Shown: piece by piece, positions 1-64,000 of the stretch
Numbering within the stretch: the stretch's first letter is position 1
How the letters are laid out: every line of letters starts with the position of its first letter
From: Eledone cirrhosa
Lineage: Eukaryota
Length of the DNA stretch: 64,000 nt
Direction: 5' to 3'
NCBI GenBank assembly: GCA_964016885.1
Contig: OZ024742.1
Span: forward strand, 95,294,001-95,358,000
Made by a program: the position numbers and the translations under genes
The notes under the pieces: model-generated
What the model was told of the DNA's origin: nothing
The model's input: the letters and a program-made list of their open reading frames with translations, nothing else
Database searches by the model: none

Positions 1-596
1 AAAAATCCCGATTTAATCATTTCATTAATAAACTGCCTGTTCCTCAATACAAAACTGTTTATTTTAGAATATTTATATTTATCTTTAAAAAATGTAATAA
101 ATAGAATAGAATGGAAGTAAACAAGAGAAACGAGGTGGAATAAAAGAGAAAAAATATAATGAATATTTATATTTATCAAATGACCTTCCTTAATAATTTA
201 TGTGTTCCAAATACCAGCTGCATAATGAGAAAGTTAATTATGTTATTAAATCCATTCAAATTCTTGATTATTTTCAAAATTAGTTGAAAATCATAGGCAC
301 TCTTTCATTAGAAATATGATAATAAAAGGGTTGTTGTTATAGTTATCATCTTCATAGATTTAGCTGGCCCCCTAAGAGAAATTTCTCAGGTGCTTAATGA
401 TAGAGATCACAGTTGTATCATTAAGGAATGAAAGGGTTAAGCAGGAATTGAAACCACTTTATAGAATTCACTCATTAGAAGATTATTTCTTTTTCTCTGA
501 TAGAAAAATATAAATTTTGAAATGTTTAATCATCATAAATTGATTTTTTTTTTTTTTTTTTTCGTAAATTACAAGAAAGCTGCAACTGTTGATCAT

Positions 597-790
597 TATG
601 ATGAGAGTAATGATGAGAATGAGGATGATGGTGGCGATGATGATGATGATGATGGCAATGGTGATGATGATGATGGGGATGATGATGATGATGGGGATGG
701 GGATAATAAAAATGATAATATTAAGACTGCTGATGCTGACTGACTTAAACAATAATCATGAAAATAATGATAATAATGAAAGTGATTGTA
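597..790. repeat. Imperfect (GAT)n trinucleotide tract
   Basis: Runs of gatgatgat/gataat seen directly; this tract produces the poly-Asp, poly-Met and poly-Ile ORFs in the track. Confidence 0.85.
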
Positions 791-1126
791 TTGTTGCTGT
801 GTAAGAGGTAGAATGATTAGAAAGAGTACAGTGGGATGTCGAGGGTGAAGTTTGAGGAATCAAATACATTTTCATTTCCATTTTGTTAATTCTCAGATTC
901 TTTGGAACTTCCCAACCCTGTACATGAAAAAGAAATAGACACATACAGACACATGTAGATTCATAAACTTTCACATACATATACAAATACACAGGAGCAT
1001 ACTTAGAGAAAAATAATTCCTATAAATTGAGAAAAAATGATGCGTATGTTGTCATTATCATATAGCATTCACTTTTCCATGGCATGTGTGTGTATATGTG
1101 TGCATATATATATATATGCGTATGTA

Positions 1127-1186
<60 letters not shown>

Positions 1187-1299
1187 TATATATCTATATA
1201 TATATATAAGTATATATATATATACGTGTGTGTGTATACTACAAAACAAAATGAAATACAAGAGCCAACTTTCTTTACTGCCACACATGTTTAAGTACA

Positions 1300-2260
1300 T
1301 ATATCCTCCATAATTGGAAGAACTCCGACTAACAGCTAGAAATATACAATCTGACACTCTGAGCTTATCCCCACCCCTCATTATAAAACTTCATCTTCTA
1401 TAATATTTTACTAACTCACCAAAAATCACTCAGACTTCTAAAATATATATCTAGCACCCAAGAAGCCTTTTAAGTAAACTCGCCACTATATCTTTCCATC
1501 CCACATAATAGATTTCCCAACCATATGTACGAACAAATTCCTTCTATTTTGCACAATACTAATTAAGAGTTATCCCCTGCCTTACCAACTCACATGATTT
1601 TATTTGTCTCGTGTAGACAAACTTGCTCTGTGGCTGAGATTCTACACTTGGTGGTTCGTAGATGTTATAAGAGGGACAAGATGTGACACTCAAATGTTGT
1701 TTGGCTTTATGTTAAGCTTCAGCCTCTCTATATAGGTTTTAGGCATGTCACTCTTGATATAGAAATTTCTGGTGCTGTTTAGAAATTTCACGTTTTAACA
1801 TAATGGTTAGGGTTTCATCTAGTGTTCAGTCAAGTTGTCCAAATGTTGGTTCAGCACAGGCACAGCAAACACATTGTTGGCCACTGATTTATTGTGCACA
1901 CAGAATTGTGAAGAAAGACCATGTTTCTTATTTGGGTGTTATATTCTCTGGTTACTTATTCCTTTTTACAACTTTCATCATAAGATATATTTTCATCTGT
2001 CCCTAAGTATGTGTAGCAGTCATCATCAGATATCGGTGAAACAGTCAAGTAATTTATAGAGATGTTGCTAGGTTGGCTTGTAGCTTGTCATATAAGTACA
2101 TTTATCCTGGCCAAGTTCCAATTCCGTATCTTTGAGAACGTCATAACCAGCTCATGGTTATTCTTTATACCATTTATATTCTTGGCATAAAATTCCAACT
2201 CATCCACTGAGAAGCTATGTTTTAGGCTTGTGTTTCTGGCCTACTGTGAAGCAATTATAT
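1300..2260 (-). pseudogene. Highly decayed R4/Dong-type (RLE) LINE RT fragment
   Basis: Manual minus-strand translation near 2215-2090 gives FSVDELEFYAKNINGIK and KDTELELGQDKCTYM, followed by CYTYLGTDENISY. These match the FxDDLKL/FSKDIGMEFGxDKC/YKYLG motifs of the Dong-like RT at 35.9-36.1 kb. Boundaries approximate. Confidence 0.5.
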
Positions 2261-2755
2261 AACCTTCATATTTTCTCAGCATAAAAGACAAGGGATTTAC
2301 TGACAGTCAACATTGCATCACAAAAGCTAGGGATAGGAATAAAAGAATCTCTAACAGTATCCATACTGACACTGAAAGTCAGTAACAGACTAGAACTAAA
2401 CTCCTAGTGGCTAACATAGATATGCACAATACAACACTTCATAATATTTCAAAAATTATACAATAACCTAGAATAGAGCATAACTGGGATTCTATACCAC
2501 GTGATCCATTCTCTACTCCTAGCACTGAAAGAAAAGAAATCACAACTTTTAAATTTCAAAGGCTGCAGCTTAATAGCAACAATATATATATATATATATG
2601 AATTAGTTTCTTTTAGTTTTCAGGAAGAAATTATATCTCAAAATATAAAGACATATAATGAAATGCAAGGTAACACACACACATCATTGTTATATTTGTA
2701 ACATTTACTGTCAAATTCACATTCTGAGACTTTCAAACAACACACAATTTAATAT

Positions 2756-2990
2756 AATCATCATCATTTAACGTTCATTTTTCCACGCTAGCATGGGTTA
2801 GATGGGTTGTTTCATTTGAGGCAAGTTGGGTCAGGTGACTGCATCTTGCTCACACAGAACTGTTTCTGGCTTGGTTTCTATGGCTGGATGCACTTCCTAA
2901 TGCCAACCACATTTACAGTGTGTGATGGGTGCTTATTATCATGACACCTACATGAATACTTTACAGTGTGGGCTGGGAACTTTTTGCCGT
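2756..2990 (-). mobile_element. Short RTE-3'-tail element (5'-truncated RTE or RTE-tailed SINE); representative of ~10 copies
   Basis: (cat)n-tttaacgt..ttttccacgctagcatgggtt..ggatgc.cttcctaa.gccaacc is the reverse complement of the RTE 3' UTR at 8140-8300. Related copies occur near 8395, 18058, 20430, 45210(+), 49905, 56860-57040, 57605 and 62686. Confidence 0.7.
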
Positions 2991-3580
2991 GTTGCCATCA
3001 TTACTTCTTTATAGTGTGGGATGTAGGCTTCACTAGATGTATGCTACAGCCTGTCCTCACGAGAGATGTATGGGACAGTTGGGTGAGATGGAAGGGTGCA
3101 TAATATATATATATATGGTGCATTAAGGTCCACCAGGTTACTTACAACACTTTCTTCGTTATATATATATATATATACATATATATTCATATTCTTTTCT
3201 TGTTGACCTTTTTGGTCTTTCGTTTCAGAGTAATAATAATAAGGCTAATATATTTTATTGGCCACAAGAGCACATGATCCTCAAGACAGTACAAGGTGGT
3301 AAAACAAAACAACAAAGGGAACATTGAGCAAAGGGAAGAGAGAAAAACAAAGAGAAAACAACAGATATGACAATAGTAATGATAACAATATAAAAATATA
3401 TAAAAATAATTAAAAAGTCATGTTTCACTATAATCTGGTGTATGTAGTTCAACTGAGGTTTCCTAGCAAGAACCAACATTGTGTAGCCCCTATATATATA
3501 TATGCACATTATGTGTATGTGTATATATCTATATATATATATATATATATATACATATATATATACATATATATACACAT

Positions 3581-3677
<97 letters not shown>

Positions 3678-4249
3678 CATACATACAAGCACACTTCTCT
3701 TATTTATTATGTATCCAATATAAGAAGTCTTCATCAATATCATTGTTGTTATCATTATTATTGTTTTTGTTGTTGATATAATATTTTTTATTGTAAGTGT
3801 TGTTCTTATCATCACCACTATAATATTGTCCCTCTTCCTCATATATTGTCTGTATTGTTATTTATTATTATTATTAGTAGTAGTAGTATTAATAATAATA
3901 AAATTGTTGTTTTTGTTGATTTTATATTTTTCTAGTATTTTCTTTTTTTTTTTCTGAGTAGGTAGGGGGTTCATTTTCTGATTTTTCTTTAATTCTTTTA
4001 GATATTTTTTTGTGCAGTGTTATTTATTAGCTAGTAGTTTTGCAATGTTTTGTGTTTCTGCTTGGCTAGTGACAAATGAAATTATTATCGAATTGGCCTT
4101 CCATAGTCAGTTTCAACCAATCAGTTATTCTCTTCCACAAATGTCTTCTGCTTTTATGATTCTCATTGTGGTTTGATGATTTCTACATCTCACTTACAAT
4201 TTAGACCTATACATGTATATATATATATATATGGATGTGATCTACACAC

Positions 4250-4298
<49 letters not shown>

Positions 4299-4480
4299 AT
4301 GTTTATACTTGTAGTGCGATAGTTATGTATGTGGTGTTGTCATTGAAATATTGTCACTTATATTTTTAAATCTATCTTCCTTTCATTGTTTCTTACTTAG
4401 GGAGTCATGTGTATGTGTTAGAAAATGAATGTATTTATAACTATCATCTTTCAGTATAAAGAAACACACACACAGATATA

Positions 4481-5131
4481 TCTTTATATATATAAAGTTG
4501 TAGTTCCTGTCTGTTTGTTCACAAACTCCTCCTATGGTTTTGGAGATAGACCCCCATAACTGTATATATTCTGAAACTACATTTCCCAGGGTACTTGGAT
4601 AAGTATATTTCATTTTAATCAACAGGTTCCCTAGGGACACAAACCCCACTGAAAATATTTTCCCTTCGATTTATATGAAATTTAAAGCAGAGGTAAATGA
4701 CAAGATATGATGCCTATTCACAACATTTCAGCTAATTTCAATAATATTAAGACCCCTAATGGGGGTTAATCCTCCTATTAGGGCTCTCCGGGGCAGGAAA
4801 CCCTGCTGAAAGTTGTTTCCCTTTGATTTATATGAAATTTAAACCATAGGTAAAGGAAGAGATATGAGGCCTATTCACAAAAGTTTTGAATTGATATTTT
4901 GAAAAAAAATATTTACAAGAAACAAAATAAGAATAAGATTTAACAATATAATTTTGATTTGATATATTACAAAAAATAATCTTTTCCAATTTTTCATACA
5001 TTACATTTTACATTGAGTAATATTGAAATGCAGGGTTTTTCTCCATAAATTATATCACTGATTTAAAATCAATCACCATTTTTTTACAAAAAAAAATGTG
5101 AAATGCAGCAAGGTGCGGGTAATTCGGCTAG
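4481..5131 (+). mobile_element. Non-autonomous Helitron
   Basis: 5' end A|TCTTTATATATATAAAG..ctgtctgtttgt; 3' end gcagcaaggtgcgggta..CTAG|T at 5128-5132; no TSD; internal ~80-bp repeat at ~4648 and ~4805. Confidence 0.65.
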
Positions 5132-5203
5132 TATATATATATATATAAATATACAGGCACACATACCCACTCACAATAACACACACACACACACATATAT
5201 ATG

Positions 5204-5246
<43 letters not shown>

Positions 5247-5278
5247 TATCCATATACACACTCTTACACACAGACACA

Positions 5279-5326
<48 letters not shown>

Positions 5327-5354
5327 CATCATTATTATCATAAAATATATAAAA

Positions 5355-5560
5355 GTGGTGGATTGGCAGAAATGCTAGTGCGTCAGACAAATTGCTTTGC
5401 AGCATTTAGCTATGGCCTTTTATGTTTTGAATTAAAGTCCTGCTGAGGTCAGCTTTGCTTTTTATCCTTCCGGTGTTAATAAAATAAAGTACCATTTACA
5501 TACTGGATTAAATTTAATCAACTTTCCCATCCCCACGAAAATTACTGACTTTGTGACTAT
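5355..5560 (+). mobile_element. Diverged SINE copy (same family as 25796 and 41980)
   Basis: gtggtggattggcag..ctgctgaggtcagctttgctttttatccttccggtgttaataaaataaagtacca matches the reverse complement of the younger copies. Confidence 0.65.
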
Positions 5561-5629
5561 GTTATGGAAGAACCTCCAGATCAATGGTGTCTCTAATTGG
5601 TATATCACAATTTTTAAGACAGGATATAC

Positions 5630-6240
5630 TAAGTTCTTTACTATTTTATTAGGAGTGCAACAAGGATGCATCCTATTCCTATTCCTTTTCTTGATAATTT
5701 TAGATTACATTCTGAGAAAGTCCTTGGTTGCCTGTAGAGATGGCTTAAAATGGGGAAAAGTAAAACTGGCAGATTTAGACTGCTGATGATTTGGCCCTTC
5801 CACCAACAATTGCGGAGAAATGCAGACAATGATAAATGCACTGGTTGAAGCAGCTGAGAAGGTTGGCTTAAGAGTAAATATATGAAAAATAAAAATACAG
5901 AAAGTTGCCTGCAGTGAAGCATATGTTGTTTCAGTCAATGGGAAAAAGATAGAAGAGGTTCAACACTTCACAAATCTTGGTAGCATCAAGACAGCAGATG
6001 GCAATACTGAAGCTGACATGAAACAAAGGATGCTGGAGTATTCAAGAAACCCCAATCAATATGGCAATCAAAGAAGTTCATATAACAAACGAAATTCTGG
6101 TCAATTATTATCTCAACAACAACCTCTGAAAGATCCTGGGTATTAGATTGCAAAGATCACAAATGAAGATGTGCATCAAAGAGCCGATGTCACATGCCTA
6201 AGTATTGTCATCAAGAGCAGATGACCAAATGACCAGCCAA
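5630..6240 (+). pseudogene. Decayed RTE/BovB-like RT fragment
   Basis: GVQQGCILFLFLFLIILDYIL...LADLD followed by a frameshifted ADDLAL; further on, IEEVQHFTNLGS. Confidence 0.6.
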
Positions 6241-6435
6241 TGCGAGAAAGAGAGAGATAAGTAAAATTCTGACCTTGGCCACCAAGTGGTTTTCTCTTGT
6301 ATGTTCAGAAAAGGTAATCTGAACACACAAGCTGAACCCGCAGTCAGGATTTTAACTATCTCTATACACACTCTGCATCACCCCATGCATTGAGTACTCC
6401 CATGATTAATGGTCTCCCATGTCTCAGCACTGCAA

Positions 6436-6542
<107 letters not shown>

Positions 6543-7361
6543 GAAGATATACGCACACGAAAGTAACCATACTTTACACATTCCATTTACTATTTAATTT
6601 TTCATAATGCTTAAATTTTATTAATATTTTCCTGACTTATTTGAATTTGTTGTTATTTTATATTCTTTATATATACTTCTTACCTGGTCAAATCATGTTC
6701 TAGTAAACTGATTCCTAACCATTATTCTCTAAGTCTGCATCAACACAATGGTGTTACTTTTACAAACATTTATACATTCACAGGCATATACATAGGTTTA
6801 TACTTTGATTTACAAGTTTATACATACATACCTTTATACATTCAAATACATGCACATTGACTCCTATAATCACATACACATACTCTTACATATACTCATA
6901 TTTATGCATTCACTTTCATGGAGAAATACATACAATTATACATTCATCCATCTCTCTCTATATATAACTACACTCACACACATAGAAGCTTCAGAATCTG
7001 TTCTGTCTCATGAGAGTTACAATAGTTGAAGTTTAAATGATTCCTGCCATGGAATGGTCTATGGTCAACACCAATAGCTATATGCATCAGTGTATAATGT
7101 CACTATTTCCAGACTGATATTCTGGGAGGAATTTCACTAAAAGAAGAAAAAAGAAGTTATTCTTGGTTTATTTTTGGTTCCATCCTCTGCAGTCATAATG
7201 ATTTCACAGAAATTTCTTTCTTTACTAATATTTCTGTCATGAAAACTAGAAACTACACAACTAGTATACCAAATAATTAAATAAGATTTTGAGAGTGAAT
7301 AGATATTTCAGATAAATAGAATACAACTATTATATTTATGTATATATATATATATATATAT

Positions 7362-8301
7362 GCGTTACCTGGGCGATAAAATCAGCAGTGGGGGAGGGTG
7401 CTCTGAAAGTACTGTAGCTAGAGTCAGAACTGGTTGGAAAAAGTTCAGAGAGCTTATACCACTATTAGCTGCTAAAGGGTTCTCCCTAAAAATGAAAGGC
7501 AGGTTGTACGATGCCTGCATACGAACAGCAATGTTGCATGGCAGTGAGACCTGGGCATTGTGTGCAGAGGATATACGCAAACTAGAGAGGAACGAAGCTT
7601 GCATGCTCCGCTGGATGTGTAACAGTAATATACGTGAACGGCAAAGCATAAACGAACTAAGGAAAAAATTAGAGATAAGAGGGATCAGATGTTGTTTACT
7701 CGAGAGAAGGCTACGTTGGTATGGACACGTGATGCGCATGAAAGTCGATAGCTGTATAACAAAGTGCAGGGCAATAAAGATAGACGGTAGCCACGGAATA
7801 GGCAGACCTAGAAAAACCTGGGACGAGCTGATAAACTCCGACCTCACACACTTACACCTCTCCAAGACAATGTCACTGGACCGAGACCTTTGGCGGTACT
7901 CAGTAACAGAGAAGACCCGCCTTGCCAGTAGGCATCTCTAACAAAATACACCCCGTCCCACCACCCCCACCCCCACCCCATCCACACCACCCCGTCCTAT
8001 GTAAAGTTATGTTGGTGCCGCGCCATCCGGGCCGAAACAAATGAGATCGTGTAGGTGTCACGACAAAAAAACACACAGTCCACGCTGTAATGTGGCCGTG
8101 TAGGCAACACGGTAAAAACCTCCCAGACCCACACTGTAAATGTGGTTGGTGTTAGGAAGGGCATCCAACTGTAGAAAACCTGCCAGACAGTCCTATGCGA
8201 GCAAGACAATCACTCTTGCCTCAAGTGGGACTACCCCCGTCCAAACCCATGCAAGCGTGGAACACGGACGTTAAACGTTGATGATGATGATGATGATGAT
8301 G
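7362..8301 (+). mobile_element. 5'-truncated RTE LINE (ORF C-terminus, 3' UTR and (GAT)n tail)
   Basis: ORF 7360-7941 has YLGD..ARVRTGWKKFREL..MLHGSETW..RRLRWYGHVMR..GRPRKTW. It is nearly identical to 61630-62237 and sits in a (TA)n tract. Confidence 0.9.
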
Positions 8302-9529
8302 CATATATATGCCTGCGAGAACACACACATACATACATACATACACTCACATACATACACTCACATAAATACATACATGCATGTATATACATATATCATC
8401 GTCATCATTATTTAATGTCGATTTTTCTACGCTAACATGGGTTAGACAAGTTGCCTCATTGTGAGACAAGTCATGTCAGATGACTGTGGCTTGCTCATAT
8501 GGAACTGGTGCTGGCTTGGTTTCTACAGCTGGATGCCCTTCCTAACACAAACCACAATTGCAATATGCAGTGGGTGCTTTTAATCATGATACCTACACGA
8601 CCACTTTACTTTATATATATGTGTGTAAATAAATACGTATTAAAAGTGCAAATTAATTGCAACCATAGGCAGTATGCCAAATGAGCACTCAATGCTCTTG
8701 GGGAGCAGAGTATCAATAATAGTAATATATGAGGAGTTTCCGATTCCAGAGTCAGGTTAGATCATTAATTGTTTGTTCCTTACGCTGATCGTGAAACATA
8801 TGTAATGTGTAATTAAATATGTATATGATGCAATACTGATTCTTTGTTCCCTTATATATTACTATCATATAAATATATATATATATCAGGAGCTGCATTT
8901 TGCTTACATATGTTCTTGCACTGAACAGAGTGTACTGGGTGTATTTCATTGCAGCACCAGCACTAAGAAGGTGCTTATGTCATACCTGAAAGGTTATTTC
9001 AGCCTTTTGTTGTATGTTTTCTATAACTGAAAGGGATGAGATTTACTGTGAAATAAACACTTGGGAGATTGTTGGTCATTGACTCAAATGAAGAATCCTC
9101 TTTACCTAATGGTTGGAGGGGAATGATGACTTGTACCAAATGAGATGTGTTCATTTTGTTGGTGGGGAAGAGGGTGATAGAATGGGTGAAGTAAGTAGGA
9201 TGATAAGTACGATGTCATAAGTAAGTGGCATTAGATGAGAGAGGGAAGGGAGAATGACAAGTATGATTTCATAGGTGTATGACAACTATGGGGAGAAGAG
9301 GTGAGAATTAACTTAATGTGTTGGGCGTGCAGTGTTGATGATAACAGGTACTAAAGACTAATGACTGATGTGTTGGAATTTAAAAGGTATGATCCTGAAG
9401 AGAGAGGAGATATAGTAATGGCAAGAATAGTTACGAAAATGCTTTGATGGTGGTATTTAAATGGGCTAGGTTGCATTCACATTTTCTATACTGGTAGATG
9501 TGTCTATTCCAGTACTGCATGTTGTCATG

Positions 9530-9910
9530 TCTTGTAGTTCCTGGTGATCTCCAAGATTCAGCTTTCTATGGTTAGTCTCCACTACCTCGTCCCATGACGT
9601 CCTACGTCTACCACTTCCACAACTCCCATCCACTGAGATTTCTTTATAAAGCTGTCATCCTCCATACATATCACATGTCCATACTAATGCAGTCTTCTCT
9701 TGCTCGTTACATCTAATTTTACTTATTCTTAGTGTTTCTTCAGTTCACTTATGCTGTGTTATTCATGTACATTAGAATTACACATCCACTAGAACACACT
9801 ATCTTCACAGGTTTCTAGCTTGTGTATATCTTCTGCAGTCAAATCTCGTTCCAACTGTCATATAGCATTGCAGTTTAGAAGCAGGTATCATACAATCTAC
9901 CCTTTACTCA
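9530..9910 (-). pseudogene. Old RTE 3' fragment
   Basis: Minus strand reads RVKGRLYDTC..TAMLY, a decayed version of the 7360 ORF. Confidence 0.55.
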
Positions 9911-10918
9911 AAATTATATAAATCTAACTTCTTTATGATCTCTTCCAAGTGAAATAAAGAAGCTTTTATGTAAATCTGTCTTTGATAATAATCATTTTGT
10001 TTTTATCCATATAAGTGCAAGGTTGACTAGGAAGTTCACTTTACAATCACATAATTATTTAGTTCCATTGTCTGGCCCCTTGAGCATGTACTTTTTTCCT
10101 ATAGCCTTGGGTTGAAATTTGGCAGACGGAAACTGCAAAAACCTCTCGTGTGGGTGTGTGTCAACATTTGTGACTCTTTCTGTATCCTCAAAGTGAAATC
10201 AATAAAATACATACCAGCCTGGAAAAAATAAGAAAGAAATAATCTACTTTAAGGTGGTGGCTTAGCATGGCTGCAGTCTAATGGCTGAAACTTGTAAAAG
10301 AATAAAAGAGTAAAAGAAGGATAAACCAGATCTTCAGTTTCCATGAAAAAATTTCTAATGAAATATATAATTTCTGAAGAACCACTTATTTTAATTAATA
10401 ATTTCAATTTTGTGAGACACAGATGACCAAGTGAATACGGCAATATTTCAAGTATTGATGCTTTGAATTCCTGACATTTAGTTAAAAAATATATTTCAGC
10501 TGACTCCATAGTAATATTACAACAATCATCACTACATATGACAATAAACTTACTATCAGGCCTATTAAAAATTTACCACAACCTGTGCTAAAATAAAGTT
10601 ATACCTTCACTTTAATAAAGTGCTTAGCTGACATTCTCAGAAAGATCAAGTGACAAGAGTGTCACATTGAAGATTTATATTTCTTTTTTTTTTTTATTAT
10701 TAAATATCAACAAATAATACTCTAGTGTTGTTTGCTATTTAACCTCTTTGTGACTGTATTCCCAACGAAATACATCGTATTTCAATTAATTCATGAAGAA
10801 TTTTGAGGGATGTACTAAAACTTAATTATTTCTTTACTAAAGTATTATTTGTAACATAACTTTACAAATGGTTCCTATATAGAATTATATTGGAAAATTT
10901 TAATTTATATAGAAACTA

Positions 10919-11080
10919 TTTAACCCTTTTGATGCCAAACTATACTTGGCACTGCACCTGGTTCTACTATACAAAGCTGTTTATTTTAGAATGTTTATAT
11001 TTACCTAAACACTTCTCATCATAAATGTAAGAAGCTCTGTTATGTTCTAAACACCAGCTTAATAATGTCACAGTTAGATA
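10919..11080 (+). mobile_element. Left part of a TTAA-CCCTT MITE-like repeat interrupted by the Helitron (right part 17513-17597)
   Basis: Begins ttaacccttttgatgccaa. The motif gttc.aaacaccagcttaataatg...gtta continues into tattactaaat..ttttcaaaat..ttagaaatatggtaacaaaaggg, as in uninterrupted copies at ~190-332 and ~43640-43755. Confidence 0.6.
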
Positions 11081-11244
11081 TCTATTTATTAATTCCAAGA
11101 ACGTCAGTTGTGTCATAATTCTCGATTATCATTGGTTCATAGGTTTCAAACGACTCTGCCCACCTCAACGACGCCAAACTGAAATTAATATGCATAATGC
11201 CAATGAGGGAGTGTGCGGGGAGAGTGTGAACGCTGTGTTCAATA

Positions 11245-11895
11245 GCTATTAACATGTGTTCGTATGTATGTACGTGCGCGTATGTTTATGTCTGTGTGCG
11301 TGCGTGCAGCGTTCCACAGAAAGTAAAAACTATCAACATGTGTGAGTGTGTGTGTGTGTAAGTTTGCGTGCGTGTGCGCGTTTCCATGCGTGTAAGTGTG
11401 TGGCGTTTCACAATCGCCACGCAGTTTATCTGTCTGTGTGCCTGTCTGTCACTCTAACATACACAGAGTTGTGAAGGGAGTAAATAGGGACTTTTCTTTA
11501 CAATGACAGACATCTTTATATTTATTATTGTGTCATTTTTTATACACTATGTATATGTGTCAGTGTAGAGACATGTATGTGGAAATAAGAGGGAAAGGAA
11601 AGCAATTACTATTAACATGTGTGCGTGTGTATGTACGTGCACGTATGTTTATGTGTGTGTGCGTGCGTGCAGCGTTCCACAGAAAGTAAAAACTATCAAC
11701 ATGTGTGAGTGTGTGCGTGTGTAAGTTTGCGTGCGTGTGCGCGTTTCCATGCATGTATGTGTGTGGCGTTCCACAATCGCCACGCAGTTTATCTGTCTGT
11801 GTGCCTGTCTGTCAGTCTAACATACACAGAGTTGTGAAGGGAGTAAATAGGGACCTTTCTTTACATTGACGGACATCTTTTATATTTATTATTGC
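11245..11895 (+). repeat. ~363-bp tandem duplication in the Helitron 5' region
   Basis: ctattaacatgtg...cagcgttccacagaaagtaaaaactatcaac...catctttatatttattattg occurs at ~11245-11530 and ~11608-11895. Confidence 0.85.
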
Positions 11896-11959
11896 TTCAT
11901 TTTTTGACAATTGCTCGAAATGAATACTGATAATAAAAGCAATTCAACTTTATCAAACA

Positions 11960-14900
11960 GTGAACTACAGCAGCGACGGCGTGCAGCCAGCAATGAAGAA
12001 AAACGGCCCGAACAGCACCATCGGAACGCCGAAATTTCAGAGGCGAAGACGTGCCACCATGAATGAAGAGGAGCTGGCTGAACAACGCCAACGAAACACT
12101 GGAGCCAAGCAGCGACGACGTGCTGCGATGGTTGAAGACGAACTAGCTGAGCATCATCAGCAGATGGCCAGACTTCAACAGCAACGGCGTGCTGCGATGG
12201 ATGAAGAGGAGCTGGCTGAACAGCGCCAGCGCAATACAGAAGTTCAGAGAATGTGTCGCCAAAGTGCTCCTCATTCCAGTAAAGATGCTAGAAGGCGAAC
12301 GAATGATATCAAAAATGGATCTTGGCAACCGTGTCATTTTCAGATTGGTGGAGGAGCAGAGTGTCCACATTGTGGGGTATTGCTTTGGAGGTACGAAAAG
12401 ACGTGAACCACAATGTGCTGTCATAAAGGAGCAGTTCAACTAGAACCCTTGCGAATGCCGGATGATGAGGAGTCACCGGAGTTTAAAATACTAAGTATGT
12501 GGGGTGATGAAGGAGACCGAGGTAGATTACTGAGCAAATATTCGCGGCAAATTAACAATTCATTAGCTTGGGCATCGCAGAGAGTTAGTGAAATGTTTGA
12601 GAGTGGAGCATGGCAACCGAATGTAATCATTCAAGGCCGTTTGTATCATTGTATCGGTAATTTAGAAGTTACCCCAGGAGAGAGGCCTCGATTCGCTCAA
12701 ATGTACGTTAACGATCCAGATTATAGTGAATCGGGGGAGGATATCAGGATCGGTTGGATGAAGTTGCCGGGAAATATAACCTAACTTGAACGGCAAAGGT
12801 TAAGTGATTTGATCCGTGATTTGCAATCATGGCTTAGACAGTGTAATCCTTATGTTAAGGATTTCATGTTGGTGGCTGAACTGAAAAATGTTCAGCAGCA
12901 AACATTGGTGATTAAGGCTGACGCACATGCCAAGGAATCAACACGAACGGCGATATAATGCCCCTGAAGGATTTCGTGAAGTTGCTGTGTTGATGAACGA
13001 TAAGCCTGGATCGAGAGCTATCGTCCTCAATCGCAGAGATGGTGGTCTCAAGTCTATCAATGAGTCAAATAGGGCATACGATCCATTGCATTATGTTCTT
13101 TTATTCCCAAAAGGTGAAAATGTATGAAACATGTCTGTTCATTTAGATGATCATGAGAATCAACATCAACAAGGAGGTGGTAATAGACACAATAATTCGA
13201 TTTGCGACTTTTACGCGTTCCATTTGAACGAGAGGAATCAACAGAGAAATGCACTATTTCAAGCCAGCAGATTGTTCCAGGAATACTGTTGTATGGCATT
13301 CGCAAAGATCGAAAATCAAAGGCTAAATTATATAGCTACATATCAGCGACATATCAGAGCTGAATTGTATAATAATATACAGGATGCGATAACAGCCGAT
13401 GATGCCAATTACAAGCAAATTGGTCGACGCATCATTTTGCCATCGTCGTTCATCGGCGGCCCGAGATATATGAAGATTCGCTATCAGGATGCAATGGCTA
13501 TTGTCAGAAAGTTTGGAAAGCCAGATTTGTTTATAACGGTTACAAGCAATCCTGAATGGACTGATATTAAGGATGCAATTTTGCCAGGACAACAGCCAAC
13601 GAACCGTCCTGATATTGTGGCAAGAGTATTCAAAGGATATCTGAAAAAGATAATGGATGATGTGGAAAAAGAGGGAATCTTTGGAGGTATAGTTGCTTTT
13701 ACATACGTAATTGAATTCCAAAAAAAGAGGATTGCCACATGCACATTTGCTGATCATTTTACATAGAGATTGCAAATTGAGATGTGTTGAGGATGTCGAC
13801 AGCATTGTGTGTGCTGAATTGCCGGAGAATGAGGCACTACGCAACTTGATCGCAAAGTTAATAGTGCACAACCAATGCGGAGTGGCAAATCGGAAAGCGC
13901 TTTGCATGAAAAATGGAAAATGCAGTAAGCACTTTCCGAAATCTTTTGTCACGAACACTTCCTGGAACGATAGGGCTGCTCATCCCTCAAAGAGAAGACG
14001 GTCGCCTGCAGATGGTGGTTTGGTCGAAAATGTAAACGGTCGACAGGTTACAAATCAATGGGTTGTGCCATGCAATCCATATTTGATTATGAAATATCGT
14101 TGTCATATTAATGTGGAAATTTGTAGCTCAGTGTAAGCTTGCAAATATCTATTCAAATATGTTTACAAAGGTCATGATCGAGCAATGATCAATGTCAGGA
14201 ATTAGGAAGCGAACCAAGGAGATGAAGTTGGCAGGTTCCAGGATGTTCGCTCGATTGGATCTAGCGAAGCTTGCTGGAGATTGTTCGATTTTGATCTCAA
14301 TGAACGCAAACCCAGTGTTCAGAAACTGACGGTTCACTTAGAGAAAAGGCAAATGGTCTGTTTTCAGGACACTAGAAGAGGTATCGAAAGAATTGCTAAC
14401 GCACCACTTCCTAAGACGGAATTGACTGCGTGGTTCAAGCATAATAGGGAACATGCTTTGAACCCGGTTCAAAGGCAACTCTACTGCGATTTTCCTTCGC
14501 ACTATACGTGGGATAAGAAGGGAAAGAAATGGAATGATAGAAAACAAAAGTTGAGATTCATGACTATTGGACGGGTTTGTAATGTCCATCCAGCATCTGG
14601 TGATGTGTTTTATCTCCGAATTCTGTTGCATAATGATTTTTCGAGAGGTAAACAGAGCTTCGCTGATTTGAAAACAATTAATGGCGTGGAATATGAAACA
14701 TACCAGGCTGTGTGTAGGGCATCTGGGACTCCTTCAGGATGACGCTGAATGTAATAACGTCATGGAAGCTGCAGGAACAACACAGATGCCAGCTCAAATA
14801 AGGCAGTTGTTTGTCACGATTCTAGGATTCTGCAATCCTGCCGATCCAAGAGAGTTATTTGAACGCCATTGGGGAATTATGGCTGATGATTTTAGGCATC

Positions 14901-16470
14901 ATCTTCAGGTCGATGATGACAATTTGATGAAAGCTATTGTTTTGCTCAATATTGAGCAACTGCTTGAAGTTCATTTCAAATGTAACAGATTTCAATTTGC
15001 CAATTCCTGATGAAGAAATGCGGCAACGTGTCTTAGCATTGAACATGTGATTGCAGCTTAGACGGTTGCCACTCGATCGGAGGGAACTATTCCAGTTTGA
15101 TCCACTGAAACAGCAACTTATTGTGGATGAACCTATGCCAATGTTGACCCAATCTCAGAGAGAATTGGTCAATGGCGTTCCCCACTCGATTTCCACTAAT
15201 GAGCAACTTTTTGCTTTCATAGATGCTCCAGGAGGCACGGGAAAGACATTCTGTTTCAACACTATGTTATCGGCAGTCAGAGCTCAGAGGAAGATTGCAC
15301 TCCCTGTGGCCACCAGTGGGATCGCTGCCACTTTCCTGAGTGGTGGAAGGACCTTCCACTCATGCTTCAAGGCTCCATTGGCTCCGGATGAGATGAGTGT
15401 CTGTAACATTACAGAACAAAGTTAACTCACGGGCCTTATACGCAATAGGTCTCTGATTATTTGGAACGAGGCTCCAATGGCACACAGATATTTGCTGGAG
15501 ACATTGAACAGAACTTTGAGAGATATCTGCGGCAGTGACCTGCCATTCGATGGTAAGACTATCATTCTTGGTGGCGATATCAGATAGGTGCTACCAATTG
15601 TTAGGAATGCTCAAAGACCACAAATAGTCGATGTTGCGGCGTCATTTCAGAGTTTTGCGATTACACGATAATATGCGACTTCGTATGTTTGTCAAAACGA
15701 AGAAGCTGAGACATACGGCCGATGGTTGATGTAGTTGGGAAACCATGAATTGCCACACGTTGGTGATAATCAGACTGTAAGAATCCCAGACCATTTGGTC
15801 ATGCCACTGGATCGCCAAGCATTGATTGGCTGGGTGTTCCCTAATTTGAATGCTTTTTGGCAGAATATCTCATACGAATGCAACGGTTGATGAAATAAAT
15901 TCACAAGTAGCCGGAATGTTTCCTGGAGAGGAATGGTTGACCGTCAGTGCAGATGCAATGGAGCCTAATCAGCAGAACAATATGGATGTTCCGACTGAGT
16001 ATCTGAATTCACTTCAAATACCCCGATTTCACCCCACATATTTTGAGGTTGAAAAAGGGTATGCCGATTATATTGCTTAGAAATATCAATCATAAAATGG
16101 GTCTTTGCAATGGTACCAGATTGATTGTTCAGAGATTGATTAACGGAAGAGTTTTAGAAGCTAAACTCCCAGGCAGAGAGGAATTGGTTCTCATTCCGAT
16201 GATCATGCTGAGACCAAGTGAAGATCTGCTGCCATTCATTTGGCAAAGGAGACAGTTTCCCGTCAATTTGGTCTTCTCCATGACTGTCAACAAGGCACAG
16301 GGACAGACTTTCAAGCGAGTCGGTGTCTACTTGAATGATCCAGCATTCAGCCATGGGCAACTGTATGTTGCTGCATCTTGAGTGTGCGATCCTGATGGTA
16401 TAAAATGTTCAATTGATACCACTAACAGAGGAACAACCCTGAATATTGTCTATAATGAAGCTTTGAGCTG
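11960..16470 (+). pseudogene. Helitron RepHel transposase (HUH/Y2 Rep plus Pif1-like SF1 helicase), with multiple frameshifts and stops
   Basis: Zn motif CPHC..CC; Rep motifs FITVTSNPEW, VIEFQK-RGLPHAHLL, KYLFKYVYKG; helicase motifs FIDAPGGTGKTF, ATSGIAA, GRTFHS, GLCNGTRL, FSMTVNKAQGQT, FSHGQLYVA. Confidence 0.95.
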
Positions 16471-16501
16471 ATGTATGCATATCTTTAATGCTATCAATAA
16501 G

Positions 16502-16768
16502 CAACGTAAATGATTCGGACATTGGTGTCCTTTGATCAGTATTGTGAGCTTTAACAGAGTTATCATTTCTGTTCTATGTTGCGCAATAAATACCAACAGT
16601 ATTGGTAGAAATTGCCTTCACTGCTATGAATATTCAACGTAAATGATTAAGACATTGGTTTCCTTTGATCAGTATTGTGAGCTTTAACAGAGTTATTATT
16701 TCTGTTCAATGTCATTTATTGTCGATATTGAGCAATAAAAACCAAGTATTGGTAGAAATTGCCTTCAA
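16502..16768 (+). repeat. ~133-bp tandem duplication in the Helitron 3' region
   Basis: caacgtaaatgatt..gacattgg..tcctttgatcagtattgtgagctttaacagagtt...gtattggtagaaattgccttca is present twice. Confidence 0.8.
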
Positions 16769-17154
16769 ATTTATCGCTTCTGATAGCGGTGGTAATAAAA
16801 CCTCATCATATGCTGAGTCGGGCAAAAAGTTTGGTGCCTATGGCCGGCCAGCGCTAGAGTAATATTGAAAAACGATTCTATTTTTGAAGTAGAAGGATAC
16901 ACCATTTGGAGTTCAAACAGGCCACCTCCCCGAGTTGAACTCTTGGCAATATTGACTGTCTATTACTCAGTGACTAAGAGCCTGGAAATTACTGAATCAA
17001 TTTTTGTGTCATATAATTTGTTGTTTTATTATTATAGCTGACCACTTATAGATAAGCATGCTATCCATATCCATATTAATTTGGCATTTGTATAAACCAT
17101 TTCAAGTAAATAGGGACCTTTTTTTACACTGATGGACATCTTTTATATTAATTA

Positions 17155-17512
17155 TCTATATCTATATCTACATATAATATAAAAGATTGGAACTTCCATC
17201 ATCCTTTAGAGAAACGTGGAACAACCACGTCTATGCAATGATACATGTTTTACAGTCAGGCAGAAGATGAACCATCTCCTAGAAGTCTCTATTCTAGGTG
17301 AGAGCACCTATAATTGTTCATATACTATGCACAAACGGTACCACAAAGAATCTGGTATATCTGGAAGATCTTTTTTACTGTTTTTGGTATCACACAGACA
17401 CCACGGACTCATCTCAAACTGTAACCAGACAAACATCCAATACAGTCATTTTCTCTTTTACCTATCTTCTCTTATCATCCGTTTACCCGGGCAAAGCGGG
17501 TACGTCAGTTAG
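17155..17512 (+). mobile_element. Short internally deleted Helitron of a second family, supplying the 3' terminus
   Basis: Own A|TCTATATCTATATC start; helicase C-terminal relics RNVEQPRLCNDT and NGTTKNLVYLEDL differ from the upstream RepHel; ends in hairpin plus TTAG. Confidence 0.6.
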
Positions 17513-18829
17513 TATTACTAAATGCCTAAAATTTGTTGTTGATTTTCAAAATCATAATTAGTGATTTTTATTAGAAATATGGTAACAAAAGGGCTTAAAA
17601 TTGGTGGTTTTGTTTCATAGTACCAGAGCCTTTTTTATTGTGTTGGTATCAAAAGGGTTAATTATAAAAAGTCTTTATTGACTTGGCAAAAGTGACTGCC
17701 AACATAATAATGTAAATTTTGCTTTTCATTTTAAGATGGAAAATGGCTGCTCTAAATAATATAAAAATGAATTAAAATATCTCCAAATAAACATATGCAG
17801 CAATGAATAACTTATAGAATGTGCATCAAATGTATGGTAAGAATGGAGCAATAAATTTTAAAACAATAAGATAGGCACAGGCATTACTGGTTTGATAAGG
17901 TGTTCACTTTGCAGCCATGTGATTTTAGGTTAAGCTCTACTATATGGTCTCTTTGATAAAAGTTTTTTTTACTTTTACCTCGGGTTGATCAAAAGTGAGT
18001 GAAATCTGGTAGACAGAAAGTGTGTGGAAGTCCATAATATGTATATATATGTGCCCTCATCATCATCATTTTACATTTACTTTCTTTGCATGCATCGGTT
18101 AGATGGGTTGTCAGAGTCAAAACCATTATCATTTTGCACACACTTTTTTTTATCACAATTATCTTGATTCTCTTTTTTTAACTGTCTTGCAATATGGAAC
18201 TCAACCTGTCTCTGATCCTCATACTATAGAACATTGATAAACCTCTTACTTCCTGCTTCTCCTAATGCTAAATAAACATAATGTCTAGCCTTTCTTCTAG
18301 TTACTATGCATAGTTCTTAACTTCCCAAATTTCTAAGCCTGTTTCTTAGCTTTTATGATCTTATCTACACTACTGTTTAACTGGGACTATCTACAGCACC
18401 TGTCTTTGTCACCCTGTAGGCTGTCTTGTAGGAGTTTCCGGTTGTACTCTATATTATACTTATCTAATTCCTCATCATACTTGATAACCACATTCTCCAA
18501 TGTCTCTAAACTTCTGTCTGTTTGTTGGCTCTTTAAGCTTTTATATCTTTCGTCAGCAGATTAAGAAAGGATTCTGTTAATATAGCCAATACTCTAAAGT
18601 GACTAATCTCTAATCTGTGTTGGATTGTGATTTATTCCCCAGAGAAAGTTTTAGCATTGATGACAGTTTGAGACTGTACATTAGTGAGATGACAGATTCC
18701 TGGATTGTCTGAGAGATCAGTAGCCACTGCTTCAGTACTGGCTTGGTCTATGTAAACCTATCCAACCCTTACTAGAAGGGAAAGCAGACATTAAAATGAT
18801 GATAATGATTTGTAATGAGTAAACGTTAA

Positions 18830-19015
18830 TCTTGCTTGTGCGTTTGCTTGATTGGTAGTTGACCATCTGGCTGGGTAGTTTCTTGAAGTTTGTGTTAGAG
18901 ATTGCCAAGTCATTTGTATCACAGAACTCTAAGAGCCTTGATACTTCTTCATTTCTCTCACCAAGTTCATATCCCTTATGCATATCATGAAATCTATCCA
19001 GGTGTTGCCCAATAT
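18830..19015 (-). pseudogene. RTE APE endonuclease fragment
   Basis: HIGQH..HKGYELGERNEEVSRLLEFCDTNDLAISNTNFKK matches HVGQH..HGGYGFGIRNEEGSRILEFCDTNNLTICNTNLKK at 59.6 kb. Confidence 0.8.
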
Positions 19016-22000
19016 GTTCCAACATATATGTGTGTGTGTGAGCGTGTATCTGTTTTTGTTTATGTTGCATGGCCACTGTCAAATGACTGAAACTGGTAAA
19101 AACTTAAAAGAATAAAAAATATAGAAGTATTCAGAGTTAATTAAAACTTGTAAACGTACTTGATGAAAACTGAAAAATAAATAGCGTTGTTGCCACACCC
19201 ATTGTTCCATGTTTGCATAGGTTGGACAAACTCTGGACTTAGCCTGGTTTCATGGGCATTAAGTAAATTAGAATATCAGACATCCCTCTGGATAAAATGA
19301 CAGACTATCGCAGAGCTAACCCCAGATCTCAGTGATTTCTTTTTCTGTGGAGTAGAGTAGAGTAACCTGAAATAAGAGTCTTGTTCAAGGACACAATACA
19401 TCACCTGATCTGGGAATCAAAACCAACATGGTTATAATTGTAAACTCAACACTCTGACCACTAAGCCATGTGTGAAAAGTTAATTGAACAACATAAATTA
19501 GAGAATTGGAACACTGACTTTTTTTATCTTTTATAAAAATATACCTTTTATTTTAAATGAAATATCACATATATTTTATGAATGTAATCAGCTCATTAAA
19601 CAACTTATTTTTGGATGTAGTTCGTAAGATTTAGAAATAAAAATATTTTTCCCTGTACCAATATTTCAATTCTTAAGTTTGATAAGATATTGATGCTTGA
19701 AATGTTATCAACTTGGCCAAATGTGGCTATTGAAGTTGATTTTATTTAGTAAAAGAGGAGTTATTTTTTATAAATGGATAATCTTATTACTTAATTTTTT
19801 TTCTATTAATATTTCATGGAAGTTTAAAATTTGGTTTCTGAATTGTAATACATAGAAATGAAATTTAAATTATAAATATGGATATATACTAAGAAACTTT
19901 TCCAAAAATATGTATTGAATCCAAAAATCAAAAGCTGCAAGTATGTCCACCAAACCTCTATACCAATGTTTGGGAACCTCAATGGGCTCTTAGGGACTCT
20001 GTATTTTTCTATCTAAGTTTGTCTTTAATTTATGTATTATTAATCTTACATTAAATCATAGGTCATGATTTATGACTCAGATGCTGAAGCAATTTCAGAT
20101 TAAGATTCAAAAACCCAAAATCACATTGAGTAAGAAAAAATGTTTAAAAACCCATGTTTTCCTGTGTCGATATTTGTTTGTAATAAACTATGTTATTTGA
20201 ATAGTCCCAATTATTATATTATATTTTATTTAGCTAAAATTGCTTCTTCTGATTGAAAAGGTTCCTGACATACAATAGAACATTTCAGGTAAATTAGGTC
20301 TAAACTTGTATACATTATCCTTATTTTAAGTCTGCTTTCCATACTAATATGGGTTGGAGAGTGATTTCCTATTTAGAGTTACCTCCCCAACACCCCCACC
20401 ACCACCATTTTTAGTGAGCACTAACAACATCATTTTATATCTACTTTCTATGCTGGCATGGGTTGGATGGGTTATCACTCTCTGAGTGTGTTCTTATTCT
20501 GACTTACTGCTCTTCTAGTGAGCAATCTATCATCATCACCATCACTATTGTTATCATTGTCAATTTACATCTGCCTTCCATACAGGCGTGGGTTCGATTG
20601 GTCATTGCTGTCTAAATCAGCACTTATTCTGAGTTACTGCTCTTCTAGTAAGCACACAATCAATCATCACCATCATCGACATTTTACCTCTACTTTCATC
20701 TTTCTACCTGTTTCACTGTTATTCCAGCAGGGAATATAAAATTTCACCTGGAAGAGTTGTACACAAGTAAAAACTGAGCATTCTTTGTGCAGCGAATAAT
20801 GGATTTGCCCACAAGGTGGTAGAAAATACTGGAATGAAAAAGAAATTATATAATTAATTCAATAAATCCTTTTTCTTTTTGTTTAAATCTTGTCTCTTAT
20901 TTCTGCTTAAAAAAACGGTACAGACGTTTTGTCCAACCCAATATATGTGTGTGCTTGTCCTATAACATAGTGGGTCAACATAAAGAGATTGATAACATAA
21001 TTACCAGACTAAAATAAGTATATAAGATGGTTGGTATGATTGTGTAAATCCCTTTAATGTGGAACCCAGCATGACCAGTGTCTAATGATTGGAACCAGTA
21101 AGAACATATAAAAATAAAGAACCTCTTTTTTCATCCCAATTGCAGCAAATGACTTCAAAGAAACCACAGCAAAGAATTTATGGGACAATATTTGGTAAAG
21201 CTTTCCAAATCCTATAAGAAAATAGAGATAGGGTTATTTAAACATTTATTTTACATCATCATAATCTGATAGAGTGGGCCCACATGTTACATTTGCCAAT
21301 TGTCTTCCCCAACTCCTGCATTATTCAAAAGCTATGCATTTTCAAGACTCTTATATAAGTATATCAATGTTTTGGAGGAAGCATAATGTTAGGTTCTCTG
21401 GAGGTTGAGAAACCCTAGGTAAATAATTATAGCATAGCATGATAGCAGTATGGATTATAGTTTTCTCCTTTACATTAAGTGATACAGTTTCATATGGAAG
21501 AAGGTGTTAAGTGTTTTAAAGCTTTTTAGAATTAAAAAAAAAAATAATTCTGCTGATTATGTTCAAAACAGCCGCAATATTACTGTATATGATTTAGCAA
21601 CACTCCTATCTGCATGTGACACTATATTTCAAATTTGAAAAAAACTTCATCTTCCTCCCCTATTGTTAATAATATCTGACGGTAAGTTTATCCAACTTAT
21701 CAAAATAAGAAGTTTTATGGAAAACTAAAAGTAATTGGAAATAATTGTTTAAACATTATTCAGAAATATGAGAGTTGTACTTATTTGGCAAGTCATTTGA
21801 TCTTAGACTATGTTTTGAAGCAGAAGCAATTACATTTTGGAGTTTCATTGGAACTGCCTGAATGACCAAATTTCTGATGAAAATGTTGACACCAGGAAAT
21901 AAATAATCAATGTAAAATGAATTTAGGTTTATTTTGTTGTTTTGTTTTTGAAAGGCTAAATGACTCTTCATTGAAGAATTTGTATATAGAAATATACATG

Positions 22001-25000
22001 AATTTTATATATGTATTATAAGCTATGCCACACAGAATAATTGAAAGAAAGAAGAAAATATGTTGCAATATCAATTCCCTTTCCAAGAGCTTTCATCAGT
22101 TAGCCTCAAGCCAAAATGAAACCCTTGCCATGAACTTTAATTATAAATGTCTTTTAAGCCCATTTTCTCTGCTGAGACAATGATTTGTTTTGTGAGCCTT
22201 TGACAAGCTTCATTCTCATCAAAGGTTCCTTTTTAATACCTACTCATAGTAATCTTTTAGATCATAGAGGGATGCAGTGTACCTATATAAACATGGTTAC
22301 ACACAGTTAATGAACGTTAAACCTTTTGATACAAAACCTCCAGAAACTGTCTCTGGTTCTATGATACAAAACTTTCCATTATAATTTTTTATATGAATCT
22401 TGTTCGGTTGTATTCCAAATACGTTCTTAATAAGTACAAAGTTAATTGCATGACTAAATCGTTGCAACTTCTTGATTATTTTCAACATTAAATGACAATT
22501 ATATGCTGTCTTTCATTAAAAATATAATAAATCAGTTAATTTTATCTAGGTTTAATTTATCTAATCTGTCAGATAAATAACAATCTTTCTAATCCACAAC
22601 ACTCTAAGTGTACATAAACATAGTTGAATCCTGGCACAATATTGCCATATCTTATACATTTAATACTATACCAGTGGTTCCCAATCTTTTTACTAACAAA
22701 GACCCCTTGCACTTAAATGAATTTGAACTCAGAATGCAAAGTACCAGAACAGATACCCTGAGGTGCTTAATCTAATATTTTAACAATTCTACCAATCAGC
22801 CACCATCAATTGGTACTTAATTTTATTCACTTCAAATGGATGAAAAGCAAAGCTGACTTTGGCAGGATTTTACTCAGAACACAGACAGCCAGAACAAATA
22901 GCACATAATATTTTCTCCAGTGTTATGTTATCACAATAATGAAAACCACAACTTGACTGACTGCTTCCTCTTTGCACCAGTCTCTGTCAAGATCTCTAAC
23001 ATCCTTGGTCCCTGTGCTCCTGATTTCTTCGATAAAGTCATAAAGATGGTGACTCACTTAATGAGGGAACTCCATGAGACTGGAGTATAGTGACTGTCCT
23101 TCCCCTTTCCCTTTCTTTTGCTTTTCGATCCTTCTTTATTTTCCTCCTTTTAATTTTTTGTTTTTTCTGTTTCTTTTAGTAGAATTTCGTTTTTATTAGA
23201 TACTGTTCAATTATTTTTATTTAATATCAATGACCTTTCATAACATTTTGAGAATTTGTATTTCGAAAAATTGTATTGAAAATGAAATAGATTGGAAATA
23301 TAATGAAGAGTGTATTTTACTGTTATAACTTATATAGTATTATATATCTTATATTCTTACCTTCAAGTGTCCTCTCTACTTAGTTCTCTCTGCCACTGTC
23401 ACATTTCCTCACTATTATATATAATGAAGCCAACGACAAAAAATTTACTTAACATGCTAGAAATAGTAGCTAAATTTCCATCAAATCACAAATAGCTATC
23501 TGAAGAAAGAAAGAAAGGTAGATAATGTAGTCCTAGATGCAATATGTTCAAAACTATCTGACATGTTTAGAACTGGAACGCTTTAGATATTCTATCACCT
23601 AATTTAACGGACTCACTTTGCTCTTGGGTATCTTTGGTGGAGTCCACTCTATGGTAAGAAATTGGACCACCACTGACAAAGCTCTGAGGGGTCATAATCA
23701 CTACCATACTCTTCTAACTTATCCATTGAAAAAAAAGAGACCCATATACAGCCTTTCCTCTAGTTCACATATCCATGCTGCAACTGCATCAAATAAATTT
23801 CATGTAGTCATTGCTAACATTCCTATAAACAATAATCTACTACAATAACAACTAAAGTCTAAGACAGAGTTACAATTACAGGGCTCCATGACACATTTAA
23901 GATTCATCATGGTGTCTTTTTTGAAGTAATGTTTTACAGCTTGATGCCTTTCCAGTCTCCAGCACGTTTAGTTCCCTCATACTTCATGCAGGTATATTGT
24001 ATCGATTCTGCACCAGATAGACACAGTAGAAATTACAGGCTACTACATCTTTCAATAGAATTTAGCCTTGTAATTACAATTACATCCATTATACTCATCA
24101 TGGGCTCTTTTTGCAGCAATCTTTTACAGTCAGATGCCTTTCCTGGCATCAGTCGTTTTAGATACCTCTTATAACAATCAGGAATATGGTGCACCTATTC
24201 TAAACCAGATGCAGACAGTGGAAGGAACTACAAGCTACTACATCTACCTCTATTCCAATAATCAGTCTTTATTTATTTATTTGGTAAAAAAGAACATGGC
24301 TGATGCAAAATCTTCCATGTAAGAATTCACTAAAAATTATATTTTCCCCTGCAAAAATCATTACAGATTATTTTGCAGCAACGTATTTAAGTTAGTTCAA
24401 CTCTTGCTACACATTGACAATTCTTATTCTTTGTTGTTTACCATATATCTATCTCTGAGAAATAATATTGATCTCTTACATAGATAATTCTTTAACAATC
24501 TTTGACTTAATTCAGCTTTCATACTCATTTTTTATTTTTAATTCTTGAAGAAGCTAGCAACATTGATTTTTTATGTTTTTAGTCTGTAACAATTTGGAGA
24601 TCAGAGAGATACGTTGTGTGACATGATGGTTAGTTTTCAGTTAAAGCATTAAAGGAATGGCACACAATTAAAAGAGATTCTTTTGAAAACACTCACAGAT
24701 GTGTACATAAGTATATGTATGCGTGTGAATGTGTGTTAATAATTGAGTACGTATTTAAGTTCATGTGTGTGTGTGTGTGTCTATATATATATAAACCTGT
24801 ACATAGTGATAACTATACTGAAAACAAATGTATTTATGTTGGTGTATGTAAGCTTGTGTGCATATTTATGTTTGTGTGTAGGTATATGTGTGCACCCCCT
24901 TCTCTCTCTATATATATGTATTTATATATACACATATGCAAATATAGACGCATTCTCAAATTTGTAAAACACTATATATTGGATATCTATCTTAGATATA

Positions 25001-25331
25001 TTTGTGTAAATGTATATTTATAAGCGTGCTAAGGCATGTGTTGATGAGTATGTATAAGCATAATAAAGTCCTTCCACTCACATTCTCCCTCTCTTCCCTT
25101 CTCCATTTTCTCTGACACACACACATACATGCACTTAAATGTATAATCACTTAGGTATGTACTTGTTATAAATATTTGAATCAATTATTACCATCAAAAC
25201 AAATTCACTGTGATTTATGAAAAATGAATATAAACAGAAAATATAAAATATGTATCAAAAAAGCTATTAATATGTTATAAACAGAACAGAAGCCATTCAA
25301 GTAAATGATAATAATAACAATAATAATAAAT

Positions 25332-26023
25332 AATTTACCACATTATGAGAAGTGGTATGAGCATAAGCCAGAGTCGGTGATAGAAAACGCTCGAGTGAAG
25401 GCGCTATGGGATACAGACAGACAAGAGATTAGAACACAATAGGCCTGACCTGGTGGTTTTTGACAAGGAAAAAAGATTGTGTCTGAGTGTAGATGTAGCC
25501 TGCCCTTTTGACACAAGAGTGCAAGAAAAGGAGGAGAAAATTAACTAATACCAGGATTTAAAGCGGGAATTAAAAAGGATTTGGGACTGCCATGAGATCA
25601 AGGTCATCCCAATTGTCGTAGGGGTACTAGGTACTATCTCAAAGAGTGTTTAAGGATGGTTAATGAACATTTGTCCAGTCTCCTGTTTTGGAACATTTCA
25701 AAAAGTATGCTTGAACCATCTTGCAAGAACCAACTGATACGTCCAAAGTATCTGAGGCTTGATGTTCATTTGAATAAACTTTCCAGTTAAATAATTGTTT
25801 CTACTTTAGGCACAAGGCCAGCAAATACCCAGTGCATTACTGGTACTTTATTTTATCGACCCCGTAAGGATGAAAGGCAAAGTCAACCTCGGCGGGATTT
25901 GAACTCAGATAGTAAAGGGACGTAACTATGCTGGAATGCATGGCGTCTGACCCTCTACCGATACTGCCAATCCACCGCCCTTTCTTTCCAGTTAAATAAT
26001 ATTAATGACTGAGACTCCAAGAA
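25332..26023 (+). mobile_element. 5'-truncated R4/Dong LINE copy (RLE domain and 3' UTR), interrupted by a SINE
   Basis: Closely similar to 36870-37378 (gagaagtggtatgagcataagccagagtcggtgatagaaaacg...tgactgagactc); followed by (AAT)n. Confidence 0.85.
25796..25983 (-). mobile_element. Young SINE with 17-bp TSD
   Basis: TSD ctttccagttaaataat at 25779-25795 and 25984-26000; minus-strand tgagttcaaatcc resembles a B-box; near-identical to 41980-42156. Confidence 0.85.
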
Positions 26024-26072
<49 letters not shown>

Positions 26073-26314
26073 TTTTCTTTATTAACCACAAGGGTTTACA
26101 TAAAGTAGACATTAAGGACAGTACAGGACAATACAGGACGGTACAAACGGGCATTTCTGCGTGTAAAAAACAGAGGATGTAATAAAATAACAAAGAAAAA
26201 TTCCCCAATACGGGGGGAGACTTCCGAGGGACATTTGTGGAGAAAGCCCATTAAAAGACCACAGTGACCCTGACAACCAGGGCAAGTGCCCTCTCCCAGT
26301 TTTCCACCTTTAAT

Positions 26315-29300
26315 TCACAGACACATACTCAGAGAAGGCCCATTCATTCGGGCCATACTTGCTTCTCTCACCCATCTTTCAACAAAATGCTGGGAAGAGA
26401 GCACTTCCCTCTCTACCCTGATTTTCCTTTTCAAATGAAATTTGAAAAAGTTAATCAGGGCATCACCGAAGTGGTAAATGCTCGTCTTCAGCCCTTTCAA
26501 ACGTGTCCACCATACTATCTCTTTCGCCATGGCTACCAGACAGATAAAAACTGCCTGCCCTTCCCGGCTAAAGGAAGAGGGCGGGGCAATCCTCACGATG
26601 GACTCAGCTGATAGCTGGATCCGTCCTACACGTGACAGCAGGTGTTCGACATAAACCCACAAGTCAGCAATGCTCGGACACTGGACGAGTGCGTGCAGGA
26701 CGGTTTCGTCGCCCTGTGCGCATCTCAGACATGCCCGGCTGACGGCACCTCCATACTTAGAGAGTTTATCCGGAACTGGCAAAGCTCCCCGGTAGCACTG
26801 CCAGGCCAGGGATTTCTGGAAGTTATCCATAGGCCCCGGCCCGAAAGTCCTTCCGAAGAGATTGGCTAGTTGATTTTCGTTGACGCCTAGAGTTTCTCCA
26901 AGTACGTTGTCGCTCTTCCCCTCCACTAATCCCCTATAGAACGCCAAGGTGGAGTTTCCACCGATCACATTGCCCGAGACGAGCTGGGGAAAAACGTGTC
27001 TAGCAAACGGCGACCTCACCTGATCACCGTCGAGGAAGAGGTGGAGATGTCGTAGCCTGAGCGCGTGTCTGCGCATCATCAGCCACGGCATTCCCAGCCC
27101 TCCACGTAGCGGGTGTTGACAGCAGATGGACCGCCTGACCATCGGAACGCGTCCCTTCTACAAGAAGCGAAAGAGCAAACGCTCCAGCGCAGTCAGGCGG
27201 GGCTTAGGACAAGGTACGACGGTCAGGCGGTAGTAGATGACGGACGTGATGTACGCGTTAGCCACCTCCGCTCGACCTTTCAGGGATAGCTTCCTCTCGG
27301 CCCATTTCTGGGTGAGAGAAGCCACCCTGCTCGTCACCTAGTCCCAGTTTTTGTCCGTCTGGAGGTCTGGACCGAACCAGACCCCTAGCAATTTAACCGG
27401 TCCGTCCGTCCAGCGCCCGACGACGCTGTTGGACGGCATGGACCTGCCTCTCCAGGTGCCGAGCTGCAGGCCCAGTGACTTTTCCTGGTTGATCATTGCT
27501 CCTGTCACCGCTTCGTACTCTCTTAGTGTAGTGCCGATCGCCTCGATGTGTTTGGCGTTCGACACCACTACGGTGACATCGTCCGCATATGCTGACACGG
27601 ACTTCTGCATCCTAGTTCGCGCGGGACCCCCCTCAACGTCTCCAGTTTGTGCAGTAATGGCTCGAGAATTAATACGCACAATAGGGACGAGAGGGGACAT
27701 CCTTGGCGGACCTAGCGCATGATGTTGAACGGTTCCGAAAGGTGACCGTTCACTCTCACTACAGAGCAGATGTCGCTGTGCATGGCAGCGATCCAGCCTC
27801 TGAAGACGGGCCCAAAGCCAGCCGCCCTCAGGACTGCCGCTAGGTAACGATGGTCGACCCTATCGAAGGCTTTCGACTGATCTAAATTGATCAAAGACCC
27901 ACCCGTGCCAGGTTCCCAAGCTACCGTCTCTACGATGTATCGCATGAGGTGGAGGTTGTCGTGGATGGATCTGTCGGGAATGGCGCATGTCTGCGCCTCT
28001 CCCACCAGACCACCAACGACAAGCGCCAACCTCTTTGCTAGCACCTTGGCCAAAATCTTGAACTCTGTGTTTAGCAGAGTTATGGGCCTAAAATTATCTA
28101 TGTTATCCCCCTTGTTCGGATCCTTTCTCAGCAGCGCCACCTCTCCTCGGCTCACAGAGCTGGGAATTCTCCCGTTCTGTTGCCAGTTGCAGTAGACGTC
28201 CGCTAAGAGGCCTCCGAACAAGTCTGGAATTTGTACGTAAAGTTCATAGGGCAGACCATCCAAACCAGGCGATTTACCCCTTGTGCAGCCAATCATTGCC
28301 TCCCGTACTTCAGCGGTTGTTATCGGCTTTTCGCAACACTCCGCCTCAGTGGCCGAAAGCCGCGGCAGTCCGTCGAGGTAGACACTAAAGTCCATCCCTC
28401 GATCCGGCCCGCCACTGCCCCCGAACAGTTGAGCGAAGTGTCGCTGAAAAGCTCCACACGTTTGACCTGGATCGAGTAGCATGCGCCCGTCGTGGTCCAC
28501 CAAATACCGGATCGTGGCTTTGTTGCCACGACGCGCCTCCGCCACTCGGGCCCATTGAACGGCTTTCGTCCCCTCGTGTCTGAGAGCACGCACCCTAGCT
28601 CTGACAACACAGCGATCGTGCTTTGCATTGAAGAATTGGTCAAGGGCCAATTACGCCGCAAGCACGTCGGTCGCGATGCCTTTGCTAAGCGCCCCGTCTA
28701 ATTTTCTAACTAGTTCTCCCTTTGCTCTATTTTTCTCTATTGCTAAAGCCTTACTAAACCTGATGGATTCTATTCTAATCGCTCTTTTCAGAGCAAACCA
28801 CCACTTGTTGTTGACGATGGCCCCGTCAACGCCCGCTTAACTAGTTCGCTAATCCGGTGTCTGTAGGCCTTGCGCGCTGGTAAGGACGCGTTTAGCTTCC
28901 AGTAGCCGGGTCCTCGTCTATGAAGCCTATCTAAGTCAAGCACACAGATCACGAATTTGTGGTCCGTGTATCTGACTATCTTGAATTGTGGACAGCCTAT
29001 GCTAGACCTATCTATTTTCCTACAAAATACTCTATCTAGATATGATCTGGATGAACCTATGCGATTTGTCCAAGTCCACATTGGCACATTCGGGAAATCC
29101 AATCGGTAGCTGTCAGACAGTTCAAAACGCCTGAGCTGGTTGGTGAGGCTCTTGCACCCTCCACCCCTATCCGCTAATCCCAAACAGTCCCAGCGTGCAT
29201 CTAAGATCCCGTTCCAGTCGCCCACTAACACTAAAGAGCGAGACGTTCCAAGAATGTTCTCCAGACGCCGGAAGAAATCAGGCCACCCTGTCGGGGTATA

Positions 29301-29628
29301 GACGGCCACTAGCCTGAAAGCTTGCACGTCTATGCTGGTCACGTCCAGCACCAACTTACCCTCTGGGTCCAGGAAGATGGCCCGTTTGGCGAGATCCAAA
29401 CCTCTCCGAAAAAGCACAGCAACTCCTCCCACCGAGCCAGAAGGGCTGGGAGATGTGTACACATCTTAGCCGCCGAAAATCGGTGCGAAGGCCCGTGCTT
29501 CGGAGATTCTGGTCTCGCTGATGGCCACTACATCTATGTTTAGTGACCTGAGGTCCTTGAGCAGGTGGCCCTGCTTCCATCACGACCCCAAGCCACGCGC
29601 ATTTATGCTCCCTATTCTGAGTGAGGTC
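26315..29628 (-). pseudogene. Tx1/L1 ORF2: APE endonuclease, RT and C-terminal CCHC (disrupted)
   Basis: SINARGL..DVVAISET, LVGDWN, SYLDRVF, TDHK, GYWKLN; KSPGLDGL, FRPITLLNTEFKIL, LDQSKAFDRVDH, AYADDVT; CLRC..ETVLHALVQC. Confidence 0.93.
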
Positions 29629-29664
29629 TGTTTAAAATGGAGTGGAAAAGATGGGAAAGACCAC

Positions 29665-31335
29665 TTACCGTACTTTTCGTAGAGGAAGGATGGTTTCTCC
29701 ATCCCTTTTCTCTTGATCGTCTGGTGAAGGGACCGTTGAATCGTCCCTTCGGCTGGTCGTCGGCTCTTCTATGAGTATGTCCGAATATATTCTCCGGTTG
29801 AGAGTCCCTCCTACGTCTCTGAAATCACCAACTGCCTTGGGGAATTTCGTTTTAGTGTCTGTGTATTGTTTCTGTGTAATTCTTACCAGTCTTATGTTCG
29901 TTGGTGTTTTGATTGGTGCTGGTATTCGTGCTGTGAAATGTCTGTGTGTTCAATTATGTAAGTCATTAGTGGGTGGTGATTGTGTTGGTGGTGTTGGTGG
30001 TGCAGTAGCCTTTACCCTTTTTTCATTTCTTTCCTCCCTTTTCGAAGGTGACGATGCGCTGCTTCTGCGTTTGTGCCTTCTTGCGACCTTTTGCCATCCC
30101 TCTCCCACCTCACACTCCATGTCTGATTTTGTGAGGTCGGGGAGGGGTACCAGCTCCACTCTTTCACTTGTTGTTTGTGATGTTTGCAGTGGAGTCTCTG
30201 TTGGAGCTGCAGTTGGTATTACTGTTGTTGTTGTTAATACTTCCACTGCTACTACTGTTCTTGATTTCCGTGGCGTGGGTATGGGTGCCACGGACCTATC
30301 GTTCCTGGTTGCCGCTTGTCCTGTTGCTGGTAGCCGCGGAGCCGGTTTCGGAAGGAGGGGGGTTTTCTCCTTTCTCAGGGTCTTCTCGTTGCAGAAGGCC
30401 CTGAGGTGAGTCTTCGATCCACAGCGAAAGCATTTCGGGTGTTTGCCCTCAACACTTATGGGCAGTTGAGTGCCGTTATTGAAGTCTATCACATCCGGGA
30501 TAGCTTCGATGCACTCCTGGTTGGTTTGGATTAACATCTCAATGGAGGTGCCGACCCAATCTTCTCTTACTTTTTTCTGTACTTGCAGTACAGTTGTTTT
30601 GTCCTCGATTCCGACGAGGACAGACGCGGCCAGCCAAGAAGGGGCCATCCCGGGGGAGACGTGGGTCAGTTTGACCCTCACAATTTTTTGCCCGCAGTAG
30701 GAGGGCACCAACACCATTTCCTCGCTCCTTAGGGTCACTAAGGATTGAGCCTTTGCCTCCTGGGGTGTGGCAAAAAGTACGTCTACGGTGGCATATTTCT
30801 TGCCTCAGGTGATGTGCGTTTTCCGCTGCCACACAGACCCTAAAGCTTTTTGTATTTGAGCCTCTGTGGCTCTTTCAACCCTACGGAATTTTGTACTTAC
30901 TGTACGGTACGTGACCGTACAGTGATGTTGGGTTTCGAAAAAATTTTCCGCTGCCTTGCAAATTGCTCGGTGTCCAGTTTTTATCACCATCTTCTTCGCT
31001 TCCTCTAATTCCTCATTTGTTATGAGGATGGTTTCCAGGTTCTTTGCGATACCTGCAAACGAGATTGGTTTTTCTTTGCTGCTGTTGTTGTTGTTGTCGT
31101 CAGAGCTGCTGTTACTTTTGTTGTTGTTGCAGGTACTACGACTACTGCCGCCGCCGCCGCTGTTGCTGTGGTTGTTGTTGCTGCTGCTAATGCTGTTGTT
31201 GTTTATGCTGCTGCTGATGCTGTTGCGGCTGCAACTGTTGTTTTCATTGTCACTGTTGCTGTTGTTATTACGGCTGCTACTGCTATTATTCCTGACGTCA
31301 CGCGCATTTATGCTGCCTATTCTGAGTGAGGTCAT
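29665..31335 (-). pseudogene. ORF1b: Tx1 gag-like protein with CX2CX4HX4C knuckle
   Basis: Starts MTSLRIGSINAR plus an Asn/Ser linker; has CFRCGSKTHLRAFC; ends GETILPLRKVR* at 29665. Lesions seen: TGA at ~30805, a 1-nt frameshift at ~30775, TGA at 29950. Confidence 0.8.
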
Positions 31336-31369
31336 GTTGAAATGGAGTGGAAAAGATGGGAAAGACCAC

Positions 31370-33301
31370 TTACCTTACTTCTCGTAGAGGAAGGATGGTT
31401 TGCCCATCCTTTTCACTGCTTGTGGCCTCCTCCTGAAGGATGTCCTTATAAATCCTCCTGGAGAGTGTTTGCCGGAAGTCTCCGATGTCTTTGGGGAATT
31501 TTTGTTTTTAGTGTCGTGTACGTTTTCTGTGTGATGCGAGTGATTTGTATGTGTGGAGGTGGTGTGAACTTTTGGGTTGTTGTGTAGTCTTTTTCTGTGA
31601 TGCTGGTATTGTGTTGCATGTAGTGTAATAATTGGTTGTTGTTCAAATTTAATGCTGTGTTGTGTGTATCGTTTTGGTTGTTTTGTTTTGTTTGCGTTTG
31701 TTGTGGGTTTGTTTCTGTTTCGCTTTTTGGTGACTTTTGTGGTGTTGGTGATGGTGGTGTTTGTGATGATGGTGATGGTATTGGTGTTTGTGATGATGGG
31801 GTTGGTGATGCTGGTGTGGATGGTGGCATATCTGTCCTAACTTTTTTGTTTGATAGTTTATTTGTTTCCCTCTGTATTTTGTTTTTGGAGGGGGAGGGAA
31901 GAGAATTTTTTTCTTTGTTGGTTTCTTTTTTTCTTTTTTCCTGATACCGTTTCCCACTCCTCGCCGTCACAATCTGTCTCCAGTTGTGATAGGCCGGGGA
32001 GTTGAAAATCCTCCACAGGCGTTGGTTTTGGTTGTGGCGTGGTGGATGGTGTAGGCGCTGGTGCTAGTTCTGGCGCGTTGGGTGGTGGTGGCGTTGGTTT
32101 TGATACTGTTGTTGGGGTTGTTACTGTTACTATGCTTCTGCTGTTGCTGCTACAGTTGTTGCTGCCATCTCTGCTGCTGGTGGTGTTGATGGTTGAGTCA
32201 CTGGGGTGGGTAAGAGAGGTGGCCTCAACCTTTGAGCCTGAGGGCAGAAAGCCCTTAGGTGGGTTCCTTCACCACAAACGACACACCTAGGCCTTCTGCC
32301 CTCGACAATTACGGTGAGGTGGCTGCCATCAGTGAGGTATATTATCTCTGGTATCTCCTCAATGCTTTTTTGGTCCGCTTGGATCAGAAGCTCCATCCCA
32401 GATCCGGACCAGTTCTCCTGCTTTTCTTTCGCTATTTCGATTATCTTGGTGTTGGCTTCGATGCCGGCGAGGACGGCAGCCATTAGCGAGGGAATATGGA
32501 TGGCCGGTGGAACGTCGGTTACCCTGATCTTTACGAGTCTCTGGCCACAATAGCTTGGGACGAGTGTGAAGTCGTCACTTCTTAATGGGGCCATGGAGTG
32601 TTCTCTAGCTTCCTGTGGTGTTTCAAAGAACACGGCCACGGTTCCATATTTCTGCCCACGTCTGATGTGGTTTTTTTTGCCCACACATGTCCCAAAGCTT
32701 TTTGGATTTGGGACTCGGATGCCCGTTCCACTCGGCGCGATTTGATGTTAATTGTTCGATAAGACACGGTGCATATGCGCCGATGCTCCATTTTATTAGG
32801 TGAGTGTGTGGAGGGGGGGTTAGGCTGACCCTGTACCCATCTTTCTTTAACATTTGTTTGGCTTCATCTAATTCCTCCTGAGTTACCTGAAATGCTTCGC
32901 ACTGTTTTGCTACTCTGGCAAACCTCAGGGTGGTTTTCTTAATTTCATTGCTGTTGTTGTTATCGTTAGTTTTCGTTATTGTTAATTTTAGTTTCAGTTG
33001 TGGTGGTGGTGGCGTCAGTAGTGATCGGTGTGGAAGAGTTCATTTTGGTTGAATTCATTTCGATATCAAGAGTTAATTTATTCTTTTCTTTTGTTTCTGT
33101 TGTCGCTGTGGTGGTGGTGGGTGTGGCGGCTTTAACACCTGCAGTCATTGGTAATGGCTGGAAATGAATGTCTGTCTAAGACAAATTTAAAATATTGCTA
33201 CTGCTTATATTTTTAGTGTTGGCAAACGTAGTAATATTTACAATGGTGGTGTCGGTGTGGGGTGTTAGTTTGTGAGGAAGGTGTGATTCTGAGTCGTCCA
33301 T
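31370..33301 (-). pseudogene. ORF1a: Tx1 gag-like protein with CX2CX4HX4C knuckle
   Basis: Candidate ATG at 33301; RRVERASESQIQKALG, LVPSYCGQ, CVVCGEGTHLRAFC; ends GQTILPLREVR* at 31370; several stops and frameshifts. Confidence 0.8.
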
Positions 33302-33515
33302 GATTTTCCAAAGAAAAATCTTTGTTTGATAATTATAAAAGTTTAAATTTTGGGCTCAAGGCCCCAATCTTTTTGAGTTTCCTTTTCAGAAAACCATGTA
33401 TGTGCACTTATATACAGTTAACAATAAAAATGTTCCATAAATGGCAATTTTAAACAACTGAAAATAACAAATCTTTGCGGAGCTCACGATAGTAAGATTT
33501 ACTACGTAAGTCGCC

Positions 33516-33567
<52 letters not shown>

Positions 33568-33829
33568 TAGGAAGGCATTAAAAGATATAAATAAACTGAT
33601 TTGATGACCAGGTCAAAAAATCAATAGACCAAATATCAAAATCTAAACAGCACAGCAACAACGAAAAACATAAAGAAAAGAAAAATGAAAAGAAAAACAA
33701 ACAGACAGACAGAGAAGGAAAAAAAGAAAAAAAAACTAAGTCAGACATTCAAACATTACATTACAATGAAACTTATGTTTATTCTTTTTTAGGTTTTATT
33801 TACCTATTTGTTTGTTTGTTTATTTATGT

Positions 33830-36800
33830 TCGTCTACAGCATGATAGTGCAACACTAAAATGACCGGGGGTGATGAAATCACCGGTGGTTATGTAACCAT
33901 ACATTCACCAATCCTCGAGTGTTTAAATGTCGAACCTAAACAGTTCGAATAACGGTGAAGTGGAGACTGGAATGTCATGTGACAGACTCTAACCCAGCAG
34001 GTGCTCCCTGGCTCAGCAGCAGGGACCTGGCTGTCAACCAAATACTGCTGGTGTCGGAGGAAGAAGAAGAAGGAAAGGGACCAGAACCAACTGGACGAAA
34101 GAATTTAAAAGAACTGTTAGGCAATGTTACCGGAAGAGTAACCCCAAGGAGAAAGGCTATAGGAAACGGATGCATAACATCTGGAAAGAGATTGGTCTAT
34201 TTAAATTAGATGAACAAAAATTGGCCGGGCAGGCTCGGGTAATAAGAACTAATGGGTGGATCAGCGAGCTGGAACTGGAGGAACTGAGCAGAGAGATTAG
34301 GTTGGAAATGGAGAGTGGAGTATGCCAGGCAAACGAGCCAGTGGGAAATGAAGGGGGAGAGGTTGAGAGAACAGAGGAACTATCCGAAGCAGACGATGAT
34401 CTGAATGCTGAAATAAATAATACCTGGAACAAAGATACGGCTATTGAGGAAATGAATGCTGACGGGCTAGAACAAGATTTGGTTGATATCCTAAACTTAG
34501 TGGTAGATGAATTGAACAATGATAGTGGGAAACCTATGAACCTAAGATTTGTAGACAGGAAAATGTTAAAAGAAACAACAGCTAAGGTAAACAAAGTCAT
34601 CCCATACCTTGAGGCGAGGAGCCTTCACCAGTGCAACAATATCCTCAAAGCAACAGCAAATGCGGTGAGGAAATTACTTGGCATAAAAGCGAGAGGAAAC
34701 AACAAACAAGAAAGATCAGAACCTTGATGGAAAAACGACTGAATGGACAAATCAGGGAAATGAGAAATGACATTGGAAAGCTTGAGTCCCTACTGAATGG
34801 GACACTAAAAAACATAGACACTAAAAATAGACTGGAAATAAAGTACAAAACTAGGAGGAAAAAGCTAAATATTATCATAGAAGAACTGAACCAACGCATT
34901 GTAGCAAAGAGTGCAAAAATTACGCGATACGAGAGCAGAGTCAGTCAGTATAGACAGAACCACATGTTTGACAACAGCCTGAAGATGCTGTTTGTACAGC
35001 TTGAAGGGAAAGAAAGAGGCAACGACTAGATCCCTGAGGCAGAACAAACTAAGACATTCTGGAGAGGAATATGGGAGCAGGATGTTAAACATAATGACCA
35101 GGCAGTGTGGATTGAGACAGTACAAAATGGGATTAGTGAACAGGCACACCAACAAACTGATTTGAGTATCACAGTTGAAACTAACCAACTGGAAATCACC
35201 GGGTCTAGATTGTGTGCAGGGCTATTGGATTAAAAATATAACATCCCTCCACCCGAAACTGACAACAATGTTCAATGACTGATTGATGTCCGGTGAGGTA
35301 CCAGAGTGGTTGACAAAAGGTACCACAGTTCTGGTAATGAAAGACCGAATCAAGGGTAATGATGTTACCAACTATAGACCTATCACATGTCTGTCTGTAA
35401 TGTGGAAACTGTTGACAAGCATTATGGCTGAGGAAATCTACCATCACCTCCACACAAACAACTTGTTACCGGACGAACAGAAAGGATGCCGAAAGAAGTC
35501 CCGTGGTACAAAGGACCAGTTACTTATTGATAAGATGGTAATGAGGAATTGCAAGAGGAGACACACTGGTCTTGCCATGGGATGGATAGACTACAAAAAG
35601 GCATGTGACATGGTGCCTCATTCTTGGATCACCAAAATCCTAGAGATCTTCAAGGTGGCAGATAACATCAGACAGTTGTTGGGCAAAAGTATGAAGTCCT
35701 GGAAAACAGAGTTAACATCAGCTGGAGAATCGTTGGGAGGCGTGAAAATCAAGAGAGGTATCTTCCAGGGAGATAGTCTGTCCCCTCTGGTGTTTGTCCT
35801 TGCCCTAATGCCTCTGACTATTAAACTGCGAAAGGGAGAGCTTACCATCAATCACCTCATCTTCATGGACGATCTTAAGCTCTTCGGGAAGAATGAGAAG
35901 GAGTTGGATGTGCTTGTTGACACTGTCCGTATTTTCAGCAGTGATATATGTATGCAATTTGGTATTAGTAAGTGCGGAGTACTTGTGATGAAGAGGGCTA
36001 TATTGAGCAGAAGCAACGGAATCCAGGAACCAACAGGTGAGATGATGAAGGAAATTGACACTGAAGAAGGATACAAGTATTTGGATGTTCTGGAGGCTGT
36101 TAAGATCAAGAACAAAAAAATGAAGGAATTGATAAGTTCTGAATACATTCGGAGAGTAAGGAGCGTATTAAAGTCACATCTGAACAGTAGGAATGCCATA
36201 AGTGCAGTAAATTCCCGAGCTGTCTATTATTAGGTACAGTGCGGGAATTCTGAGATAGAATGTTGCTGAACAAAAAGAAATGGATAGGAAGACTAGGAAG
36301 CTATTGACTATCTACAACATGTTCCACAAGAGGAGTGATGTCGATAGACTCTACTTAAGGAGATCTGAAGGTGGAAGAGGTCTTATCAGCATAGAGGACT
36401 GTGTTCAGTTGGAGAAAAACAACCTACACAAATACGTGACTGATAGTAAGGAGCCAATGCTCAGAATTGTACTGAAGGAGAGTCAATAGACCAGGGCATG
36501 TCCAAGGAGGAAATAACAAGAAGGAGAAAGAGCAGCCTTCATGAAAAATCCCTTCATAATACCTTCTTTGAGAAAACCGAATTCAGAGATCCACAGACAT
36601 GGAACTGGTTGAAAAGAGGAGACCTTAAAAAGGCTACAGAAGGAATGCTAATGGCTGCGCAAGAGCAGGCCCTCAAAACGAAGTGGTTGAAACACCATAT
36701 TTACAAGGAGGAGGCTAGCCCACTGTGCAGGATCTGTGGAGAGAGAGAGAGGGGAGACTGTGGCTCACATTGTATCCGAGTGTAAACACCTAGCCCAGAC

Positions 36801-37379
36801 TCACTATAAGGGCTGGAGCCATGATGTGATGGGCAGGGTGATCCACTGGCATCTATGCAAAGTAAAAAATTTACCACATTCTGAGAAGTGGTATGAGCAT
36901 AAGCCAGAGTCGGTGATAGAAAACGATCAGGTGAAGGTGCTGTGGGATTTTAGGATACAGACGGACAAGAAACTGGAACACAATAGACCTGACCTGGTAG
37001 TTTTGGACAAGGAAAAAAGATCGTGCCTGATTGTGGATGTGGCCTTCCCATTCGACACAAGAGTGCAAGAGAAGGAGAGGGAGAAAATTAACCGATACCA
37101 GGACTTAAAGTGGGAGGTAAAAAGGATTTGGAACTGCCATGAAGTCAAAGTGGTCCCGATTGTCATAGGCGCACTAGGTACTATCTCAAAGAGCGTTTAA
37201 GGATGGTTAAAGAAAATTGGCCCCGTCACGCTTTTTGGAACGCTTCAAAAGGCATGCTTGCTGGGAACAGCAAGAACCCTCAGATAGGTCCTGAATATCT
37301 TAGGCTGCAGGTAGAGGCTTGGTATTCATTTCAACAAACTTTCCAGTTAACTTACATCAATGACTGAGACTCAAAGAAC

Positions 37380-37426
<47 letters not shown>
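33830..37426 (+). mobile_element. Near-full-length R4/Dong-clade RLE LINE (decayed) with (AAT)n tail
   Basis: N-terminal GYRKRMHNIW..EQKLAGQAR; RT motifs [35 protein letters not shown]; CCHC CRIC..ETVAHIVSEC; RLE RPDLV..IVDVAFP..EK..Y. The 5' boundary is approximate. Confidence 0.9.
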
Positions 37427-37427
<1 letters not shown>

Positions 37428-37554
37428 TAGCAGAATGGCCCGGCGTTGCTCGGGATTTGCTCTAGGGTTCATATATATTTATCCTTATCGATCCTGGTAA
37501 AATAAATACGTTTGTTTATATTTTATTATTGTGTATGCAAAAATATCTATGCAC

Positions 37555-37624
<70 letters not shown>

Positions 37625-38400
37625 ATAATAATAAATTTGAAGACTAAAATCGAAAGAGGGCTCGATAAGGATAAATATATATCAAATATATAAGAACCGT
37701 AATAACAGATTAAAGTTTAAGCAAAGAATCGCTGCTTTCACCCTTAACGGGATCTTCTGAAACTAACAAAGTCAATCTGTGAACGCAGAAGTGAATATTT
37801 CAAAAAACGTTGCAACCGGAGGAAGACAGGAAGACGATACTTTGGCTCGTAGAAACGTTCCCTGGCAAAGAACGGGAAAAAAACGAATATAATACTTCAT
37901 TTTTGGGAGCGGGAAAAACAATTACACGCAAAGACAAAACCACGTTTATGGTATAAAAGAAGTCGTAGACTAATATTCTATTAGGTGGTTCATAGAGACA
38001 TTCTCTGGCAATGAACGGGAAAACGAAGATAATACGTAATCTGTGGAGCGGGAGAACAATTGCACGCAAAGACAAAACTACGTAAATGGTATAACTGAAG
38101 TCGTAGACTAAAATTCTAACTAGGAAACCGAATGATTCTCGGCTTCAGAGTTAAGAATAAAGTAAATAAAATACAGAGGTAAATGAAATTAAATAAATAC
38201 ATACACGCATCCATATACGTACATACACAAGCATACGCGAAAATACTCGCCATAGGTACAAATACACGCACGTACACACAAAAAAAAACACAAAAAACGC
38301 ACGCCCATAGAGACCCCACGCAACACATGTACCCGCACGCATACGAATGTATACACCAAATACACAAAAATATATATAAAATAAAATATATATATATATA

Positions 38401-39755
38401 GTAACAATATGCTGAACTCCAACCAGCATGGATTCCGTAATGGAAGGGATTGCCTGACGCAGCTACTGCATCACTTTGATGACATTTTGAGTGCCTTGGG
38501 AGAGGGTTCCAACACTGATGTTATCTACCTTGATTTCAGCAAGGCCTTTGACAGGGTTGATCACAACATTCTACTGAGAATGCTGTCCAATATTGGTGTC
38601 ATTGGAAAGTTGATGCAGTGGATCAAGTGCTTCCTGTCAAACAGAACCCAACATGTTGTAGTCGAAGGAGTCAAATCCAGCCCAGCCAAAGTCAGTAGTG
38701 GGGTCCCACAAGGCACTGTGTTGGGCCCACTTCTCTTCATCATCTATATTAATGACATCACTGACATCATCAAACACAGCAACATTAGAATTTTCACTGA
38801 TGATTCCAAGCTCCAGAAGGTCATCAATGGCGTGGATGACCGGATAAGCTATCAGTCAGACCTACTCACTGTTACCCTATGGGCGGAAAAGAACAACATG
38901 TTACTGAACGAAGACAAATTCGAACTGATCCACTTTGGCAAAGAGGATGCTCTGAAACTCCCGTACTCCCTTCCCTCCGGTGAAACTCTCGTGGGATCTA
39001 ACAACATCAGAGACTTGGGAGTAACTGTGGGCAGCAACATAAGCTGGGCCACGCATATAAGCAGCAAAGTGACATGGCCCGCAGAATGTGTTCCTGGATT
39101 CTCAGAACCTTCCAGTCGAGAGATTCCCACACCATTATCCTTCTCTTCTCCACTTTTGCCCGACCACAACTTGAATACTGTTGTCCACTGTGGTCTCCCC
39201 ACACGAAACAAAGTATCATGAAACCTGAAGCTCCCCAAAGGGCAATCACGAAAAAGATAGATGGCATGTCAGACCTTGACTAATGAGGTCGACTAGAAAA
39301 GCTGAAACTTTACTCACTCCAACGTCGCCGTGAGCGTTATATTATCTGCATGATGTGGAAAATGCTTCATCAGCACTGCCCAAATGATGTTGGCATCACC
39401 TTCAAAATACACCCAAGGCTTGGGCCCCGTGCTATCCGTCCCAAACAAAAATCTAAATCGCAACTCATAACAACAATACAGCACAATTATTTCACCCCAA
39501 TTGGCCCTGCTCTCTTCAACATCACACCAGGACACGTCAAAACAGAAACTGACCACACAAAATTCAAGAAGTCGTTAGACAAATTCCTCCAAGTAATCCC
39601 GGACAAACCACCCACACCCGGATACGTCTCCGCAAACAGTAATTCCCTTCTCGAATGGGCCATGGTGCCCAAATCCTCAATTGAAAGACTTCGCCGGGTG
39701 GTTCTATTAATTAGACATGGCCTGGGCCAATACTGGCCAAAACATTTCAAAGTTA
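38401..39755 (+). mobile_element. 5'-truncated CR1-clade LINE inserted in a (TA)n of the Penelope element
   Basis: NQHGFR.GR.CLTQL, YLDFSKAFDRVDH, SGVPQGTVLGPLLF, FTDD, RDLGV, RPQLEYC..WSP, FKKSLDKFL..PDKP. Confidence 0.9.
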
Positions 39756-39779
39756 TTATTATTATATATATACATATAT

Positions 39780-39886
<107 letters not shown>

Positions 39887-40271
39887 CATATAATTAAATA
39901 AACGTACATAAATAAATAAATAAATACGGATATAACAAGCGCACACATACCTACATGTAAATACTCTTATGTTCGGAGACGTACGTCAACCAAAACACGA
40001 TGTACACATATACACACACCCTACATACGTACGAACCCGCATACTCACACAGACGCAAAACTCACGTATACACATAACCAAAAGCATATGTACCAGAAAA
40101 AATAATATATACACCATAACATATACAATCAAATATACGTATGAGAAAGTATACGTACCTTCACAAAACATACAGGTAATATATACTTACCTATACAAAT
40201 AAGTAATGGTATAAACATAACATGTATTTAGCTACCACACCAAGACGTAAAATATCCGAGTATAGTTCGTA

Positions 40272-41717
40272 CTATCCGTTAGGGTATAATGTGGGGCTGT
40301 AATACAGGAAGGTTTTGTGCAATTTATGTTTACACGCCGAAATTGCCTCAGATTTTTTGTTTAAGATGTGGTCTTTGGCGTAGAGTATTTCCAGGGCTTC
40401 AGAGGCGCAAAGATCGCATGGTCTTTTATTTCCGTTATACGATCTAGTCCTAGCTAGGATCTCCCAGTGTAACTTATATTGGGTGTGGTTGTCTTTTAGA
40501 CTCCAGATATAAGCTGAAAGTGACGTCATATTCCTTCTTAAAGGGTAACGAAAAGAATGGGTATGCATGTAAAGACGCTGCTTGAATCTATTGGCGGTTA
40601 ACCCTATGTAGCCCCTACGGGACGTGGGTGTTTCAACCTTACATTTGTAGACAATGTTACTAGAGAGGCCTTTCCCGGAGAGGAGGCAGTCAACCCGATT
40701 CCTACAATTACAGTTAGTACTAACTACGGGGGTGCACGTGTCCTACGGCTAGGTAATTTAGCTAAATTTGAAGCTGTGATGTTATGTGCAAGGTTAAGAG
40801 TCGTAGAGTAAGACATTTTAATAGTATTTCTATTAAGAATTTTACTATGTTTATGTGTAGGGGGAAATGCTTCATAATAAGGGAGAGAAAGATCTTAGCT
40901 AATGGTGTGGCCACCTCCATATTATATGGTCGCTTATACCCTATAATGCATCGGGATCTGTTTCTTCTAGGTCTATTCTCGTACTCTGTATATGCTAACT
41001 TATCGACAAATCCACTCCGAGCAAGAGCTTCGTTGTAATATGTGGAATGGTCGTTGAAAATATGCTCGTTAGTAGATAGACGGGAAAGCCTCAAAGAAAC
41101 GTTTCTTATCAGGTTCTTGGTTATGCTGGCAGGATGGTTAGAATGCTTACTTATGTAATTAAGCGTATCATTCGGCTTTCTATACGGGTAATGCAAGCCA
41201 TTCGATAAATTGAGGGTAACGTCGAGGTAATTAACGATTGAGAGGTTGGCCTCAACCTGTATGTAGAGGTTGAAGCCTTTAAAGAAGCCTGTGAGTTCTT
41301 TTCTGAACCTGTCGCAAGCACGCGGGCCCAACTTAGTCATGGACCATCATCACGGTACAAACCACCGCCCACGTTGGGGAATTCTTCCTTGATAGAGAAA
41401 AGAAGGAAAAGGCCGATAAGATCAGTAACCTCCGCAGAATTACTGGCGATCATACTCACGTCGAATGGGGTACTATTAGATTTATTAATCCAAATAGAGT
41501 CGTCGAAATTAATCACTGACTTGCGGGCATTGAGGTTGACATGAACTTCGAAATCCTTAACCACTGTGGGTGTTTTAGCGAAATTGATAGCTCTAAGGAG
41601 AAGCGGTAAAGTGATGGAGGGGTAGCAATTATTGATGTCGAATTGGATAAAACGGCAATGTTCCTTGTTGCATATGCCGTTGAACCAATCAATTACCGCG
41701 AAAGAATTGTTCCACAG
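40272..41717 (-). pseudogene. Penelope RT (partial) and GIY-YIG endonuclease
   Basis: FIQFDINNCYPSIT, GLYRDDG, VNYLDVTLNL, SNHP; CNC..C..NIVYKC..GYIGLT..FKQR..H..SF, TSLSAYIW, CDLC.SE, LNKKSE..CKH. Confidence 0.9.
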
Positions 41718-41979
41718 TATTCTTAACTCTGAAGTCGAGAATCATTCGGTTTCTTATTTAGAATTTTAGTCTACGACTTCAGTTATACCATTTACATGGT
41801 TTTGTCTTTGGGTGCAATTGTTCTCCCGCTCCACACATGACGTATTATCTTCGTTTTCCCGTTCATTGCCAGAGAACGTCTCTATGAACCACCTAATAGA
41901 ATATTAGTCTACGACTTCTTTTATACCATAAACGTGGTTTTGTCTTTGCGTGTAATTGTTTTACACTGCTCCAAATAAT

Positions 41980-42156
41980 TGTTTCTACTTTAGGCACAAG
42001 GCCAGCAATTACCCAGTGCATTACTGGTACTTTATTTTATCGACCCCGTAAGGATGAAAGGCAAAGTCAACCTCGGCAGGATTTGAACTCAGATCGTTAA
42101 GGGACGTAACTATGCTGGAAAGCATGGCGTCCGACTCTCTACCGATACTGCCAATC
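41980..42156 (-). mobile_element. Young SINE inserted in the Penelope pseudo-LTR, with ~16-bp TSD
   Basis: cactgctccaaataat at 41964-41979 and 42157-42172; the SINE is absent from the other pseudo-LTR copy (~37900). Confidence 0.85.
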
Positions 42157-42514
42157 CACTGCTCCAAATAATGACGTATTATATTAGTTTTTTTCCCGTT
42201 CTTTGCCAGGGAACGTTTCCACGAACCAAAGTATTGTCTTCCTGTCTTCCTCCGGTTGCAACGTTTCTTGAAATATTCACTTCTGTGTTCACAGATTGAC
42301 TTTGTTAGTTTCAGAAGATCCCGTTAAAGGTGAAAGCAGCGATTCTTTGCTTAAACTTCAATTTGTTATTTTAATATATATATATATATATATATAAATA
42401 ACAGATTAATGCATGCTTAAGCAAAGAATTGCTGCTTTCACCCTTAACGGGATCTTCTGAAACTAAAAAAATCAATCTGTGAACGCAGAAGTAAATATTT
42501 CGAAAATCGTTACA

Positions 42515-42568
<54 letters not shown>

Positions 42569-42821
42569 GCACACACACATAACGCCCAATGTTATATCTA
42601 TGTATCTATCTAAAAAGAAAGACTAAGAATTATAGAGAGAGATCGCTAAATCGCCTAATGCGGTCCCTATGGCATTGAAAATTTGAAATTCTTTTTCTCA
42701 AAACACTCCTAGGACCATACGTATTATATGTGTAAGTTTAAAAGCAATCGGCTGGGTGGTTCTCAAGTTTTAGGGAGCTGACAGACAGACAGACATACAT
42801 TCTCTGTTTTAGATATATAGA

Positions 42822-43113
42822 TAAGCTGAAGAGAGAAATCAAGAAACTGTGGAGAATCAGACGCATAGAAGTGGTACCGTTTGTGATTGGCACACTGGGA
42901 GCAGGTTGGATGCATGGCTTGAGAAGCTAGGAATTACCATCAGGACAAGATTGTCGCTGGGAACAGCAAGAATTCTAAAGGTGTTACAAATTTGAAGGAG
43001 AAGGAATGACTCTAAGGACCTTTGACCATTGGCTATGGCTCGCTCTTTTGGCATAGTGTTGGTATAACATCTGCCGGAACAAAAGTGTTACCAATAATAA
43101 TAATAATAATAAT
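42822..43113 (+). mobile_element. Older Dong-like 3' fragment with (AAT)n tail
   Basis: LKREIKKLW..IEVVPFVIGTLG..LGTARIL, followed by a TAA repeat. Confidence 0.65.
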
Positions 43114-43199
43114 ATTGGTTCCTAATTTATGCACAAGGCCTGCAATATGGACAGAAGGAATGCTGATTTTATCAACGCCAGTATTTGACTAGTACTTTA

Positions 43200-43525
43200 T
43201 TATATATACCCCAGAAATACTTGGTAACAAGACACAGCCCTCTGTTGGTTATTATAGTCCTCAAGGCCATGACAGAGGAATTCAAAACCCATTGTTCAGA
43301 GGCACTCTTATATGTAGGTGATCTACCCCTTATAGCTTATCTCATCGAAAAACTAGAAGTAATTCTAGACACGGAAACAAAAGCTTGAATCAATAGGCCC
43401 CCAAATAATAATCTTAGAAGAGGATAAGACTCTGCTATTATTAGGGAAATAGTCATGCTCAATATGTAGAAAAGTTGTATTGGATGGAATTCCATATGGT
43501 GTAATCACTGTAGACTGTGGGATGA
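43200..43525 (+). pseudogene. Decayed RTE RT fragment
   Basis: SPLLVIIVLKAMTEEFKTHCSEALLYVGDL matches SPLLFIIALLAVTEEFKTDCPWELLYADD. Confidence 0.7.
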
Positions 43526-43769
43526 CAAATAGGCTGACAATACCAATTTCGTTTTAGTTTATCTCAAACTACATTATATAACTCATGTTAAACTCCTTAT
43601 GATTTCATAACACATAGCTGGCCATTTAATTGTGTTTATATTTAAATTAAAACCTTTCATCATAAGTTTATGGAAACACCTTTGTTAAGTTATGTTCCAA
43701 ACACCAGCTTAATAATGAAAAGGTTAGTATTATTAAATTCTTGATTATTTTAAAACAGATCAAATCTGG

Positions 43770-44480
43770 CTTGAACCAACACCACCTCACCTACCTCCAT
43801 TCTGCCTTGCAGCCAAACAGTGGTGGGTGGCTCAATTCAGTGACTTCTTCATAAACCGGTTCCCTTCTTGATGATGAGTCCACTTGCATTGGATTAACCT
43901 AATGACTCAGCCACTGCCACATAAATGCCATTGTGGGAGCAGTCAATGAGTTTGGCCTCCACCCATTATCATGCCACCAGAGCACAGGCTGGTTCCTCCG
44001 ACATTCCACTTTTAATGACATAATGAGAAGAAGCCTTGATGCAGTTGGCTTCCCATCACAACTGGAGCCAGTAGGACTTGAGCGTGGTGATAGTAAGTGC
44101 CCAATGGAATTACGCTCTTCCCTTTTGAAGGAGGTAAATTCCTCATCTGGGACATGACATGCTGTAGCATGTTCTCTGCCTCTGACTTTGTCACTTTAGC
44201 CAGAAGCCCTGGTATGGTGGCTCACAATGCAGAGGACAGGAAGACAAGCAAATATTGGAGTTCGTTCAGCTGCTTCCTCTTTGCACTGCTCACCGTTGAG
44301 ATCTCAGGTGTCGTCAGACCCTGAACAGCTGACCTCCTCCGTAAATTTGGATCAATGAAGAATGAGCCCTGTGAGGTGTGGTGGTTGTTGCAGCATGAGT
44401 TGCCAACCATTGTCTGTGGAAATGTCTTTGCTATTTTGTCTGCAGGGCACAGCCGAAACAACGGTCTGATCTAGGTATAG
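43770..44480 (+). pseudogene. CRE-like non-LTR element C-terminus (zinc knuckle and RLE); smaller relic at ~22960-23090
   Basis: CHCG..GLHPLSC..RH..ND..RSL..EPVGL.RGD.K.P.GITL.P..GK.LIWD.TC..AE.RK..KY. Confidence 0.65.
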
Positions 44481-45349
44481 AATCTTTCACCCTCTCCCCT
44501 TCACTCTTTCTTTCTTCCTTTGTCTAGTCCTTGTTTTTCCCCTCCTTTTCCTCTAATTTATTTAATTTATATTCCTTTCCAATGTTGCTCTCTTTTTCTG
44601 TATGCCTATATAACTCTACTACAAAGTAAAATTGTCTTTTCAAACTTATTTCAAAATTATGCAACATATATTTCATAAGATGGTAACGAAAAGCTGAATA
44701 TCTTTTTTTCTTTTTCAAACAAAATATAGTGATTTTGGGGACTGTTAATTAATACCCGTTGATTGATTTGAGTTATTAATTTGTAAGAGGATTGAATGCA
44801 AATTTTATCTATACAAAATTGTTTGGAAGTATGGAAACAAATTATATAAATAATTATTTGTTTTTTCCTAGGGCTGAAACAGGGGCAATTCGTTGCTGTT
44901 CTTCATAGCCTGATTTACTATAATTCACTTGTTTGTTGTTTACTTGAAACTTGTGGCTTTATCCCATTGGCTTTAATAACTTCTCTGTTTTCATCTCCTC
45001 TGCTGTCAACATGTTTGTGCACAATGTACTGTGTGGTACTAAAGCTATCTGTTAGCAGTGTTGTACCATTGTACAGGATGGTAGATTAGCAGATTAGTTA
45101 CTGTGTCAGATGAAATGCATAGCAGTATTTTGTTATGACCCAGCAGTCAAGGACGTGTCAATGTTTAGAATGTGTTCAAATGTTCCTAGTACATTCTATA
45201 AAGCAATTGGTATTAGGAAAGGCATCCAGCCATAGAAATCCAAGCGAAAAATGGAGCATATAAGCAAGGAGTTGGTACTTGACCTGTCTAGGCTCACAAT
45301 GTTACAAACTGTCTAACCCATCCAAGCATGGAAAATATACATTAAATAG

Positions 45350-45389
<40 letters not shown>

Positions 45390-46183
45390 ACCTGCAATGG
45401 TCTAGCATCCTATGCTTGAAAATATTTTTCTCCCAGTTATTCAATACCATCAAACCAGGGCTAAGCAGTAGCCCTTAACTTCCTGAAAGATTTACAAGTA
45501 TTTTATGCTAGAGTTAATTGATGCAGGAAATCAAGGTTGTTTTGGGATATTGCATTTCATCTGGGTGAAGAAGGTAGAATGAAGAGAGAAAAAGAGAGAG
45601 AAAGTAAGAATACATTGTTGTTTCTGTCGTATGTCACAAAATGGCTGAGTTGGTAGGGCATAAAAGAGTGTGATTTATTTATGTTATTTCTTTATCTCTT
45701 TGAACTTTGAGTTCAAATTCAACCAAGCTCAACTTTATCATTCAACCTTTCAAGATCAACAAAAAAAGTTCCAGTCAAGGTTGGTGGGTTAGCAGATTTG
45801 TTAGAGTACTAGAAGATATTTATTGTATCTGTTACAGGTTTTTGAGTTTTCAGTTCAAAACTTGCTAAGGTCTACAATGGTCACTTTAACACAACCTCCT
45901 GGCATTTAGATGCAGAGTCTACTTTGTTTAAAGCAATCAGTCCAGGATACTGATTTGAGAATACCTTCCTCTTTTCAACCCAAGTGTCATAGACAGTGAC
46001 ATACCCTCCTTGATTAAACAGTAATTAAACCTAAAGCTAATGCATCCTCAAATCAACAACAACACCATTTCTTCATTTTCTTGAATCTCAGAAAAAGAAC
46101 AATATTCAAAGACATTAGTTTCTTAACCACTTTCTAGCAATTAACCTCTTTAACTTTTCTATATACTCTTTTAAGCCTTTTCA

Positions 46184-46371
46184 CACCAAGTTATCCAAGA
46201 CCATTTCAATTTCTATGATACAAACCCCATCATTTTAAAATGCTTATATCAAAATTAAAACTTCCCACTATACACAACTTTTGAAATTTATTTATGATGG
46301 GAAGTTTTAATTTTGACATCAGCATTTCTAAATATGTCATAGAAATTGAAATGGTCTTGGATAACTTGGTG
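46184..46371. repeat. Long inverted repeat (fold-back of the MITE-like 5' half)
   Basis: caccaagttatccaagaccatttcaatttctatga pairs with tcatagaaattgaaatggtcttggataacttggtg; inner arms tcaaaattaaaacttccca and tgggaagttttaattttga. Confidence 0.85.
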
Positions 46372-48787
46372 GGAGACGGCCATTCAATAAACTGTTGTTT
46401 TTTTTGTGGAGCAAGAGTTTCCTAGTCTTCATTAAGCTTCTAGGAGAAGGTCACTCTGATATAAAACCTGCGATTTTGTTTGCTTCCAACGATGTAGATC
46501 AGTTCTTCTTTTTGGGTAAATGCATTCAATATTCAGAAAGTGAGATTGGCCCAGTGCAAAGCCTTTCCTCACTTAAAAAAGGATTAAACTCAGACATCAC
46601 TTGATGTGGGACATTTTTATTGTGATGCATGGTATTGTTGGAATAAAAAGCCACGTCTTTGATGCTCATGCTTAAGTATGATGTTGTGGCATTACTCGAA
46701 ATTGAGTTGTACCCATCATGTATGTATGTGTGTATGCATGGATAGATAAATGGAAGGGTCTATTTATGTATGAGGAAAGCTCATCTTGATATTTTATCTC
46801 CTTGTTCTGTCACACTGAAGTGCAGAGTCTCAGGTGGTTGTTGTCTCATGGTCCCAACAGAGAAAAATGGAAAACTGTTACTCAAGAAAATAGCTAAGCA
46901 GATGTACTGAAGAAAACATTCCAACTCATGGGTGGACGGGCTCATTCTTGCAGGTGGCCAACTACACCCAAATAGCAGTAGGTAAAGAGGTGGTCCAGGC
47001 ACCCATTTGCCATTGGTTTGATGATAAACTAGTTATCAGCAGAACTGTAGGTCTTCCAAGGTCAGTCTATACAAGAATTAATTCTTCACTTAAAGCAAAG
47101 AACTTGTATGACAGAAGAAATCAACTTAAGTATTTTCTATATCAGATTTCATAATAAAACCATTTTAATATGGTTTCTCGTATCTACTCTTTTTCTCATT
47201 CATATATATATATATATACCCACAGTTACATATGTATGTATGTACGTATATGTGTTTGTATGTGTGTATATGAATATATGTATGTGTATGTGTGTATATT
47301 GTGTGTGAATATGTATATATAAGCAAATGTATGGAAAGATATTGTTTTGTTAATATTGAAGAAGCTAAATATAAAAATATAAAATAAACAAATAAAATAA
47401 AATAATTTAGTTGTAGAAAAGAAATCTGTAATTCAAACAAACTGTCTTGGGAAATCTTCTGAAGTTATTTCAATATTACTAGTATTGTTATTGTTGTTGT
47501 ATTGTTATCATAGCTGCTGCTGCTCTTTTTGTTATGTTGTTATCGTCGATGGTGGTGTGTAGTTGTTGTGGTTATTGTTATTTTCAGTGTATTGTCATAG
47601 ATGTTGATATTGATGTGATTATTCTTGCTTTTATGATGTCATTACTGTTGCTGCTGTTGATGTTGTTGTTGGTGGGGGTGTAGTCATTTTGTTATTGTTG
47701 ATGTGCATAGTTGTTGGTATATTGTTCTTGTTGATGTTATAATATTTCTTTGTTGTCATTACTGTTATTCTTATCAATGTTGATGTTGTTATATTGTTGC
47801 TGTGTTTCCATTGCTGTTATTTTTCTCAATGTTGCTGATGATAATGTTGGTTTGTAGTTATTATTGTGATGGGCGAAATAATTTGTCAAAAACAATATCC
47901 AGCTTCTTATCATTTGCTGTTTACATAGAACTGTACATCTTTGTATTTGTTATTTCTGTTATTATTATTTGTTGTTGTTATTGATGTATAGCTCTGTATC
48001 TCCATGGACCCTGAATTCCTAATGGAATCACAGTGGTGCCTTCATGATGTTTAAACCTAGTAGAGTCCATTCTTCTCTGAGTCTGAACACAACAATATTC
48101 TTCCATAGGTGTGAGAAATCAAGAGATAGAGGAAGTATTGACCTCTCATACTGAACTGGTACTTTATTTACCAACTTTGAAAGATTAAAAGCAAAGTTGA
48201 CACTAGTAGGATTTGCACACAAACAGCAGAGATCCAGGACGAATACTGACATACTACCTGACATTCTAATATCTCTGCAGTTTAGCACCCTAGTTACATT
48301 TCTATTGTTGTAGACACCTTGTTTGCTCCTAATACAAACAACAATTTGGTCACATTAGCTCTTAATATTGGACTGTAGAAAATGCAGTCTAACTAATTTT
48401 CTTAGTGTAATCATAGCACGAAGTGTCAAAACTTGGTTCATCAGCTTGACAAACTGTAATTTAAAATTATTTTAGTGGGGGCACACATTGTATAGATAGT
48501 CAAGAGCACTAAATTCCCAGGTGACAACCCTAGTTGTACGAGCTTCAGAAATACAATTTTATCATTCAAGTTGACTCACATTGCCTGAGGAAAGAAAACA
48601 AATTTTGGAGCAAACTTTGAAGTTCTGGTAAAAACCATGCCAGGTAATGGAAAGGATGAGCAAGATGTGGTTCTTTGATACATCTAGTCTGTCTCAAACT
48701 ATGACAACCCATCTAACTTTTCTCTGGAGAGAAAGAAGATATAAAATAAGGATTAGAATGATTATACAAATATTTATATGTATAATG

Positions 48788-48818
<31 letters not shown>

Positions 48819-48843
48819 ATATATATATGTGTGTGGGTATGTG

Positions 48844-48874
<31 letters not shown>

Positions 48875-48886
48875 ATTTACATATGT

Positions 48887-48925
<39 letters not shown>

Positions 48926-50362
48926 TATACACAGTAATACAGAAGACCTGACTTCCCACAAGCACAGGCCGAAGATGAAACATATATATAATATGCACCA
49001 AGGAGGTGGTGATTCCGCAATAAAAAGGATCCAGTACTCTCTGTAAATTGATAGTGCTAGTGCCATGATAAAAGGCACCCAGTAGCCTCTATAAAGGAGT
49101 TGACATTACGAAGAGTATTCAGCCATAAACCTCATGCCAAAAGGAAAAGTGTGAATAAGATGTTGACCTCTGACACTTCTTATCTGAGTCTGTGACAACC
49201 TGCTCAACTTATGCCAGGATGGAAAGGAGATATAAGCTAAGGATGCTGATGATAACTACAAGTGCAATAATGAGTCATTCACCCTTCTATAAATAGCAAA
49301 TATGTCTCCCTTAGATCACCTATGCACCAGCTTAAACACAGTCATGGCAGAAATGCTTTTGATCATAGATCTTTCCAGGGGAATCTTTACATGGTCGAAG
49401 ATGAAAGCTGGGTGGAATAGAAGCCACATATCCCATCTTAAAAATATAGAGTTATTGCTAGAATGCTTTGACTATAGATCAACCAAAGAGAATCTTGAAA
49501 TGGCTGAAATTGAGATTGTGCTTTCGTATGTGTGTATGTGTATTGGTTTCAAAATCATTAGAACCAGGATTTGATCCCACTGTATGGCATCTTGGACATG
49601 TGTCATTTACAGTAGTTTCTAATGGAATCTATATATAATCCAAAGAGCTAGCTTTGTGACATTGTCATGCTGAATCAACCTAAAAATTACATTAAGGGTA
49701 CACGTATCTGTGGACTCTTCAGCCACTTAGATGTTAACCTCATGAGCAGGTTATTCCATTGACTGAACAAATTGAGCATTTATCATTGAAACCAACACCC
49801 AATTCAATGGATGTATGCTATTTGAAAGTGGTGTATCCTCCAAAAACAGAACAACACATTACCCACTAAAACATAATGATGATAAAGATGATGATAATAT
49901 TGATCATCATCATTTTACATTTCTTTTACTTGTTGGCATGGGCTGGATGTGTTGACAGGACAATTGATTACGTTTTGCTCATATGTACATTTTGACTTGA
50001 TATTTATTATTGGATATTCTTCCTAATGTCAAATACTTTGCAGAATGTATTGGGTGAATTTTATCCTCACACAGGTACTACCACATTACAGAGTAAGCTG
50101 AGTGCATTTTATTGTGGCACCAGTACAACACCATTAGCGAATATACATACATTTCACCTACTAACGTATTCAAGAAATTATGCATACATACATGCAGAAA
50201 TACACACATACATACATTTTGTTGTTCTTGTAATCAGGTCTCTTCTAATTTTCTAATTAAGATTATTCTTTGAAATCACTTATATAAATTAAAGCAATTT
50301 TGCTAATTAACCTATATATATATAGTTTGATTAACATATACATATAAATACAAACACACACT

Positions 50363-50420
<58 letters not shown>

Positions 50421-50423
50421 AAC

Positions 50424-50454
<31 letters not shown>

Positions 50455-50640
50455 GTGGTAGAACACTGGAAGGTAATATCCGTAGTGGTAGAGCACTCAG
50501 TCCATGGGACAAGTTAGGTAGAAGTGGTTACACAACAGTTAGTTCACCATACCGAGAACAATTGTTTCACCTTCGCGGATCCTCTAAGGTGAAACAATTG
50601 TTCTCGGTATGGTGAACTAACTGTTGTGTAACCACTTCTA
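50455..50640. mobile_element. Penelope-derived small element forming a near-perfect palindrome (same family as 62245-62460)
   Basis: 55-bp arms at 50519-50573 and 50586-50640 are exact reverse complements; the element lies within (TA)n. Confidence 0.7.
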
Positions 50641-51356
50641 TAAATATATATATATATATATAGAATCGAATAAGTAAAAGCGAAGTAGTTTCAGATGTTC
50701 AAGTCCTTTAATAATAATGCTGTGATATATATTTCAATGACGACACTGGCCACACTGTTCTGTGTGCGAGTGTCGTGACATCATCAGACAGCTTGTTACA
50801 TAATAAGGTTATGTTTCCGAGGCAATCCAAGTTGAATCGACATGGGAATGGATGAAGTGTGTGCTTTTGGGTTCTTCATCCGTTCCCCTGTGAGTACCAA
50901 TTCACACCCACCGGTCTGCGCAGACGCATGTCCGAAGGAAGTTGTTCATCAGCTACCGCAAATTTCAACGAAATCCGCTTAGTCATTTCACCCTCTCAGC
51001 CCAACAATGACCCATTTAGGCCTGTACCATAGTTTGCTGCTACCCGTCCTGTCTGTGGCAGTCAGCCGAAAGCCGGAGGGGATGGGAGAGTGTTAGTTTT
51101 TACAGGTCACAATACTACCTCTCACCAAGCATGGACAGTACGACTGACCATCAACTCCCAAGAGAAAATATACTTAATTCTAGGTATCATGGTTTTACAT
51201 TGGAAGTTATGAGTGAGAGTTGGAAATAAAAATTAAAATCCTAAATCAAAAATCAGAAATTATAAATTAAACAATTAAAAAATTAACAATTAGAAATTAA
51301 AAAATTTTTCAAGTGAGAATCCTGATTGAGGTGAGTAAAAAAACATATAGATTGAA

Positions 51357-51453
<97 letters not shown>

Positions 51454-52539
51454 ATTTGTTTTCCATTTTAATTTAATTCACTTTAAATGAAATATGACAA
51501 ATTAATTATCAAAGTCTTGAGGGACTATTGGAGATATTTTGGTTTTGTTGACGTTTTTTTCAAATTTTGATAGAATGTTTTCTCCTTTGTCTGGGTGGTA
51601 GCTGTGGTGGTGGTGCGGTGTTGATGGTGGTGTTGATGGTAGAGCTGATTGTGGTGGTTGTGGTTGTGTAATGGCAATGGTGATGAGGAAGGTGAGTGTA
51701 TCTTGGTGTTGGTTGTGGTGGGATGCAAGCTATTTGTATTAGGTGTGGGATTTTAATGGAAAGAAACCAGCAGACCCCAGCTAAAAATAATTTACAAAAA
51801 CTTTTAATTTTTTTTAAATATGGAGATAAAAAGAAAATTTGTGATAAAGAAATTTAATTTTTCATCATTATTATTGCTTTTAAAATGTTTGTCTTGTCTT
51901 TCATCTCATTCATAAATAGGGATAAAATGAAAATATATAATGAAAAAATTTCAAATGAAGCCAACACACTCTATCCATGACATTCCCATTAAAGTAATAT
52001 TATTTTCCTATATGTTTCTTGTTGTTTAAGTGACATAGATTTGTATATTAGGCATGCCTTAGTTGTTGTTCTTATTGTATTTGTTGATTTAACTATTATT
52101 CTTTCCTTCCAACACTTTCTATGAGGGGGGGAGGGCACCTTTTATTGTAGTTGTAGTTTCTTTCTCTTACTTCCCCTCTTTCCCTCTCTCTCTCCTGCCA
52201 CTATTGTTATATTTGTTGTTCATTCAATCTGTGTATCTCTCTCTCCTGATGTTGTAGTTGTTTTTCTCTCGCTCCCTCTCACCCCCCTCACCTCATCTCT
52301 TTCGCTTCTTTCCCCATGTCTTTCACTCTCCCCCGTCCTCTCTCTTAACACCCCCCTTTCCCATCCCCCCCCTACTCTCCCCCTCTCTCTCATTGTAGTT
52401 GTTAGTGTTCTGTTGTTTTAATAATTGAAGGTAACCAAAAATATATAACCAAAGTTCCGTGACTGCTCTATTTAATTTCTCAGGTTATGTTATATATTAT
52501 CACTTGCTCTATACTGTTGTATCTGTAGAAATCTAATTA

Positions 52540-55500
52540 ATTATCTGTTTGTTGTTGTTGCTGTTGTTGTGGTGGTGATGGTGGTGTTGTGATTGTTGTG
52601 ATGTTATTGTGACAGTACTGATGTTGTTGACATGACAGTGTTATGGTGTTGATATTATGTTGTTTAGTGTTGTTGTTGTTGTTGTTGTGGTAGTGATGGC
52701 AATGTTGTGATGTTATTGTGATAGTACTGATGTTGTTGAAGTGACAATGTTGTGATGTTGCTGTTGTAGTGGTGGTGGTGCTAGTGTTGTTGTTGTTGTT
52801 GTGGTTGTTTAGTTGGATTTGCTGTTGTGGTGGTGCTGCTAGTTGTGGTGATAGTTGTGTAGTTAGCTGTGTTGTTGTGGTGGTGATGCTAGCTGTGGTG
52901 ATGGTTGTGTAGTTAGCTGTGTTGTTGTGGTGGTGATGCTAGCTGTGGTGATGGTTGTGTAGTTAGGTGTGTTGTTGTGGTGGTGCAGCTAGTGTTGTTG
53001 TGGTGATGGTTGTGTAGTTAGGTGTGTTGTTGTGGTGGTGCTGTTAGTGTTGTTGTGGTGATGGTTGTGTAGTTAGGTGTGCTGTTGTGGTGGTGGTTGT
53101 GTAGTTAGGTGTGTTGTTGTGGTGGTGGTTGTGTAGTTAGGTGTGTTGTTGTGGTGGTGGTTGTGTAGTTAGGTGTGTTGTTGTGGTGGTGCTGTTAGTG
53201 TTGTTGTGGTGATGGTTGTGTAGTTAGGTGTGCTGTTGTGGTGGTGGTTGTGTAGTTAGGTGTGTTGTTGTGGTGATGGTTGTGTAGTTAGGTGTGTTGT
53301 TGTGGTGGTGCTGTTAGTGTTGTTGTGGTGATGGTTGTGTAGTTAGGTGTGTTGTTGTGGTGGTGGTTGTGTAGTTAGGTGTGTTGTTGTGGGGGTGATG
53401 GTTGTGTAGTTAGGTGTGCTGTTGTGGTGATGGTTGTGTAGTTAGGTGTGTTGTTGTGGTGGTGGTTGTGTAGTTAGGTGTGTTGTTGTGGTGGTGCTGT
53501 TAGTGTTGTTGTGGTGATGGTTGTGTAGTTAGGTGTGCTGTTGTGGTGATGGTTGTGTAGTTAGCTGTGTTGTTGTGGTGGTGCTGCTAGTGTTGTTGTG
53601 GTGATGGTTGTGTAGTTAGCTATGTTGTTGTGGTGATGGTTGTGTAGTTAGGTGTGCTGTTGTGGTGGTGCTGCTAGTGTTGTTGTGGTGATGGTTGTGT
53701 AGTTAGGTGTGTTGTTGAGGTGATGGTTGTGTAGTTAGGTGTGCTGTTGTGGTGGTGGTGGTTGTGTAGTTAGCTGTGCTGTTGTGGTGGTGGTTGTGTA
53801 GTTAGGTGTGCTGTTGTGGAGTTAGGTGTGCTGTTGTGGTGGTGGTTGTGTAGTTAGGTGTGTTGTTGTGGTGATGGTTGTGTAGTTAGCTGTGTTGTTG
53901 TGGTGGTGCTGCTAGTGTTGTTGTGGTGGTGATGTTAGTGTTGTTGTGGTGATGGTTGTGTAGTTAGGTGTGCTGTTGTGGTGATGGTTGTGTAGTTAGG
54001 TGTGCTGTTGTGGTGATGGTTGTGTAGTTAGGTGTGGTGTTGTGGTGGTGCTGTTAGTGTTGTTGTGGTGATGGTTGTGTAGTTAGGCGTGCTGTTGTGG
54101 TGGTGGTTGTGTAGTTAGCTGTGTTGTTGTGTTGATGGTTGTGTAGTTAGGTGTGTTGTTGTGGTGGTGGTTGTGTAGTTAGGTGTGTTGTTGTGGTGAT
54201 GGTTGTAAAGTTAGGTGTGCTGTTGTGGTGGTGGTTGTGTAGTTAGCTGTGTTGTTGTGGTGATGGTTGCGTAGTTAGGTGTGTTGCTGTTGTGATGGTT
54301 GTGTAGTTAGGTGTGTTGTTGTGGTGGTGCTGTTAGAGTTGTTGTGGTGATGGTTGTGTAGTTAGGTGTGCTGTTGTGGTGGTGGTTGTGTAGTTAGGTG
54401 TGTTGTTGTGGTGATGGTTGTGTAGTTAGGTGTGTTGTTGTGGTGGTGCTGTTAGTCTTGTTGTGGTGATGGTTGTGTAGTTAGGTGTGTTGTTGTGGTG
54501 GTGATGGTTGTGTAGTTAGCTGTGTTGTTGTGGAGATGGTTGTGTAGTTAGGTGTGTTGTTGTGGTGGTGGTTGTGTAGTTAGGTGTGTTGTTGTGGTGG
54601 TGAGGGTTGTGTAGTTAGGTGTGCTGTTGTGGTGATGGTTGTGTAGTTAAGTGTGTTGTTGTGGTGGTGGTTGTGTAGTTAGGTGTGTTGTTGTGGTGGT
54701 GCTGTTAGTGTTGTTGTGGTGATGGTTGTGTAGTTAGGTGTGCTGTTGTGGTGATGGGTGTGTAGTTAGCTGTGTTGTTGTGGTGGTGCTGCTAGTGTTG
54801 TTGTGGTGATGGTTGTGTAGTTAGCTATGTTTTGTGGTGATGGTTGTGTAGTTAGGTGTGCTGTTGTGGTGGTGCTGCTAGTGTTGTTGTGGTGATGGTT
54901 GTGTAGTTAGGTGTGTTGTTGAGGTGATGGTTGTGAAGTTAGGTGTGCTGTTGTGGTGGTGGTGGTTGTGTAGTTAGCTGTGCTGTTGTGGTGGTGGTTG
55001 TGTAGTTAGGTGTGCTGTTGTGGTGGTGCTGCTAGTGTTGTTGTGGTGATCTTGTGTAGTTAGGTGTGCTGTTGTGGTGGTGGTTGTGTAGTTAGGTGTG
55101 TTGTTGTGGTGGTGGTTGTGTAGTTAGGTGTGCTGTTGTGGTGGTGTTGCTAGTGTTGTTGTGGTGATGGTTGTGTAGTTAGGTGTGCTGTTGTGGTGGT
55201 GGTTGTGTAGTTATCTGTGTTGTTGTGTAGTTAGGTGTGCCGTTGTGGTGGTGCAGGTAGTGGTTTTGTGGTGATGGTTGTGTAGTTAGGTGTGTTGTTG
55301 TTGTGGTGCTGCTAGTGTTGTTGTGGTGATGGTTGTGTAGTTATCTGTGTTGTTGTGTAGTTAGGTGTGCCGTTGTGGTGGTGCAGGTAGTGGTTTTGTG
55401 GTGATGGTTGTGTAGTTATCTGTGTTGTTGTGGTGTTGCTGCTAGTGTTGTTGTGGTGATGGTTGTGTAGTTATCTGTGTTGTTGTGGTGGTGGTTGTGT

Positions 55501-55800
55501 AGTTAGGTGTGCTGTTGTGGTGGTGCAGGTAGTGGTTTTGTGGTGATGGTTGTGTAGTTAGGTGTGCTGTTGTGGTGGTGCTGCTAGTGGTATTGTGGTG
55601 ATGGTTGTGTAGTTAGGTGTGCTGTTGTGGTGATGGTTGTGTAGTTAGCTGTGTTGTTGTCGTGGTGCTGCTAGTGGTGTTGTGGTGATGGTTGTGTAGA
55701 TGGTTTTGCTGTTGTGGTGGTACTGTTAGTGTTGTTATTGTTATAGTGGTGGTTGTGTAAATGGCTTTGCTATTACGGTGGTGCTGTTAGTGTTAATATT
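52540..55800. repeat. GT-rich minisatellite/satellite array (32- and ~53-bp units)
   Basis: The unit ggttgtgtagttaggtgtgttgttgtggtg(a/g)t, with an optional gctg(c/t)tagtgttgttgtggtg insert, is repeated for ~3 kb. Confidence 0.95.
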
Positions 55801-56147
55801 GTTATGTTGGTGCTGTTCTTGTGATTCTGTTCATGTTTTTGTTGTTATTGTTGTGTTGACATATGGTAATGATGTTGGAGGTAGTAATAGGCTATTTTAT
55901 AAATATTACAATACATCTGTGTTCATATTTGATCTGGTCCTATCACCCATTAGCTTTTGTGGTGGGTGTTTAATTTTTTTCCAATATTAATTCTAAAATA
56001 TACAAAAACATCCTCTTTTTACTTTCCTTCCATTGAATATCTTTTTTCACCTTACCATATGTGTGTGTGGTTGTGTACTTGTGTATATATATATATATAT
56101 ATATATGTGAGTGTATGTAAGTTTGTGTGTATATGCATATGTGTATG

Positions 56148-56204
<57 letters not shown>

Positions 56205-57173
56205 GTTTTGCTATTTTTTGTAATATCTTTACACCTTATACCTTTATTTCAATATATATTGATATTTTTTCCCATTGTTTATATTTCGATAATTGATATT
56301 AAATATTTCTTCATTAAAACATCAAGGATACAAATATACAGTGAAATAATGAAATATAAAACATCAACTAGACAGATCATCATTAAAGTAAAAAAGAAAA
56401 CTACCAGATTTTACAAGAACAAAACACTCAGGCTTTTAATATCTCATTATCACAGACTCATATTAAAAAGTGAGAAGGTGCATTGCGTAGTGGTTAGTGT
56501 GTTAAACCCATGATCATTATGTCATGAGTTTTATTCCCAGCATCGTTTTGTGTTCTTGAGCAAGATATTTTGTTATAGTTTATTCCGGTCTACTCAGATG
56601 GCAAAAATGAGTTATCCCTGTACTTCAAAAGGCTAGTGTTGTCACAGAATGTTTCATGCAAAATATCCCTGTGAACATCATTAAGGATACACATATCTGT
56701 GGATTACACAATAAGTAGCATGTGAAACTTATGAGCAGACTGTCCCTTTGTCTAAACAACTGGATTACTTATTGTCATAAATAGAGGAGGTCCAACATTC
56801 ACAACATTAAAAAGTAATATGCATAAACAGACAAATCACACACTCATCGCAACCCATCCAACCCATACTAGCACGGAATAGGGACATAAAATTATATATC
56901 TCATCATCATCACCGTTTAATGTCCACTTTCGACACTAGCATGGGTTAGACAAGTTGTCCCATTGTGAGATAAGTTAATTCATATGACTGTGTCTATCTC
57001 ACAGAACTGTTTCTGGCTTGGTTTCTTCAGCAGGATGCCCTTATATATAGGTAGTCAGCCAAACTGACAACAACTGGCTCTGACCACCTTCGAGTCAAAC
57101 ACATTTTTCTCTTTTTTTTAGCCTCTTGGATTGTCTTTACCATTATTCCTTTATTATATAACTATTATGCAAT

Positions 57174-57235
57174 AAACACCTAATGATGTCACCAGGATCT
57201 TACGGAACTTGGCCTCTGAAATGTACATAGTGTTT
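57174..57235 (+). ncRNA. Degenerate type I minimal hammerhead ribozyme (G5A)
   Basis: aaacac-CTAATGA-stem II region-GAAA-t gtac ATA-gtgttt: 6-bp stem I and palindromic stem III. Confidence 0.5.
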
Positions 57236-57950
57236 GCTATATTAAATCTTTGAAGGAATTTAACCAGTCTGGCCTCCTGTCATTTTACTCAATAATAATT
57301 AACTCCGTTCTTGCACACCAGCAAGATTCAACATCGAAGATGGATGAGTTGCATAATGTGAAGTGCTTTACCTAATATTACATCATGGTTGACTATACGG
57401 AATGACCAGTTCTATCCAGTGGGGAACCACAAAACTTAAATGAATATATAGACAGAAGTGGTGAGAGCAGACCTCAGATCGCTGAAGCCCATGGAGGAGA
57501 TGACAAAGGATCCTGACGAATGGAGAGATGCCATGCTTAGTAAGACCTGTCCCACCCTTGCAAGCAGGAAAAAGCGAATGTAAAATGATTATGATGATAT
57601 ATATATCATCATCATCATCATCATCATCACTGTTTTACATCAATTTGTCCATGCTAGCATGGGTTAAACGGGTTGTCTTGTGGCAATGCTAGGTCAGATG
57701 GCCATGTCTTGCACATACATAACTGATTTTGGCTTAATTTCTAATGCTGGATGCCCTTCCTAACATCATTTACAATGAGTACTGGGTGCTTTTTCTCATG
57801 GCACCAGCACGACCACTTTATTGCATGGGCTGGGAGTTTTTCATCATGACACATACATGACCATTTACAGAGTGGGCTGGGCACTTTTTGCAGGATCACC
57901 ATCACGACCACTTTATGGTGTGGGCTGGGGGCTTCACTATATACATACAT

Positions 57951-57974
<24 letters not shown>

Positions 57975-57981
<7 letters not shown>

Positions 57982-58628
57982 GAATGTATATATAGTGTAT
58001 TTTACAATACACTATATGCTTAATTAAAAGCATTTCGAAGACCTTACGCTATTGTTTTAGAGTAATGACAGTCTCACTTACTTTAAATGTTCAACAAACA
58101 GGTGAGATAAAGCTGACAGAGCTCTGTTTCGTACTTTTTGGCACTTATCAAAGCTAATTACTCCACCTGTTTGCTGAAAATCATGAATGTTTGATTCTTA
58201 TAGCGTAAGGTCTTCGAAATGCTTTTAATTAAGCATACAGTGTATTGCAAAATACACTATATATACATTCATATATATATCGCTATTTCAGAGCACCAAT
58301 TCTAGTTTTCAATTTCTGCTTGACCGGCAACCGCTCTGTATAATCAGTTCCTGATTATTACTAGAATTCTATAGGAATCAAACATTCATGATTTTCAGCA
58401 AACAGGTGGAGTACTTAGCTTTGATAAGTACCAAAAAGTACAAAACAGAGCTCTGTCAGCTTTATCTCACCTGTTTGATGAACATTTAAAGTAAGTGAGA
58501 CTGTCACTACTCTAAAACAATAGCATAAGGTCTTCGAAATGCTTTTAATTAAGCATATAGTGTATTGCAAAATACACTATATATACATCATTCATATATA
58601 TATCGCTATTTCAAAACACCAATTCTAA
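57975..58628. mobile_element. Retrozyme/PLE-like element: inverted partial copy plus ~1.3 tandem copies of a 320-bp unit
   Basis: tagc.taaggtcttcgaaatgc at 58201 and 58521; 57975-58200 is the reverse complement of ~58370-58600. Confidence 0.75.
58111..58155 (-). ncRNA. Minimal type I hammerhead ribozyme with U3-A8 core
   Basis: Minus strand: AGCT-TTGATAA-GTGC caaaaa GTAC-GAAAC-agagctct-GTC-AGCT. The sister copy at 58417-58461 (+) has GAAA changed to AAAA. Confidence 0.7.
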
Positions 58629-59068
58629 TATATATATAATAATGAAAATTATTGTGTACAGTGCTCATGTGCACTACAACTCATCAAAGGTACTTGTATA
58701 GTACATAGAATAATGTACAAATGTCAGGAAAGTGAACAGTGTATGACTCATGATATATACACAGACACATACACACACGTGTGTGTGTATGTGTGTGTAT
58801 AGAAGGGGAATAGCATGTGTAGCATTGGCGAATGTTGGGAAGCATGGAAGTTTTGAAGGATGTGCTGTTCTGGCAGCTGACAACTGATGCAGGTAGTTTG
58901 CTTCATGGTTCAGTAACTCTGAGCATGATAAAATGTGTCCAAAAGTCATTGGAGCTTTACTGTTTTCCGATTTTATAAGCATGTCCACGGGTGTTAGACA
59001 CATGGAATTCAAAAATGTTGTTGTTAAAAAAATGGGTTAATATTATTGTGGGTGTATCTCTCTCTCTC

Positions 59069-59118
<50 letters not shown>

Positions 59119-59119
<1 letters not shown>

Positions 59120-62100
59120 GCCCCACCGTTCCCACCCACCAAACGCAATCCAAAACTTCAGAGTTGGTACCATGAATGTAGGCACCTTAAAAGGTCACTC
59201 TAACGAGGTTGTAGAAATACTTGAACGTAAGGAGGTTGATGTTTGCTGTATCCAAGTTACCAGGTGGAAGGGTGGGTCTGCTAGATTCATTGTGGGTAAC
59301 AAACGATGCTATAAGCTTTTCTGGGGGGGAAATGATGATGGGCTGGGTGGAGTGGGAATCATGTTAGCAGAAAAATGGGTAGATAAGATAATAGACGTAA
59401 ATAGAGTGAACGACACAATAATTAAAATAAGACTTGTCCTAAATAGAACTACTGTGACAGTAATATCTGTGTATGAACCCCAATCCGGACTGCCTGGCGC
59501 TATAAAAGACAGATTCTATGAGACATTGATGCTCACTACCTCCCAAATAACCAACAGTGCCTACATAATTATTGCTGGCGACCTAAATGGTCACGTTGGA
59601 CAACATTGTGACGGCTATGAAGGAATCCATGGAGGCTATGGGTTTGGTATTAGAAATGAGGAAGGCTCCAGAATCCTGGAATTCTGTGACACAAATAACC
59701 TAACTATCTGTAACACTAACTTAAAAAAACGAGACAATCATTTGATCACCTATAGATCAGGGGAACACGCCAGTCAGATAGATTATATCCTTACCAGAAG
59801 ACATGATAGTGTGTCTGTTCTAAACACTAAATCCTTCCCCCATGAAGAATGCACCTCCCAACATAGACTCATAGTCAGCGACCTCATAGTCAGGACAAGA
59901 CGTACTCGACAACAGAGGAGGACAATCCTCAGGAGAAAAATATGGAAGCTAAAGGACCCCACAGCCAGTAATAAATTTAAAAGCATATTACTTGATGCTT
60001 TCGACAGAAAGGAAGAGCAATTAGAGTTGTACAATATAGAGGAACAGTGGGAATTCCAGAAAGCTAACCTGCTGAAGGTGGCAGATGAAGTCTGTGGCTG
60101 GAGCAGGCCTATAGGCAGGAGGAGAGTAACGTGGTGGTGGAACAGTAAGGTGGAGGAGTAAATTAAGGCCAAAAAGCAGGCTTGGAAAGTATGGCGGGAT
60201 GGGGGAAGTAGAGAAGACTATCAAATGGTCAGGAGGGAAGCTAGGAGACAAGTGTACTTCGAAAGAAGGGAAGCAGAGGAAAGAAAGTTCAAGCATGTTC
60301 TACAACGCAAGGACCAAAAACGTGAGGTGTTCGGGATTGCTAGGCAATGTGTCAAGGAAAACCGTGATATTGTCGGGGAGAAGTGTGTCCTTAATGATGA
60401 TAGTGTACTTGCCATCACTGACGCTGATAAGAAGGTAGCTTGCAAGTGTCACTACGAAAGGCTACTAAATGAGGAGAATAAATGGGAGAATGACAGTCTC
60501 CCCCACATCGATCCAATAGAGGGACCAGCAGTGCTAGTTGAAGGTAGTATAATAAGTAAGGCAATCAAAGATATGAAGATGGGTAAGGTGGCTGGGCCTT
60601 CTGAAATAGTTGCTGAAATGCTGAAAGCATCTGGAACGGTGGGACACACTATGGTCACCCGGATAGTAAACCAAGTCATACAGAATGGGGCCGTTCCGAA
60701 GGACTGGCGTAGCAGCATCATCATTAAATGCTACAAGGGTAAAGGAGATGCCCTAGATAGGGGTAACTATAGAGGCATTAAATTAATCGACCAGGTCATG
60801 AATGTCACAGAAAATGTAATAGCGCAACTAATCAGAGAACGAATTGATCTAGATGAAATGCAGTTTAGGTTTGTGTCAGGTAAAAGTACCACAGATGCTC
60901 TTTTCATTGTACGACAACTACAGGAGAAGTACCTAGCTAAAAGTAAACCCCTATACTTAGCTTTTGTTGACTTGGAGAAAGCCTTTGACACAGTCCCCCG
61001 CTCCATTATCTGGGGGGCTCTTAGAAAACTAGGTGTTGATGAATGGCTTGTGAGAGCTATACAAGCCATGTATAAAGAAACAGTCAGCAAGGTTAGAATT
61101 AACAACGAATATAGTGAAGAGTTTAGCGTAAAAGTTGGTGTTCATCAGGGCTCCGTTCTTAGCCCCCTACTATTTATTATTGCCCTTCTGGCTGTAACAG
61201 AGGAGTTCAAGACCGACTGCCCATGGGAACTCCTATATGCAGATGATCGAACGCTCATAGCTGACTCAATGGCTGAACTAGAGAAGAAATTCCAAACATG
61301 GAAGCATGGCCTAGAATCAAAAGGCCTTAAAATTAACTTGTCTGAGACTAAAGTTCTAGCTTGTAGGAAGGAAAATAAGGCACTGGTCCCATCTGGGAAA
61401 TGGCCATGCTCAGTCTGTAGGAAAGGAGTAGGAAGAAACTCCATTTTATGTCCCAAATGCAAAGTATGGGTGCATAAAAGATGTAGTGGGATCACAGGTA
61501 AGCTAACTAAGAATATAGATTTTATATGTGGCCGGTGCTCTGGTGCGATAAGTAGCAGCAAGTGCCCACAGAATACTAGCTCATTCCATTGCAAAGATAG
61601 GTTCTATAGAAATAGTGGACACCTTCCGTTACCTGGGTGACAAAATCAGCAGTGGGGGAGAGTGCTTTGAAGTACAGTGGCTAGAGTCAGAACGGGATGG
61701 AAAAAGTTCAGAGAGCTTATACCCCTATTGGCCGCTAAAGGGTTCTCTCTAAAAATGAAAGGCAGGCTGTATGATGCCTGCATACGAACAACAATGTTAC
61801 ATGGCAGTGAGACCTGGCCATTGTGTGCAGAGGATATACTCAGACTGGAGAGAAACGAAGCTTGCATGCTCCGCTGGATGTGTAATAGTAATATACGTGA
61901 ACGGCAAAGCATAAATGAACTAAGGGAGAAATTAGGAATAAGAGGGATCAGATGTTGTTTACTCGAGAGAAGACTACGTTGGTACGTGTAGGTGTCACGA
62001 AAAAAAAACCACACAGTCCACGCTGTAATGTGGTCGTGTAGGTAACACGGTAAAAACCTTCCAGTCCACACTGTAAACGTGGTTGGTGTTAGGAAGGGCA

Positions 62101-62237
62101 TCCAGCCGTAGAAAACCCGCCAGACAGTCCTATACGAGCAGGACAACCAATCTTGCCTCAAGTGGGAAAACTCCCGTCCAAACCCATGCAAGCGTGGAAG
62201 ATGGACGTTAAACGATGATGATGATGATGATGATGAT
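59119..62237 (+). mobile_element. Near-full-length RTE LINE (APE, RT, PHD) in (TA)n, with (GAT)n tail
   Basis: GTMNVGTL, AGDLNGHVG, SQIDYIL, SQHRL; NYRGIKL, FVDLEKAFD, GVHQGSVLSPLLF, LYADD. In-frame stop at 60159, frameshift at ~61590, internal deletion at 61984. Confidence 0.93.
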
Positions 62238-62270
62238 ATATATAAGTGCTAACACAACAGTTAGTTCACC

Positions 62271-62315
62271 GTACCAAGAACAATTGTTTCACCTTAGCGG
62301 ATCTTCAGCTCGTAC
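62271..62315 (-). ncRNA. Minimal hammerhead ribozyme motif in a PLE-derived fold-back element (62245-62460)
   Basis: Minus strand: gtacgag-CTGAAGA-tcc gctaa ggt-GAAAC-aatt-GTT-cttggtac. Confidence 0.6.
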
Positions 62316-63479
62316 TGGTCATGGTTATACGGAACATGACTAAGGGGTAACAATTGTTCTCTGTATGGTGAACTAACTGTTGTGTTACCCCATCTACCTA
62401 ACTCGTCCCATGGACTGAGTGCTCTACCACTACGGATATTACCTACCAGTGTTCTACCTCCCTCCCTCTCTCTCTCTCTCTATATATATATATTTATATA
62501 TATATATATATATACAATGTATATATATATATATATATTTGTATATATATATCCGACAAACTTTTGATTACAGAATCAGGCTCGATCTTGTCTTGAGCTG
62601 ATTGATAGAGAAACATATGTAATATGATATTAAATATGATATGATGCAACACTGAATCTTCCTTCTTTATCATTATAAAATTATATCATCATCATCATCA
62701 TTTTACGTCCGCTTTTCCCTGCTTGCAAGGGTGGGACAGGAACTGATTCTGGCTTGATTTCTACAGCTGGATGCCCTTCCTAACACCAACCTCATTTACA
62801 GTGAGTGCTGGGTGCTTTTTTGCCATGGCGCCTACACGACCACTTTGCAGTGGAATGATAGGGACCCCAGTCCTATCATCTCATTTCTACAGCTGAGTAA
62901 ACTGGAGCAATGTGAAATAAAGTGTCTTGCTCAAAGAAACAACACATCACCCGGTCTGAGAATTGAACTAACAACCTTTCGATTGCAAGGCCAATGCTCT
63001 AACTACTAAACCATGTGCCTCCATATATATATATATATATATATACACAGTGACTGACTGGATCTCAAAATATTGGTTGCCAGGAGGAGACAAAGAGACC
63101 AACCCACTATTAATATGCTATCATTTAATTTTTATAACAAATAAATAAAATTTCCAAAATATCCTTTCTATTTCAGTGTATGCAATTGACCATAAAATTC
63201 TAAAGTGAAAATACAGATTTTAGAATAAATTAAGAACCAGATTGTGAGACAGTGTACCAGGGGAAAACCAGGAAATTGTAGAAAATTGTGTCTGAAATGA
63301 TTACAAGAAAGTGGCATGAAATTCCGCTTATGAAAGACTATTGAACAAAAAGAAGAATTGGGAGAGTGAAGGCATGCTCCAAGTAGATGTACCTGAGGGT
63401 CCAGCCTTAACAATTGACAGCAGTATGATAAAAAATAAATTGTGGATATGAAAGTAAGGAAGGCAGCTACTAAGATGCT

Positions 63480-64000
63480 AAAGACTTCCAGCGCAAGTGT
63501 CATACCCAATGAGTGGGGTATCAGTATCATTGTAACTTGCTATAAAGGCAAATAAGTTGCACTAGAGAGATATAACTCCAGACTCATTATGTTGATGAAC
63601 CAAGTCATGAACGTTACTGAAAGGGTTATAGTAGAAGTGATTAGAGTCAGAATCAAGCTGGATGAAATGTAGTTCAGTTTTGTGCCAGTCAGGGCCACTA
63701 CCAGTTCTCATTTTCTTGTAAGAAAACTGCAGGAGAAGCACTTGGCTAAAAATAAGCCACTGCACCTGGCATTTGTGAAGAAGGCCTTAAACAGGGTCAC
63801 CTACTGTGTAATCTTGTGAGCACTTAGGAATCTAAGTGTAGATAAATGACTTGCAAGGGCTATGCAGGTCATGAATAAAGGTGCAACTTGCAAGGTGAGA
63901 GTTGACAATGCGTAAAGCAATGGGGGTCCATCAGGGCTTAGTTCTCAGCCTGTTTCTGTTTATCACCCTCCTTCAGGTCATAACTGTGAAGTTTAAAGCT
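63480..64000 (+). pseudogene. Decayed RTE RT fragment running off the window end
   Basis: IPNEWGISIIVTCYKGK..MNQVMNVTE..LQEKHLAKNKPL.LAF..GVHQG, homologous to 60690-61200. Confidence 0.75.

Follow-up and report, generated by a model that had tools for sequence, protein, structure and literature searches.

A dead LINE with two ORF1 genes in Eledone cirrhosa: a probable chimera of sister subfamilies

How did a single LINE come to carry two ORF1 genes ahead of one ORF2? The question is raised by an element in a 64,000-nt stretch of Eledone cirrhosa DNA (hereafter, the window), in which an initial annotation had seen either a stable tricistronic LINE or a snapshot of ORF1 replacement. We concluded that the element is almost certainly a one-off chimera, formed by DNA copying, by deletion within a tandem pair, or by RNA switching. 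The account that we favor, with somewhat better than even confidence, is that of a unique dead chimera of sister LINE subfamilies, in which ~2.3 kb was copied from a defective subfamily B copy 0.89 Mb away and rejoined by microhomology.

Anatomy and lesions of the element

A single LINE was found on the minus strand, extending from 33515 to ~26072 with (TAA)n runs on both sides (Table 1). The two colinear ORF1 paralogs, ORF1a and ORF1b, were present on this strand with the motifs quoted in the initial annotation. Lesions were counted against intact natural copies. ORF1a contained nine frameshifting indels (some in low-complexity stretches and alignment-dependent) and one nonsense codon. ORF1b, which had been credited with about three lesions, contained additional frameshifting indels besides its nonsense codon and ~190-nt deletion. 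In ORF2, six nonsense codons and two internal frameshifts were counted, 93 nt were deleted and the ATG was lost. The element is dead, with all three ORFs broken.

Table 1. Features of the chimeric element and its flanks (positions in the window)
Feature	Position	Strand	Remarks
(TAA)n/(TTA)n microsatellite	33516–33565		Flank of 5′ end, target site
Subfamily A 5′ UTR	33302–33515	−	Reaches the 5′ end usual for A, the same as in four A copies
ORF1a (subfamily A)	31370–33301	−	Frameshifts and nonsense codon, relative to intact natural ORF1a in L180
A-type cassette	31299–31413	−	ORF1a end, stop at 31372–31370, 34-nt spacer, ORF2 codons 1–12, ATG at 31335
Non-homologous junction, unique	31299–31300	−	TG microhomology (2 nt); one match per pattern search in 3.0 Gb
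ORF1b (subfamily B) remnant	29665–31298	−	First ~75–85 codons absent; nonsense codon at 30807; ~190-nt deletion at 29969/29970
B-type cassette	29594–29708	−	ORF2 ATG lost, 1-nt loss at 29629/29628
Tract of ancestry common to L115	29018–31298	−	Private shared alleles span 30844–29018; 3′ limit falls between 29018 and 28768
ORF2, dead (APE endonuclease, reverse transcriptase, zf-RVT)	26315–29629	−	Domains taken from intact relative L182
3′ UTR	26072–26314	−	
(TAA)n microsatellite	26024–26071		At element 3′ end

The surroundings of the element are also repetitive. An unrelated LINE whose tail is (TAA)n, and which may be RTE-like, occupies 33860–37400 on the plus strand (RVT_1 in 35283–36230), and a 3′ fragment of it lies at 25327–26023 (plus strand); the chimera lies in the (TAA)n tail of this fragment. 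Nested insertion of a B element into an A element was considered and rejected, as no A remainder was found behind the tail and the sequence below 26024 is the 3′ end of the unrelated LINE, matching 36863–37378. A G/T-rich minisatellite of ~3 kb was noted at 52750–55810 (periods 55, 87 and 154; GC skew 0.9).

Parent subfamilies and the ORF1a/ORF1b junction

In the assembly, an L1-type LINE that targets (TTA)n is represented by two sister subfamilies, both abundant. Subfamily A consists of ORF1a and ORF2; subfamily B has its own 5′ UTR, ORF1b and ORF2. Comparison of forty longer copies showed that ORF2 and the 3′ end are common to both, and ORF2 was 95% identical between one A and one B copy. 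Natural intact ORF1a and ORF1b were 40% identical over 562 columns. The 5′ UTRs of A and B differ (copies L062–L101 and L149–L188). Intact natural ORFs were found for ORF1a (664 aa; L180:2333-4327), ORF1b (659 aa; L086:4165-6144) and ORF2 (1139 aa; L182:722-4141 and L087:701-4120), and none of the 81 scanned copies had both ORFs fully open. A TTA run lay immediately upstream of the 5′ end in 50/51 A-type copies and 27/30 B-type copies. Four B copies (L085, L090, L171, L172) carried an ORF2 lineage mostly seen in A copies; ORF2 lineages thus occur with either ORF1, indicating that exchange between A and B is recurrent. Each DNA search scored its best 40 candidates only, and distances are biased downward because copies resembling the window were chosen as samples. 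Elements are often arrayed head to tail in (TTA)n: of 81 element ends, 19 had the same family upstream and 16 a third family (69–78% identical, its 3′ end mostly ~200–320 nt short). Three near-identical copy pairs 4–8 kb apart (L014/L015, L029/L030, L155/L156) are probably local tandem duplications.

The duplication of the cassette after each ORF1 was evident in the alignment, including its 34-nt spacer. The two copies were 91% identical, with 10 mismatches in 115 nt, and the seven mismatches named earlier fell in the first 103 nt. Translation likewise bore out that MTSLRIGSINAR, the first ORF2 peptide after ORF1a, runs in frame into an Asn/Ser tract. This tract had been read as a linker, but it is the N-terminal region of ORF1b proper: in ordinary B copies the ORF1b ATG lies 221–251 nt upstream of the junction and reads directly into it (seven copies; an eighth, L092, was left out as mis-located by motif). 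The second cassette had been taken for an initiation cassette, but its ATG is absent, with the loss of one nucleotide.

At the junction the A and B parents overlap by TG only. A 27-nt junction pattern with up to two mismatches matched once in the 3.0-Gb assembly, at the window site, and a gapped pattern (5–35 nt gap) again returned this site and no other. With a junction-spanning query (best 40 of 3314 candidates scored), all 39 non-self matches ended at window position 31300. Alignments from the B side stopped at 31300 in 29/29 fetched loci, and upstream of this point at least 21 of the 29 shared one leader with its own 5′ UTR. From the A side (best 40 of 1878 candidates scored), 29/29 fetched loci ran from the cassette into normal ORF2, and two cassettes were found in none of the 81 other element copies fetched. 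The cassette is duplicated because both subfamilies possess it: A–B homology starts ~45 nt ahead of the ORF1 stop, so that joining an A front to a B back yields the cassette twice.

A genome search of the junction had been proposed in the initial annotation, which held that a junction confined to this locus, with other copies carrying ORF1a and ORF2 or ORF1b and ORF2, would refute a stable tricistronic LINE reusing one reinitiation signal twice. This is the result that was obtained, which rules out the tricistronic reading for this assembly. A tricistronic family could draw on the in-frame fusion after a normal ORF2 start signal, although such a frame arises by chance one time in three; given the unique junction, the lack of two-cassette copies, the three broken ORFs and the missing ORF2 ATG, we regard its probability as negligible.

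Source of the B-type tract

We identified a candidate donor in L115, a full-length B element that retains its 5′ UTR and lies on the same contig and strand (G000:C3:96.21 Mb). The ~190-nt deletion in ORF1b and the loss of the ORF2 ATG were both checked genome-wide, and each occurred twice, in the window and in L115; other B copies have the segment that is deleted. The chance of such a sharer within 1 Mb was about 2/2996. The two copies also had in common 15 rare substitutions, each present in at most one other sampled copy, between 30844 and 29018, and none below 29018; rarity here is relative to 29–98 copies per column. At B-subtype sites their mosaic pattern was identical (27/27), and the pattern was seen in 0/32 other B copies. 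Below ~28.8–29.0 kb, the ORF2 of the window element belongs to a different lineage, from which it differs by 2–3.5%, as against 5–7% from L115; ORF1a is carried by 27 of the 29 nearest relatives of its mid-ORF2. Across the tract the two copies differed by ~2.6%, with private changes of ~1.2% on each since their split. The rare-allele load of the window element was doubled in the core tract (31/1282) relative to the 3′ part of the same element (36/2938; Fisher p = 0.007), as expected if the source of the tract was an older copy, which suggests the line of L115 as donor. A segmental or allelic duplicate of L115 was rejected: the 30 kb around L115 gave repeat matches only, with no colinear flank, and because the two flanks are unrelated, this is no segmental duplication.

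These observations fit one-sided strand invasion, because a homologous in-register end, a microhomology end and a nameable donor in cis were all found. Under this account, a broken DNA end, or the end of a nascent cDNA, in an A-type element would have started copying. Its ORF2-side end would have invaded L115 through the common ORF2, placing the homologous end at ~28.8–29.0 kb, and synthesis may then have proceeded back through the cassette into ORF1b, beyond the point at which it could anneal to the A end. Microhomology would finally have joined the overshot end to the A half at its ORF2 codon 12. The host may have been a single A-type element or a head-to-tail pair, and the event could have taken place at insertion or afterwards as break repair; a cDNA that switched from RNA to nearby DNA would give an equal outcome at insertion time. 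That the donor is nearby in cis favors DNA-level copying over RNA switching. The suggestion of a snapshot of ORF1 replacement can be kept in part: recombination between ORF1 types stands, but a nearby dead genomic copy is a likelier source than an active RNA, and no ORF1 was replaced, the product being a dead end.

Several results count against one-sided copying. Between 31298 and 30300, in the kilobase adjoining the junction, there was a lone private shared allele, versus 14 in 30299–29018 (p = 0.003), and L115's own rare alleles were shared with the window at 1/15 versus 14/27 sites (p = 0.006); the tract may therefore not reach the junction. The frequency of window-only rare alleles did not differ significantly between the tract (26/2281) and the 3′ part (36/2938, p = 0.8), giving no sign that patch and host differ in age. 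The A subtype at 33515–32800 is also unlike the usual partner of its ORF2 lineage, differing by 10–13% from the A copies usual for that lineage, versus 5.5% from its nearest A relatives. The ORF2 lineage in question is also present in B copies (the four named above). The mismatch of A subtype and ORF2 lineage and the scarcity of private shared alleles near the junction would both be accounted for by an unlikely alternative, in which a head-to-tail A-(TTA)n-B pair later lost ~4 kb by deletion at the TG microhomology and, separately, underwent ordinary gene conversion with L115. Suitable pairs occur: by BLAST count, a 3′ end of the same family lay no more than 700 nt upstream in 19/81 5′ ends, and that of a diverged family in 16/81, and in L166 a B 5′ end stands behind a family 3′ end, beside an A copy. 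However, this history requires two rare events at one locus, and the window and L115 have one mosaic haplotype in common up to 31246, agreeing at 35/39 polymorphic sites between 31298 and 30300.

RNA template switching within one insertion, with reverse transcriptase moving from a first RNA to the RNA of the defective B copy and then to A RNA as far as its 5′ end, seemed to us distinctly unlikely. It would suit the ordinary (TTA)n that flanks the element on either side, the complete A 5′ end, the similar window-only divergence (about 1.1–1.4%) across well-sampled segments, and the 5′ UTR kept in L115. It would nevertheless need three templates, one of them from a dead copy, and does not predict a sole sharer at 0.89 Mb; we graded it lower because this proximity is left unexplained. 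An assembly artefact fusing two repeat copies appears very improbable. Our read check of the junction covered 4 of 21 runs and, with repeats skipped at 31150–31270, found no bridging piece among the 24 shown, the loose ends being normal A and B continuations. On the other hand, the overlap is of 2 nt only and the contig is 379 Mb long, and because private changes are present on both copies, the window tract is no mis-placed duplicate of L115.

One-sided copying from L115, if accepted, would provide a worked case of a recombined LINE tract with a nameable donor. We offer as a decidedly doubtful extension that the locus is an overshoot of an ORF1-swapping process, in which elements with a common ORF2 acquire ORF1s of 40% identity by DNA-level copying from genomic neighbors in cis, dead ones included. 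If this is true, the route by which ORF1 is replaced could be put to the test with the donor/product pairs recorded among this genome's young A, B and mosaic copies, which number in the thousands. A lone dead chimera matters little, and a new kind of element cannot be founded on one such copy. Of modest interest is the background: two subfamilies have amplified together, pairing one ORF2 with strongly dissimilar ORF1s, and ORF2 lineages have been exchanged by them.

Classification and comparison with known systems

The subfamilies have the hallmarks of L1 superfamily non-LTR retrotransposons: APE endonuclease, reverse transcriptase, a C-terminal zinc-binding region, and a separate ORF1 followed by a short spacer. 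The intact ORF2 of L182 matched PF03372, PF00078 and PF13966, and its best solved relative was human L1 ORF2p (E = 5e-51), with R2 behind it at 4e-20. Neither ORF1a nor ORF1b matched a Pfam family above the cut-off; MBD matches on both were under it and were disregarded, and the CCHC knuckle of the ORF1s was read from the sequence. A target-site preference, seen here for TTA, characterizes some Tx1 elements without being confined to them. Within the limited open-access literature searched, we found no LINE with two tandem ORF1s and no Tx1 ORF1 chimera. Gilbert et al. reportedly described chimeric L1 insertions in older cell-culture work.

Kibi and Koshi, as outlined in PMC4494074, are Tx1 elements that target (TC)n or (TTC)n microsatellites. 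The elements studied here resemble them in their L1-type ORF2 and microsatellite insertion; unlike them, they target (TTA)n. Reticulate ORF1 evolution is described for Jockey-group LINEs in the account of PMC4120745, where a variable ORF1 is likewise set on a constrained ORF2, but in another superfamily and over a deeper time scale. Replacement of the 5′ UTR is the case presented in PMC5381506.

Templated, SDSA-like chimeric L1 insertions, in which the growing cDNA quits its RNA and copies nearby genomic DNA, are summarized in bioRxiv 10.1101/2024.08.27.596794. Templates there typically measure <250 bp and lie no more than 15 bp from the site, whereas here ~2.3 kb would have come from 0.89 Mb. 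One-sided invasion in double-strand-break repair, with one homologous-recombination junction and one end-joining junction, is set out in PMC4762383 for transgene targeting in plants; at our locus it is deduced from sequence alone. The closest parallel to a swap of ORF1 is in mouse, where L1MdTf and L1MdGf are presented as recombinants whose ORF1 side and ORF2 come from different lineages, with breakpoints toward the 5′ end of ORF2 (Sookdeo et al. 2013, PMC3600994); the routes given there are DNA recombination, an RNA/DNA heteroduplex and strand switching. As in those families, recombination here joined two lineages with a breakpoint in early ORF2. The mouse events were in register and founded families, whereas the present one has one end out of register, two ORF1s that are merely 40% identical, and a single dead copy as its product.
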